A stretch of DNA of 64,000 nucleotides from positions 228,483 to 292,482 of the forward strand of contig JAPMXV010000010.1 of assembly GCA_026936335.1 (NCBI GenBank). The letters are read 5' to 3'. Made by a program: the position numbers and the translations under genes. Under the pieces are notes generated by a model that did no database searches, was not told the DNA's origin, and worked only from the letters and a program-made list of their open reading frames with translations. This document shows positions 1 through 64,000 of this stretch, piece by piece. Source of the DNA: Mantamonas sphyraenae STR306 (Eukaryota; Protista; CRuMs). The first letter of the stretch is position 1. Every line of letters starts with the position of its first letter.

Positions 1-2484
1 GAAAAGGCGGCTCAGCTGCGCACACTGCAACGTCAGGTGTGGGAGCTGTTGCCTCGGTTCTGCATCATGCCCGTGGATTGTGCGGAGGAGTTTCCCAACA
101 TGGCCAAGAACCTGGCGCAGACGATGAAGCGGCATCCGCAGTGGCAAAAGGTGATTTGCAGGGGCCTGCGCACGCTGATCCAGTCGAATCGCCGCGTGGC
201 CGGACGCACCGACGACTTTCTGGAGTTGGAGGATGTGAAGAAGGAGGCGTTTGGCACGAGTGGCCAGCATAGCGAGGATGTCAAGGCCAACCGGGCGGCG
301 GAGGAGGAGCAGAAGGCCATGGCCTCGTATCCGTTTGATGAGGCACGTGCAGAGGAGCATTTGGCGTCGGTGACGCGGTATGCAGGCAACTATCTGCCGA
401 TTCTGTTTGGGGTGTTTACACGCACGCGTCCGGGCGACCGACAGGTGGTGGCCGAGTGCATCATGGAGTTTGCCAGTGTGAGCGAGAGCGAGGTGGTCAC
501 GAAACACTTCAACCAGGTGATGAACAGACTGATGAAGTTGGACATGGAAGACGGTGACGAGGAGGATGAGGGCGAGGGTGAAGAGGTGGGCGAGGGTCAA
601 ACGCCGGCCGCGGTGCGCAGGCACAATCTGACGGAACTGGGCATCTGTTTGGTGCACTCGTTGGACGACGAGAGCGTGGGCCACCTGTACGAACTGATGC
701 GTCCGTACCTGGAGGACGAAGACCACACACTGCAGAAAAAGGCGTACAAGATGCTGCGTCGCATGTTCCGCACCCATCCGGATTGGATGCGAGCCAACGT
801 GGACGATCTGATGGCCACCCTTGCCGAGTCGCTGGTGGAAGTGACGTCGGAAGCCAAACAGTTCCGCATGCCGTGTTTGCACTACCTGGTGAGCCAGCTG
901 CAGGGCGAGGACATTGCGGTGATTGAAGACCACATCGCAGAGGTGGTGCTTGCGCTGAAGGAGCAGAACGACGACGCGCGGCTGCAGGCGTACGACCTGT
1001 TGGTGTCCATGTGTGCAAGGTACAAGGAGCTGCCGCAGGGGGCCAGCCAACTGACCATGGGCGACGGCGCAGACGAGCAGGAGGATGAGCAGGAGGCATA
1101 CACACCGTCGCTGGCGGAGGAGAACGTGACCCGATTCTTCCAGATTGTGATGGCGGGTCTGGCCAAGATGGACGAGGAGTCGCTGATGGCCACGTCGACG
1201 ATTTCTGCGCTGGGCAGGCTGATGTACGAGTTCCACAGCGACCTGCCGGACCACGTGTGCACGCAGATCATCGACGCCATCCTGCCGTTCCTGCAACAAG
1301 GGGACAAGGCGATTGTGCGCGTGGTGATCGGCTTCATCAAAGTGTGCATCATGCGTCTGGAACCTGGTCTGTACGAAGATCTGCTGGGCCCCATGATCAA
1401 GGGCCTGCTGCACTGGTCGGCCAACTCGCGACGTGAGCTGCGCCTGAAGGTCAAGGTGATCTTTGAGCGCATGATGCGCAAGGTGGGCTACCACGCCATG
1501 CTGGACCACTTTCCCACCAAACACCGACGCTTCATTGCCACCATCAAGAACGAACACGAGGCCAAGCTGCGCAACCGTGCCAAGGCGCGTGAAGCACACA
1601 TGGAGGCCAACGCGGCGGCGGCGCACCACGAGCGTGTGCTGGCACGCGCACGCGAACAGGGACGCAAGACAGGTGGCGGACCTGGAGAGCGCGCACCCAT
1701 GGACAAGGACGACCTGGGAGGACTGCGACGCAAGACGGAAGGGACGTGGTTGCAGGAGGCCGGCGACGACGATCCGCTGGACTTTTTGGGGGCGAGTGTG
1801 AACCAGCGTGTGCTGTCCACGAAACCGCAGGCACGAGGGAGCAAGAGTGCACTGGACGAGGACTCGGACGACGATGTACAGATTGGCAAGGACGGCCGGG
1901 TGGTGGTGCGAGACGACGATTCGGACGAGGAGGGTGCCCAGTCGGGCGACAAACGCAAACGACGCGCAGACGACACGGGTCTGGAGGAGATGTACAACGA
2001 GGACGAGTTTTTCGACGCCAACGCACGCAAGTTTAAGCGTGCACGTGAGGTGTACGGCAACGGCCTGGTGGGGGAGGAGGACTCGGATGGGGAGTGGGAC
2101 GACGACGAAGACATGGTGGAGCGCGAGATGCGTGGCAGGCGGGGCACAAGCAGCAGCGGCAGCAGCCGACGTGGTGCAGGCGGTGCAGGCGGTGCGGGTG
2201 GCAGTGGAGAGGGTGGCAAGGGCGGAGGGCGCTCGGGACGTGGCAAGCAGCTGCGCGAGGCCAGAGAGAAGTTTGGACGCAAGTACAGGGGCAAGGGCAA
2301 GGGCGATGTGCCTCGAGAGGGCCAGTACCAGCCTGTGGAGTACGTGCCATTGCCCCCGACGCTGAACAACAAGCGGAACAAGAAGGAGAAGCACCAGGTG
2401 AACAACATGCTCAAAGCAGCCAAGATGGGTTCGCTGCAAGGGGCCAAGGGCCGTCGCAGGAAGCAGAGGCAAGGGAGGAAGTGA
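1..2484 (+). CDS. RRP12: RRP12-like ribosome biogenesis HEAT-repeat protein (5'-partial)
   Basis: Frame is open from base 1. Motifs QVWELLPRFC, LQKKAYK and DDPLDFL, and a basic C-terminus with KGKGDV, are typical of RRP12. AATAAA at 2571-2576. Confidence 0.88.
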   Translation, partial: EKAAQLRTLQRQVWELLPRFCIMPVDCAEEFPNMAKNLAQTMKRHPQWQKVICRGLRTLIQSNRRVAGRTDDFLELEDVKKEAFGTSGQHSEDVKANRAAEEEQKAMASYPFDEARAEEHLASVTRYAGNYLPILFGVFTRTRPGDRQVVAECIMEFASVSESEVVTKHFNQVMNRLMKLDMEDGDEEDEGEGEEVGEGQTPAAVRRHNLTELGICLVHSLDDESVGHLYELMRPYLEDEDHTLQKKAYKMLRRMFRTHPDWMRANVDDLMATLAESLVEVTSEAKQFRMPCLHYLVSQLQGEDIAVIEDHIAEVVLALKEQNDDARLQAYDLLVSMCARYKELPQGASQLTMGDGADEQEDEQEAYTPSLAEENVTRFFQIVMAGLAKMDEESLMATSTISALGRLMYEFHSDLPDHVCTQIIDAILPFLQQGDKAIVRVVIGFIKVCIMRLEPGLYEDLLGPMIKGLLHWSANSRRELRLKVKVIFERMMRKVGYHAMLDHFPTKHRRFIATIKNEHEAKLRNRAKAREAHMEANAAAAHHERVLARAREQGRKTGGGPGERAPMDKDDLGGLRRKTEGTWLQEAGDDDPLDFLGASVNQRVLSTKPQARGSKSALDEDSDDDVQIGKDGRVVVRDDDSDEEGAQSGDKRKRRADDTGLEEMYNEDEFFDANARKFKRAREVYGNGLVGEEDSDGEWDDDEDMVEREMRGRRGTSSSGSSRRGAGGAGGAGGSGEGGKGGGRSGRGKQLREAREKFGRKYRGKGKGDVPREGQYQPVEYVPLPPTLNNKRNKKEKHQVNNMLKAAKMGSLQGAKGRRRKQRQGRK

Positions 2485-2521
2485 CGAGGTTGGTGGGAGA
2501 AAGGCAACGTTTGTTCTTTGC

Positions 2522-2615
2522 GCAGGCCTTTGCGACCGACCGTGAACACTGCTGTGCTTTGTTGAAAAACAATAAAAATCCATCCTTTCGATGGTAGTCG
2601 GTCGCAAATCCCTGC
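2522..2615 (-). ncRNA. Candidate Fanzor omegaRNA scaffold (structured element 3' of the Fanzor ORF)
   Basis: Perfect 12-bp inverted repeat 2529-2540/2597-2608, extended by 5 bp (2522-2526/2611-2615) after a 2x2 internal loop. It encloses three small hairpins. It lies about 70 nt downstream of the Fanzor stop. Function is inferred from position. Confidence 0.5.
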
Positions 2616-2681
2616 CGTCACCCGCCCGTCGCCCCGCCCGCCTTTAGTCTGTGTTGTTTTGTGCGATTGTGCGATTCACTC

Positions 2682-5600
2682 TTACTCCTTGCGCAGTTGC
2701 GCCCGTTGCTTGCGCCACCTCCTCGATGACAGCTTTGTGTGAGTCTTCCTGTCCACGCCCGAGATTGCCACCACCAACAGAGTGGCGATGGTCACCGCAG
2801 CGTCCGTATCCTTGTGCTGCGCCCATCGTTCGCAGCGTGCGCAGTCCCACCATCTTCGGCTACAGCCCCGCCTCGTGTACGATTTCGGGCTCAGGGTCAC
2901 CTGGTGTCCACACTCGCGGCACAGAGCAGAGGTGTACGCCTCGCGTGTGACCACGAGCGTATGTGTACGACTCAGGTGTCTCTTGACGTCCGCCAGAGGG
3001 ACCCGCGCACTGAAGCCGCCGTTCCCAAAAGCAAGCAGGGAGCGCTGCTGGACCAGCCTGTCAATGTCCGAGATGGAGGCCGAGATGCCAGCAAGGTACC
3101 TGTTGCGGAGCTTGCGGTGTTCGTAATGATGCGCATCCACGAGGTTCCGGTGCGGCTCTCGCTGTGCAAACTCTTCCCGCTTTGCTTGGTTCAGTTCTTG
3201 CCATGTCGGGGTAGAAGAAGCAGATGATGATGGTGATGATGATGAGGAGGAGGAGGATGATCGTGCGTTGGATCGTAGCGTACGTCGGGATGCTGCTGCT
3301 GCTGCTGCTCTGCATCTTCTGACTGCTTCCGTGGCAGCCTGGGTCAGGACGTTCTGCTTCTTCCTGAGCTGACTGGTCCGCAGCATATGTCTGTAAGATG
3401 GTGTTGGCAATGGAAAGTAGATACCTGCGTCCACGTGCAGAACATTGTCGCGATCGAGTGTCGCTGACATCTTGTTGTGGTGAAAGACAGCGACGCAGCT
3501 GGTGCAGTCAACGTTGGGGTCCATCCCGATTACAGGTATACCAGCAGGCGTCCACAAATCGTTCTGCCCTAGTGTACGGGCCACCTGTTTGTCTGACTCG
3601 AGCAAGATTCCAGTGCGCTTGCCAGCAGAAGTTTGCGATGGCTCGCACTCCGCATCCAGGTGCTGCATGACGTCTGTAAGGCTGCTCTCGTCGACACCAG
3701 ACTCTTCAAACCACTGCTCCAGCTTGGGCATGGCCGCTCTGCCGTACGCTTGATAAAAGAGGCTCGCCATATGCATGACGTGGAACCACGATAGATCCCG
3801 CACCCGACCCTTCGCGTCGAACCCAACACGGACACATGCGACACGCAGTGCCTCGTCGACGTCTGATGCTGCCACGCAGCCCTGAGCCCCTTTCAGCTTT
3901 CGACGGGCTCCAACAGCCAGGCTATGAGGGGCGTAGACAGTTTGATAGATAGATCGACCGTCGTTGCCACCGAGGGTGATCCCCTGCCCTCGAGTCTCCT
4001 GCCCTGTGTCTGAGTTCCAGAGCCCCGGTAGAACGAGCATGGTGACTGCGTTTACAAGGTCACCCCGGTGGGCTGCCCATCCAGCTTCCGTCCTCATAAT
4101 GCCGACATGTGTTCGCCCTTTGATCCTCTCCAGTGCACGCTGTGAACCTGGGCACAGAACAGCAGCGTGGTCCACAATAAGCTGGTTGAGCTGGCGAGCG
4201 AGCACGTTTGACTTTGCTCGCTCATCCCAGGGCAACGTCTCGATGATCGCGGTGGCGGCTGCTGCTGCTGCTGCTGCTGCTTCGCCTCCCCTCGTACTCA
4301 AGTGCTTCAGAAAGTCGTATGCGACCCGAAACAGCTTGTACTTTAGATCGTAGCCGGACACAGAGACCGTACAGCGTGCTGTAGCGTGTGGGCGAGGTAC
4401 AAGCTGGACAGCGTGGCCACATTGCTCAGCCTCCAATTTGAGCAGACAGATGTAGGACGCGACACGGGCCTGGTTCTTCTCGTCCTCCTTTGCCTTTGAG
4501 AGCAAAGGCGAGCCAGCCACGACCTTGCTCACCTTGTCCTTCAGCGGCTGCAGCTGCGTCCTCCAGTCCATCTGCTGCTGCTGCGCAACCACAAGCGCCT
4601 CTTCATGGTCCTGGTCTTGGTCCTCATCTCGATCCTGCTCGTGATCTTGGTCTGCTTCCGGTTCTCCATCGTCGTCGACCTCGTCCACCTCCTCGACCTC
4701 CTCTGCTTTCACCCTCTTCTTCCATGCTGCGAGTGACATCCCCGACACGTATGCGCATGCCACCTCTGTCAGCTTCCGCGGGAGCTCCGGCACAGCATTG
4801 GACACCATCCTTTTCACCGATGAAGTCCAGTGTCTGGTCGCAAGGTTCCACATGGTCCTCATCTGACGTGCAGCTGACCCCTCAGCCAGCAGATTCTCGA
4901 GTTGCTGACGCTGCTCCTCAAGCTCCAGGCCGTCGTAGTATGGACTCGCAGTATGGGCGCACAACACTCCGTACAAGAGCTCCCGTTCCTGCACGAAGCG
5001 ACTGTGAGTGTCGAGCAGGACTGCTTCCAATTCCTGGCGTTGGCTCTCAGTCATCCTGCTGTCCGCTGCGTCCTGAATAGTCCCACGTGCCACGGTTGTG
5101 GATTTTCCCGCCAGTCCCATCACTCGTTCCACGCCTCCGTGTCCACGGCCGTCATGCATCCCGTACACACCAGACAACGCCTGTTCCTCAGTCGGGCGGC
5201 GGTCGTTTAGCAGCGCTGCAACCTTCCGTCCAAGCTTGTAGAACGATTCACGCTCAGCTGTGCGCGCCTCGTCAATCTCATCCTCATTGTCCTCTTTGCT
5301 TGACTCCTGTACGTAGCAGACATCCTTGCCACAGAGCAGTTTGGCCAAACGGCCCTTCAAGTAGGTGCCCTTGGCCAACATCGAGTCACACAGTGTCTCC
5401 ACCTCGTCGCGGTTGCTGCATGAATCAAGTTTTCCCGCCTCGACATCCGCGAGCAGCTCCTCTCGCTTCTTTTCGACTGCCTTCTCGAACTGCTGCATGT
5501 TGTCGTACCTTTTTGCCTTCTTCTTTGCCTTTTCAATCTCCTCCTGCAGCTCAGTCTGCCGTTCAATCGCGTTGTCGAGCGAGGCACGCTCCCGAGCACC

Positions 5601-8198
5601 CAGCTGAAGCCGTCCTTGCTCCGCAAACGCATCGACGATGTCCGACATCCTACCATCGTCGCTGTCGACACGAATGGTGTATGTCCTGGCGTTCACCACA
5701 CCGTCCCTGAGCGCCATTGATGGGCCCGGGGCAGGTGCAGGTGCCGTTTGGTTTGGTTTGTGCTCCGGCACCCGCGTGTTCCTCGCCAGCTCCGTCAAAT
5801 CGTCCACGGAAGACGCCAAAGAGTAATCCGCACACAGTTGGCGCATGACATACTTGAGCTGCGTACTGGTCCTTGTTCGCATGGCCGGGCGAACGGATGC
5901 CAACGCGAGACGCAGACCGCCCGAATCGCCCAGAGCCGGGCCCAGCTCGTCGGCGCTGTCGGCGCTGGATGTGGCATATGTGTCCTCACGTGCGCTGGGC
6001 ATTGCATGTGCCTCTTGCATGTCCTCTGTCTGCATCTCATCCGACTCCACTTCGTTTTCCAAGTCCTCTTGCTCCGCCCCGGCTCTTCCGTCGGCCTCCC
6101 AGGCCTTTACAAACGCCTCTTCATCCTGGACATCCTGGACACCATTCTCAAGGTCCTCTGTCTCCATACCCGACTCCACTGCGTCGTCAGCGACCTGGTC
6201 CACCTCCCCGGTTTGCACATCTTCGTCATCTGCGCTGGCGTCGGCCTTCCAGACCCTGTATGCCTTGGCGAACGCATCCTCGTCCATGGTGACGTCGTTT
6301 TCCCGTTCGTCATCGATTTGTACCCCCAGCGTCTCGGCCAACAAGGTCACCTGTTCCACCATGCCGCTCCTCGCCTCCTTGATTTCGACATCCGACGCGC
6401 GTCCACGAGCAGGTGCTGTCGGCTCAAGCGTGGAAGCCTGCACGTTGGAATGAATGATTTGGTCCACAGCGTTCTGTACACACCACTTCTGTTGTTGTTC
6501 GGCAACGCGCTGTACACAGTCGCAGATGCGTTCGCGATGGAAGTGGAGAAGGCCCACGGGAGCACGCTGTACAATGGCGCCCGCACAGGTTCCACCCAAA
6601 AGCGCATACGTGAAGAAGCGTGCGTTTGTGCTGTCGTTGCCCATGTGCACCGCTCTCAAATCGACTGTGTTGCCAGCACGGTACTCGTTCCAGTTGTCCT
6701 GCCGGCACCAGCCGCACCGGACGCCTCTCGCCATGAGTGCACAAGCGTCTGCACCCACCACGAGTGCATCTGCGGCGTGCTGAATGGCGCACAGGTTTGC
6801 ATCGTCTGTTGGCAACACACAAAGGCCCTGGTCCACCCAAACGTTCCCGTCGTCGCTGATCGAAACGCGGTCGTTGTCCGCACTCCTCAGGGTCTCGTAC
6901 AGCCCACGCAGCCGGTGTTTTTTGGTGTACGTGTGTACGTGCGCGTCCAGCTCCTGCCGGAATGATGCAGGGATCGCATGGATGGCCGCCAGAACCAAAT
7001 CCATCCCCGCCTCCTCGACGCTGCCTTCCTTGGCGCTGCCATCCTCCACGCCGCCGAGTATGAAGTGGTCGAACCCAGCAACTTCAATGTCGTCGGCAAA
7101 GCGCTGGACAAGCGGACGCACGGACCGGACAAGTTTAGCCAGGGTGGCCGTTTCTGCGAACGCGGCTGAGACAAAGCTCCACGTCCTCACCGGACGGCCC
7201 TCAGGTGGTGTGGTACATTCCAGTGGGACGTACGTGGTCATACCCTCGGGTGACATGCGAGCGAGCGCCTCGACGATGTCATCGCCACTGGAATTTTCGT
7301 TCAGCTGCTGATCGAGAGCATCGCCGCCGTTGGTCAGCACAACGGCGTTGTAGTCCCCCAATGTTGCTGGTTTCGGTGCAGGAAGAGGCACGCGAGCACC
7401 AGCTTGACCGTAAGGCTTGGCACGCTTCGCCGTTGATGCTTCGGGGGCGAAAGAGGCGTTGGCGTGTCCCGGCTTGATGTGAAACGAAGGACAGGAATCG
7501 CTTGTTCGGCCTATCATACGAGCGCTGTATGTTCGGCCAAAGTGCTTCCCCACGTACCTGGCCACCTCTTTGGCAGAGAGCCTCGCCGCAGCAAGTGTGC
7601 ACTCACACGCGTCGCCCTTGCGGGCTACTTCAATGCACAGCGCATACTCAGACATTGCGTAGACGCGGCCACCGTGAATGAGAGATGCCTTCAGCAAGTG
7701 GCTGATGCTGAGCCAGCACAGGTCATCGTTTCGCCGCGAGCGTGAGCGTGTTTGCTTGAGAAAAGGCCAGACCTGGGTTGTGAACCGCTTGCGTGCTTCC
7801 TTGGCGCGTCTCAGCAACGTGGGGCTGGCTTGGCATTTTGTGGTACTGATGTGATGCAGAAACTCCGTCTGCTCGGGGTACTGCACCCTCGCCTGCGCCC
7901 ACCGTTTGGGCTGCTTTTTCTGCGTGCCTTCGCCAGTTTTGAGCGCCGTGTACATCTGCCGTGCTTGATCTGTTCGAATGTCGTTGAGAAAGTGTGTGCG
8001 TACAAAGCGGTGTTTGCTCCGTTGCCTGGTGGGCCTTCTAGGTTTGACGGTGTGCCACGAGGAGGAAACCCAATCTGACTCCGGCTCGACCTGGATATCG
8101 GTATCCATGGGGTCTTTCGTGACCGTGTCTTTGCCTTTGCTGTCTGCCTCAGTTTGCTGACGAGTGTGTGTGTGTGTGTGTGTCGTGAGGGGTCCCAC
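2682..8198 (-). CDS. Fanzor1: Giant Fanzor1-like (TnpB-derived) RuvC RNA-guided endonuclease
   Basis: 1838-codon ORF with no interruption. RuvC-I VIGMDP (Asp 3519-3521), AFGNGGF (Gly at the canonical RuvC-II site), relocated Glu in REAYTS (2940-2942), zinc finger CREC...CARC, RuvC-III KDTDAAVTI (Asp 2808-2810). The first in-exon ATG is at 8108; an upstream exon is likely. Confidence 0.88.
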   Translation of the reverse strand: MGPLTTHTHTHTRQQTEADSKGKDTVTKDPMDTDIQVEPESDWVSSSWHTVKPRRPTRQRSKHRFVRTHFLNDIRTDQARQMYTALKTGEGTQKKQPKRWAQARVQYPEQTEFLHHISTTKCQASPTLLRRAKEARKRFTTQVWPFLKQTRSRSRRNDDLCWLSISHLLKASLIHGGRVYAMSEYALCIEVARKGDACECTLAAARLSAKEVARYVGKHFGRTYSARMIGRTSDSCPSFHIKPGHANASFAPEASTAKRAKPYGQAGARVPLPAPKPATLGDYNAVVLTNGGDALDQQLNENSSGDDIVEALARMSPEGMTTYVPLECTTPPEGRPVRTWSFVSAAFAETATLAKLVRSVRPLVQRFADDIEVAGFDHFILGGVEDGSAKEGSVEEAGMDLVLAAIHAIPASFRQELDAHVHTYTKKHRLRGLYETLRSADNDRVSISDDGNVWVDQGLCVLPTDDANLCAIQHAADALVVGADACALMARGVRCGWCRQDNWNEYRAGNTVDLRAVHMGNDSTNARFFTYALLGGTCAGAIVQRAPVGLLHFHRERICDCVQRVAEQQQKWCVQNAVDQIIHSNVQASTLEPTAPARGRASDVEIKEARSGMVEQVTLLAETLGVQIDDERENDVTMDEDAFAKAYRVWKADASADDEDVQTGEVDQVADDAVESGMETEDLENGVQDVQDEEAFVKAWEADGRAGAEQEDLENEVESDEMQTEDMQEAHAMPSAREDTYATSSADSADELGPALGDSGGLRLALASVRPAMRTRTSTQLKYVMRQLCADYSLASSVDDLTELARNTRVPEHKPNQTAPAPAPGPSMALRDGVVNARTYTIRVDSDDGRMSDIVDAFAEQGRLQLGARERASLDNAIERQTELQEEIEKAKKKAKRYDNMQQFEKAVEKKREELLADVEAGKLDSCSNRDEVETLCDSMLAKGTYLKGRLAKLLCGKDVCYVQESSKEDNEDEIDEARTAERESFYKLGRKVAALLNDRRPTEEQALSGVYGMHDGRGHGGVERVMGLAGKSTTVARGTIQDAADSRMTESQRQELEAVLLDTHSRFVQERELLYGVLCAHTASPYYDGLELEEQRQQLENLLAEGSAARQMRTMWNLATRHWTSSVKRMVSNAVPELPRKLTEVACAYVSGMSLAAWKKRVKAEEVEEVDEVDDDGEPEADQDHEQDRDEDQDQDHEEALVVAQQQQMDWRTQLQPLKDKVSKVVAGSPLLSKAKEDEKNQARVASYICLLKLEAEQCGHAVQLVPRPHATARCTVSVSGYDLKYKLFRVAYDFLKHLSTRGGEAAAAAAAAATAIIETLPWDERAKSNVLARQLNQLIVDHAAVLCPGSQRALERIKGRTHVGIMRTEAGWAAHRGDLVNAVTMLVLPGLWNSDTGQETRGQGITLGGNDGRSIYQTVYAPHSLAVGARRKLKGAQGCVAASDVDEALRVACVRVGFDAKGRVRDLSWFHVMHMASLFYQAYGRAAMPKLEQWFEESGVDESSLTDVMQHLDAECEPSQTSAGKRTGILLESDKQVARTLGQNDLWTPAGIPVIGMDPNVDCTSCVAVFHHNKMSATLDRDNVLHVDAGIYFPLPTPSYRHMLRTSQLRKKQNVLTQAATEAVRRCRAAAAAASRRTLRSNARSSSSSSSSSPSSSASSTPTWQELNQAKREEFAQREPHRNLVDAHHYEHRKLRNRYLAGISASISDIDRLVQQRSLLAFGNGGFSARVPLADVKRHLSRTHTLVVTREAYTSALCRECGHQVTLSPKSYTRRGCSRRWWDCARCERWAQHKDTDAAVTIATLLVVAISGVDRKTHTKLSSRRWRKQRAQLRKE

Positions 8199-8249
8199 AC
8201 GTGTGTGAGCCGCAGCAAACGGAATTGAGTGAGGCGGAATTCAACCTAC

Positions 8250-8603
8250 TCGCCCGTTGCCACTTCTGCTCGAGGAGGAGGAGGCTGAAGACGTTGAACG
8301 AGATGCACGGCCTCGACGGCCTCGGGATGCGCTGCGGGATGCACGGGATGCGCGACCTCCCCTGGAATGTGTCTCTTGGTTCTGTACACGTTGCCGTTTC
8401 TGCTGTCGCCACTCCAACGTTTGCCTGCTCCTTCGTTCACGTCTATTTTCCCGAGCCTCAACGCTACGCGGTGAATGAGATACCTCATCCCGTGTGTCTT
8501 CATCGTCTCGACCCCTCTTGCCGCCCTCATCACACAGCAGCAAGAGAACCAACATGAAGAAGAACCAACGGAAGCGCATGTTGTTTTGGCGACCACGGCG
8601 CAT
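8250..8603 (-). CDS. Putative upstream Arg/Ser-rich exon of the Fanzor gene
   Basis: GTAGGT donor at 8249 and (CA)n-TCAG acceptor at 8157 give a 93-nt phase-0 intron that joins this ORF in frame to the Fanzor ORF. Confidence 0.45.
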
Positions 8604-9217
8604 AGTCGAGCAGTCACTCGTACATTCTCATTCCAACGTGTAGGGTGGCGTTGACAACATTCATTTCGGTGTCCCAGGGTCCTCGCGGCTCTTGCGAGGA
8701 ATCGTTCTGCAAACACATCGAGCTTGTTCAACATGGTGCACTTACGCATGATCGAACCGTAAGAACCCGCAGAAGAGCGAAATCATGTCTTGGTGAACAT
8801 TCTATGTGTTTCTGGGCGTTGTTCTCAAGGGTGGAGCCACGTTCACGCTCAATTGCAACCGGCTGCGCACAGTGTTCAAATGCAACCCCCACAATGGCAA
8901 GGACAAAGTGCATCCCAAGGGCACCGCGCACGTACGTCGTTGCATGGGAGCAGGTGCGGCCTGCTTTGAAACGAAACGGAGAGAACGTGGTCCGAGAGGT
9001 GCTGCGAAGCATCACCGAGCTCAAAATGCCGGACGGCAGGATGAGTGCAAAGACGGAAAATTTGGGAGATGCCAAAACGCAGGTTTTGTTGGGAATGTGT
9101 GGGAACGTGACAGTGACGACACTGGAGCTGCGAACGGAAGCGAACAGCCTGAAAATTCATTCCTGCACCTTGCAAACAACGATCGAGAGAGGAGGAGTTC
9201 ATTCCTGTGCACCTTGC

Positions 9218-11195
9218 TCAACCGCTGTGCGTGGCCGCCTCGGCATCCGCAGCATCCATCTTGTCGTAAAAGGTGGCGACGGAAGAGAGATCGACGGTGT
9301 TGAGGTTCTTGAGCTGGGACTCGTCCTCGGAGGCACCTCCGAAAATGACGAGGAGGTTGTCCGGGGTCAGGACGACGTCGTGGCCCGAGCGACCGAGGGA
9401 CGGGGTGCCAGACACGTCGTAGACGCGGTTCCACTGCTTCTTGCTGGTGTTGTAGAAGGAGACAGAGTTGTCGTAGCCCCAGCTGTTCTCGCCGCCAAAG
9501 GTGACGAGGACGTTGCCGTTGAAGGTGGTTGCGGTGTGGGTGCTGATGTTGTCAAAGACACTCTCGTAGGGACCGGCCCACTCCATGGTCTTGGTGTTGA
9601 GCACGTACAGCTGGTTGGAGTAGTTCTTTCCAAACAGACCCGAGCTGACACCTCCGTACACGTACATAAACTCGTCGACGAGGTTGGCGGTGTGGTAAGC
9701 CAGCGGGCTCGGGGCCGGACCAGAGATCTTGACGTCGCGCATGTCCACCCACGCGTTGTTGTTTGTGTCAAACAGGGCCAAGTTGTCCAGGTAGATCTCT
9801 TCGCCCGAGAGGGTGGACAGACCGCCATGGAAGAGGATGATGCCGTGGTCCTTGTTCAGGGCAGCAGCGTGGCCGAAACGTGCCGTCATGGGCTCGCCCG
9901 TGACCTCGACCACATTCCACTCCAGCTCCTCCTTGCTGGTGTCCAGCACGTACATGTTGTCGTCGGCAGCCGAGCCCAGCTCGTTCAGGCCGCCAAACAC
10001 GTACAGGTTGTTGCCCACAAGGGTGGCCGTGTGCGAATGGCGCGGCGACGGCACAGAGCCGCTCTGCTCGCAGCGTGTCCACGTGTACGACTCTGTGTGC
10101 GATGGGAGAAGGAGGAGGAGGGACGGGAGAGAGATGTCAGTCAACCACTTGAGACGAATACCCAACCCAGCACGAGGATGAGCACATACCCAAGTCCAGC
10201 TTGTAAATCTGGTTGGAACAGTCGCCGTTGCTGCGCACACCGCCAAACAGGAGCACAGTGGTGTCGTTGATGAGCGTGAGGGTGTGGTGCTTGCGTTCGG
10301 TGGGGATGGCTCCCTGGACCTCGGGTGCGTCCCACTTGAGGACCACTGTGCAGGTGGACGGTCGCGGTGAGTCACATGGTGGGTGTCAGTACGGTCCAAC
10401 TGTGCACACAACAACGAGCACAGACAGCCGGCAAAAAGCAAGCAAACGCACCTTCGGCCTTTCGGCGCGGGCGCCAGTTGAACATGCGCTGCACAACCTC
10501 TGCCTTGGCTGTGTGTGTGGTGTGACGTGTGAGTGACGTGTGCACAGAGTGCGCTTGTGCGATGGCCGGACTCGACTTTGTTGCCGCCGTAGCTCGCCCG
10601 AGGCGAATTGGCACAGAGAGGGGAAAATTGGCAAACGGGCAGCCCCTGGCACACCTCTCTGGCATCACCAGAGTTGTGTGCGACCCGTGTACGCAGACAG
10701 GATGTGGACTTGGCCCTGTGTGTGTGGCTTGGCATGGACGCGCTGGGAAAAGAGCAACCACGTACGGCGAATGAAATACTGGGTCTCGCCCTTGAGCGGG
10801 ATCATGGTCTTGCCGTCGATGTCCAACGGGATAATCACGCCCTCGTTGTCCACAAGCAGGGCGTTGGCACCGAACGTGCCGTTGACCGCCAGCTGGCCGG
10901 CGTCGTCCACGTAAACGTCTTGTCCAGAAATGTTGACGGTGGTCCTGGAGTGTGACAACGGCAAGCAGAGTGGGCAGAGTGGGTGTGCCGAATCGTGCTC
11001 TTTCGTGTCAGTGCTTTCCCTCTCCATTCCACCCTCTACTGCCCTTTCCGTCAAGGTGTGCATGCGCCCAACCTGCCCCTCTCTGTGCTGTGACAGCCTC
11101 TGTGGTCTTCCCCGGTGTGGTGGAAACGTACATGATGAAATGGGGTGGTTACAGTAGAGCAGAGCTCGCACCTGCTCCCCAACCCAACAATGCAT
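9218..11195 (-). CDS. Kelch-repeat beta-propeller protein (multi-exon; 5' end uncertain)
   Basis: Repeated PSPRHSHTATLVGNNLYVFGG / YVYGG / VIFGG kelch blades. Exons near 9218-10092, 10190-10347 and 10767-10945 are separated by GT-AG introns. Confidence 0.82.
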
Positions 11196-11268
11196 GGAAG
11201 GACTCCATTCACCACCACCAAACAACAACAGTCGATACTAGCGATCTGCACATCCTTTCCTGCTTCAT

Positions 11269-12750
11269 TTACTCGGCATTCTCGGCGAAAAAGTCCTTGC
11301 AAGTCTGGACCACATAGTCGCGCTGTTCCTGAGTGAGCTCGGGGAAGATGGGCAGCGAGAGGAGCTGAGGGGCAGCCTCGGTGGCCACGGGCAGCTTGTC
11401 GGTGAAGTGCTCGAGGTTCTTGTAGCAGCCGAGCTTGTGGATGGGGATCGGGTAGTGGATGCCCGCGCCGACGCCACGCTCGTTCAGGTAGTCCTTGATG
11501 GCGTCACGGTGCTTGGTGCGCACGACATACAGATGCCACACGGGGTCGGCCCAGTCCGAGGTGGTGGGCAGCACAAAGTCGCCCACGCCCTCCAACTGCT
11601 TGTTGTAGTCGGCGGCACTCTCCTTGCGGCTGTTGTTCCAGTCGTCCATGTACTTGAGCTTGACATCGAGCACGGCGGCCTGCACAGTGTCCAGGCGCGA
11701 ATTGCCGCCCTCGCTGTCGTGGTGGTACTTGACCTTGGAGCCCCAGTTGCGCCAGAGACGAATCTTCTCGGCGAGCTCAGTGTTGTTGGTCACCACACAG
11801 CCGGCGTCACCGTATGCACCCAGGTTCTTGCCCGGATAGAAGGAAAAGGTGCCCATGTCACCAAAGGTGCCGATGCGCTTGCCCTTGTACTCTGCGCCGT
11901 GGGCCTGCGAGCAGTCCTCGATGACCAGCAGGTTGTACTTCTTGGCAATCTCCAGAATCGGGTCCATGTCAGCCGGGTGGCCGTACAGGTGCACCTGTGT
12001 GTGGTCAATCCGTGTGCGCCGATGTCCACAGCAGGGCGTGCGTGCAATGAGCAGTGTCAGCAGGCCGTATGTGCACCAGGAGTCCGGAAAGAGGGCTTCC
12101 GGGACGCGGGCTCCCGTGAGCCGACCGTTTCCGGAAACAACGCGGGCAAAAAACGTACAGGGATGATGGCCTTGGTCTTGTCGGTGATGGCCTCCTCGAG
12201 CTTGCTCACGTCCATCATCATGTTGTCCTCGCAGCAGTCGACCTGAGAGTGGGCGCCCGTGGTGTCAGCATGCCTGTCTGTTGCGTGGGTCGGGGAAACG
12301 TGGCGCACGAGGCTACACGGACAAAAGGCAAAACGCAGCACCCGGCCTCGCTGCAGCCAAATCCAGCATGCAGCATGCACACACACACACACACACACGC
12401 TCTCCAACCTGCCCCACGCGCTCACTTACCAGCACAATGTCGGCGTCGCAGTTCGAGGCACCCTGGCAGGTGGCCACAAAGGTGTTGGCTTGCGTGATGA
12501 CCTCGTCACCTGCGGTGACGCCCGCAGCCCAGCAGGCGATCTCGATGGCGTCGGTTCCGTTTCCCACACCAATGCAGTGGTCCACACCCACCCACTTGGC
12601 AAAGTTATCCTCAAAGGTTTTCATCTGCGGACCCTGGATGAAGGCGCACGAGTCGATCACCTCGTGGATCGCCGCGTCCACCTCTTCCTTGATCACGTTG
12701 TAGTTGGCCTTCAGGTCAACGAGCGGAATGTTCATCTTTGCGCTGGACAT
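11269..12750 (-). CDS. DegT/DnrJ/EryC1/StrS-family PLP-dependent nucleotide-sugar aminotransferase
   Basis: Motifs [47 protein letters not shown] (PLP Lys) and NSRLD. Exons 12430-12750, 12159-12242 and 11269-11994. Confidence 0.93.
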
Positions 12751-12971
12751 CTTGATTCGTAGGGGGGTTGTTTTGCGTTCGGTGTGCACACAAGTGGTCC
12801 ACCCGGCGCATCGCAACCCCGAGCGTTTTTGTGGGCCCAATTTCCACCAGACTGGGGCAGAATTTGGCGGCACCCCACAAAACACCCCATGTGTGTTGTC
12901 TGTGGACACCAGTGTGTACCCATGAGCCTGCATGCACGCGCTTGGGCAAACAACGTTTTTCCGCACTCTCC

Positions 12972-15691
12972 ATGCTCGACCTCGTGATTGTGCCCAAGGA
13001 GGGCACGGACCAGTTCCAGATCGGCATGACAATGGCCGACGTCATCACCAAGTTGCAGAACAACCCAAAAAAGTACACTCGGGTGGAGGTGCGCTACTTG
13101 GATGCGCAACCGTTTGCCACGTACATCACCCTCAGGTTGCCCGAGGACGGCTTCCAGCTCAAGTTTGACCCCATTTCCCAGCGGTTGGTCGTCGTGGAGG
13201 TGTATGACCTGAGCCTGGTCAAGATCATCTACGATGGGGCCGTGCTTTCCGGTCCCGAGATTCCCGCCACCTTCCGCAAAGTCTTTGACCTCTTCAAGAT
13301 TGCCAGTCCGGGCGACTACGACCCACAGCGACACGTGTACAACCAACACTATGGCGTAAGTGACTGTGTGCTCCCTGCAACGGTGTGCATGGATCTGCCG
13401 CCTGCCCACCGTCCAACGTCAAAGGAAAATGGCCACGCGTTTGCGTCAGCGCTGTCCCACGCCTCGCCGCAACCCTACACACTGCTGACCAATCACACAC
13501 TTGCCCACTTGCACTGCACATCGCCGCACAGGGGATTACCTTTGTGTTTCCCATCCCAGAGGAGTTTGACGAGCTGTACCGGAATCCGGAACAAGGTGGG
13601 TGTCGGGTGTTTGGGCGACACGAGAGTGAGCGAGGGAGTGCGGCTGACACGCAGGCACACACGCTTCAGAGATGCCCACCAAGCTGCCAGACGGCACCAT
13701 TCCGTGTGCCTCACGCATTTGTGTGTACAATGGACGCTATGAACGGCCCGTGCTGCCTAGGTTGTCGGCCAAAAACACGCTGTACTTTGAGCCGGTGGAA
13801 GTCGAGGTTGGTTTTCCTCCTGCACGCGTACGCCCATCCCGTCCCAGCAGCACAGCTCTGACACACCCATGCATACACACACCACCTCCCCCGTTTGCAG
13901 CTGGGCAAGGGAGTGCACTTTACCAAACGCAAAGTGTGGCTGCGCTTTGGTGACGACGTGCAGAGTGCACTGCGCAGTCTCGGCGCACCCGAGTCTGTGT
14001 ATTACAAACATGTGAGTGTTGTGGAAAGTGATGTGTGAGGGCCATGCGGGGCAAGGGAGGATGAGAGACGTGAACACACTGCTCACACATCCACACAGAT
14101 TGCTAGCGTGGCGAGCGGAGGCAAGGTGGACAGCGACGACTACGTCACACCGCGCGCAGACTACTTTTTCAACTACTACACCCTGGGCATGGACATCCTC
14201 ATGGACGGATACACACACACCATCAAGAAGTTTGTGCTGCACACCAACCTGCCAGGCCATTACGACTTTAACCGCTACCGAAAGTGCAACTTTTTCCTCA
14301 AGGTGCCCTCGTACGTCAAGGACAAAGTGCGACAGCAGTCCTCTTCCTCTTCCTCTTCCTCTTCCTCCTCCTCTTCCGCCCAGTCTGGCAGTGACTTTGT
14401 GCACGCAGACGAGCACTGGAGCAGGGTGCAGGAACAGTTTGGCGACGCCGGCCCGCCGCTGATGAAGAGCGCCAGCGAAAAGAACCCGTTCAACCAGACC
14501 AAGTTTTACATCTACACCCACGTGGTGTTTGAGATTGTGGTCAAGAACGGCCACATCTCCTCAGTCAGCCTGTTCAAGGATGCCGACGGCGAGGCGGCTG
14601 AAAAGCTTGCCGTGTCGGAGGCCGCAACGGCCTCAGGCAAGGGGAAGGAGACAGTGTCTGGCACGGACAACACCACACACACGCATAGCAGTAGCAGCAA
14701 CAACAACACGGCCACGGTTGCCATCGAGGAGTACACAGGGACACAGGAGAGCAACAGCACCACCAGCAGCAGCATCACGTCTCACGAGCCCATCACCCTT
14801 GTGCGAAGGACAACCGGCAACACAGGCAGCAGCAGAACGACATCCACGACGACGACGACGACGGCAGCGGCGGCGGCGCAGGATGCCGATGTACAGAACG
14901 GTGGCAGCGACGCAGGGTTTGTCTTTGGAGCAAACAGCAACAGCAACAACGGCGGCACGGGCACGGGCACAACAACAACAACAGCCAGTGTGACCGTGGG
15001 ACAACCATCCACACACTCCATCACAGACAGGGTCGAACAAACCATGCTCGACGTCGCCTCGGCGTTGCCTGATTCTCGGGGCAGCGGGACTCGGACATTC
15101 GCCGGCCTCAGCACCAGTGACGCTGGCACCACGTCCAACACCATGACCACCACACACACATTGCAGACTCATAGCCTCGACAACGACGACGATACGGAAG
15201 GCCGCCGCGACGAAAGCCCCGAAGCAAACTTGGTCAGCCTTGGCAGCAGCCCGGAACCTCAGTCAGGCAACTTGCAGGGGGCGTGGAGCACTCGGTCAGG
15301 CTCATCGCTGTTTGAGACCACAAACAACAATGGCACTGGCGGCGATGCCAACAACGATGAAAGCGGGCCGGCCATTGTGTGGCAGACCGACGAGGGCATG
15401 ACCCTTCTGCCGTCTGCATCCTCGCACGACGACGACGGCGATGCATACGGACAGGGCACATCCGAACCCACCACGCCTGTGTTTGTGGTGGACGACGACG
15501 CCCTGGGCGACTTTGACAACGACGACGGCTTCGAGCCGGTCTCTGCGCCGCGTGGACGCCGTCGCATCAACAGCGGCGAAGGAGAGCGCACACAATGGCC
15601 CCGCGTCGGTGACTTTACCTTTACCTTTCGCACAGCGTCCACACAGAATGACTGGGAACACTTGCCAAGGGAGAGCGAGGATGCGGAGTAG
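12972..15691 (+). CDS. PHAF1: PHAF1/C16orf70 (UPF0183) protein with long low-complexity C-terminal tail (multi-exon)
   Basis: DYFFNYYTLGMDIL...KKFVLHTNLPGHYDFNRYRKCNF signature. N-terminal exon FQIGMTMADVI...LKFDPISQRL. Confidence 0.88.
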
Positions 15692-15743
15692 CCGCCAAGG
15701 CAAAAGAAATCCAACCCATTGTGATCAAGCACACCGTAGCATC

Positions 15744-16329
15744 ATGAGTTCCAGTGTGATTTCGTTGCCCTATCTCATCCGTGTTGTGCGAGCGTACGAC
15801 CTACCGGCCGCAGACCGCAACGGGTTGTCCGACCCGTTTGTCAAGCTCATGCTGTGCAACAGCAGCCCCGAACAGACCTACACCACCAAAGTCATCGACA
15901 AGACAGTGGAGCCCGAATGGGACGAAGAATTCAAGTTGTACGTTGCCGAGAGGACCACACCACCGGGAAACGGCGTGCAGACCCGAGTCCGCACGCACTC
16001 ACACTCACACACATGGCCCACACTCAACCGCCACCGGTGATGGTGACACAATCACACACACACACACACACACACACAACTTCTTGCGCACACAGCATTG
16101 TGTTTGCGGGCGAGGCTGTGGAAAGCATGATCCAAGTGTCGGTGTACGACAAAGATTGGAACGGCAAAGACTACCTGGGCGGCGTCAAGGTGGATCTGGC
16201 GCCCATTGTGGCGGACGGAAAGGAGCATCACTTCTGCGAGTACCAACTGCGTGACAAAGAACACAACCCAAGTGGCGTCATTGTGCTCAGTTTCACGCCC
16301 ATCAAACGCAAGAGCAAACACACCAGCCG

Positions 16330-16369
<40 letters not shown>

Positions 16370-17329
16370 CTGGCCAGCTCCACTCCCGTGCGCAGCGCAA
16401 GCTCGGGCATGCTCGCCAGCGACAAGGTTGTCCATGGCTCTGCATCACACAAGGCCCACGCATCGGCGTTGGAGCAGGCGCCGCCAGCCGAGGGAGGGCC
16501 GCAACCCAACACCAAGCCCAAGTCGCTCCTCAAACAGATCTCCGGCCTGGGCAAGAAGGACCACGGCGACAAGGATAAGGCGAGTTCCACCTCGAGCAGC
16601 ACCAAAGACGCAGGCGACAAGGGAAAGACCGCCAGTGACAAAGGAAGCAGCAGCGGTGGAGGCGGCGGCAACAGCAGCAGCGGCTCCAGCAAGGCGATCG
16701 TCGAAGACACCAAAGCAAAGAAGCCCGGCATGTTTGCCGCCGGCACCAACCTTTTCAAGCGTACAAACTCCAAGGCTCGCATGCGGGACAACAAAAAGAT
16801 GAAGGAGGTGTCGTTGATCACGGGCGACTTTCGCATCACCGTCGTCCGCGCCAGCGGGCTGCGTGCGGCTGATAGCAACGGCACAAGCGATCCGTACTGC
16901 ACATTTACGTACGGCGGCATCACTCACACCACAAAAGTGGTGGAAAAGACTCTGGAGCCCGAGTTTGACGAGGCCTTTGTGTGCACCTTTGACCCCGAAG
17001 AGGACACCAAGATTGTCATCGACGTCTACGACAAGGATGCCCTCGCCGACGACTTTCTGGGCCGTGTCATCATCGACCTGAAGGAACACATCAAGAAGAA
17101 CGAGCTGCTGGAGCTGCCCCTGGGCGAAAAGTCGGTTCGCAGCAAGCGGGACCTCGCCACAGGCACTCTCGAGGTCCATCTGGAAACCCAAAAGATCACC
17201 AAGGATATGATCAACAAGGCCAAAGTGGTGGTCAAGTCTCGCCGCGCCGTCACACCGCCCGCAGGCAGCTTTGACCTCGTCGTGGTGTTTTTCTTCTGCC
17301 TCCTCGCCTTTCTCTGGCGCAACGTATGA
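15744..17329 (+). CDS. Two-C2-domain protein with C-terminal transmembrane anchor
   Basis: AYDLPAADRNGLSDPFV and ASGLRAADSNGTSDPY C2 motifs. Intron 15938-16095. Hydrophobic C-terminus. Confidence 0.85.
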
Positions 17330-17391
17330 GGCTGCCACCGCGCGCCCCGCACACACCCTGTTACCAACAACCCCTCCTCCTTGCTCTCTCC

Positions 17392-17913
17392 TCACCTGGC
17401 CCTGTACAGTTTGTTGATCTGATCCAGCAGCGGGTCTGCCTTGCCGTCAACAATCAACGCTTCTTTGATCACCACAGCCGGCCCCACTTCCTCTTGCGTC
17501 TCCTCCGTCATGCCGCCACCGTCTTCCGTTTCCATGGCACCCACCGCCTGTGTATCCTCCATCTCTCCCCGCTCGTCGCTGTCTTTGCTGCCCTCCTTCT
17601 CCTCTGCGTGCACACGTCGCACCGACGCAGGACTCGACGACCCTGTCGTCGATTGGCGGTCGCTTCCGTCCCTGCTCTTGCGCTGCCTCCTGAACATCTC
17701 GTCCACAGTCATGTTTGTGCCTGCATTCATTCTCCCACGACTGCCTGTTGACGCAGTCGTGGAGCCCTCTACGTTGGCGCCCGCATCCACGTTTGCCACA
17801 CGCTGCCGCTTCAAGCCCTCCAGCCGCACCGATTCGCTTTCGGAGTTCACTCGTGCCGTGTCTGGACGCAATGTCCTCGCCTCTTCTGTGCTGTGTGTGT
17901 GTGTGGACGACAT
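17392..17913 (-). CDS. Hypothetical small charged protein
   Basis: ORF fills the gap between flanking genes with host-like codon use; no recognisable motif. Confidence 0.35.
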   Translation of the reverse strand: MSSTHTHSTEEARTLRPDTARVNSESESVRLEGLKRQRVANVDAGANVEGSTTASTGSRGRMNAGTNMTVDEMFRRQRKSRDGSDRQSTTGSSSPASVRRVHAEEKEGSKDSDERGEMEDTQAVGAMETEDGGGMTEETQEEVGPAVVIKEALIVDGKADPLLDQINKLYRAR

Positions 17914-18009
17914 TGAGCGCTCACGTGCACTTGCAAACGAGGTTGTTTTGTTGTGGCCTCCCCACCGCGCGCTGCTGCCCCACACTCTCAACATTGGCTT
18001 CCCCATCCA

Positions 18010-19118
18010 TCAAATCAATGGATCGTACGCCCACTGCAGCAGAGCCTGTCGCTGTCGAGGTCGGCACTCGCAATCGCCCTTTTCGCAGTTCTTCTTGACC
18101 TGTCCTTCGTGGCGTCGGAATGAGCGCCAGCGCTGGATCTGCTTGCGGTCCACATCTGGGAGACGGCGTCCCATGTAGTAACGGCAATACCACTGGAACC
18201 AGCCGCGCAGGTCGGCGTCCAGATGCTCCAGACCACCCAGTGGCGACCACTTTTTCTCTCGCCACACCTCCAGTGGCTGCCTACTCTTGATGTTGAAGTA
18301 GTTGATGGAAAACGCAGGCGTTCCAGGGCGAAGCTTGCCCTTTTGCAGTGCCTCCTCGTACCACTCGCGTGGAAACTCCAGAAGGCAGTCGTTCAGGTAC
18401 TTGCCCTCAAAGACGCCCATGCTGAGCATCTCCTTGGGCGTCAGCTTCGGCTCGAATCCCTCGGCGTAGTTCTTGCCCATTTCCTCGTCCAGTGTGTACA
18501 CATAGTCCTTTTGCATCTTGTCCCACACGTACACCGTATCCCCCTTGCTGACCTCCTTCTCACTGCGGCAGTACTTCTTGAAATCCTCGTGCTCCAGGAT
18601 CGCACGCATGTCCTTGGTGGTTGAGCTGCAATCGGTGCACACACGTCCGCAAACACCATTCCACACCCTTTCTGTGTCAGTTTCCGTGCAACATGCCCCT
18701 CCTCGTGCCCCGGCGACTTCCAGCTTTCGCTGGCGATCACACCCTGCCAAAAACACGCCGGCTTCCCGCCATATGGCTCCGCCCACTCCCTCGGCCATAC
18801 TCACATCGACGCAATCATCTCACGCAGTTCGTTCGGGTACTTCTTTGCCGTCGACTGCTTCTCGTAGCCCAATTTGCTGTAACCGGCCACCTTGTAGTCG
18901 TCGTCCCCGTCGTCGCCGTCGTCGTACCTCAATTCCGCCTCTCGCTTGCTGCTGCTGCTTCTCTTTGCTTTTCCCTTTGCCTTGGCACTCCTTTCGCTCC
19001 CTCTCTGCCTCTTCGTGTCTGATCCTTCACTGTTGCTCGTTTCTCCGTCAACGTTTCCCGTCTCATCGCCCAACACTTCCTCTCGCTTCCTCTTTACGTC
19101 TGCGCTCGTGCTACTCAT
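18010..19118 (-). CDS. Conserved uncharacterised 'GWFQWYCRYY' family protein
   Basis: LTPKEMLSMGVFEGKY...RGWFQWYCRYYMGRR...DRKQIQRW...RQRQALLQWAYD. The phase-2 intron 18626-18804 joins a basic/acidic first exon. Confidence 0.75.
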
Positions 19119-19260
19119 GAATGTTCGCAATGGGTGGATGTGGTGTCGATGAATGATCGCGCCGCGTTTGGCAAAAATGACGAGATTTTTTTGTTTGCGG
19201 TGGTTCCCCATGCGCGCTCCCTGCTCGCAATCACACACCCGCGTGCACACATTGCACACA

Positions 19261-19814
19261 TCATGCGGAAGGCTCCACAAGAACATCCCCGGTGATCTCC
19301 TCCGGAATGTCCAGGCCCATGATGGACAGGATGGTTGGTGCGACGTCGCCCAACTTGCCACCCACAGCCTTGTCCTGCAACTCCTTCTTCACCTGAAAGT
19401 CGTGCGTGCAGATGTTGAAAGGCACCGGTGCACACGTGTGCGCGGTGTGCGGCTCTCCGTTGTTCAGCATCTTTTCCGCGTTGCCGTGATCCGAGGTTAC
19501 AAACAGCACGTATCCGTGCTCCTGGCACGCGTCAAAGATCTTGCCAATGGTTGCGTCGGTGGCTGTCACTGCCTCCACCGTCGGCTGGTACTGACCGGTG
19601 TGGCCCACCATGTCAGGCGGAGCCAGGTTGCACATGACAAACTCGTACTTGCCGCTCGCCAGCGCGTTGCACATCGACTCTCCCACTCCTTCCAGACTCA
19701 TCTCTGGCTTCAGATCATACGTAGCCACCTTGGGCGACGGGACCATCTCGCGCTCCTCACGCTCAAACTGCGCCTCTTGCCCACCGTTGACTAAGGAACA
19801 CCCATCTGCTGTGT

Positions 19815-19864
<50 letters not shown>

Positions 19865-21156
19865 CAACCATCACGCAGAATTCAACACATCATCTCCGGG
19901 CATCAACGTACAAAAGAAAGTCACGTGCGCGTACTTCTCCGTCTCGGCCGTGTGGAATTGCGTCAGACCCTGCTTGCTGATCCACTCGGAGAGACAGTTG
20001 GTCACAGTGTTGGGTGCAAACAACACCTCAAAGGGAAAGTCGCCCTTGTACTGCGTCATCGTGGCAATGTGCAGCTCTTGCGGCGCCTGTTCCGACAACC
20101 AGTCCCCATCCTCGTTGTAGTCCACCAGCTTCGGTGCCAACTGATCCACCAGACCAAATGTGCTCACGATCTCGCGCATACGGTCGGAGCGAAAGTCGAT
20201 AAACACCAGAGTGTCCTTGTTTCCGATGCGGCCCTCGCTGTCTGCGATGATTGGCGTCAGAAACTCGTCCGTCTGACCCTCCTCGTATCGCTTGCGGATT
20301 GTGGCCACCGGATCGTCCGACTCTTCGCCCTTGCCCAGCACAAGGCCCTCCCACGCCACGCGGATGCGCTCCCACCGCGTGTCCCTGTCCATTGCGTAGT
20401 ACCGCCCCACAATGTCTGCCACCTTGCCATACTCCAGATCCGCCATGAACGATTGCAAGTCCTCAAGGTACCCTGCCGCAGACGTCGGTGCTGTGTCACG
20501 CCCGTCCGCAAAGAAGTGAACGTAGCTCGTCTCCACCCCTGCCGCCTTGGCTGCCTTCAGCATGCTCTTCAGATGGTCGATGTGAGCGTGCACGCCTCCG
20601 TCGCTCACCAGGCCCAGGAAGTGCACCTTTCCGCCCGACGTTGTCTTGGCACGCTCAAACGCATTGGCCAGTGCCGGAAGCGAGCCCATCTCCTCGTTCT
20701 TCACCGCCAGCTCGATGCGCACAATGTCTGCGTACACACAGACATTCACGCACACACACGTATGCACACACACACACACACACAAACAGCATGGCGCATC
20801 GACGACCGTATGTCATTGGACCGTTCCACGTTCGTGTCAGTTGCTGCTTGGGGAGAGGGCTGGCAACCCTCTTCCGGCTTTGCCAACATGGCCCACCCAC
20901 CTTGATAAACAACACGCCCGGCGCCAATGTTCAAATGGCCCACTTCCGAGTTGCCCATGAGGCCCTCGGGCAGACCCACATCCAAACCGTGTGCACACAG
21001 CGTCGTGTAGGGAAAGTCCTTTGCCAGCGCGTCCATCCTCGGCGTCTCTGCCGCTTCCACAGCGTTGCCCTCGCTCTCATCCGACACACCCCATCCATCG
21101 ATGCAGATCAGGCAAGCCTTGTTGCGTACTTCGCTCTTGGTATCACTGCTGCTCAT
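19261..21156 (-). CDS. gpmI: 2,3-bisphosphoglycerate-independent phosphoglycerate mutase (iPGM)
   Basis: CIDGWG, GLMGNSEVGHLNIGAGR, SDGGVHAH, GRYYAMDRD, AETEKYAHVTFF, PDMVGHTG and TSDHGNAE motifs; two introns. Confidence 0.96.
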
Positions 21157-21467
21157 GTGTTGCGGCGATTTGCTTTCAGGTGTTGCGACTCGCGCCTGCT
21201 CGGCCACTCACCTTTTGCCAGCGCGTGCCAATCCATGGGTTGTCGTCAGTCCAACGTCGAACGCTTGGACAACGTGCCTGATGCGCGCAAGCAGAAGGAA
21301 GACGGTGACGTCGTCGTCGAGGCTGAACCCTATGAAAAGGCGGAGTCCAGCAGCTGAGCAAGGTCGCCCCGGGCTCGCCTGCACACACCTCCTCTTCGCT
21401 TCCCCACCAACCAGAGAGGAGCGGTGTTTCATCACGCCGCTCCTCATCCTCCTCCTCTGTTCACTCC

Positions 21468-22762
21468 ATGCCTGCTCCGGGCGAATGGACCACTTTTGTT
21501 GCCGCTGCAAAAGTTGCTTCTGACTGGAGGCGCACCGTGCACACAAACCAGCAGAGCGTCCACTTTCGCGTTGCCGAAGCAGAGAGCACCTTTAGCGACA
21601 GCGACAAAGACGTCACCGACAACGACAATCTGCTGTGGCCCTTGCTGCGTGCAAACGGAGGCAAGGTTCTCTCCGCACAGTCCGCACAGCCCGTCCCTGT
21701 GGACGACCTCCTGCGAGACACACGCGTCATCGCGCTTTATTTCTCCGCACATTGGTGCAACCCGTGCAAACAGGTCAGTGTGTGTGTGAGAGAGAAAGAG
21801 AGTGAGAGAGAAGGAGCCAAGGTTGGGTTCGAGCCGTTTGCGAATGCTCACACCTGAACCCCCCCACCCACAGTTCACTCCCGACCTCATCAAACTCTAT
21901 CGCTCCATCAACGGCCTCTCAGAGGACGCAGAGGGGCAAACGAACGAATCGTCGTCCTCGTCCTCCTCATCCTCCTCGGCCTCCGACGAAACCGACGCTG
22001 CGCTCAAGTCCCGTCGCTTCGAGGTCATCTTTGTGTCGCAGGACCGTACGGCACGCGAATTTAAAAAGTATTTTGGCAGCATGCCCTTTGCCGCCCTGCC
22101 ATACGACGACGAGCGCGCAGACGACTTTGCCGACGTGTTCCAACTCAACGCCCTGCCCAAGCTTGTCCTCCTGGACTCGGAGGGCGCCGTCATTCACATG
22201 AACGGCCGTTCCGTGGTCACCAAAGACCTTGAAGGGAAAAAGTTCCCTTGGTCTCCCTTGCCAGGCATCCTGGCCAAGAACGGCGGCAATCTGACCCCGT
22301 ACGGGATGAACGCAGACCCTCTCAAGGCCTCAGTCTGGCTGGAGAACGTTGACTTTGTCATTATGTTCTTTTGCATCCAGCCCAACGCGCTCACCTGTCC
22401 TCCCTGCATCGATTTCGCCAAAACCCTGTCTCATCTGCGCGACACCCTCCTCGCCAAAGGGCGTGCGCGTCGACGTCCTCTTTATCTGTCAAAGCGTGGA
22501 CGAGGACTCTCAGAGCGCAAGCACCATGTTGCGCGATCGCCAGGACGACGTGCCCCTCGCCGGTACCGTCCACGACTTCCCGTGGGTGCGGCTGCCAACC
22601 GCCGATCCGCGTTCGGCCATTCTCGGCTCGCTATACGCAGCCAACGCCTGCCCCACATGCATCATCACCAACGCACACGGTGTCATCATCAATGGCAACG
22701 CTACGGACGACATTGTCAAGCACCCTGAAGGCAAGGGCTGGCCGTGGAGGCACAAAAACTGA
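21468..22762 (+). CDS. Nucleoredoxin/tryparedoxin-like two-domain thioredoxin (start uncertain; apparent frameshift near 22457)
   Basis: LYFSAHWCNPCK, FTPDLIKLY, FEVIFVSQD and KKFPW. The second domain has TCPPC and ends GWPW. Confidence 0.8.
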
Positions 22763-22782
22763 TCTTCACTGATCTTCAATTC

Positions 22783-25700
22783 TCACTTTTTCCCCTTCTT
22801 GGCCTTCTTGCTCGGCCGCGTGCGCTTGTTGCGCTTCCCTTTGCCTGCATCTTCCAGGGCTGCCGCTGCATCGTCCTCTTCCTCCTCCTCTTGCTCCTTC
22901 ATGCGTTTCCTCGCGTTGAACTTGCCCTGGTTCACCTCGTCCTTCACCCCCACCTTGTCTGTCAGATTCAGGTCCGCCTCAATGTCCCGCATGCTGCTGC
23001 TTGTCCACTTGGAGCCGTCAAATGTGCCCTTCGTTTCGCCCTGGATGTCCATGGGGTACGACTCCAACGCAAACACAAGCTTCTCGCGTCGCCCGTACAT
23101 CGTCTTGACCCGGATGCTCACCAGCACGCGGTCAAAGATGTGAAACGTAGTCTTGTCCGACGCCAGCGTCATGGCGTCCTCGTCGTACTCAAAGTCCGTG
23201 CCGATGCGTTCGGCCAACAGCGCCGCCGCCTTGCGGTCATCCTCGTCCACCAGTTTCACACCATCCTGTGACACGTACACCGTGCCCTCGATGCCGTACT
23301 TGGGAATCAACGCCACGATGGCATTCTTTTTCAGGCGCAGCACAACCCCCTCCTCGCGGAACACCCGGCCGCGGAAAAAGATGTGCGAGTGCAGTTCGAT
23401 CGACGCTCGCGAAGAGTGCTGAGCTGCAAGTGTGCGTGTGTTCAGTTCGTTGCACACACCCGTGATCGCCTTGGCGTTCAACAGGTCTGAAGGCAAGTCC
23501 TCCTTGCCTTCGCACGAAGCAAGCAACCTGTGCACCATCACGTCCGCGTATCTTCGGATGGGTGACGTAAAGTGTGTGTACATCGGCTCTGCCAAGCCGT
23601 AATGGTAAAAGTCCGCCAGGTTTGTGTTGCCTGTGCAAAAATACTTGGCAGGGTACATGCAACGCGTCGCCATGATGCGCAGCATCTTGTTGAAGTAAGG
23701 AAACCCTTCCACGTTTGCCTCGTCCAGCGTTTCGCCCAGTCGCTTTGAACTCGACACGTCCAACTCAACCCCCACTGCCTGCGCGGCTCGGATGAGCGGC
23801 TCAAACTTGGCCAGGGTTGGCGACGGATGACATCGGAGCACGGAGCACTCTGGGTATCGCGCATGGATGTGTTTGGCCACTGTCACGTTTGCCAGCAGCA
23901 TAAACTCCTCCACCATGGAGTTGGCCTCCTTCAACTGGTACATCTCCACATCCACGGGGTCCTTGTCCTCGCCTTGCAAGCGGAACTTGACCTCTGGCGA
24001 CGCCAACGACAGCGAGCCGGCCTCCATGCGCCGTTTGCGAAAGATCTTGGCCAGCGAGTTGAGCACCGTCAGATCCTTGGCAATTTGGTCGTTGCTTCCT
24101 TTGTTGTCCAGGTGCATTTGCGCCTGGTCGTAGCTGAGCGAAGCCACAGAGCGGATCACTGTCTTTTCAAAGCGCGGCTCGCCCACCTGGTTCCCGTCTG
24201 CGTCGATGTGCCAGATTACGGAGAACGCAAGGCGGTCGACCTTGGAGCGCAACGAACACAGGTTGGTGCCCAGCAGCGGCGGCAGCATGTCAATGCGCTT
24301 GTTCACCAGATACACACTTGTGCCTCGCTTTGCGGCTTCGTCGTCCAGCGCCGTGCCATACTTGACAAAGTGGGTCACGTCTGCGATGTGCACGCCCACT
24401 TCGTACAGTCCTGGCTCGATTTCGTGAGCATGCAGGGCGTCGTCGATGTCTGTGCACCCGGGCGGGTCCACGCTCATGATGCGCCGTGTCTCGCGAAGAT
24501 CCAGCCGCTTCTTTGCCTCGGCGTCTGTGATTACCCAAGGGTGTGTGGCGTCGACCTGAGGCAGACAGGCAAGCACACGCTGGGAAAACGGCTCGTACGG
24601 CACACCGTGCTCCAGCAACAGCAGCTCGCTCTCCACGTCTCGGTCCCCAATGTCGCCCAGCTCCTTCACAAAGTGACCCTGCGGGTAGCGCGACGTACGA
24701 GACCAGCTGTCGATGGACACCACAATGCGCTTGTCCATCAGCGCATCTGCTTGCCGCGATCGGATGCGCACCTTTGGGATGCACCGCTCCACAGGCAGAA
24801 ACAGGAGCGACGTGCCCGACGCGTTCTCCTCCAACGACCCGCAGTACGGCCTCCAGTTACGCTTGACCACACCCACAACCCGTCCCGTGGGACGCCTCCC
24901 TCCAAACAGCCTCTCCAATTGTTCGGCAGCACGCGCCTTTGCCTTGGCCATCCCTTCCTCGCTGTCCATGCTGTCCTCCACATCGTCATCTGTACTCCCG
25001 TCCACGTCCACGGGCAGGCCGTCAATCAGCCTAGCATACACCTGCATGGCTGCAAACGCATCCTGCTGCTCCTCCAGGACCCATTGCGACGAGGAGGACG
25101 ACGATGACGACGATGACGACGCTGCTTCACGCCTTTTCTTTGCCTCTGTCTCCTCGCTGTCCTCCATGATGGCTGGTTGGTCGTCTAGGTCGGCCTGTGT
25201 GCCCTCGGTGTCGTCCTGCACAACCCGCAGCGTGCGTCGTGGGCTGCTCCATTCGCTGCACGGAAGCAGCTCCAGCACCATCTGGTCGCCGTTCACGCTG
25301 CGGTTCAGATTCTCGGAGCCTTGGATCAGCACGTCCACCTGCACAATCTCCTTGCGCTTCTGATCTGCCTTCTTCAGCTTGCGCACCGTCGAGGCACCCT
25401 GGTTTGCGCTCAAGGGCACCAGCAGCGGCATGTTTGCTTCCAGATAGTTGTCCCAGTTCATCTGGATCATGCCTGCAAACAGAGAGCCCTTTTGAAGGCC
25501 ATGGCTGATTTCGCTTTGGGTCTTGTACGCCGGGAACAACACCTCTCGGGCTCCGCTGCTGCTTCCGCTCTCTTCTTCGCTGCCCTCAGTCACCAGCATG
25601 TCCACCACTTCTGGGTGATCGCTAAACTGTGTCTGTACATACTTGTGCACTGTGTGTATGTGTGTGTGTGTGAGTGTCAGTTGGAAGCGCTTTGTACGCG

Positions 25701-26379
25701 GTGAACCTCGCCCAACTCACCCGTCTCGCCCGTCAGGCCGGCCTCGCGCGCCAGCTTCAGGTTCTCCCGGTCGTTGGTCAGCAGCACCACGCGTACTTTG
25801 CCCTCCAGGTGCTGTTCATACCACTGTGTTGCCACGCGGATTGCTGTTTGCCCGCCGTGCCACCGTGTTTGTGCCCGTGTCAGCATGCGTGCCGCTCAGC
25901 TTCCGTCCGCGTTCCTACTTCAACCGCACCCCAGCCGCAAACGGGCCCTTCTCATCCTTACCTCGGTCGTTCCTGTCGTTTGGTGACTCGTTGCGACGCT
26001 GTGTCACGTACGTTCGTCGGTGGTGCTCGTTGCTAAACACGTAAAAGTTGCGAGAGACGTCTGAGATCACGTCCCGCAAGCGTTTGTACACCGCAAAGTT
26101 GCGGTGGCGCACCTCATTCAGCACCGTCTGCAGCACAATGACGTTTTTGAAGCACGGATGCGACAGAGCGTCCATTTGGTGCAGCACCACGTTTGTGTCG
26201 GGCACAACGTACTCCTCGGCACTGCTTTCCAACGCCGCCGAATACTCGCTGTCCTCCCGTCCACAGTCGTTGCAGTGTCTGGATCCACACCAAATATCGT
26301 CGCGCAGATAGTGCTCCCGCACAATGCGCACCACGCCTCCTCGCCGTGTCTTGCGTGTGAACGAGCGTGCGGCCAGCAT
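22783..26379 (-). CDS. DIS3: Exosome catalytic subunit DIS3/RRP44 (PIN + RNB)
   Basis: VREHYLRDDIWCG, PDTNVVLHQ, ESPNDRNDR, SVDPPGCTDIDDALH and YTHFTSPIRRYAD; two introns. Confidence 0.96.
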
Positions 26380-26506
26380 CTGCAATTCGGGTTGGCTCTC
26401 CCAGCGTGTGGACAACATCACAGCCTCCTGCTCGCAACGGCATCCAACAACTTCTTTGCAAAGAATGTCATTTCTTCTCCTTCATTTCGTTCATCCTGCA
26501 CGGCCC

Positions 26507-28039
26507 TCAATCATTGAAGCCAGCGTCCGTCATCTCACGCTGGGCAATCCGCTCCAAATAGCCCACGTACTGCTGAGCTTTGCCATACATCCTCTGCTCA
26601 TCCTGCTGGTGCTGCCACTCGTTGCGCTGGGCAGCGTACGCATTGTGCCTGTTCTGTGCCGCGCGCTTGCGTGCCAGCACCGCAGACCGCTTCTCCTCTG
26701 TGGCCTCCTTGTCCATGTTGGCGATCTCATGTTTGCGCACGTTGAACCTCTCCTTCTCGTCCACGTACCCTGCGTCTCGCGCTCCGGCATGCGACACGCT
26801 CACCGAGCTCAGCGTGTCCGGACGGCAGCCAAACCGGCTGGTGTTGTGCTTGAACCGACTCTCCTTGCGTTTTGCCAGCCCTTGTCTGCGCTCCCCCTCT
26901 CTGTGGAACAGTGCTTCCTTGCGTGCCTCTTCGCTGTTTTCCACCTTGCCCGATTGCCGCACACGAACCTCGCCACTCTCCTCCCGCTCGCCCTTGATCA
27001 CAACTCCGCCAATCTTGGCTTTTTCCTCCCACGCTGCCCCTGCTGCAGGCCTTGCCAGTCTCGAGCTCGATCCTCCTTGTTCACCCCTGTGCACCACTGT
27101 CACCTGCAGCTGCCGAGCGCTGCGTCGCTGCGGCGTCCCCTGCTGCTCCTGCATCGTCTCCTTCAACGAACCATGATCGTAAAACTGTTTGGAAAAGTAT
27201 GTGCGTGCGCGGCTCTCTGCAGAAAGCACGTACGCACTCTGTGGCCGCTTCTGGCTCCCCCTGCGTCGGCTGCTTTGACCCTGAGCCGAATCCTCGCTGC
27301 TCTCCTCCTCCTCATCTCCATACCTGTGTCGACGCATGCCCAGTGATGTGGAAGAACGCAATGGGAAACTGTTCAGACCACGTTGCCTGTAGTCCACAAT
27401 GTCGCTGCTCTCGAACGTCCGCTCCTTCTGCTCACCACACAACGGTCGAAAATTCGTGTCAATTGCCTCGCCCACTCCCACCGCGTCTTTGCCCACATCC
27501 AGCACGTAATTTCCCTTTGCCATTGCACCCTTTTCCGTGCCCCACGCACTCACCTCGGTTTCTGGATACTTTTCAGGCACGTTCTGCCGCGACAACGTTT
27601 CCTGCCGCTGCTGCACACGTGCCTCCAGCTCATCGCTCCTGTTCACCAGCGTCTCGTAGTATTGCATCCTGTTGGTGCGTCCAAGGTTCCGCCGCACCTT
27701 GCGTGTCGTTGTCCCCACCATGGAGCCAACCCCGCCTGATTTGCCCAGTTCCACTTGCTTTTTGTCCAGCGTCCGACGCCCGTTCTCCACACGGTTGGCC
27801 ACAAGCCGCGCGTGACGCTTCTCCTCCACTTCCAGTGGCAGGGCCCGTCTGTTTGGCTTTTCCTTTTCCTCACGCGGCACGTAGAACGGCTTCCGGTGCC
27901 GCCGCGACGTTGCGTGAGCAGATTTCGGCCGGATTCGACTGTGCTCCAGCCCACGCTGGGTGATTTCGTATCCAGTCCGTCGCGATGTCACGTCCAAATC
28001 CTCTTCAACCTCTTCTCTCTTCTTCCGCAGTGTGGACAT
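26507..28039 (-). CDS. Hypothetical basic/coiled-coil protein
   Basis: Open frame of about 510 codons, charged, with a helical C-terminus; no family recognised. Confidence 0.55.
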   Translation of the reverse strand: MSTLRKKREEVEEDLDVTSRRTGYEITQRGLEHSRIRPKSAHATSRRHRKPFYVPREEKEKPNRRALPLEVEEKRHARLVANRVENGRRTLDKKQVELGKSGGVGSMVGTTTRKVRRNLGRTNRMQYYETLVNRSDELEARVQQRQETLSRQNVPEKYPETEVSAWGTEKGAMAKGNYVLDVGKDAVGVGEAIDTNFRPLCGEQKERTFESSDIVDYRQRGLNSFPLRSSTSLGMRRHRYGDEEEESSEDSAQGQSSRRRGSQKRPQSAYVLSAESRARTYFSKQFYDHGSLKETMQEQQGTPQRRSARQLQVTVVHRGEQGGSSSRLARPAAGAAWEEKAKIGGVVIKGEREESGEVRVRQSGKVENSEEARKEALFHREGERRQGLAKRKESRFKHNTSRFGCRPDTLSSVSVSHAGARDAGYVDEKERFNVRKHEIANMDKEATEEKRSAVLARKRAAQNRHNAYAAQRNEWQHQQDEQRMYGKAQQYVGYLERIAQREMTDAGFND

Positions 28040-28082
28040 GAAACGAGGGTGTTTGTTTTGCTCCAATCACGCACTGCCTCAC

Positions 28083-30806
28083 TCACCACCCGTGCATGCC
28101 ACCTTGTGGCTGCACAACCATCATCTGCTCCTCGTTGGGATCCCACTCGCCCTCCACCAGCTCCGAGGCCAGGTTGAAAAAGGTCTCCTCCAGCACCAGC
28201 TCCGCAAGCTCCTGGAAACTCTTGAGCTTGAGCACATTGCGCTGCTGTCGTGCCTTTTCCTCCTCCATCTCCTCGATGGCTGCCTGCCGTTCTGCCTCGG
28301 CCTCGCGCACCATTTCGCTGCTTGTCATGGATGCTTCCTCGTCCTCGCCAGCCTGCCAAACTTCCTCGTGCGCTTCCCGTTCGCGCTCCACATCCTGCGT
28401 GAAGCCTGCGCGGCTCTCCGATCGCACGGCGGCCACAACACTCTCGCGGTCGTCGTCGTCATTGTCGTCTTGGGTACTGGCGAGTCCCTGGTCCGCTGCT
28501 CGGAAAGTGCCCACTTGGTTGCGGCCCAGGCTCTTGTACAGCGGCTTCTCTTGCATCTGCGCGTAGTACGGAGTGGCCTCCTGTTCCACGGCCGTCGGGA
28601 TGCTGCGGATGGTCACGTCGTCCATGATGTCCCGCAACAGCAATGTCAGGATATCCGCACTCAGTGTCTTTTGCTCGTCCGCCGCCTGCTGGCTGACCAC
28701 CACACTCTCGTCCTCGTTGGCCATGGCCGACGGCAGAGCCAGCTTGTGCACCGACGCCACAAACTTGTTGTGTGGCACAAACATCTCTTCCATCGACGTG
28801 TCTTGCCTCTGCTTCAGTTGCTCCGGGGTGTACACACGCGCGTGCACTCCAACCTGGATGGTGAACGGACGGATGGCCTCCGTGTCGTACAGCATCTCAC
28901 CCAGCTCCACCAGCGACTTTTCCTTCAGCTCGCGCTTGCTTGCAGTCACGCGTCGGCCCGTGCCCGACATGCCCGTCCCGCCCAGCGACGACTCATTCAG
29001 AGACGCCAGCAGGTGACCGCGCCCGGACGACGAACCTCCCACGCGTTGTTGCAGTGTCGTGTGCAGACTGTCTGCACTCTGTTTGTGCAGGCTCGCACGC
29101 AGCGACTCTTCCATGTTGCGGATGCCCCGCGGTGTGCTCACAAACGTATCGTGTGCCTCGGCAACCACCTGCTCGTCCTTCTCCATGCGCGACAACTCCC
29201 GCAGCTTGCGTCGGTGCTCCTTTTGTGCACTGACGTTGTCCACAATGCACGCAATGTCAAAGTCGTAGATGTACGGCCGGTTGGTCGCCTGGAACGTGAT
29301 CTTGATCGGCAGCGCCTCGCCAGGTTCCAGCGTCCCTGCACTCGGCGTGATGGTCAGCACCTTGGCCGCCACCTCGTTTTCGAACGAGTCCCACTGGAAC
29401 TTGAGCGTGTCCGTGTCGCTCGAATTGGACAACACCACCATGCGCCTGTGCACGCTGTATGTGCACAGATCGCCGTACACAAGCCGCTCCATCGACAGAA
29501 ACGCCAATTGGCCAGGGATGGGCAGTGCCTGCACCAGCGGTGCCACCACCATCTGCTTGTCTCGCGCTTCGGCCATCATCTTTTCGGCGTCCCGCGGGTG
29601 GAATCCACGTCCGCGCAGTTCCAGCACCTGCACAACCTCGTTGTCCACCACCACTGGCACACGCACGCTGTACACCTTGTCCTCCAGCGGCTTGAACAAC
29701 CAGCGCACAGACGTGCTGTCGCCTGGCAGCAGAGTGCCGCCTGGGTTCTCGCACACCAACACGTCAAAGTCGTAGTTGGCTGCACACAACGCGTTCACCT
29801 CGCTCATGTCCAGGCGGAAGCTCACCTCTTGGCTGCAGTCGTTAAACACTTCCAGACACTGCACCGGCGGGTCTGTTTCCCCAATGGCCACCGGTTCAAA
29901 CTCGTGCTGCGTGTTTTCAAACTGCAGGTGCTTTTCGTACTCGTCCAGCGTCACGCCGTGCAGATCCAGCACCACGCGGTGGCCTCGCTCCAGATCCAAC
30001 ACCAGCTCCAGGTCGTGTGCGCCCACGTGCGTGTGCAGGTAGCTCATCTGCACCATCACGCTTTCGCCTGCCGCCAGCGTGCCCTGGTTCGGCTCCACTT
30101 GAAACAGACGGTTGTCCAGAATAAACTCCTGGCGCAGCATCTCCCTGTCGGGCAAGCCGGCGTCCGCCCAGTGTTCCATGTCCACGCCCACGTCGTTCGG
30201 GTACTTCATGTGCCACTGCGTGGGCTGACTGCCCGGGTTGGCCAGCTTCAGAAACACCGTCGTCGGCACGGCCTCCCACACTCCTGCGCTGAAATCAAGC
30301 CTGAAGCGTTGAAAGTTGTCCAGGTTGTCCACGTCCCGTGCGTGCGACGCCGCACCCAACAGTTGCTGGCTCTCGTTGATGCGGATTTCCGGCCCGTCCA
30401 ACTCGGCGCGCAGCTTGTCGTTGAGCGGGCCCAGCGACAGCATCTTCCACAGACGCGACTTGCTGAAGCGCTGGCACTGCACATCCACCACCTGCAGCAG
30501 CGGCTGGCAACCCACACCGGTGACCAGGGTTCGTGGGAAGGTGGCCGGATCCACTCCTGGCAGCAGGGGACTGCCAGTGGCCACCGCTTCTGCCACCTTG
30601 GCATTGGCCTTTGCTTTGCTGCTGCTCCTTCCGCCACTGCTTGTGTTTGTGCGTGCGCTGCGTCCACTTGGCTGGCCCCCGTTGAAAGTCACGGGCACCT
30701 TGCGTTTGCCGCGGCGCTTGCTTCCAGGCCTGTGCGACATGATCTTGGCCATTTCTGCGTCCGAGTACATCGAATCCATGCCCAAACCTTCGTTCTCTTC
30801 GCTCGA

Positions 30807-30846
<40 letters not shown>

Positions 30847-33800
30847 TGCTCCGTGAATCGCGACGGTGCAAGTCCCAGCGCAGCCGAGGATGCGCCTGCG
30901 TGCACCTGCGAAGCTGAGGACGACGACGACGCGCCGCCATCACGCTGTACAATGGCACAGACGATTTCAAACTCGTAGTCTGTGTGCTGTCGCGGCGAGA
31001 AAAACACCTTGACTGGCCGGCTAGCACGCGCTGGCACGGTGCCTGCAGGTGGGTCGAATCGTAGGAACATGTCGTAGTGTTCGATCTCCTCCTGCGTGTC
31101 CGGATAGTGCACCTTGAGCTCGTAGTCCAGGTCCACGTAGCCTGCGTTGAGCACCGTGAGCTCCTTTTCGGCGGTGGTGAGCACCACCACCTCGCGAAAG
31201 TCCATGTGGCTGGGTTCCAGGCTCAACGAGCCTGCCAATCCCTCGCCAAACACAGTGACCTGGATACTCTCTGCGTGCTGGCTGTGGTTGCCCGCGCTGA
31301 CCCTGCCCGACGATTGCGACAACTGCTGGCCGTCCAGCTCGGCTACCGAGGTGACGGCACACCTCACCCTGTGTTTGTACTGGCGTTCCGAGCGTGGCAT
31401 GAAGCGCCAGGTGATTTCGGTGCTCTGATTGCCCTGAAGCAAGCCTGCCGACGGCTCGACCTCTAGAAGCGAGCTCAACTCCTGAGGCACGAGCCACTGG
31501 TAGCGCACGGGAATGCGCGACGGGTTTGTGATCAGGTAGCGTTTGTGGGACGCCGTGCCGATGCAGGTGGGTTTGAAAAACACACGTGCGCCGTTGTCTG
31601 CCACCAGCTTGGGCACAAACCCGGTACCGTGCAGTTGCACACGCACCGTGTTGACGGTGGAGCCGTTCAACATCACGGTGAGGTTGTGGCGGTACACTTG
31701 CTGAGCATCCGGGTTGAAGCGCACTCCGACAATCTGAAACTCGTTGGGACGGATCACGCCGTTGCTCGGTTTGCAATGGAACACGTGCGCGTCATCCTGC
31801 AGGATTTGGAAGCGCACGGCAGTATCGCCCCGGTTGGTGAGCAAAAACGTCTGGAAGGCGTCGTTGCTGACATGCGAAGGCGGAAAGATGATCTCCGGCC
31901 TGTTGCTGGCCACCTCGGGGATAAACTGGTCGAGCGACGGCACGGTGTTGCCTGTGGCAAACACCTCGAGGTTCCAGGGAGGACATACGGTGGCCTCGCT
32001 GACCAGACGGAAGTTGCGCATGGTCTTGTAGGACACCTGGCACTGCATCGTGTTGGCAAACGTCTGGTTGCTCATGTCTGGGCGGAAGCCGACCTTGAAA
32101 GCAAACTCGCTGCCCGGTTTGATGTCGGCCGTGCTCGGGGTCACGTTGAAGAACTGCGGGCACTCGTTTGCGTCGGAACAGGTGGTGCGTGTCATCTGCG
32201 TGCCGCTGTATGTGCTGCTGTACTCCAGAGAACGCGACGTGTCGCGCGGTTCAATCCAGTTTGCAGTCACCTTGCCCTTGGTGTTGTTGGTGATGGTGAT
32301 GACATGGTAGTCGGCGGCGCGCAGATGCGAGCACTGGCCAAACTCGATCACGGTGGCGTCCAGATGGACCTCTTTGCGAACGTCGTCATCGTCCGCAAAG
32401 AAGGAGGCCCATGACTCGCTCTCTGGTCGTTTGCGTGCACGCGGCGCCTCCCGATCACTGGCCACAGTCTTCATGCGGCGAATGGTGCTGAGTTTGCTGC
32501 GGTACGTGACCTGGCCCGAGTTTTTGTCGTTGCCCTCTGGGTCGTCGTCCTCGTCGCCGTTGTCGCCGCCGCGCTCACGCAGTGCGTCCTCCAGCAGTTC
32601 AGGAGGGAGCAAAGAGAGGCCTGATCGCTTGCGGTCGTAGTAGCGCGAGATGTGGCGCTGGTAGATGGGAGGTGGACGCTGGTTGAGGTCGTAGCCTGTG
32701 CCAATGAGGTCGAGATGGACAGGCTGCTGGTTGAGCACGAGGCAAAAGACGCGCTTGTAATAGTTGATGGGGTGAGTGGGCGTAAAGGTGAGGGTGAGGT
32801 GTGTGCTGACGTGCGGAGCGAGGGTGCCCTGGATGACGGGGAAGGAGAAGGCGCCAAAGTACTCGTTCTCAAAGTTGAAATAGGCCGGCGAGTCGGAGTC
32901 GTTGTGGAGGTAGACGACCTTGGTAGCGCTGGAGCCCAGCTGTACATTGCCAAAGTTGAGCGAGGTTGTGCTGAGAGAAAAGTTGGGGCCGATGGCGTTT
33001 GCGGTGCACTTGATGGTGACGATGTTGCCTCCGGGAGTGGTGACCTGAAAGGTGTCTGCTGAGAAGAGACCGGCGGTGTGGGGCTGGTAGGACAGGGTGA
33101 GGGTCTGGGACTGGCCTGGCTGGATGACGCCTTTGCGGGCACTCCAGGTGAAGGCCGGATCGTAGTCATCCTCGACGCGGGAGATGGCCCACGTGGCGCG
33201 CACAAGCGATATGTTCTCCAGAGTAAGGGTGCGCGTGGGGTTTGCCTCGAGGCGGACATCGCCAAAGTCGATTTCCTTTGTGCTAGCCTTCAGGAACGGA
33301 TACTTGCCGATGCCCTGGAGCTCGAGGGCAAACTGGCGGTGATTGAGGACGGTAGCAACGGCAGTGGCAAGCATGACGGAGGCGTCTGTGGGAGAAAAGG
33401 TGGCCGTAAAGGTTTGGGTGGCGCCTGGTTTGAGGGTGGCCTGTGCAGGGGCAATGCTGAATGGTGCAGCAATCTGCCAGGAGACGACAGCGTCGAGCTC
33501 GCCGTCGTTGATGACTTGAAAGTCTGCAGAAGTGTGCTCGTTGACGGGGCAGTAGCTAAAGTCGAGGTTCTCGGGCACGCGGACGCTGATGAACTTGAGG
33601 GTAGCGCGGATGGGGACACGGTAGGAGCCCTCGTCGGTGTAAAACTCGACAAAGTCGTCGTAAGGTTCCTGTGGTGTGGGAGGTGTGTGATGTGTGAGCG
33701 GATGCGGCGAGGGAGGCGGCGGGGGGGAACGAAGGATGGGCAACGGTCACCGGCGCGAGAGGCAACGGACGGGGACTAAAGAGGCAGGCGGGATGGATGG

Positions 33801-34296
33801 GGTTGTTGGCAGGGCATGGAAGGGAGTGTGGGACACAGGGGATGTGTGGGCATGGAGAGGGGATGTAGAAAGGGCGGTAGGGCATATGGGAGGCTGGGTT
33901 GTGCAGAGGCGGCAAAGAGGTTTTGGCGGCTGAGGAGTGGGGACGAACCTTTTTCACGGGCCTAAAGGTGACATTGATGGTTGTGGACATGCCAGCACTG
34001 AGAATGATGGTCTCTGGGAATTCCATAGAGAAGTAGCGCGTCTTTGGCAGCTTGTAGCGGAACTTGATGGCCGCTGTGGTGACGTTTCGGACGTGCAGCT
34101 TCTTCACGTAGTCGCCGCCCGGCTCCCAGCTGTGCCAGTCGAGGCCTGAGCCAAAGTCGAGACCCAGCTTCTGGATACGTGGTTTGGAACGGGTAGGCAC
34201 GGCTCGTGCCTTGAAGGTGCCGTCCTTGTTGCGCGTAGACGCCAACATGGACGTGCTCGCGAGCCGGTGCTGGCGACGCGGAGACCGGGTGCTCAT
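28083..34296 (-). CDS. CFAP65: Cilia- and flagella-associated protein 65 (CCDC108), multiple ASH/PapD-like Ig domains
   Basis: WEPGGDYVKKLHVRNV...YKLPKTRYF...VTFRP...YDDFVEF N-terminus, PINYYKRVFCLV, and repeated F.v.P..G.l.P Ig motifs. Intron 33669-33948. Confidence 0.88.
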
Positions 34297-34508
34297 GGGT
34301 GTTGGGTTGGTTGAAGCTGGGCCGAGGGAATGACCGAAGGAGACCAAGGGGGAGTACGCAGTGATGAATGGAGCAGTGTGATGGCGAATGAGCAGTGGCG
34401 GGGCAGATGGAGGGGATGGAATGTGCGTGCGTGAGGGACGAGACGGGGAAAAGCAACGGGGTTGCATCTGCACAATTGAGAATTTGTTGTGTGTGTGCGT
34501 GTGGAGGA

Positions 34509-35540
34509 TCACTTGGGGTTCTGGATGGGGAGGAAGAGCTTGAACTCGGCGGGGAGCTCCTCCTCGGAGTAGAGGCGGTCGGAGAAATAGATTCGGCGGA
34601 TGCGGCAGTTGGCATGGATCTGCACACGCAGGGTCTCGATGTAGTTGGTGCCGTAGGCACGGCGAGTGAAATCAGAGAGGTTGAACTGAATCTGGTTCCA
34701 GCCCTCGTCGAGGCGCATGGGCATGGTGCAGATGAAGGGCTTGACGCGCGTGGTGGACTGGTAGTTGCTTGCGCGGAAGCGACGGCGAATGTTCTTGTCG
34801 TCGAGCACTGTGACTTCAAAGGTAAAGTACTTCTTGAGCTGTGTTGTGTTGTGTGTCGGAAAGGCCAAAGGGGGAGCAGAGACGACGGGAGCGCGGGATG
34901 TCAGAGAGGGTCCGGTTTTGGAACGGGGGGAGGGGCTGAAGAGTGCGGGATGGACGTGAAAGGGGTAGGGTATGGGTGTGGGCGTGCGGGTTGCCAACGT
35001 ACGTTTTTGATGATCATGACCAGGAAGGGCAGCTTGATACCGAGCGTCTTCTTCTTGCTGGCCGGGCAGGTGATGTAGTTGGTCGAGACGTTGGTCCCCA
35101 TGATTTCCAGCACACAGGACTGGATATCCGGGTCTGTGATCCTCTTGATGTGACCGTTGCGCACTGTGAGGATGCGAAGGATGAGGTGAAGAGGGAAGGG
35201 TGTTGCGACAGGCACGTGTGAAGGGAGGGTGGGGTGTGAGCGAATTGTGAACGGCGGTTGGCTGGCGGGTGCACGCGCGGTAACTGCCGATGCGAGATGG
35301 ATGGAAAGCAGGCAAGGACTCACCCGTCTTGTCCCAGATCTGAAGGGGTTTGCTCCTGTAGGTAGGAAGGGGCAGGGGGAAGCGTGTGTGAGGAGTGGCC
35401 CGGGCGAGAAGCAATACTTGGGCTTTTTTCTCGCTCCGGGGGGCTTGGGCGCATTTTGCAGGGCGCGCACAGGGACAGGACACGTACCCGACACTGTAAA
35501 GAATGGACAAAAAGCCCGACTGGAATGTGTTCTTGAACAT
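34509..35540 (-). CDS. CFAP20: Cilia- and flagella-associated protein 20 (BUG22)
   Basis: [24 protein letters not shown] and [11 protein letters not shown]...[23 protein letters not shown] are near-invariant; multi-exon. Confidence 0.97.
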
Positions 35541-36238
35541 GGTGCCGCTCGTGTGGGTTTGTCTGTGGGTATTGGAGTCGGCCGGACGTGTGAGTGGGCA
35601 ACGGTCACCTGGGTCGAGGGAGGCGTGGAGGCACAGGGTTGGCCTGCGAGGCACCAAGGGTCACGAGCAGCACACACACATGCGCAGCACGTGTACAAAC
35701 ACACGCGGCAATCATGTGCACGTGTGCAGACACAAATGCACACATGGGCGTGACGCAGGGTCGGCTCGTCGATCACTCGACCAACGGCTCCTTTTTCCTG
35801 AGCGACGCCTGCACTCAGCCAGACGTGTTGCACACGTGCAGAGGCCGTGGGTCGACGGCAGGTGCAATTTTGCATGTGTTTGCACGCTGGCCAAGCGCGA
35901 GCGAGGTCAAGGGTGCGCGGCAGAGGCGTGTTTTGTGCGGAGCTTGTGTGTCGCACAATTTCGCCGTGCACTCGAACGAGAGGTCGACACGCTGCGACGC
36001 ACACAATGCGCGAGGCAGACGCGCCTCGCCTTTTTGGTGTCGACCGTGTGTGCGTGTGTGTGTGTGTGTGTGCGTGTGTACGCTTGTGGCATGCAGGGGT
36101 GTTGGAAATGACGTACAAAGGGTGGGGCGGGTTTCGTTTGTTGCAGGCGGGCGGCTGCTGGTTCCCACGCTTGCATCACAGTCACAGAACACCTTGGTTC
36201 TGTTCTGTTGCACTCCGGGCGCACGGATGGATCCGGAT

Positions 36239-38513
36239 TTACAGGTGACACACATCGACCAGGTTCTTGCCTTGGCCAATGACACCGACCTTGGTGACAA
36301 TGGCAAGGGTGGCGAGCCACAGGGCGGCGACGGCGTAGGACGGGGTGTCCTCGGGCAGCACAAGCACAGTGACGGCAGCCAGCATCATAAAGACCATCAC
36401 AAAGATGGTCAGGACGTTCATGGCCGGGCTGAGGGCACCGTAGCGTCGGGCAGTCGCAAACGGGTGCTGCTCGGGAGCACTCTTGGGCTGATGTTCACCG
36501 GAAAGCAGACGGAAGCTGTCTTGACGCTCACCATCGTACAGGTTGTTGTACACATAGCGCATGACGGAGTTGCGGCCATCCTGCAGGGCGCCGCCGATGC
36601 TTCGCTTTCCCGTGCGCGTGAAATCGGTCTTGAGGGCCGGGGTGCCGCTGTACTGGATGCTGCAGGCATCGGCGTTGTCGGCCCACACATTGCGAAAGAC
36701 CGATTCGAATGCGGCGTCCCACTTGTACAGGCCGGTCATTTTCTTGAGCTGCTCGACGAGCATCATGCGATCAAACACGCTCTGGACGACGTTGGTGCGG
36801 TCGAGGCAGTCCATGCAGTTTGTGCGCACGACGTGTGTCTGGCGCTGCATCACGTCACCGTCGCGTGTGCCCAGCCAGAAGCCGCCGGCCTTGACGTCGT
36901 CGGCAATCTTGGGCCACAGGTCCTTCTCGATGTTCTCGTACTTCATCTTGCGGCACATGTGGTGAAAGTCCCAGTGGACGTAGTCGACCTTGGCTTGGCC
37001 GTTGCCCTTGTCCTGGTAAGCCTGGTGGACGGCAGCAAAGGCGTCGCTGAGGGCCTGTTGGTCTCCCTTGGCGTCGACGAGGTTGACCATGGCCACGTCG
37101 CCGTAGCGTGTGGTCTGCTCCTCAATGTGTTTGTAGAAGGCCTTTGCGTGGTGCTCGATGTTATCTGCGTCCTGGATGGCCACCTTGGGCGTGTACCTCA
37201 TGGTGACTTGTTGGGTCCAGTAGACCGGGATGGAGCCGCGGCTCTGCACAAACGAGGACATTTGGTTGTCTGCAACGAGGATCTGCTCGGTCTCCACCTG
37301 GTTGGCCACGTTGCCCTGCTCGTCGATGCCGCGCTGGTTGAAGCGAACCCCGACGCGAAAGCGCGAGCGACGCGAGAGCAGCGAGAACTGCACGTCGTGG
37401 TCTTCAAGCTTGGTGTTCTCGATGCGTGCGACTGTCAAGGTCAAGGGGTGCATGGGGTGCATGGGGTGCATGGGGAGAGTATGGAGAGAGTGGGGAGAGT
37501 GGGGAGATGTTAGCCGAAGCGTGCAGGTGTGTTTGGGAGAGGGAACGGGAGCACAGGCACTCACAGCCATGCATCACAGGCAGGATCCAAGAGGAGGCGC
37601 CGGCCTTGGCGAGCGACTGGACGTGGATGTAGTTCCAGAAGAAGCGCGGGTCTGCGTCCTCCCACAGGGCCTTGTTGCTCCCCAAGGTGGTCGCAGTTGG
37701 TCTGGAGGTTGTTTGTGAGGTCGTAGTTGTAGCTAAAGTAGAGGAAGGGAGCAAGATCAGCGAGGCTTGTTTCAAGCATGTTGCGATAGATGGCTTCCTC
37801 CTGGCGGGACTGGTCCGAGAGGGAGTCGGGCAGCTCTGTGTAGTAGACGGCGGTGCTGGTCACTTTCCACACGTCCTGCTCAGCCAGGCTCCCTACGTTT
37901 TCGCGCCCCGTAATGAGCACCAAGGCGGGGCCTGGGCAATGTGGATGGGCGAGAAAGTGCAATGTACAACCGATGGGGTGTTGCGGGCAGTTCCGGTGTC
38001 AGCATGGCTTTGGTTGCGACGTAGGGTGGGACGAACGCGCGGAGTGAAAAAGGGATCGAATTGGAATTGCGCACCTGCGTTGAACTCGGCGAGGCCGTAC
38101 ACGCCGTGAACAGCAATGCCTCCAGCGGTGTCCTTGGCAGGGTTGGTGTCTAACGGTGCGGCCAGCGACGTCGGATGGGCCGGGGGCATCGTGTCGTGGC
38201 GAGACGAGCAAAGGCAAGGGAACGGGAGGAGTGGAGTGTGAGCAGCGTGTGACGTCGATGATTGTGTGGGCCATTTGGCAGAGGGGCTGGGTTGCAGGCA
38301 CTGTGGCTGGGTTGGGGAGGTTTGGTGGAAACGGGGGGAGGGAGGGCAGTGGACAGTGGGCAGGAGGGCGGTGGACATACTGCTGGTGGTGATCGCATAG
38401 GGGGCCTTGCGCTGGATGCAAAGGAAGGTCTGGGAGTCGGCCTTGGCAGCGTCGGTGGCCTCGAGGACAAAGCTCTCGGGGCTCTGGTAGAACTTGAGCT
38501 GTTCAAAGGGCAT
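36239..38513 (-). CDS. SAC1: SAC1 phosphoinositide phosphatase
   Basis: RGIDEQGNVANQVETEQ, RGSIPVYW, catalytic RTNCMDCLDRTN, QYSGTPALKTDFTRTGKR and two C-terminal TM segments; multi-exon. Confidence 0.93.
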
Positions 38514-38574
38514 GTGGGAAAGGGGGAGTCGGGGTTTGTGGATGGTGCGCGAGCGCGAGCAGGAAGGGAAGCAG

Positions 38575-40319
38575 ATGGCGCAGTCGGGCCAAAAGCCCTT
38601 GTGGGGCAAGCATCAACACGAGTACGACACGGAGGAACTGACGAGTGAAGACGACGACTCCACGGACGAAGAAGAGGCGGAGTATCATGCGCAGCCGTTT
38701 GCCACGTCGCAGATGGACTCGAGTGACGAGGAGGAAGCAAATCGCCCGCCACCGCCAATCATGTCGTACGACAGCACACATCAGCCTGGAGCAGCGATGT
38801 GGAACACAAGGGAGGAAGCAAGACAGGAGGAGGTGGAGGAGGAGGAAGACGAAGACGAAGAAGAAGAGGAGGAGGTGAAGGTGGTGCAGGAACAGAGGCC
38901 GAAAAAGCCAGTGGTGCCGCCGCTGCCTCTGATGGCGGAGACGTTGGGCCAAGGCGCCGGCCCGCAGGACGCAGGGACACACGCAGATGAAGTGGAGGCG
39001 GAAGGACAGGTGAGCACACGGAATGCACAGGCGGTAGCCATGCTGGCAGCTTCACAGGCAGCAGAAGTGACGCAGCAGCGGAAGGAGAAGGAGAAAGCAG
39101 AGACAAAGGACGGCGGTGACAACGACACGGCGGGAGCCGGCGGAGGCGACGAGAGCGAAGAGGAGGCGTCAGACTCGTCGCTGGAGGAGGACGCGGACGT
39201 GTTGCGAGCAAAGTACCCTGATAATCCATACTACAATGAGCGTGCACTGTACAAGACGCTGAAGCAGTCGCCGGTGGTGGCCAAGTACTACTTTGACGGG
39301 GAGGAGAACGAAGGAGAGCAGGGGGGCAGCAGCAGCAGCAGCAACAGCATTCACGGAAGCGGTGGGAACAGCAGTGGCAGGCGGAGAAACGGACGACAGC
39401 GCGGGGCCACAGGGAATCCGACCATGCTTGCGCAGATGCGAAAGAACAACAGCGCGAGCCGGCTGACGCTGGGCAGCAGCAGCTTAAACTTGGGAAGGAG
39501 TGGCTCAGCGAGCTCAACGAGCTCAAAACGATCGGCGTTGAACCGGACAGATAGTACGATCAGTTTGATGGGCGGTGCAGACGAGATTGACGCCAAGCTG
39601 ATTCCACAGACGACGAACGAGGTGAAAAGCGAAAAGGTAAAGGAGGTGACGCTGATGGACAACCAGTTTCGCATCACGGTGATCGAGGCACGAGGCCTGG
39701 TGGCCGCTGACTCGAACGGATTGAGTGACCCGTATGTGAAAGTGAGCTACGGCCGCAGCAAGGGCAAAGGCGGACGGAAGGAAACGACAGACGTGATCTA
39801 CAAGACGTTGGACCCGATTTGGGACGAGGCATTTCTTTTGTAAGTGGAGGGAAGGAGACGCCGGGTGAGGGGAGAAGCGAGAGTGCAAAGATGGAGTTCC
39901 CCGTGCAACTCACACAAAGTTTGTACAGTACATACGATGGGACAGACGAGATCATGCTGGAAGTTTGGGATCACGACCATGTGAGCGCAGACGATTTCCT
40001 GGGGCGTGCGGTGATCCGGTTGTCGGACTGTGCGGGCCCGGCGGCACCCGAGATTCTGGACACGTGGGAGAGTTTGAAGAAGCGTGTGGAGAAGAAGAAG
40101 AAGGAGCACGTAAAAGGAGAGATCCGGTTTGCAATCGAGGCGAAACGGGTCAGCCTCAAGGCTCAGGAGCTGACGCTGGAGCAAAAGCAGCTCCTGGAGC
40201 AGGAGATTGCGCTGCGGACGCGAAGGCAGCAGGTGACACCGCCGTACTGCTCGTTTGATCTAATTGTGATGGCAGTGTTTGCGGTGGTGGCATACATCTA
40301 CGGGACATCAGCTGGGTGA
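38575..40319 (+). CDS. C2-domain protein with acidic disordered N-terminus and C-terminal TM (paralog of 15744-17329)
   Basis: EARGLVAADSNGLSDPYV...VWDHDHVSADDFLG. Intron 39840-39928. Confidence 0.82.
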
Positions 40320-40375
40320 ATGTGGGGTGGGGGGACGTGTTTTGTTTCAATTTTCAGATTCAGCGATGTTGTCTC

Positions 40376-41936
40376 TCACAGGGCCACCACAATGCAAGTG
40401 ACGTTGTCAGTGGAGCCGCGCTCGATGCTTGCCTCGACCAAGGCCTGAGACAGCTGCTCGGTGTCCCATTGGTCGTCTTCGGGGAGGAGGTTGGAGAGGG
40501 TTTGGGCCATGTCAAGGTCGGTAAAGACATCCCATACGCCGTCGCAAGCAATGATGATGAGTTGGTCGTCTTCGGTGATGGTGTGTGTGCTGGTGTAGGG
40601 ATCGGGAGGCACAAAGGCCTTCATGGAATGGTCTCCGATGGCACGGCTGACGGCGAGGGAAGCGTTGACGCGATTCCGGATGACAATGCCGCCTGCAGCG
40701 ACGATGCGGTCGACCTCCTCGGGCAGGTTTGGCTTGTGATCGTAGGAAAGGCGTGTGGCGATGAGGGCCGGGGTGTTGCCTGTCTCCTCGGCCTCTTTGA
40801 GAGCGGCTGCAGCAGCGGCCTCTTCCTCTGCCTTTTGCTTGGCAGCCCTCTTGGCAGCCTTCTTGGCGGCCTTTTCGACGGCAGACTGCTTCCTGTTTTC
40901 TGCCTCTTCGCTCGTCTCGTCGTCGCTATCGCTGTCGCTGTCTTTGACGGGGGTCACCGGGGCCACGGTGTCCTTGCCCTCCACAGTCTGATCGGCCCCG
41001 TATTTTGAGCTGTGTTGGTAGGAGGTGAGATGAGTAAGCAAGGGGATTGGACAATGAGGGTTGGGTCACGGGTATGTGGAAGCAGAGGAAGGGGAAGGGG
41101 TGGGGCGCGGGAGGAGGCGTACATGAGAACGGCGCGGGCGTCGCCGCAGTTTGCGGTATAGATGCATCGCTGGTTGTCTTGGTTGTTGCGAATCATGCAG
41201 GTGACGACGGTGGTGCCTGCGTCCTTGACACCTGCGTCAAGGAGCTCGTCGTCGGTCTTTTTGTAGGCGAGGTGCCAGAACTGAGGCCAGTCGTCGACGG
41301 GACCTTGCTTGAGAGCTTCTTGGACGTTCTGTGCAGCAGGATGCGGCGTCCCCACGCGTGTGTGTAAGCGCATGAGCCGGGACGCAAGGAAGGAAGCGCG
41401 CATGGAGGAGAAGGGGGGAGCAGGGAGGGGAAAGGGGCCAACACAAAAGTAATTTGGGGTGCCAAACTCACGTTGCTGAGGGCGGTCTTGACAAAGGCGG
41501 AGGCCTCGTCGCCCCCATGGCCGTCGTAGACACCGAAAAAGGCGGTGGAGTCTTCATCATTGAAGGAATCGACGAGCACGTGGGCGTCCTGTGTGTGTGG
41601 CGACGGACAAAGGGAGCGGGGCGGAGAGAACGCGGACGGCGAGTCAGGAACGGGCTGGGTGTTGGGCGAGAGCGAATGAAGGGCGGGAGAAGAGGCAGGG
41701 AGCGGGTTGCAACGGGTGTAGGGAGGACAGGGCAGCGGGAAAGTAGGGGATTGGAAGCAGAGAAGATGGCAGGACGGAAGGAAGGGAAGCGGGTGACGTT
41801 TCTGCAGAGGGAAAACGGTAGCAGGCGTAGGGCGTACCTCCATGGAAAAGCGGAAGCGGAGGTTGGGTTCCTCATACACGTGCGCAGACTTTACGGCGGA
41901 GCCGTCTTTGAAACCCTCTGCTGCACGTTCGGACAT
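40376..41936 (-). CDS. Protein phosphatase 2C (PPM family, PTC1-like)
   Basis: MED, FFGVYDGHGG, ANCGDARAVL, LAVSRAIGD, IACDGVWD and GSTDNVT; multi-exon. Confidence 0.92.
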
Positions 41937-42006
41937 GGACGGGGGCTGCGGTTGGGTTGGTTTTGACAGGGCGCGGGCCGAGGCAGCAGAAGAATCGATC
42001 GTAGAG

Positions 42007-42984
42007 ATGAGCACAAGCGACATCACTTGCGTGGAGATGGCGATGGCATCGCTGCAGGAGGCGCAGACAGAAAAGGGCCGTGAGGCTGTGCCGGTCGGGG
42101 AGATTGTTGCGCTTTCGGGTGGCGGCAGCGACGGTGAGTTTTCGCGCGTGCATGGAGGAGGACCGAGCAAGGAGAGGTGCAAGCGATGCGATAGAGTAGA
42201 TGAGGGAGATGTGTGACGTGTGGGGGGGTGGGGTGCAATGAGGAGGGCAGGAGGAAGACGGGGACGAGGACTGGGTGTGTGAGCGGGGAGCGGCTGACAC
42301 GTAGGGGCTTGGCTGCGGGTGTTTGGGGACAGGGCCGGGTGTGATGGAGCGATCCATGTATGCAGCAATGGCGGGCCTTGCTGTGGGAGCAGTTGCAGGC
42401 GGGGCGTCGGCAGGCTGGAAGGTAGGAGGGAGGAGAGAAGGATGGCGGCGGGCGGGTGCATGGAGTGGCCAGCAGCTAACAGGAAGACGGCGGGGCTGGG
42501 ACACGCGGACTACACACAGAATGTGTCTGCTGTGCAGAACAACATGTCACTGCCTGCGTTTCTGAACGCAGGACGTGTGGTGGGCGCGGTAGGTTGCGGG
42601 CAGAGGGAGCGGCGAAAGAGGGGAAAGCGGGCGCGGGTGGGTCAGGGCTGGGCGGCTGACATTCAGACGGGATGTGTGGGACACGGAACGGGGCGTGGAC
42701 GACGAGCACAGAACGCGTTTATGTTTGCGGCCGTGGGAGTGGCGTTTGCAGGCACAGAGGCTGCGCTGGAGGGCGTGCGCGGAAAGAAGGATGTGTGGAA
42801 CACGGTGGCTGCTGGAGCGGCAGCCGGAGGTGTGGTGGGCGTGCGTGTGGGCAAGCTGTCGCAGGGAGTGGCCATTGCGTCTGCCTTTGCCCTGGCTGGC
42901 GCGTTTGTGGATGTGTTTGACTCGTCGCTGACGACGGAGCGAGAGCGCACGACCCTCGTGCCGTACAAGGAGGAGACAATGTAG
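42007..42984 (+). CDS. NDUFA11: Tim17/22/23-family membrane protein, most like complex I subunit NDUFA11/B14.7
   Basis: AGLAVGAVAGG..WKNV....LPAF, then FAAVGVAFAGTE....RGKKDVWN.VAAGAAAG; multi-exon. The family call is firm, the subfamily less so. Confidence 0.65.
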
Positions 42985-43097
42985 ATTGCAGTGAGCATGG
43001 ACAGCGAGGATGGGGAGAGAGAATGTGGGAAGAGGAATGCAACGTTTGCAGTTGCACGATTGGTGGCAGCGATGCCGGAGGCACTGCAAACCCCGCA

Positions 43098-44245
43098 ATG
43101 AGCTCACAGAACCAGTTTGCGCTGGAGCTCTTGGACAAGTGGACTGTGGCGGACGTAGTGTCGCCGCACGAGATTTACACGGTCGATTCGGATGCGAGTG
43201 TGGAGGAGGTGCTGGAGGTGAGTGTGGAAAGGGATGTGAGCGAGGGTGGGTGGGTGTCTGCGGGGGGAAGCCCACAACGTCTCGCAGGTTCCTTTTCTTG
43301 GAGGGGGAAAGGAGGCTGACACAGACGGGAAATGACAGGAGCTGAGCTCGCACAACATCCACAGCTGCCCTGTGTACGACAAGGAGTCGGGCACGTACGT
43401 GCGCATTGTGGACTACGTGGATTTGGTGGCTGTGGCGATGGGGTTTGAGAACGAGCTGATTGGCAAGAGCCCCAAGGATGTGTTTGTGCGTTGCTGAGCG
43501 ACGGGAAGGGGCATGCGGGTGACCAAATGGTGGATTGCGGCTGTTGCTGACACGCTTGCGCGACATGTGAGGGTAGGAGCTTGTGCAAACCGGGGTCAAG
43601 CTGAGCGCAACCAAACTGTCGTCTGCACTGGCACAGAGCGAACGCCCGAACGCGTACGAGCCTGTGTTGGAAAGCACGACTTTGCGCAGCGTGGTGGAGA
43701 GCATGGCCGGGCGTATGCACCGTCTGCCGGTGGAGAACGAAGAGGGAGAACTTGTGTCGCTTGTTTCGCAGAGCGACATGCTGAAGTTGCTGGAGGACAA
43801 CCTGGCGTCATTTGGGGACATTGTGAACGAGGTGTTTATCCGTGCAGGCGTGCCCACGCAGGACATCCTGACGATCGACTCGTACAGCTCTGCGCTGGAG
43901 GCGTTTCAGATGCTGCACGAGCAGGGCGCTTCGTCGGTGGCTGTGGTGAGCGCAGAGGCAGACGACCACCTTCTGGGCACGCTGGTGTCGTCTGACTTGC
44001 GTGGTTTGACGCCGATGACGATGTCGCATCTGACACTGCCGATCATGTCGTTTCTGAAGGAGGCGCAGGAACGTGAGTCGTTCCGCAAGCCGGTGACGTG
44101 TTCGGTACACAGCACTGTGGCGGACATTGTGCACACAATGAGCGAGGAAAAGGTGCACCGTGTGTTTGTGTGCGATTCGGAGGGCAAGCCATACGCGCAG
44201 ATCTCGGTGACCAATCTGATGCTGTGGCTTCTCACGCTGGCATGA
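43098..44245 (+). CDS. Tandem CBS-domain protein (AMPK-gamma/SDS23-like)
   Basis: HNIHSCPVYD, MHRLPVEN..LVSQSD and KVHRVFVCD CBS motifs; two introns. Confidence 0.82.
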
Positions 44246-44276
44246 GTGGAGGACAGAACAAACAAAAAAGCGCATG

Positions 44277-46460
44277 TCACTCGTCCTTGTCCTGTTGGAC
44301 GGCCTGCACAGAATCGCCGACACGGAGGAGAGAGGCGCCAGAGGCAAAGGAGGCGTGCTGGCCAAAGAGGATGGCACCGTCGCTCTGGCGCCTGCGGAAG
44401 CTGGAGAGGGTCTTGAGAGGTTTGGGGTACATGGTTTCGCCGCGAGCCTGGTCGACACAGACCATCTTGCAGCGTGCACAGGGTCCCTGAAAGTCGAGGG
44501 TGGCGCCGTTTGCTGTGAGGAGCCCTTGCCACTCGTCCTCGTGGAACGGGGCAGCGTCGGGGCTGTCAATGACAATGTTGGGTCTGTAGTTGGCGACGGG
44601 GATGTCGAGGCCAACCTTTGCGGCGACGTCGTCGACACTTTGCTGGGAAAGGACGAGGAACTGGGATTGGTTGGCAAAGGAGGACTCATTTGCCTCCTGG
44701 TTGCGCACGAGAGCACATGGGTAGCCAAGAAACTTTGTGATCCAGCGGTCGGCGATGGAGGAGAGGACACTTGCTGAGCAGTCGCGTCCACAAACGCGTG
44801 TGGCGCGTTGCTGCTGCAGGTCGTTCGAGTTGTCGTCGAGAGGCAGGCTGAGGCGTGGCATGTCGGGGGCGGCGAGCCAGAGGAGTCCAGCATCGCGGTC
44901 GATGGTGGGTTTGATGAGAGCTAGCCTCGGGGCACGCTTCTGGTTGATGTACATGCCGGACGGGGTCACCACCATCCACATGCGGTCGTAGAGGAAGCCT
45001 CGGGTTCCGTCGACGGGCCACTCTTGCGGAGCAAAGGCACCGCAGGATTTGACAGGATAGACGTAGATGGCAGAGATGTGTGTGGAGGAGAGGGAGGAGG
45101 AGGAGGAGGAGGAGGAGGAGGGTTGCTCGGTTTGCTGTTGGATAAAGTAGTTGTCGAGGAAGGTGCAGAGGGCATCCACATCGCTTTCGCGGCTCATGTA
45201 GCCAAAAGAGGCGCGCACAGCGCCGATGGGCTGGCCATCGATGAGATCGACGCCATCCCAGCAGACATGGCCGGCTTCAAAGTTTGCGAGGACAGTGTCG
45301 TCGGACATGCCGAGGTGGCGCTGGCATGCACCTGGGTTGCAGAAGCAGCCGACGCGAAGGTGGATGTTGTTGAGGGAGGCCATGCGGTCGACGTGGTTGT
45401 AGCCGACATAGGAGCCGTCTGGGGCGAGGACGTTGAAGGCGAGGATGGGGCCTGCGTTGTCGGCGGGACTGTACATCTGGAGGAGCGGGGCCCCATTTGC
45501 ATGGGTCATGGCAGAGAGGCGCTTGTGGGCAAGGGAGGCCAGGGCACTGGTGTGCTTCTGGATGGCAGGCATGCCACCAAGGTTGCGGTCGAGCCAGTCG
45601 AGGCCGACTCGCACGGCGGCGATGCCGAGAAAGTCGACAGTGCCATCCTCCATGCGGGAGACAAAGTCTTTGCGGGGTTTGACGACCTGCTGACGAGCGA
45701 GGAGGGCTGCGACGGTGCCTCCGCCGTAAAAGGCCTTGCTGGAGAGGACGTTGCGAGCACGATCTTTGCGTACGAGGAGGGCGCCGACACCGGTGGGGTA
45801 GCCGAGGATTTTGTAGAAGGAGATGGTGACAAAGTCTGGGCGGACGTGTTGGAGGTCGAGGGATTGTGTGGCAACGAAACAGGCTGCGTCGAGGAGGAAG
45901 TAAGCGTGCGGGTGGGCGTCGTGGACGTCGGCCACGCAGTCGAGGTCAAAGAGGCGGCCATTGAAGTTTGACTCTGCGGGCATGACGACGAGGTGAGGGG
46001 ATTGTGGGTGTTGGACGAGGTGGCCCAGGGCCGGGACAAGGTCAGAGGGCTCGTCGACGCAGACGGACTGGCCAGCGGAAGCGCGGAGGCCTAGGACGGA
46101 GGTGTGTGTCTCCATGGTGTGGATGAGGGCACTGTCGTCGCCCCAGTCAAAGCTCTCTGCGACGAGCTTCATGGCGTGTGTTGCGCCTGCCGTGAAGACG
46201 ACGTCGTAGTGCTCGAGCGTGGTGCCGAAAAAGTCGAGGATGCGGACGCGTGTTTCCTCGACGATGTCTGTGCTGAGGGCGCTGCTTGGGTTCATGGAGT
46301 GTGGATTGCCCAAGAGGGAGGATTGGAGGAGGGACATGCACTCTGCGAGTTGGCTGGCGGCGTAGAGGGTGCTGCCGGTGTGGTCGAGATAGATGGAGGA
46401 GCCGAGCTGGGGAAACTCTTGCTCGACGTCGACGAGATCAGGGATGGAGGCTGAGGACAT
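44277..46460 (-). CDS. MOCOS: Molybdenum cofactor sulfurase (NifS-like + MOSC)
   Basis: YLDHTGSTLY, GNPHS, ISFYKILGYPTGVGAL, LRVGCFCNPGAC, YPVKSC and CARCKMVCVDQ. Confidence 0.95.
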   Translation of the reverse strand: MSSASIPDLVDVEQEFPQLGSSIYLDHTGSTLYAASQLAECMSLLQSSLLGNPHSMNPSSALSTDIVEETRVRILDFFGTTLEHYDVVFTAGATHAMKLVAESFDWGDDSALIHTMETHTSVLGLRASAGQSVCVDEPSDLVPALGHLVQHPQSPHLVVMPAESNFNGRLFDLDCVADVHDAHPHAYFLLDAACFVATQSLDLQHVRPDFVTISFYKILGYPTGVGALLVRKDRARNVLSSKAFYGGGTVAALLARQQVVKPRKDFVSRMEDGTVDFLGIAAVRVGLDWLDRNLGGMPAIQKHTSALASLAHKRLSAMTHANGAPLLQMYSPADNAGPILAFNVLAPDGSYVGYNHVDRMASLNNIHLRVGCFCNPGACQRHLGMSDDTVLANFEAGHVCWDGVDLIDGQPIGAVRASFGYMSRESDVDALCTFLDNYFIQQQTEQPSSSSSSSSSLSSTHISAIYVYPVKSCGAFAPQEWPVDGTRGFLYDRMWMVVTPSGMYINQKRAPRLALIKPTIDRDAGLLWLAAPDMPRLSLPLDDNSNDLQQQRATRVCGRDCSASVLSSIADRWITKFLGYPCALVRNQEANESSFANQSQFLVLSQQSVDDVAAKVGLDIPVANYRPNIVIDSPDAAPFHEDEWQGLLTANGATLDFQGPCARCKMVCVDQARGETMYPKPLKTLSSFRRRQSDGAILFGQHASFASGASLLRVGDSVQAVQQDKDE

Positions 46461-46545
46461 TCGGGCCGGGGTGCTCTGGATTTGAGTTGAGTTGTGCGGC
46501 GGGCCGGCGGAGCAGGCAAGGGAAAGCGAGCGCGTCAGGAGCGAG

Positions 46546-49026
46546 ATGTCGAGAAAACGAAGCAAGATGGAGCCGAGTCTGGAGGACGACCATGAGGAAG
46601 GAGACGACGGGCTGCCGGAACACAAACGGCAGCGGGTGGACGGGAGGGAGGTGGAACGAGGAGGCTGGCGGGCGATGACGACAAGCCGGAGCACAGAGCC
46701 ACAGGTGCTGGACGAGGCGCAACTGCAGATCCTGCGGCGAGTGACAGACGGAAAGCCGCTGCATATGCAGTTGAGCAACCTGGCGCACCATGGGGTGGCG
46801 CAGCGGGAGCAGGTGCGGGAACTTGTGGAGGCGCTGGAGGGGGCGAAGCAGAGGTCGCATGCGTCGCTGACGACAATGGCGAGTGTGGGAGTGCAGTTGC
46901 ATGTGGACGTGCGCCGATTGGGTGGGCTGGTGGTGAGCGAGCTGGAGCGGAGCGGAGGAACGCGTGTGGCGGTGCCGGTGCTTCAGACGCTGGCACGGGC
47001 GGTGCCGGTGCATGGGCTAGGGGCGCTTGGAGTGGACACGTCGCAGCTGATGACACTGGTGGTGTCAAACCTACACAGCAAGCATGCGCGCGTGCGGCAA
47101 GGGGTGCTGCGTATGCTGCACTGCTTTGAGCCGGACCTGCGGCTGGACAGCCTGCTTCAAACGACAGTAGCGTCGTCGCTGCAGGACTCGGACGCACGTG
47201 TGCGGCTGCAAGCATTGCGTACGCTACGCACGCTGCAGCTTCAACGAAAGAGCAACCTGCGGATGGGCTGGTATCCGCGGTTTGCAGAGCTGCTGCAAGA
47301 CGAGGCTGCAATCGTGCGCGAAGCAGCGCTGCGGAACATGCACGCGCTGGCGCTGTTGTACCCAGACCTGCTGAATGACACGTTTACAATGGTGTGCCGC
47401 ATGGCGACGGACCCGTCGGCTGAAGTACGCGTGACAGCGTGCCGTACGTTGGGGGTGCTGCACGGGGTGGACGAATCGTTCTTGCTGCAGGCGTTTAGCA
47501 AGAAGACGACGAAAATGCGGCTGCGGGGAATCGACAAACAGGACATCCGCAAGACTGGGACGCTCATGGTGCCGCAGGGAGAGCGAGAGATTGCCGAGGG
47601 CGGGCGGGAGGAGGAGGACACGACACACAACGACGCGGCGGGGGCATTTGTGCACGGGCTTGAGGACGAGTTTTACCAGGTGCGCATGGCGACAATCGAT
47701 AGCATGTGCGAGCTGAGCATCCACTCGCGCAAGTTTTCGCTGAGGGCGATCGAAAGCCTGATTGACATGCTAAACGACGAAATCGACCTTGTGCGGCTGG
47801 AGGCGGTGAATGGCCTGCGGCGGGTGGCGTCGAACAGCCAGGTGCAACTGAAACAGGAGCAGATTGGAGTTGTGCTCGCGCTGCTGCAGGACAGGGACCG
47901 GGACATTCGTCGTGCGGTGCGCGCGCTGCTGTCGACCACGGACGTGATCAATTTGGACTCGCTGTACATCTCGGTGCAAGAGCTGCTGAACAACATCACA
48001 CGGTACGGAGAGGACAAAACGGACGTGTACATGACATTGCGGCGTCTGGGACTCCGGCACGCTCACTTTGTGGAGATCCTTGTGGAGGAGCTGCTGCGGC
48101 TGGACCCGCGGTTTGAGAGCGTGGAGGCGACGGTGGACGACGTCTACTACGTGAGCATCCTGATCATTGTGTTCAATGCGGCGGTGGGCAACCCAAACAT
48201 TCTGAGCCTGCTGCCAGAGTATGCGTTTCGGCACTACGCGTACCTGCAGACAGAGATGGGCCAAATGTTCCACGCGGCAGCGTTTCCAAGCATTGGAGGT
48301 ACGACGTTGCATGCGTGGGGAGAGGACGGGGGCATGGGCAGTGAAGGAGGACGTGTGCAGGAGGCGGAGCCCGAATGGTATGCGGAGCAGGTGTATGCGT
48401 GCTGCGACAAGGGGTACGAAGCGGCAGTGGCGGAGGAAGTGACGGTGGCGGAGTTGCGGGACAAGGTGGCGAGGATGGACAAGCAGTTGAGCCGGTGCGC
48501 GCAGCTTGTGCCGCGGCTGGCAGGGTCGGCGGCGTTTGTGCGGATGTACCTTGAGTTGCTTGTGATGCAGGTGCAACTGGCGCACAGTCACTTTGTGGAC
48601 GATGCGCAGCGAGTGGCGTTGGAAGGGAAGCTGCGAGGGCACACACGGGACATGTGTTCGCGGTTCGTGGGGTTGCCGCCGTCGAAGCGGAAACAGCTGC
48701 AGGCGCTGAGTGCAAAGAGCGGCTTGCTGCGACTGGATATCGACGGGTGTGTGGTGAAAGAGTATGCGGCGGAGTGGAACGGGCAGGTGGAGAGGCAGCA
48801 CGGGATGGCGCATGTGCGTGCGCTTGTGCACCACGTGCCACGTGCGGGCATGCTGCACTTTTGTATCGGCGAGGAGGCGGTGCGTGTGGGTGTGCATGCG
48901 TCGGAGTACCGACGTGTGACAGCGCACACGTGGGAGTTGGACAAGCGGTTGTTTTCTGAGGACGGGAGTGAGGTGACGGAGATTCGATTGTGTGTGGGGG
49001 ACAGTGAGTTGGTGCATTGTCCATGA
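46546..49026 (+). CDS. INTS4: Integrator complex subunit 4 (HEAT repeats)
   Basis: AAGAFVHGLEDEFYQVR...LIDMLNDEIDLVRL signature and YVSILIIVFNAA. Confidence 0.87.
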   Translation: MSRKRSKMEPSLEDDHEEGDDGLPEHKRQRVDGREVERGGWRAMTTSRSTEPQVLDEAQLQILRRVTDGKPLHMQLSNLAHHGVAQREQVRELVEALEGAKQRSHASLTTMASVGVQLHVDVRRLGGLVVSELERSGGTRVAVPVLQTLARAVPVHGLGALGVDTSQLMTLVVSNLHSKHARVRQGVLRMLHCFEPDLRLDSLLQTTVASSLQDSDARVRLQALRTLRTLQLQRKSNLRMGWYPRFAELLQDEAAIVREAALRNMHALALLYPDLLNDTFTMVCRMATDPSAEVRVTACRTLGVLHGVDESFLLQAFSKKTTKMRLRGIDKQDIRKTGTLMVPQGEREIAEGGREEEDTTHNDAAGAFVHGLEDEFYQVRMATIDSMCELSIHSRKFSLRAIESLIDMLNDEIDLVRLEAVNGLRRVASNSQVQLKQEQIGVVLALLQDRDRDIRRAVRALLSTTDVINLDSLYISVQELLNNITRYGEDKTDVYMTLRRLGLRHAHFVEILVEELLRLDPRFESVEATVDDVYYVSILIIVFNAAVGNPNILSLLPEYAFRHYAYLQTEMGQMFHAAAFPSIGGTTLHAWGEDGGMGSEGGRVQEAEPEWYAEQVYACCDKGYEAAVAEEVTVAELRDKVARMDKQLSRCAQLVPRLAGSAAFVRMYLELLVMQVQLAHSHFVDDAQRVALEGKLRGHTRDMCSRFVGLPPSKRKQLQALSAKSGLLRLDIDGCVVKEYAAEWNGQVERQHGMAHVRALVHHVPRAGMLHFCIGEEAVRVGVHASEYRRVTAHTWELDKRLFSEDGSEVTEIRLCVGDSELVHCP

Positions 49027-49111
49027 GTGAGCTGAGGAGTGCTGAGCAGTGGGTAGAACGAGTTGGTGTATTGATTGTCCATGCGCATAATACGAATGCA
49101 ATTGTGTGCGG

Positions 49112-52100
49112 CTACCTGGCTGTGCGGCCAAGCATGAGGCGGCCGGCTACGTCTCGTTCAAGGACGTTTGCAAACTGGAGGCGGAGTTGGCGCTTCTTGA
49201 GGAGGAGGGTAAGGTAGCGCGTGCCGTCGTAGAGGATGGTGATGTTTGCGGACCACTTTGTGTTGATGATGGCCTTGACGCTGCCACCAGACGGGTTGAA
49301 GGGCTCAAGGCGGAGCTTCTTCTTGCTGGCGATGAGGACGAGCTGCTGGTCACCTTCGCCGTCTTCAAACACCATCCATTGGTAGACATCGTCGGGTCGG
49401 GTGAGCATGACGTCGACCTGGTTGCTGACAAACGGGTCGTCGACGAGCGGGGGAACGTCGAATTGAACGGGGTCGCCTGTGTTGCCGGCTTGGTCGACAG
49501 GGGTGTATGTGACGCGAATCTGGGTCGCGTTGAGGTGCTCGGGCTTGGGAAGCCAGCAATGGCAAGGCCCGCGGAGCTCGCGGCGCCAGCGCTCTTCGCC
49601 AGGAAAGAGGGTGGACCATTCGATGATGCTGTCGCCTTCGCGCTCGCCAACATAGTCGGCCTGAACAAAGAGAGGGGTATCGTAGTAGCGACCGGAAGTG
49701 ACGCGGAGGCGTTCGACGACAGGGGTGCCCTCTTGCACGACCTGGAGGGATGTGATGGCAGATTCTCCTGGGGCGCCAAAGATGCTGAATGGGGTCACGC
49801 GTACGCAGATGGCGGTGCCGACAGGCAAGTTCTTGAGACTTAGGGAGCGTTGGTGCTGGCCACGGATGACGGCGAGGATGAGATCGTTGTCGTCGAGTCC
49901 GTCGAGGTTGTCGATGCGGCGGAGCCAGCTGACGCGTGTGCTGTACAGGTTGTCGTACACGGAGGCCTTGTTGAACTCGACACGAAGGGTAGCGCCACGC
50001 ATGCAGCGGCCCTCGACGCGAACTTTTGTGACGGGCCCGACGTTTTGGTAGGCGTCGAGGGACATGACCTCGTCGAGGGCGTGGGAGTCGATGGGCTGGA
50101 GCTGGTCGATGGTTGCGAGGAGGTCGCTTCGGTGGAGCTGGCCTGTGGATGGGTCGCGTGGAAGAGAGTCGAGGAGGTCAACGAGGTGTGTGGAGAGGCG
50201 GAGAGGCACGCGGAGGAACTGTCGTGCGTTGGCGATGGTGTCGACGACATACTGGCGAATGTCGTTGTCATTGGCGTCGTCGTCGTCGTCGTCGTCGTCG
50301 CTGTCGTCGGTGGAGGCTGGGACTACAAAGATGTGGGGGAGCTGCCAGCCGGAGGGGAGGAAGCGGGGGACGACGGCGCACTCTTGGATGCGGTCGTCGT
50401 CGAGGAGGCAGTTTTCGATCTGCTGTGCGAGGGAGCGCACGAGGATGCCCGAGGAGGTGCGGTAGTCGATGAGGTTTGTGATGTGGCCGTCGACGTAGAG
50501 GTTGCTGTGCTCGTCAAAGCGGCCGAGGAGTCCTGTGAAAAAGCCGCCCTTGTTTGCGTTTACGGGCCGAAGGCCGTTGAGGGCGTGGGAACCGGTGTCG
50601 TAGAGGTAGCCGAGCATGGCGCCTGGGCAGGTGAGGACGATCTCGCCGACGATGTGTGCGGGGATGACAGTCGCAGCGCCCTGCGTTGGGTCGACGCCAG
50701 CGTTGACAACGACGGCGTGCATGTCTGCAAGGAGGGAGCCCATGTGCATGGTGTTGCCTCCAGCGGTGACCATGCCGCCGAGTTCGTCGAGGACGAGGGA
50801 GAACTGGAGAGAGGTGTTTGTGTCTGCAAAGGCGTCCTGGATGGCGTCTGCAGCGTCGGACTTGAAATCGAGATGGGAGCAGGCGACTCGATAAAGAGGA
50901 GCTGGGGGTTGGTTGCGACAAAGTTTGTGTGGTCAAAGTCGATGTCGCCTGCAAAGGCGGCAGCCATGCGGGTCATGAGAGCAGGGTTGATGGCGAGGAG
51001 GGTTGCGCCGTTGGAGGAGAGGTGGGAGGCGAGGAGGTGAAAGTCGGTGAGGTGCTGGTCGAGGACGAGGAGGTGTGCGCCTGTAATGAGGGGAAGGTAG
51101 AGGAGGCGTGTGATGGAGTAGGCTGTGGCGGCAGATGTGGCGATTGCGACGACCGAGTCGTTGTCGACATGCGTGGCTTCGTAGCCGCTGCGGAGGAGCT
51201 GGTCGAGCTTTGCGTGGAGGTCTGTGTGGCGAAACTCGATGGCGGAGCCCGGGGTATCTGCGGGATAAAGGCGAAGGGCGACGGAAGACGGGTCGACGCG
51301 GCTCTTGCCGAGGGTGAGGGTTGCGGAACGCTCGCGGTGGGAACGTGCGCCGGAAAAGGAGAAGCGCTTGGAGTCTGGGTGCTTTGTGGGGGTGGGAGGT
51401 GCGCGGCGCTCCTCTTCTTCGTCGATGTCGGAAAGCTCGAGCTCCTCGTCGCTGACGGCAAGGTCGTAGTCTTCGACAAACTCCTGGGTGAGGGACTGGA
51501 AGGTGACGCCGAGGAGAGGGTTGTCGTAGGCGTCGGCAGGAAGGTTTTCTGTTTGCTCGGGGTCTGTGTGGGCGAGGATGAGAAAGACGGCGCGGAGGCC
51601 GCTGAGCGCCGGGACGACGTTTGCGAGGGCGTCCTGGTAGACGTGTTCGTGGGCCACAATAAACTCTGGCTCAGCGTCAGCGAGGAGGATGTTGAGGGTT
51701 GTCTCGCCGAGAGAGGGCTGTATGGGGATGGCGACGGCGCCGAGGAGCTGGACGGCAAGGAGGGCGACGGTGAAGTAGGGACCGTTGTCGGCAAGGATGG
51801 CGACGCGGCAGCCTGGGGTCAGCTCGTAGTGTTGCTGGAGGTTGCCTGCACAGATGCGAACCTGGCGTGCGAGGTCGCGGTAGGTCATTGCGGGCTGGTC
51901 TTGGCCGGGAAGGGAAAAGGCGGGTCGGTCGCGCTGCTGTGGGTTCATCTCGAACTTGGAGAGGACGTGGGCAGCAATGGATGTAGAGAGGGAGGAGGGG
52001 GCGGGGCTCTTGGAGGTGGGGAACACAGAGTGGCGCCTGTGGTGGGAGTCTGTGCGGAAGAGGCAGCGTGTGATGACGTCTTGGTCGAGGGGCGGGAGGA

Positions 52101-53511
52101 CGGCGCGCTTGTCTGAGGAGGGGGAGGTGAGGGTGTCTGGCGGGGTCTCGCGTGCGCGAAGGAGGGTGGCTGCAGTGTCGGCGAGGTCTGCATCGTGGAG
52201 ATGAAGAGGATTAACGCGGTGGCGCTTGGATTGGGGCGGGGTCTTTGTGAAAGGGGCGAGGGAGGAAGAGGAGGAAGAGGAGGAGAGAGGAGAGGAGGAG
52301 GAGGAGGAGGATGCCGGGGGCGCGTCGGAAAAGATGATGCGGGTGCGGATGAGGGAGAGGTAGAGCATGAGGACGCGTCGGTTTGGCTTTTTGGCAAAGA
52401 GTCGTGGCTCGAGGAGAGGCGGGATGCCGTACCAGCGCTGAAAGAGGGCAAGAGACTTTTCGAGGCGCTTGCGTGCGGTGTGGTAGCGGTGGTACTTTTC
52501 GACTTCTGAGGCCTGGCCCTGAGGGGCGAGGTGGGCGAGCATGTGGAGAAAGACGTGGCCGTCGGCAAAGGAGGCGGTGTCTGTGATGGTTGTGCCTCGC
52601 TTGCACTGTGACTTGGCCCAGGTGCGAAGTTTTTCGAAGGCAGTGTCCTCGTCGCCTTGGAAGTCAAAGTCTGGGTTCTGGGAGAGGATTTCTTGGGATT
52701 GGAGAGGGGGGAGGATCTGGGAGGAGAGCTGTGGGGAGGGTGGGAGGGTGAAGGGGGGTTTTGGTAGAGTCGAGGTGGGGTGGGGTGGATCGGGGGAAGC
52801 GGGGAGGCGTGATTGGGTGTGAGCGGGGAGGGTGGAGTGGGAAGGGGCCCGATTTGGCAAGAGAGGGGAAACGCACAGCAAGGGTCCAGAAGAGGTTGAG
52901 GAAGAGGAGGAGGTTGCCGCCAAAGATGTCCTGGAGGTCGACGTTTGCGAGGGAGATCTCGCCCCAGCGCTCGAGGTGGTAGAGGACATTGATGCAGTTT
53001 TCGAGGACGTGTGCGTGGGAGGAGGGGAACTCGTTCCAGGAGTGTGCTGGACGCCAAAGAGGTTGTCGAGGAGGAGGTTGAGGACAACGCCATCGAGGAG
53101 GTCGTCGGGAATGCGCTTGATGTGGATGTTTGGGCTGAGGATGTGGTTTATCCAGCGTGTGTAGGCCTGTGGGAGGAAGAAGGGCGGGAAGGGATGTCAG
53201 GGATTGGGATTGCACGCAAGGGTGGCGGGGCAGGGACGTACAATGACTTCCTGGTGGCGAGCGGGCAAAAGGGAGCGGTTGTCTGCGAGGTAGAGGGGCA
53301 GACAATTGTGGTCGGAGTAGGAGGCGCTGTGGTAGTGGATGCGTCCAGAGTGGTGGTCGTGGGGATACAGGAAATTTTGAGCCTGGATGGCGTCGACGTG
53401 GCTGGTGACACTGCGTGCGTCGTCGTCGCCGTGGGTGCTCATGGAGTCGCTGGTGAGGCCTCCCGGGTGGGAGGAGGCCTCGGAAGGAGCGAGTGCGAGA
53501 GAGTCGCTCAT
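49112..53511 (-). CDS. CH-CH + degenerate AMP-binding (ANL) domain + AIR9-like Ig-repeat fusion protein (two apparent frameshifts)
   Basis: YTRWINHIL..DDLLDGVVL and LRTWAK..SFADG (CH). MTYRDL..PGCRVAIL..GAVAIP, GEIVL...GY and IENCL..IQECAVV (ANL). VRVTPFS..G..GES and IRVTYTPVDQAGNTG (A9-like). Confidence 0.65.
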
Positions 53512-53612
53512 GGGGCGATGATGTTTGTTGGTGGTGATGGCGGGGGAGATTGAGGGGGTGGGGGGGGTGAATGGGGTGTATCCTGTCCACAGGGTCTGCG
53601 GTGGGGTGGGAT

Positions 53613-55148
53613 CTATTCTTGCCAAAAGTCGTCGGACACGTCGATGCGGCCTTGGGCGATGTATCGGCGTGCGTTGCGGTCGAGGCGGTCCATATTGTAC
53701 TTGTAGTTGACCATGATGCCGGCAGACTGCTTGAGGCCGTTGGGAGAGGTGTCTGCAAGCCAATTGAGGCGCTCTACGGTGGCACCATTGCGGAGGTGGA
53801 AGTTTGCGACACGGTTGTGGGCTTGGAATCCGCGTTTCTCGTTGACAATGTACTCGCGGCAGAGACGGAGGAGAGGCTGACGGAGGATGTCTGCAAAGTG
53901 TGGGTTCTTGACCCAGGAGGTGCGGAGGGCGGTGACGAGGGCCTGGAGGGGATCGGCGGCAGGGTTTGCAGCGAGGATGTTGCGTTCCTCGGTGGGGGTC
54001 AGGAGCGGGGTGGCGATGTTGCCTGCAGGGGACTGCGATTGGCGGCGATGTACGGAGACGCGCTTTTCTAGCCAGGAGACAAAGCCAGGGATGGGGCTGA
54101 GGGTGGAAAAGGTGTCGATTGCGCCGCCAAACTCGCGCTTGAGCTCAAGGGCGACACGCTTGATGAGGTGGTTGCCGAGCTCGATGCCACTGAGGCCACG
54201 TTGGGTGGCGTTGATTGCGTAAAAGATTGCAGCGCGAGCGTCGCTTTCGTGGTTGAGCGGGTTGCGGTTTGCAAGGATGTCGTCGATGTTCTGGGTGAGG
54301 TCTCGGGTGAGGGCAACGGTGACAAAGACGAGGGGCTGGTCAGGCATGGCCGGGTGGAAGAAGCCGAAGCAACGGCGGCCGTCACCGAGGCGGCTCTGGA
54401 GCTGGTCGATGGAGCGGACGCGGTGGACGGATTCGCCGTGGGCAATCTTTTGGAGGAGAGAGGCGGGGGAGTCCCAGGTGATGCGCTCGAGAGAGAGCAT
54501 GCCGACGGAAAACAGGGAGGCAAGAACATGGCGGAGTTCGTCGTCGAGCTGTTTGAGGGGTTGGTTGACCTTGACGTTGAGGTCGAGGAGATCAGCGCGA
54601 GCGTGGACGAGGAGCGGTAGGCCCTGGGAGGCGAGGGCAAGCTTGCCAAACATGCGGCGGTAGTCGGGGGCGAGGGAGAGGCGGAGTTGGTTGCGTGCAA
54701 GGACGAGGTCGCTGGGAAGGGTGCGTTTGGAGTCGGCGAGGGAGGCAAAGGTGTGTGCACAGTCGAGGATGCGTTTGTCGTCGACGGCCCATTGGTTGGC
54801 CATGAGGACGAGGGCATACTGCTTGCCAGCGGGACTGGTGCGGCTGTAGCGTTCGCTGAGGCGGCGGATGAGGGGGAGGCGGTGTTTGATGCGCTCGTGG
54901 CGTTGGAGGAGGACGCCCAGGCGGGTGAGGGCCTTGACCTCAGAGAGGACGGGGCGCGGGATGAGTGTGGAGAGCTTTTGCCAGAGTTCGGGAGGGTTGT
55001 GGATGGGAAGGGCGGTGTGGAGTTGGTTGAGGGTGCTGCGGTCGACCTTGTGTGGACGTGTGGCGTAGCGGCGGATGGAGAGGGAGAGCGGGTGGTGGGA
55101 TGATGAAGGTATTGGGTGGATGAGTGATTGGGAGCGTCTGGCAAACAT
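53613..55148 (-). CDS. MLYCD: Malonyl-CoA decarboxylase
   Basis: LERITWDSPASLLQKI..ESVH, RRCFGFFHP, GLSGIELGNHLIKRV, FSTLSPIPGF and VANFHLRNGA; Arg/Ser-rich presequence. Confidence 0.96.
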   Translation of the reverse strand: MFARRSQSLIHPIPSSSHHPLSLSIRRYATRPHKVDRSTLNQLHTALPIHNPPELWQKLSTLIPRPVLSEVKALTRLGVLLQRHERIKHRLPLIRRLSERYSRTSPAGKQYALVLMANQWAVDDKRILDCAHTFASLADSKRTLPSDLVLARNQLRLSLAPDYRRMFGKLALASQGLPLLVHARADLLDLNVKVNQPLKQLDDELRHVLASLFSVGMLSLERITWDSPASLLQKIAHGESVHRVRSIDQLQSRLGDGRRCFGFFHPAMPDQPLVFVTVALTRDLTQNIDDILANRNPLNHESDARAAIFYAINATQRGLSGIELGNHLIKRVALELKREFGGAIDTFSTLSPIPGFVSWLEKRVSVHRRQSQSPAGNIATPLLTPTEERNILAANPAADPLQALVTALRTSWVKNPHFADILRQPLLRLCREYIVNEKRGFQAHNRVANFHLRNGATVERLNWLADTSPNGLKQSAGIMVNYKYNMDRLDRNARRYIAQGRIDVSDDFWQE

Positions 55149-55203
55149 GGTGGGCTGGGGGAGCGAGCGCGGACGCGGGCAGGACAAAAAAGAGCCAAAA
55201 GGG

Positions 55204-56276
55204 ATGGAATTTGTGCGGGAGCTGTTGCTGAAGGCAGTTCTGGTGAGCATGCCGTGGCTGGATTATGTGGAGCGAGTGAGGAACCCGGTGTTGGACGCAG
55301 TGTTCCAGGTGGCGTCGTTTAGCGGGGAGGAAGACTTTTTCGCAGGAGCGATTCCAACTGCGTTTTGGTTGTGCGGGTCGCAGTTTGGGCGGCTGTTTCA
55401 AGTGCTGTTGACGGCGACGCTGTGGGGCGGGAATGGACTGAAGAACGCTCTGGCTCTTCCGCGGCCGAAAACGGTTCGCGGACTGCAGTGTCGGGACTAC
55501 GGGTTTCCCGAGCACGCACAGCATGAATGGGGTGGCGATCCCGCTGTCGCTGGCGGCGTATGGGATTGCGCGAGGGATGGTTTCGGAGGCGTGGTGGGGC
55601 TATGCGGTGTTTTGGGCGGTGTTGGTGATGGCAAGCCGATTGTACCTGGGCGTGCACTCGCCGGCGGATGTGGCGGGAGGGGCAGTGCTTGGATACTGGC
55701 TGTATGCGTGGAGCGGGTGGTAGTAAGTGTGGATTGAGGAGGGTGGGGAAGGTGTATGGAGCGGGGGAGAGCGTACGATGTGCAGGGTGCGGGCGCGGGA
55801 GGGGCTGACACGGCAGAGCGGCAGTGTGGAGGAGGCAGATGCGTTCTTGGTGGCTTCTGGGAGCGTGGGTCTGTGGGTGAGTGTGGTGGGCCCGGCGGTG
55901 CTGGCGTGGGCGCACCCGAGGTCGGTGAGGGCGACGCAATCGATGGGCGAGTCGACGCTGGTGTGTGGGATGCTGAGTGGAATTCTGGTAGGGGGACAGG
56001 GCGGAGAGTGCTTGTTGGTGCCTGGAAGCGGTTGGGGGCGGGAAGAGGTGGGCGTTCTATGGGACGCTGCTGGGACTTGGGTTTGCGGTGCTTCTCGGGA
56101 TTCGGGCAGCTGTCAAGGCGATGCTGCGGGAGATGCTGGACAGGGTGTACGGCCCAAAGTGGGAGCTGGAGTATGCGATGGTGTTGAAGTATGTGCAGTA
56201 CGTGGTGGTGGGGTGGATGATTGCGGTCGGTGTGCCGGCGTTGCTTGTGGAGGCGGGTGTGGCGCAGTGGGGATGA
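55204..56276 (+). CDS. PAP2-family lipid phosphate phosphatase (sphingosine-1-phosphate phosphatase-like; apparent frameshifts near 55508 and 55991)
   Basis: KNALALPRP, YGFP|STH (across a frameshift) and SRLYLGVHS. Intron 55723-55824. Confidence 0.8.
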
Positions 56277-56377
56277 AGAGGGAGTGAGGGAGTGAGGCGT
56301 GGAAATGAAGGGTGGGTCGAGTTGTGGAGAAAGGTTGCGGATGGTGTGCGGGAGGTGAGCCAAAAGGAAAAGCAGGG

Positions 56378-56938
56378 ATGAGTGAGGCGGGGGCAAGCAA
56401 TGGGATGGAGATGGAGGTGCTCGGGGTGGAAGATGCAGAGTGCGCGTGGGAACTGGACCAGGAGGCGCATGGGAAGTACGAGGCGCTGTCGTTGGAGGAG
56501 TGGAAGGAAAAGCTGGAGCGGAGCGGAGGCCGTGCGGCGGCGCAGATGGGGCTGTGGAGTGGAGATGTGCTGTTGGCGATGGGAGGGTATGTGTTTATTC
56601 CGAAGGATGCGGTCGTGGTGAGCGTGTGCGTGCGGGACGGGTTCAGGAGGCTGGGGCTGGGGCGGCACGTTGTGCGTGTGCTGGTGAAGCAGGCAAAGGA
56701 GGCGCAGGGGTTGGAGGTGGACTGGGTGCGGATGGTGGTGCGAGAGGACGATGAAGCGGGACAGTCGTTTGCAAAAGGCATCGGGCTGGGGAGGACAAAG
56801 CAGGGGAATGTGGAGGGGTTGGTTTACGCCGGCAAGGCGCAGGCGGTGGCGGATAGTGGAGGCACGGTGGACTGGGCGGCAGTGGAGGAGAGGGGAAAGG
56901 GGGAGGTGGGGATGGATGAGTTGGAGTTGGTGCTGTAG
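56378..56938 (+). CDS. GNAT-family acetyltransferase-like protein
   Basis: Acetyl-CoA motif A VCVRDGFRRLGLG, followed by VREDDEAGQSFAKGIG. Confidence 0.6.
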   Translation: MSEAGASNGMEMEVLGVEDAECAWELDQEAHGKYEALSLEEWKEKLERSGGRAAAQMGLWSGDVLLAMGGYVFIPKDAVVVSVCVRDGFRRLGLGRHVVRVLVKQAKEAQGLEVDWVRMVVREDDEAGQSFAKGIGLGRTKQGNVEGLVYAGKAQAVADSGGTVDWAAVEERGKGEVGMDELELVL

Positions 56939-56990
56939 GGTGTTGGCGGGGTGGGGGAAGGAGGGGGGGGGCGCGGGCGGGGGCACGTGA

Positions 56991-57499
56991 ATGGAAATGT
57001 CGGAAAATGCACACAAGATGACAGAGTTGATGGTAGCGGCAAAGGAGGGCAAGACGGAGGAGGTGGAGGCGTTGTTGGAAAAGGGGGCGGAGTTGGAGGC
57101 GGAGGATGAGTACGGCTGGACGGCGTTGATGTTTGCAGTGCACAATGGAAAGAGGACGCGGCGCTGGCGCTGCTGGGTGCAGGGGCAAAGGCAACAGGGG
57201 CTCGGCATCGTGGGTGGACGTTTGTGCTGGCTGCGGCGCAGGCGGGGGTGGAGAGCGTGGTGAAAGCGGTGCTGGCGGCAGGCGGAGATGCCGAGGTGAG
57301 CAAGGCGGAGGAGGAGGGGACGACGCCGTTGATGGTGGCTGCGGAGAACGGGTATGTGGAGATTGTGCGCATGTTGTTGGAGGCTGGGGCGGAGGTGAAC
57401 GCGATGCACTTTGTGGAGGAGACGACGGCGTTGTCGCTGGCGCAGGAGAACGAGGAGGACGTGATTGTTGGGTTGTTGGTGGCTGCTGGGGCCAAGTGA
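56991..57499 (+). CDS. Ankyrin-repeat protein (one frameshift near 57150)
   Basis: TELMVAAKEG, GWTALMFA and GTTPLMVAAENGYVEIVRMLLEAGAEVN. Confidence 0.8.
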
Positions 57500-57726
57500 G
57501 GGTGGAGAGGAAGTGAAAATGTGTGGTTTGTCGCGTGGAGAGGAGGCGGGGAGGGATTGGGAAGGCTCGTCTTGCTTCTTGCGGGGGTGGGTCCAACGCA
57601 TCTTGCACACACACGCACACGCACAATAGTCATAGGGTAGGGAAGGGCGGGGGTATAGAGGCTTGTGGGTGGGATAGGGAGGAAGAAACGTCAGGAAGGG
57701 CTGACACGTGGAATATCGCAGGAAAA

Positions 57727-57960
57727 ATGGGGTTGGGAAAAGATGAATGGGTTCAATTGTTGCAGAGTGGGGACCATGGGCGGATTGTGGAAGCTTTGGA
57801 GGCTCAAGGAACGGTGAGTTGGCGCGGGAAAGAGCCGGAAGGGCTTTGTGATCGTCGCACAACGAAGGGAAGGAGGGATGGGTGTGGGTGGGTGGGACGT
57901 GTGCTGACATGTTGCACATAGGAATTGGACCTTGCACAATGGGGGCTGGGGGGCAAAGGA
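57727..57960 (+). pseudogene. 5' fragment of a probable LRR gene, truncated
   Basis: A 29-codon exon, a canonical intron 57814-57921, then ELDLAQWGLGGKG (RI-like LRR start), after which similarity stops. Confidence 0.35.
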
Positions 57961-58091
57961 CGCATGTGGGCGAACACAAACGATGCTGACAAGAAAGGGA
58001 GGACGACGATGTGGTTGTTGCAACCACCGCATGGGCTGACGTGGAGGTCTGTACGCGAGAGGGTTCATTGGATGTGATGAAACTGAACACC

Positions 58092-58920
58092 TCAAGCTCT
58101 GCATGTGCACAAGAAGTTGCCACCTCGCTTTTGGCGACAAACACAACGACGGTTCCGGGGAAACTTGATCCTTCTGGATCTGGGGCTGCCGCACGAGCAG
58201 GTGAACGTGCCATGTCGTTGTTGACGGCATGTGCAACCACGTCGGTGCATGTGTTTCCTGGCATCGCGCGTACGCTTAGCATGTGCCTTCTTGGCTGCCA
58301 GACGCTTAGCATGTGCCTTCTTGGCTGCCAGGCGCTTAGCATGTGCCTTCTTGGCTGCCAGGCGCTTAGCATGTGCCTTCTTGGCTGCCAGGCGCTTAGC
58401 ATGTGCCTTCTTGGCTGCCAGGCGCTTAGCATGTGCCTTCTTGGCTGCCAGGCGCTTGGCATGTGCCTTTTTGGCTGCCAGGCGCTTAGCATGTGCCTTC
58501 TTGGCTGCCAGGCGCTTGGCATGTGCCTTTTTGGCTGCCAGGCGCTTAGCATGTGCCTTCTTGGCTGCCAGGCGCTTGGCATGTGCCTTCTTGGCTGCCA
58601 GGCGCTTAGCATGTGCCTTCTTGGCTGCCAGACGCTTGTCATGTGCACTTCTGGCGGCAATCTTGGCAGCCTTGGCCTTGTCCTCGGCACGCAACTGATC
58701 ATCACGAGCGATCTGGGCAAACTTGGCAGCCTGCTTTTTGAGGGCTGCCTTGAGCTTGGTCTCGGCCGCTTTGCGTGTGGCTGCATCCTTGGCCTTCTGC
58801 GCTGCCTGCTGGAGTGCAAATCGCCTCTTTTGCTCAGCAATGGCCTTTGCCTTTGCCTGTGCCTTTGCCTCCGCCTGGCGCTTTTTCAGGAACGCCTCCT
58901 GCTTCTTCTTCAAGGCCAAT
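58092..58920 (-). pseudogene. 3' fragment of a Lys/Ala-rich repeat protein with Cys-rich tail
   Basis: (LAAKKAHAKR)12 followed by two CxC-x8-CxC units and a stop. No convincing start; the 5' end abuts the HECT fragment. Confidence 0.5.
58272..58631. repeat. 30-bp minisatellite, 12 copies
   Basis: Unit RCGCTTRGCATGTGCCTTYTTGGCTGCCAG directly visible, head to tail, plus a degenerate 13th copy. Confidence 0.97.
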
Positions 58921-58929
58921 CTTTCCTGG

Positions 58930-59694
58930 ACACGCCAGAACATGACGATGGAGCTTGCGATGTCGCCTGTGTTCTGGAAGACGCTGGTGCAGTTTCAGGT
59001 GACGCGTGCGGATCTGGTGGCCATGGACACGATGTGCGTGCACTGCAACGACGCCATCGTGGACATTGACAAGAAGGGCGTGACGTCGGAGATGTTTGGC
59101 GACGTGATTGACGAGACATTCACGACGTATCTGACGGACGGTACGGAGGTGGAGCTTGTGGAGGGTGGCAAGCACAAGAAGGTGACGTTTGAGAACCGCC
59201 ACGAGTACGTGCGCCTTGTGGAGCAGGCTCGTCTGAACGAGTTTGACACGCAGGTGGGCTGGATCCGCGAGGGTCTGGCGTGCATGGTGCCGGTGCGCCT
59301 GTTTTCGCTGTTTACGTGGCAGGACCTCCAGCTGCGCATGTGCGGTGTTGCCGGCGTACCAGTGGAGCTGCTGAAGAAGCACACGTACTACAGCGGGTAC
59401 ACGAAGGACAGCGAGACGGTGAAGATGTTCTGGGAGTGCATGGAGAACTACACGCCGGAGGAGATGCAGCTGTTCCTGCGCTTTGTGTGGGGCCGATCGC
59501 GTCTGCCGTTGGGCGAGGACGCGAGGTACACATTTACGCTGAGCACGGCGTACCGCAACACCGAGACTGCTCTGCCCGAGTCGCACACGTGCTCGTTCCA
59601 GCTGGATCTGCCGAGCTCGTACGGCACCACCGAGGTGATGTCGCAGCGTCTGGCGTACGCATTCTACAACTGCGCGGATGTGGACAACGACTAA
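58930..59694 (+). pseudogene. C-terminal part of a HECT E3 ubiquitin ligase (5'-truncated)
   Basis: PVFWKTL..ADLVAMD, VELVEGG..VTFENRHEY, FLRFVWGRSRLP and LPESHTCSFQLDLP (catalytic Cys 59590-59592). The start of the N-lobe is absent. Confidence 0.85.
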
Positions 59695-59936
59695 AGCAGT
59701 CGTGTTGTCGAGTGACGTGATGGCAATGGGTTCAAAGTGCTTGCTTTGCGACTTGCATGCCGACATGCTGCGGGCGCGGGTTTGTGGGGAGCGAATGCCG
59801 GGTCGGGTGTGTCGGGTTTTGGTTTGCAAGGGAGTGGGTGCGTGAGGAATGTGAATGGAAGGGCCTTTTTGCCGACGAGGGGGATGGTTGGGGAGTTGGT
59901 GAGGAGGGGAGGAGTGGTTGAGTGGGGAGAAATGGT

Positions 59937-62900
59937 TCATTCGAGGCGTTGGCGTTTGGAGGAGGAGGAGGAGGAGGAGGAGGAGGAGGAGGAGGAGGAG
60001 GAGGAGGAGGAGGAGGAGGAGGAAGGTTCTTTGCGCTTGGGGAGGGTGAAGGAGGGGATGGGGTAGGCGTTGACGAGTGCGATGGTGGTGGGGCGGGTGG
60101 TGATGTGGGGTGTGATGCGGTCGATGAGGGTGTGGAGGAGGGTGTGCAGTGTGGCGTCGCTGGGTTGGGGGTTGTCCAACCAGGCGATCATGAGGGAGAG
60201 GGCGGTGACGCCACGGGTGAGCGTTTTGCGGATGGCCTGTTGCACCTGCCGGTAGGTGAGGTGTGGCCTGAGGAGGCGGACAAAGAAGGCCAGGTCGACA
60301 GGCGGCACGCCAACGTTGCCCAGCGCCAGGATGATGTGTCGCACCAGGGACGGCAAGCTGCCGTTGTTGATCAGCTCATGCAGTGCCTGGTGCTCGTGTG
60401 TGTGCTGATGGCGAGGGTACTTGGCAACGCGTGCCTTCATGTGTGTCAGCAGCGTCTGGAACTCACGCGCCGTGCAGCTGCCTCGCTCGTCGCTGGGATT
60501 GGCTCTGCTCCAACCTCTGCGCACAGACTCAGGATGCCACTTTTCCACCTCCGTGGTGGTGAGGTGGTGGTCGTAGTCGCATTGTGTCCAGTGTGGGTCG
60601 CTGTCGTCGTCAGCAGGGCGTCGTGCTTTCTGCAGCCACAGCTGGGTCTGCTCGTGCTGCTTCCAAGTGGTGGGATGGGCTCTGTCGCCGAGAGTGTCCA
60701 TCTCTGTCATGAGCAGGTGGAGGAGGGCGTAGATGGGGTCGCCGTAGTCGTGTGGCTCCTCCAGCCAGCACACCTTCAACCCACCCTCTGTCACACCCAT
60801 GGCCAGACCAGCGTGGAGGATAGCATGTCTGCACGCTTTTTGATCCACGTCACGGCCGAGAAGGGTGAGGCAGAAGGCCATGTCGCCCTGGGAGAGGGGA
60901 ATTTTGCCCAGAGCGAGCAGAATCTGTCGGACCAGCGTGGTCAGGGTGCCATGGCAGACCACAACACGCGCTTGTAGGGTCATGAGGTCGGGGATGTCGT
61001 CGATGGGATGACCGTTGGCCAGGGTGTGCATGTGGTTCAGCAGTGCCGTGTGCTCCTTCTTGTTGCTGTGGCTGCGCTCGCTCTTGCGCCAGGACGTCCA
61101 GCCACTGCGCACAACGCCATCTGGCAGTCCATCCTCCACGGCCATCTTCTCCTCCTTTGTGGGCTCAGGCAGAACGAGCTCGGGGATGTCGAGGGCATTG
61201 ACGGCGTCGAACGTGGTGGGCCTGGTGGTGATGTGGGGTGTGATGCGGTCGATGAGGGTGTGGAGGAGGGTGTGCAGTGTGGCGTCGCTGGGTTTGGGGT
61301 TGTCGAGCCAGGCGATCTTGAGGGAGAGGGAGGTGACGCCGCGGGTGAGGGTGTAGCTGATGGCATGTTGCACCTGCTGGTAGGTGAGGTGTGGCCTGAG
61401 GAGGCGGACAAAGAAGGCCAGGTCGACAGGCGGCACGCCAACGTTGCCCAGCGCCAGGATGACGTGTCGCACCAGGGAATGCAGGTTGCCATTGTTGGTC
61501 AGTTCACGCAGTGCATTGTTCTCGTGTGAGTGCTGATGGCGAGGGTGCTTGGCTGCGCGTGCCTTCATGTGTGCCAGCAGCCTTTGGAACTCCCGCGCCG
61601 AGCAGCTGCCACGTTCGTCGCTGGGATTGTGCGCTGCCCAGCCACTGCGGACAGACTCAGGATGCCACTTGTCCACCTTGGTGGTGGTGAGGTGGTGGTC
61701 GTAGTCGCATTGTGACCAGTGTGGGTCGCTGTCGTTGTCAGCTGGGCGTCGTGCTTCCTGCAGCCACTGCTGGGTCTGCTCGTGCTCCTTCCAGGTGGTG
61801 GGATGAGGCGTGTTGCCAATATTGTCCATCTCTGTCATGAGCAGGTGGAGGAGGGCGTAGTTGGGGTCGCCGTAGTCGTGTGGCTCCTCCAGCCAGCACA
61901 CCTTCAACCCAGCCTTTGTCACACCCATGGGCAGACCAGCGTTGAGGATGGCAAGGCTGCACCCACGTTGATCCATGTCATGGCCGAGAAGGGTGAGGCA
62001 GAAGGCCATGTCGCCCTGGGAGAGGGGAATTTTGCCCAGAGCGAGCTGAATCTGTCGGACAAGCGTGGTCAGGGTGCCATGGCAGACCACAACACGCGCC
62101 TGCAGGGTCATGAGGTCGGGGATGTCGTCGAAAGGATGCTCGTAGGCCAGAGTGTGCATGTGGTTCAGCAGTGCCGTGTGCTCCTTCTTGTTGCTGTGGC
62201 TGCGGTCGTCGCTGTGTCCCAATTTCCACCCTTTGCGCTCAACACCATCTGGCAACTTGTTCGTCTTGTTCACGCCTGCTTTTTTCCGTGTGCCCGTGTC
62301 TCCGTTCTTGGCCCTCCTTGCCAGTGTGCTCGACGTTCCTGTCTCGGTGCCACTGCCAGCCATGACCCTGCGCCTGCGCTGTCCGCTGCCTTTGGTTAGT
62401 TGCGGATCAGTACGACACTGGCCTCTGCGTCGTTGTGTGCGGCCTCGACTTGTGCGTCTCGGCTGCCACTCGTCCGAGTCCTCCTGCTCCATGTCGTCTA
62501 AGTCGTCGTCGCTGTCGTCCTGCGGTATGTACTCCTCATCCATGGCATCAGCAGTGTCTGTATTGGTGATTGAGCCCTGAGTTTCCAACTCGTCGTCCAC
62601 GTGCTGCTGGGTTGCGTCCTTTGCCTCGCCGTCTTCTTCGTACGCCTCCATCCATGAACTGGTCATCCACACTGAGTTGCTGGAGATTGACCATGGTTCA
62701 CGGTGGCCAAAGTTCAGAAACATCAGGTCCTCCACATCGCCGGTGTCATGTGTGTGTGTGTCCTGGGCTGCGTCGTCGTCGTCGCTGTCTCCAGTCTGCC
62801 GTGTGGCCTGGTGGGAGGAGGACGACGATGTGGTGGTGGATGTGGTGCGTGTGATGCCGACAAAGGCAGGGCTGATGCGTTTGGGGACGCCGTTGTGGTT

Positions 62901-63554
62901 TGTGTTGGGTTGAGTAGGCGGAGGCTGCAACGGAGGCTGAGAGAAGTGCATCTGGGCCGTTTGTCGCGGCTGGGGAGGCGGCGGAGGAGGGTAGGCGTAG
63001 TATGGGTGACTCTGATGAGCATATGCATGGTGTTGCTGAGAGTGGGTGTTGACAGGGACCCAGATGATGGGTGGTTGTGGGTGCTGGTACGGGTTTTGTA
63101 CGCCTTGGGCGGGCAGCATGTTCGGAAACGGCTGGGCAGCCATGGGAGGGACCATGTACGCGTAGCTGTGTGGGGAGACGGGGACGGTGGCAATGCGGGG
63201 TGGGGACGGTGAGCGGAAGGCGGAATGGACGCTGTCAGAGCAGAAGCGGGGGTGAAGGAAGGCTGGAACGAGCAGAGAGGGAAAAGATGGAAGGAGGGAG
63301 GCAGACCAGGAAACTGGCAACGGAGAGGGCAGTGACAGGGGAGAGGGGATCGGAGAAGAGCGGAGAAGACAGCAGCGGTGGTGATGGGGAAGTGGAGATG
63401 CAGGGGAGGAGTGTAGATAAGCGACGGAGACATGGAGGAGGTAAGGAAGCGGGAGAAGCGGGCAGTCAGAAAACGGAGTGGAAGGCAGAACGCACGCTGG
63501 GTAGTTGTTGGGCGTGTGTTGTTGCTTCGGAGTGCTTGAGTAGTCTTTGTCCAT
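59937..63554 (-). CDS. Telomere-adjacent orphan protein with internal 376-aa duplication
   Basis: ATG at 63554, probable phase-2 intron 63166-63495, Pro/Gln-rich and acidic N-terminus, two copies offset by 1128 nt, basic C-terminus. Confidence 0.7.
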   Translation of the reverse strand: MDKDYSSTPKQQHTPNNYPACVLPSTPFSDCPLLPLPYLLHVSVAYLHSSPASPLPHHHRCCLLRSSPIPSPLSLPSPLPVSWSASLLPSFPSLLVPAFLHPRFCSDSVHSAFRSPSPPRIATVPVSPHSYAYMVPPMAAQPFPNMLPAQGVQNPYQHPQPPIIWVPVNTHSQQHHAYAHQSHPYYAYPPPPPPQPRQTAQMHFSQPPLQPPPTQPNTNHNGVPKRISPAFVGITRTTSTTTSSSSSHQATRQTGDSDDDDAAQDTHTHDTGDVEDLMFLNFGHREPWSISSNSVWMTSSWMEAYEEDGEAKDATQQHVDDELETQGSITNTDTADAMDEEYIPQDDSDDDLDDMEQEDSDEWQPRRTSRGRTQRRRGQCRTDPQLTKGSGQRRRRVMAGSGTETGTSSTLARRAKNGDTGTRKKAGVNKTNKLPDGVERKGWKLGHSDDRSHSNKKEHTALLNHMHTLAYEHPFDDIPDLMTLQARVVVCHGTLTTLVRQIQLALGKIPLSQGDMAFCLTLLGHDMDQRGCSLAILNAGLPMGVTKAGLKVCWLEEPHDYGDPNYALLHLLMTEMDNIGNTPHPTTWKEHEQTQQWLQEARRPADNDSDPHWSQCDYDHHLTTTKVDKWHPESVRSGWAAHNPSDERGSCSAREFQRLLAHMKARAAKHPRHQHSHENNALRELTNNGNLHSLVRHVILALGNVGVPPVDLAFFVRLLRPHLTYQQVQHAISYTLTRGVTSLSLKIAWLDNPKPSDATLHTLLHTLIDRITPHITTRPTTFDAVNALDIPELVLPEPTKEEKMAVEDGLPDGVVRSGWTSWRKSERSHSNKKEHTALLNHMHTLANGHPIDDIPDLMTLQARVVVCHGTLTTLVRQILLALGKIPLSQGDMAFCLTLLGRDVDQKACRHAILHAGLAMGVTEGGLKVCWLEEPHDYGDPIYALLHLLMTEMDTLGDRAHPTTWKQHEQTQLWLQKARRPADDDSDPHWTQCDYDHHLTTTEVEKWHPESVRRGWSRANPSDERGSCTAREFQTLLTHMKARVAKYPRHQHTHEHQALHELINNGSLPSLVRHIILALGNVGVPPVDLAFFVRLLRPHLTYRQVQQAIRKTLTRGVTALSLMIAWLDNPQPSDATLHTLLHTLIDRITPHITTRPTTIALVNAYPIPSFTLPKRKEPSSSSSSSSSSSSSSSSSSSSSSKRQRLE
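59958..60023. repeat. (GGA)22 microsatellite encoding poly-Ser
   Basis: Directly visible. Confidence 0.95.
60040..62258. repeat. Tandem direct duplication, about 1128-bp unit x2
   Basis: For example GGTCGACAGGCGGCACGCCAACGTTGCCCAGCGCCAGGATGA occurs at 60293 and 61421. Confidence 0.93.
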
Positions 63555-63820
63555 GGTGGTGGTGGTGGTACTGGAGTGTATGTGGATTGTGTTGGACAGG
63601 TGGAGGGTGTGGTGGGTGTTGGTGATACTTTGGTTGAAGGCGGATGGGCAGTGCTGACTGCGCGGCGTTGCAAGACGACGGCCACTCATCAGCGACATTT
63701 CCACTCCCACCCATTACCCACCGCCCCATGTCACCACACAACTCAGCCACCCTGCCAGCTAACACGAGCACAACTCACCCGACCTAGACCAGACACACCA
63801 CATCAACGATAGACGACATA

Positions 63821-64000
63821 TAGGGTTAGGGTTAGGGTTAGGGTTAGGGTTAGGGTTAGGGTTAGGGTTAGGGTTAGGGTTAGGGTTAGGGTTAGGGTTA
63901 GGGTTAGGGTTAGGGTTAGGGTTAGGGTTAGGGTTAGGGTTAGGGTTAGGGTTAGGTTAGGGTTAGGGTTAGGGTTAGGGTTAGGGTTAGGGTTAGGGTT
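63821..64000 (+). repeat. Telomeric (TTAGGG)n array
   Basis: About 30 units running to the window end, G-rich strand 5'->3' toward the end. Confidence 0.99.

Follow-up and report, generated by a model that had tools for sequence, protein, structure and literature searches.

A transposon of the protist Mantamonas sphyraenae carries, as its sole cargo, the gene for a Fanzor-type protein about three times the usual Fanzor size, and the acidic residues of its RuvC nuclease site are conserved. We consider it probable (roughly 0.6) that this giant Fanzor is an active RNA-guided nuclease, one that would cut the element-free site and so allow homologous repair to restore or spread the element, in line with the homing that has been put forward as a role of OMEGA systems (PMC13565253). 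The mean length of published Fanzors is 620 aa, with a maximum of about 800 aa (PMC10530073, PMC10711439), and the Fanzor1 proteins in particular reach only ~800 aa (PMC10711439), which bears out the unusual size claimed in the initial annotation. The features discussed below were mapped in a stretch of 64,000 nucleotides of contig JAPMXV010000010.1 (the window) and are collected in Table 1. The genome assembly has 25,061,354 bases in 78 contigs, with ~59% GC and TTAGGG ends; the published M. sphyraenae assembly is diploid (25.06 Mb, 78 contigs, 59.19% GC; PMC10492846).

Table 1. Features of the giant-Fanzor transposon, in coordinates of the window
Feature	Position	Strand	Basis
Non-autonomous DNA transposon, 6,343 bp, CAG...CTG ends	2523..8865	(-)	Limits of homology among sister copies, 2523 and about 8860-8865
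Left end, imperfect 30-bp TIR, 20/30 match to right end	8836..8865	(-)	Common to transposase-bearing elements
Left flank (TG, then the duplicated target bases CG), predicted TAM side (TG-NN)	8866..8869	(-)	TAM role drawn from Fanzor1 literature (PMC13565253)
Right 2-bp target duplication CG	2521..2522	(-)	Flank comparison
Right flank beginning CA, predicted guide	2500..2520	(-)	Differs in each copy; guide role putative
Probable first coding exon, 118 aa, Arg/Ser-rich, NLS-like	8250..8603	(-)	Conserved open frame, in phase with long ORF
Probable 93-nt intron, GTAGGT ... CA-repeat ... TCAG	8157..8249	(-)	Sequence only
Giant Fanzor-type ORF	2682..8198	(-)	1,838 codons; predicted spliced product ~1,940 aa; 1,808 aa when read from the first ATG (8108)
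Conserved N-terminal region, no recognized fold, aa 240-600	6399..7481	(-)	Sister-copy conservation
Probable expanded REC/WED region (assigned by position), aa 867-1550	3549..5600	(-)	Purifying selection
RuvC-TNB nuclease lobe	2685..3548	(-)	Motif positions, PF07282, 20-sequence alignment, AF2 model and fold search
Lobe residues (codons): D1560; G1725; E1753; C4 zinc finger; D1797	3521-3519; 3026-3024; 2942-2940; 2921-2832; 2810-2808	(-)	
omegaRNA scaffold candidate, 93 nt	2523..2615	(-)	RNA fold and conservation

All seven motif positions named in the initial annotation (D1413, D1560, G1725, E1753, C1760/C1763, C1786/C1789 and D1797) were found where it had placed them. The signature of the TnpB/Fanzor superfamily, D-X(125,275)-[TS]-[TS]-XX-C4 zinc finger-X(5,50)-RD (PMC3627910), is matched by D1560, T1756-S1757, C1760/63/86/89 and K1796-D1797, with Lys in place of Arg. 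In Fanzor 1 and 2 the catalytic Glu lies six residues before the zinc finger and Gly or Pro occupies the canonical site (PMC10711439, PMC10530073); the same spacing is seen here (E1753-AYTSAL-C1760), with G1725 at the canonical RuvC-II site. The Gly/Glu pair of Fanzor1 (G500/E536 of SPu-1-1p) is thus present as G1725/E1753, 28 residues apart. The Pfam TNB zinc-ribbon family, PF07282, matches residues 1747-1804 with E values of 7e-5 to 1e-4, slightly below the cut-off, which the sister copies pass; no other part of the protein has a family assignment. An alignment of 20 C-terminal sequences (14-76% identity) shows no variation at D1560, G1725, D1797 and three of the zinc-finger cysteines, and hardly any at E1753.

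An AF2 model covering aa 1367-1838 (mean pLDDT 57; ~70-85 in the RuvC core, <50 for aa 1367-1473) has the strands and helices of RuvC in order. When 48,161 chains were searched with it, the top 14 matches (Z 10-12) were all TnpB, Cas12 or Fanzor proteins except one RuvC resolvase, and the nuclease lobe of SpuFz1 (residues 375-633) aligned over 215-223 residues with a Z of 11.6-11.7, the 223-residue alignment having an rmsd of 5.8. By AF2 and Foldseek/VIA, the last ~290 aa fold like the RuvC-TNB lobe of TnpB, Cas12 and Fanzor proteins. D1560, E1753 and D1797 are each positioned in the model at the expected strand or helix end, where the local pLDDT is ~70-78. The profile and fold comparison set beforehand as a check on the claim gave both a TnpB-type profile match and the SpuFz1 match at Z 11.7, and the TnpB/Fanzor RuvC and zinc finger with the rearranged (Ealt) site described in the initial annotation is supported.

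As to the type of Fanzor, the assignment to Fanzor1 made there is best kept as a leaning. The Gly-Glu pair, the predicted stem at the end of the element, the DDE transposase of related elements and the viral fold neighbors all point to Fanzor1, but the fold scores of SpuFz1 (Z 11.7) and ApmFz2 (Z 10.8) tie within 1 Z. ApmFz2 is also the best PDB sequence-profile match (E 9e-5, zinc-finger region only). The Atlas and BFVD fold neighbors lean toward the Fz1 type, and among the best viral fold matches are proteins of viruses listed by Bao and Jurka with Fanzor1 only. On balance we favor Fanzor1 proper somewhat.

Two positions of the lobe are off consensus. RuvC-I reads DPN in every copy of the giant-Fanzor family and not DPG, the RuvC-I motif of Fanzors (PMC10711439), a difference that the initial annotation passes over; DPG is kept in the sister families and in M. 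plastica protein P0003, and DPN is probably a change derived from it. RuvC-III reads KD for RD in all copies seen and in both M. plastica relatives, which makes KD a trait of the lineage and not decay. The replacement of RD by K1796-D1797 was noted initially as a KDTDA change. Since both changes run through the whole family, while DPG persists in the sisters and KD recurs in the M. plastica proteins, DPN and KD look like derived lineage traits under selection and not decay. With its rearranged RuvC-II, zinc finger, TIR element and structured right end, the protein would work like a Fanzor but fails the strict DPG fingerprint. A further resemblance proposed initially, that of NDGRSI to the TDG motif of the Fanzor1 WED domain, lacks support: the position of D1413 reads NDG in the giant Fanzor and NDG, HRG or HDG in its sisters, and lies 147 aa before D1560 in a region of low pLDDT.

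The family-wide shifts from DPG to DPN and from RD to KD would also suit a protein that binds omegaRNA and target DNA with weak cutting, nicking or no cleavage at all, its large N-terminal part doing the work, be it by silencing, by a change of chromatin or by protecting the locus. An extension of more than 1,100 aa under selection fits such a guided binder, as do the other enzymes at the N-termini of sister proteins (PIN-like, and a weak USP/UCH match in one). Dead TnpB derivatives, however, typically lack the triad residues. In the giant Fanzor the three acidic residues and all four cysteines are retained in copies of only 62-76% identity, and the region from E1753 to D1797 is the most conserved stretch of all (88-96% aa). 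We regard the binder as unlikely, and the description "catalytically intact" is kept for the triad residues, to which it properly applies.

The size of the protein depends on the gene model. The frame is open throughout its 1,838 codons, as first reported, but the GTG start given by the ORF finder at 8198 falls within a probable intron: the ORF opens with a CA-repeat that runs into an acceptor-like TCAG, and a GTAGGT donor lies 93 nt upstream. The frame of the proposed first exon is open in five other close copies (97-99%), in C29 (78%) and in C8 (39%). From these sequence features the GTG start is probably intronic and the protein about 1,940 aa long; database searches with this model took each exon separately. 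The sequencing runs that match the locus are DNA runs only. A further, very short intron near the stop was considered too but rejected, as two copies lack its acceptor AG. More than half of the protein is without a known counterpart. Residues 240-600, for which Pfam, PHROG, PDB and Atlas gave no match, are conserved in frame at 94-96% in close copies and at 63% and 36% in distant ones.

Selection on this long frame bears on whether the ORF is overstated, that is, whether an ordinary-sized Fanzor lies behind a separate upstream gene or unspliced introns. Introns do occur in host and sister genes, and the M. plastica relatives are unlike the giant Fanzor outside the C-terminal lobe. Yet frames of 1,780-1,861 codons are open in eight of the nine copies, down to 36% identity (the ninth, C55, is broken into two frames), and dN/dS is far below 1 from aa 867 onward, at 0.10-0.47 by segment in aa 867-1550, 0.17-0.27 across the last 972 codons and <0.5 in each measurable segment. 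A complete ORF of 1,836 aa is moreover present in an M. plastica transcript. An overstated ORF is, in our judgment, quite improbable.

The gene sits between RRP12 and a kelch-repeat-like gene. RRP12 is convergent with it (37-2484, (+)), and its stop is just short of the right flank of the element. Counting copies in the genome, another check set beforehand, gave nine, six of them at 96-100%, on different contigs; over the C-terminal 472 aa, five other copies are 96-97% identical to the giant Fanzor and three are 64-68%. All copies end at the common right boundary (2523), and the flanks beyond are unrelated. The flanking dinucleotide is equal on both sides in all three testable copies (CG in C10, the focal element; TT in C45; AC in C55), a coincidence with a chance of ~1 in 4,000. 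The target is TG-NN-CA: position 3 of the right flank is C in 8/9 copies, followed by A in 5/9, and eight left ends match TG-NN-CAG. Left-end positions 4-7 differ among close copies, and four left ends are without CAG at the expected place. A left end starting at GG with an IS607-like core, and a 6-bp TSD, were dropped in view of CAG-N4-TTGC and the matching dinucleotides. The element is recently active and mobile. That the gene is instead a domesticated, single-copy host gene might be suggested by its housekeeping neighbors, RRP12 and the kelch-repeat gene, and by the lack of an adjacent transposase; set against the TIR, the duplicated target and the occurrence of five further 96-97% copies on separate contigs with unrelated flanks, it is highly implausible.

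No transposase was found inside the element. Four other elements (C59, C11, C43 and C46) share ~100 nt of its left end at 87-91%. About 0.85 kb inside that end they have a 355-codon frame for an IS630/Tc1 DDE_3 transposase, with a Fanzor-like frame 7-10 kb beyond it. Three of the four have TG-NN-CAG junctions with a non-TA NN. This transposase is the likely mobilizer of the giant-Fanzor transposon. TA is the normal target duplication of IS630/Mariner elements (PMC13565253), and family B in the same genome duplicates TA as well, so the TG-NN-CA target is unusual. A non-TA target is odd for an IS630/Tc1 partner, and with the co-occurring DDE transposase and the big unexplained protein surface it might suggest RNA-guided transposition, in which Fanzor and omegaRNA pick the insertion sites for the transposase and do not cut empty sites. 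The flanks of the nine copies, though, are otherwise unrelated and share TG-NN-CA only, a palindrome typical of a transposase dimer; the triad is intact, and many copies are without transposase. We hold guided transposition to be decidedly improbable.

The right end of the element offers a candidate for the omegaRNA scaffold, predicted to form a 13-bp stem around three hairpins, the terminal stem being built with the last bases of the element, CCTG. Its fold has a z of -3.44, and none of 200 shuffles was as stable. In eight sisters 88-92 of 92 nt are identical, with one compensatory pair, and the candidate has no Rfam match. In Fanzor1 the omegaRNA ends in a stem and not in a pseudoknot; here the terminal stem is predicted in all copies, by tools that are blind to pseudoknots and from stem pairs that are invariant. 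An AATAAA follows the stop in sisters and is mutated in the focal copy. Synonymous identity in distant copies climbs toward the 3' end, from 2/17 to 26/32 four-fold sites, so that conservation of the right end owes something to exchange between subfamilies by recombination or to binding by the transposase, and not only to constraint on the RNA. Of the two TSD copies of Fanzor1 elements, the 5' one belongs to the TAM and the 3' one to the scaffold (PMC10711439, PMC13565253); by analogy, the TAM would be TG-NN here, and the guide would begin at 2520. The transposon and this candidate RNA agree with the proposal of the initial annotation that the protein is a eukaryotic OMEGA-type effector; the transposon with its ends, the family and the probable intron go beyond that annotation.

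An active RNA-guided nuclease could operate in this setting as follows. The IS630/Tc1-type DDE transposase would cut and paste the element in trans through the common left end, and insertion into TG-NN-CA would duplicate NN. A transcript running through the right end would be made into an omegaRNA, its scaffold formed by the last ~93 nt, probably with the duplicated bases, and its guide by the host flank. The loaded protein would read the TG-NN of the left flank as TAM while the guide pairs with the right flank, and the element-free site would be cut, either after excision or on the empty homologue of the diploid. Repair from the filled copy would restore or spread the element. The extra ~1,100 aa may comprise an expanded recognition lobe and an accessory N-terminal module. 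Counted against the nuclease reading were the off-consensus DPN and KD, the mean pLDDT of 57 of the model, the non-TA duplication and the 3' synonymous conservation. Reads inspected at the locus, kept under 6,000 letters, showed no empty allele.

The giant Fanzor has company. A profile search of the genome gave about 50 loci where an open frame of 1,300-2,250 codons has a Fanzor-like C-terminus, and a few ordinary Fanzors of 630-850 aa. Among 1.84 billion proteins searched with HMMER, the only outside relatives came from the transcriptome of Mantamonas plastica, two of them complete ORFs (1,637 and 1,836 aa) and a third 791 aa long; two of the four HMMER matches, P0001 and P0002, were discarded as low-complexity repeats. 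The likeness, 34% over 118 aa, is restricted to the nuclease lobe; these proteins group with the giant-Fanzor family with support of 92/83. The giant size is thus present in a second species at the RNA level. When 5.8 billion sequences were searched, neither the C-terminal region nor its 20-sequence profile nor an N-domain profile gave any relatives, a weak blank, as that search sees only lengths of 0.55-1.75x the query and requires shared words. None were found in JGI metagenomes, IMG/VR or phages, and a search of the literature gave no paper that combines Fanzor with XPG or Fanzor with Mantamonas.

Sister proteins carry other N-terminal domains. Thirteen proteins of two sister groups share five conserved acidic motifs (xADD, DxD and GD among them) in the N-terminal domain. 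A low-confidence model of this domain (pLDDT 53) has weak matches enriched in PIN/FEN-like nucleases, namely Xrn1, T4 RNase H, T5 exonuclease, XPG and GEN1, at Z 5-6, below the decisive level. L050, of another sister family, has a weak USP/UCH match (E 0.002). Against the 13-sequence PIN-like profile the giant Fanzor scored -1.8 bits, a value equaled by 33 of 200 shuffles, with an hhalign probability of <1%, and the two-nuclease reading is accordingly not transferable to it; a fully degenerate PIN-like copy is possible. A PIN/FEN domain in two by-eye registers and an OTU-like Cys motif were tried in the giant Fanzor as well, and both failed to score. A wider proposal would be a Mantamonas radiation of active RNA-guided nucleases of 1,500-2,200 aa, borne on IS630/Tc1 elements with a non-TA target, in which a common Fanzor lobe is joined to exchangeable N-terminal modules (PIN/FEN-like, deubiquitinase-like, or of unrecognized fold as here), the module of the present family performing a second, RNA-targeted activity at the cut site. 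We offer this only tentatively.

The family described here, of ~1,900 aa, is selected, multi-copy and recently mobile, and occurs in two Mantamonas species. It indicates that the enlargement of TnpB to big effectors of many domains, familiar from Cas12, has also taken place in eukaryotes, and gone further. The locus is suited to direct testing: its ends are defined, a scaffold and a TAM (TG-NN) are predicted, and the copies supply nine natural guides. Because the host is diploid and the insertions are recent, a homing role of Fanzors is itself testable here, filled sites being expected to tend toward homozygosity. For an editing tool, the size would be a drawback unless the extension brings a useful activity.

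Several known systems come close to the giant Fanzor. With Fanzor1 (SpuFz1, GtFz1, PpFz1, and the insect-virus and NCLDV proteins) it shares the split RuvC, the Gly at the RuvC-II site, the Glu before the C4 finger, a single cargo in a TIR element with TSD and a structured right end, the final bases of which are predicted to close a stem. It differs from Fanzor1 in length (about 1,840-1,940 against 600-800 aa), in DPN and KD for DPG and RD, in a predicted TG-NN and not an AT-rich TAM, in its variable 2-bp TSD and in an N-terminal 1,100 aa without known relatives. Fanzor2 and IS607 TnpB (ApmFz2, pro-Fanzors) have the same Ealt arrangement, but their Gly-to-Glu spacing is ~45 aa and not 28; the giant Fanzor is four times longer and has no N-terminal HTH match, serine recombinase or GG core. 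IS630/Tc1-mariner elements with Fanzor or TnpB (PGv-1, PUl-1, SPu-1; the DDE-6 TnpBs of Klosneuvirinae) are alike in their CAG...CTG ends, 2-bp TSD, DDE_3 transposase in related autonomous elements and Fanzor-only, non-autonomous derivatives, whereas their TSD is TA and not any dinucleotide in TG-NN-CA. The RuvC fold, and growth by accretion N-terminal to the nuclease lobe, are shared with Cas12a/b/e/i; in contrast to these, the giant Fanzor is larger than Cas12a, lacks a CRISPR array, has a rearranged RuvC-II and is eukaryotic, probably intron-containing and transposon-borne. The other giant Fanzor families, of the same genome and of M. plastica, resemble it in the C-terminal lobe and in size range, but several of the sisters have a PIN/FEN-like N-domain or a USP-like piece where the giant Fanzor has neither.

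The left end of the window element, the non-autonomous transposon that carries the giant Fanzor-type ORF, is shared by four other elements in the genome assembly, each of which combines an IS630/Tc1 transposase with a large Fanzor-like frame (table below). The left junction of these transposase-bearing elements is TG-NN-CAG, with NN other than TA (three of the four elements). Judged from sequence, they possibly represent an IS630/Tc1 subfamily with a non-TA target.

Coordinates of transposase-bearing elements and of large ORFs elsewhere in the window
Feature	Location	Strand	Remark
Transposase + Fanzor-like element	contig C59:145834-154473		window-family left end
Transposase + Fanzor-like element	contig C11:182434-190968		window-family left end
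Transposase + Fanzor-like element	contig C43:172224-180706		window-family left end
Transposase + Fanzor-like element	contig C46:152986-164516		window-family left end
1,257-aa ORF	window 59937-63710	-	adjoins telomeric repeat 63821-64000
927-aa ORF	window 56057-58840		contains 30-bp tandem array 58273-58652

Within the window family, positions 4-7 of the left end (window 8859-8862) vary among copies (CCGG, GTGG, CGCC, TTGG) that are otherwise 96-98% alike, and in one close copy (C55:390835-397048) the ORF is broken into frames of 815 and 582 codons. A deletion derivative of ~0.85 kb (L021:2000-2846 (-)), in which the window-family left end is fused with an L050-family 3' end, sits just past a family-B element; it may be a 'ghost' omegaRNA element. 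The genome search returned five further matches to the right end only.

Neither large ORF of the table has a Pfam match. From window 33000 to 58000, in the subtelomeric half, GC skew is positive, strong and sustained (0.2-0.6) across a run of minus-strand genes. The ORF at 11269-11994 (-) resembles, by eye only, a bacterial-type DegT/DnrJ sugar aminotransferase.

The same genome holds Fanzor2-like genes of ordinary size (630-850 aa; L044-L047) and sister families of giant Fanzors. Family B (L017-L028, L032, L033) comprises at least 13 copies with short TIRs and a TA duplication, and no transposase was seen inside its elements L032 and L033. Families C and E share a near-identical IS630/Tc1 transposase segment. 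The two element ends of one family-C copy, L037, share a 13-nt direct repeat, which was not seen in the sister copy L039.

The extra 200 N-terminal residues of the longest M. plastica isoform (P0005:1-200) bear a faint likeness by eye to XPG-N but give no hit in Pfam or on the sister N-domain profile. In another giant family, a USP/UCH His-box-like piece lies near the N-terminus (L050:5288-6787 (-); Pfam UCH, weak, E 0.002). Across the sister families (L032-L043, L048), the N-terminal ~300 aa form a common domain with conserved acidic motifs, whose predicted fold weakly matches PIN/FEN-like 5' nucleases.
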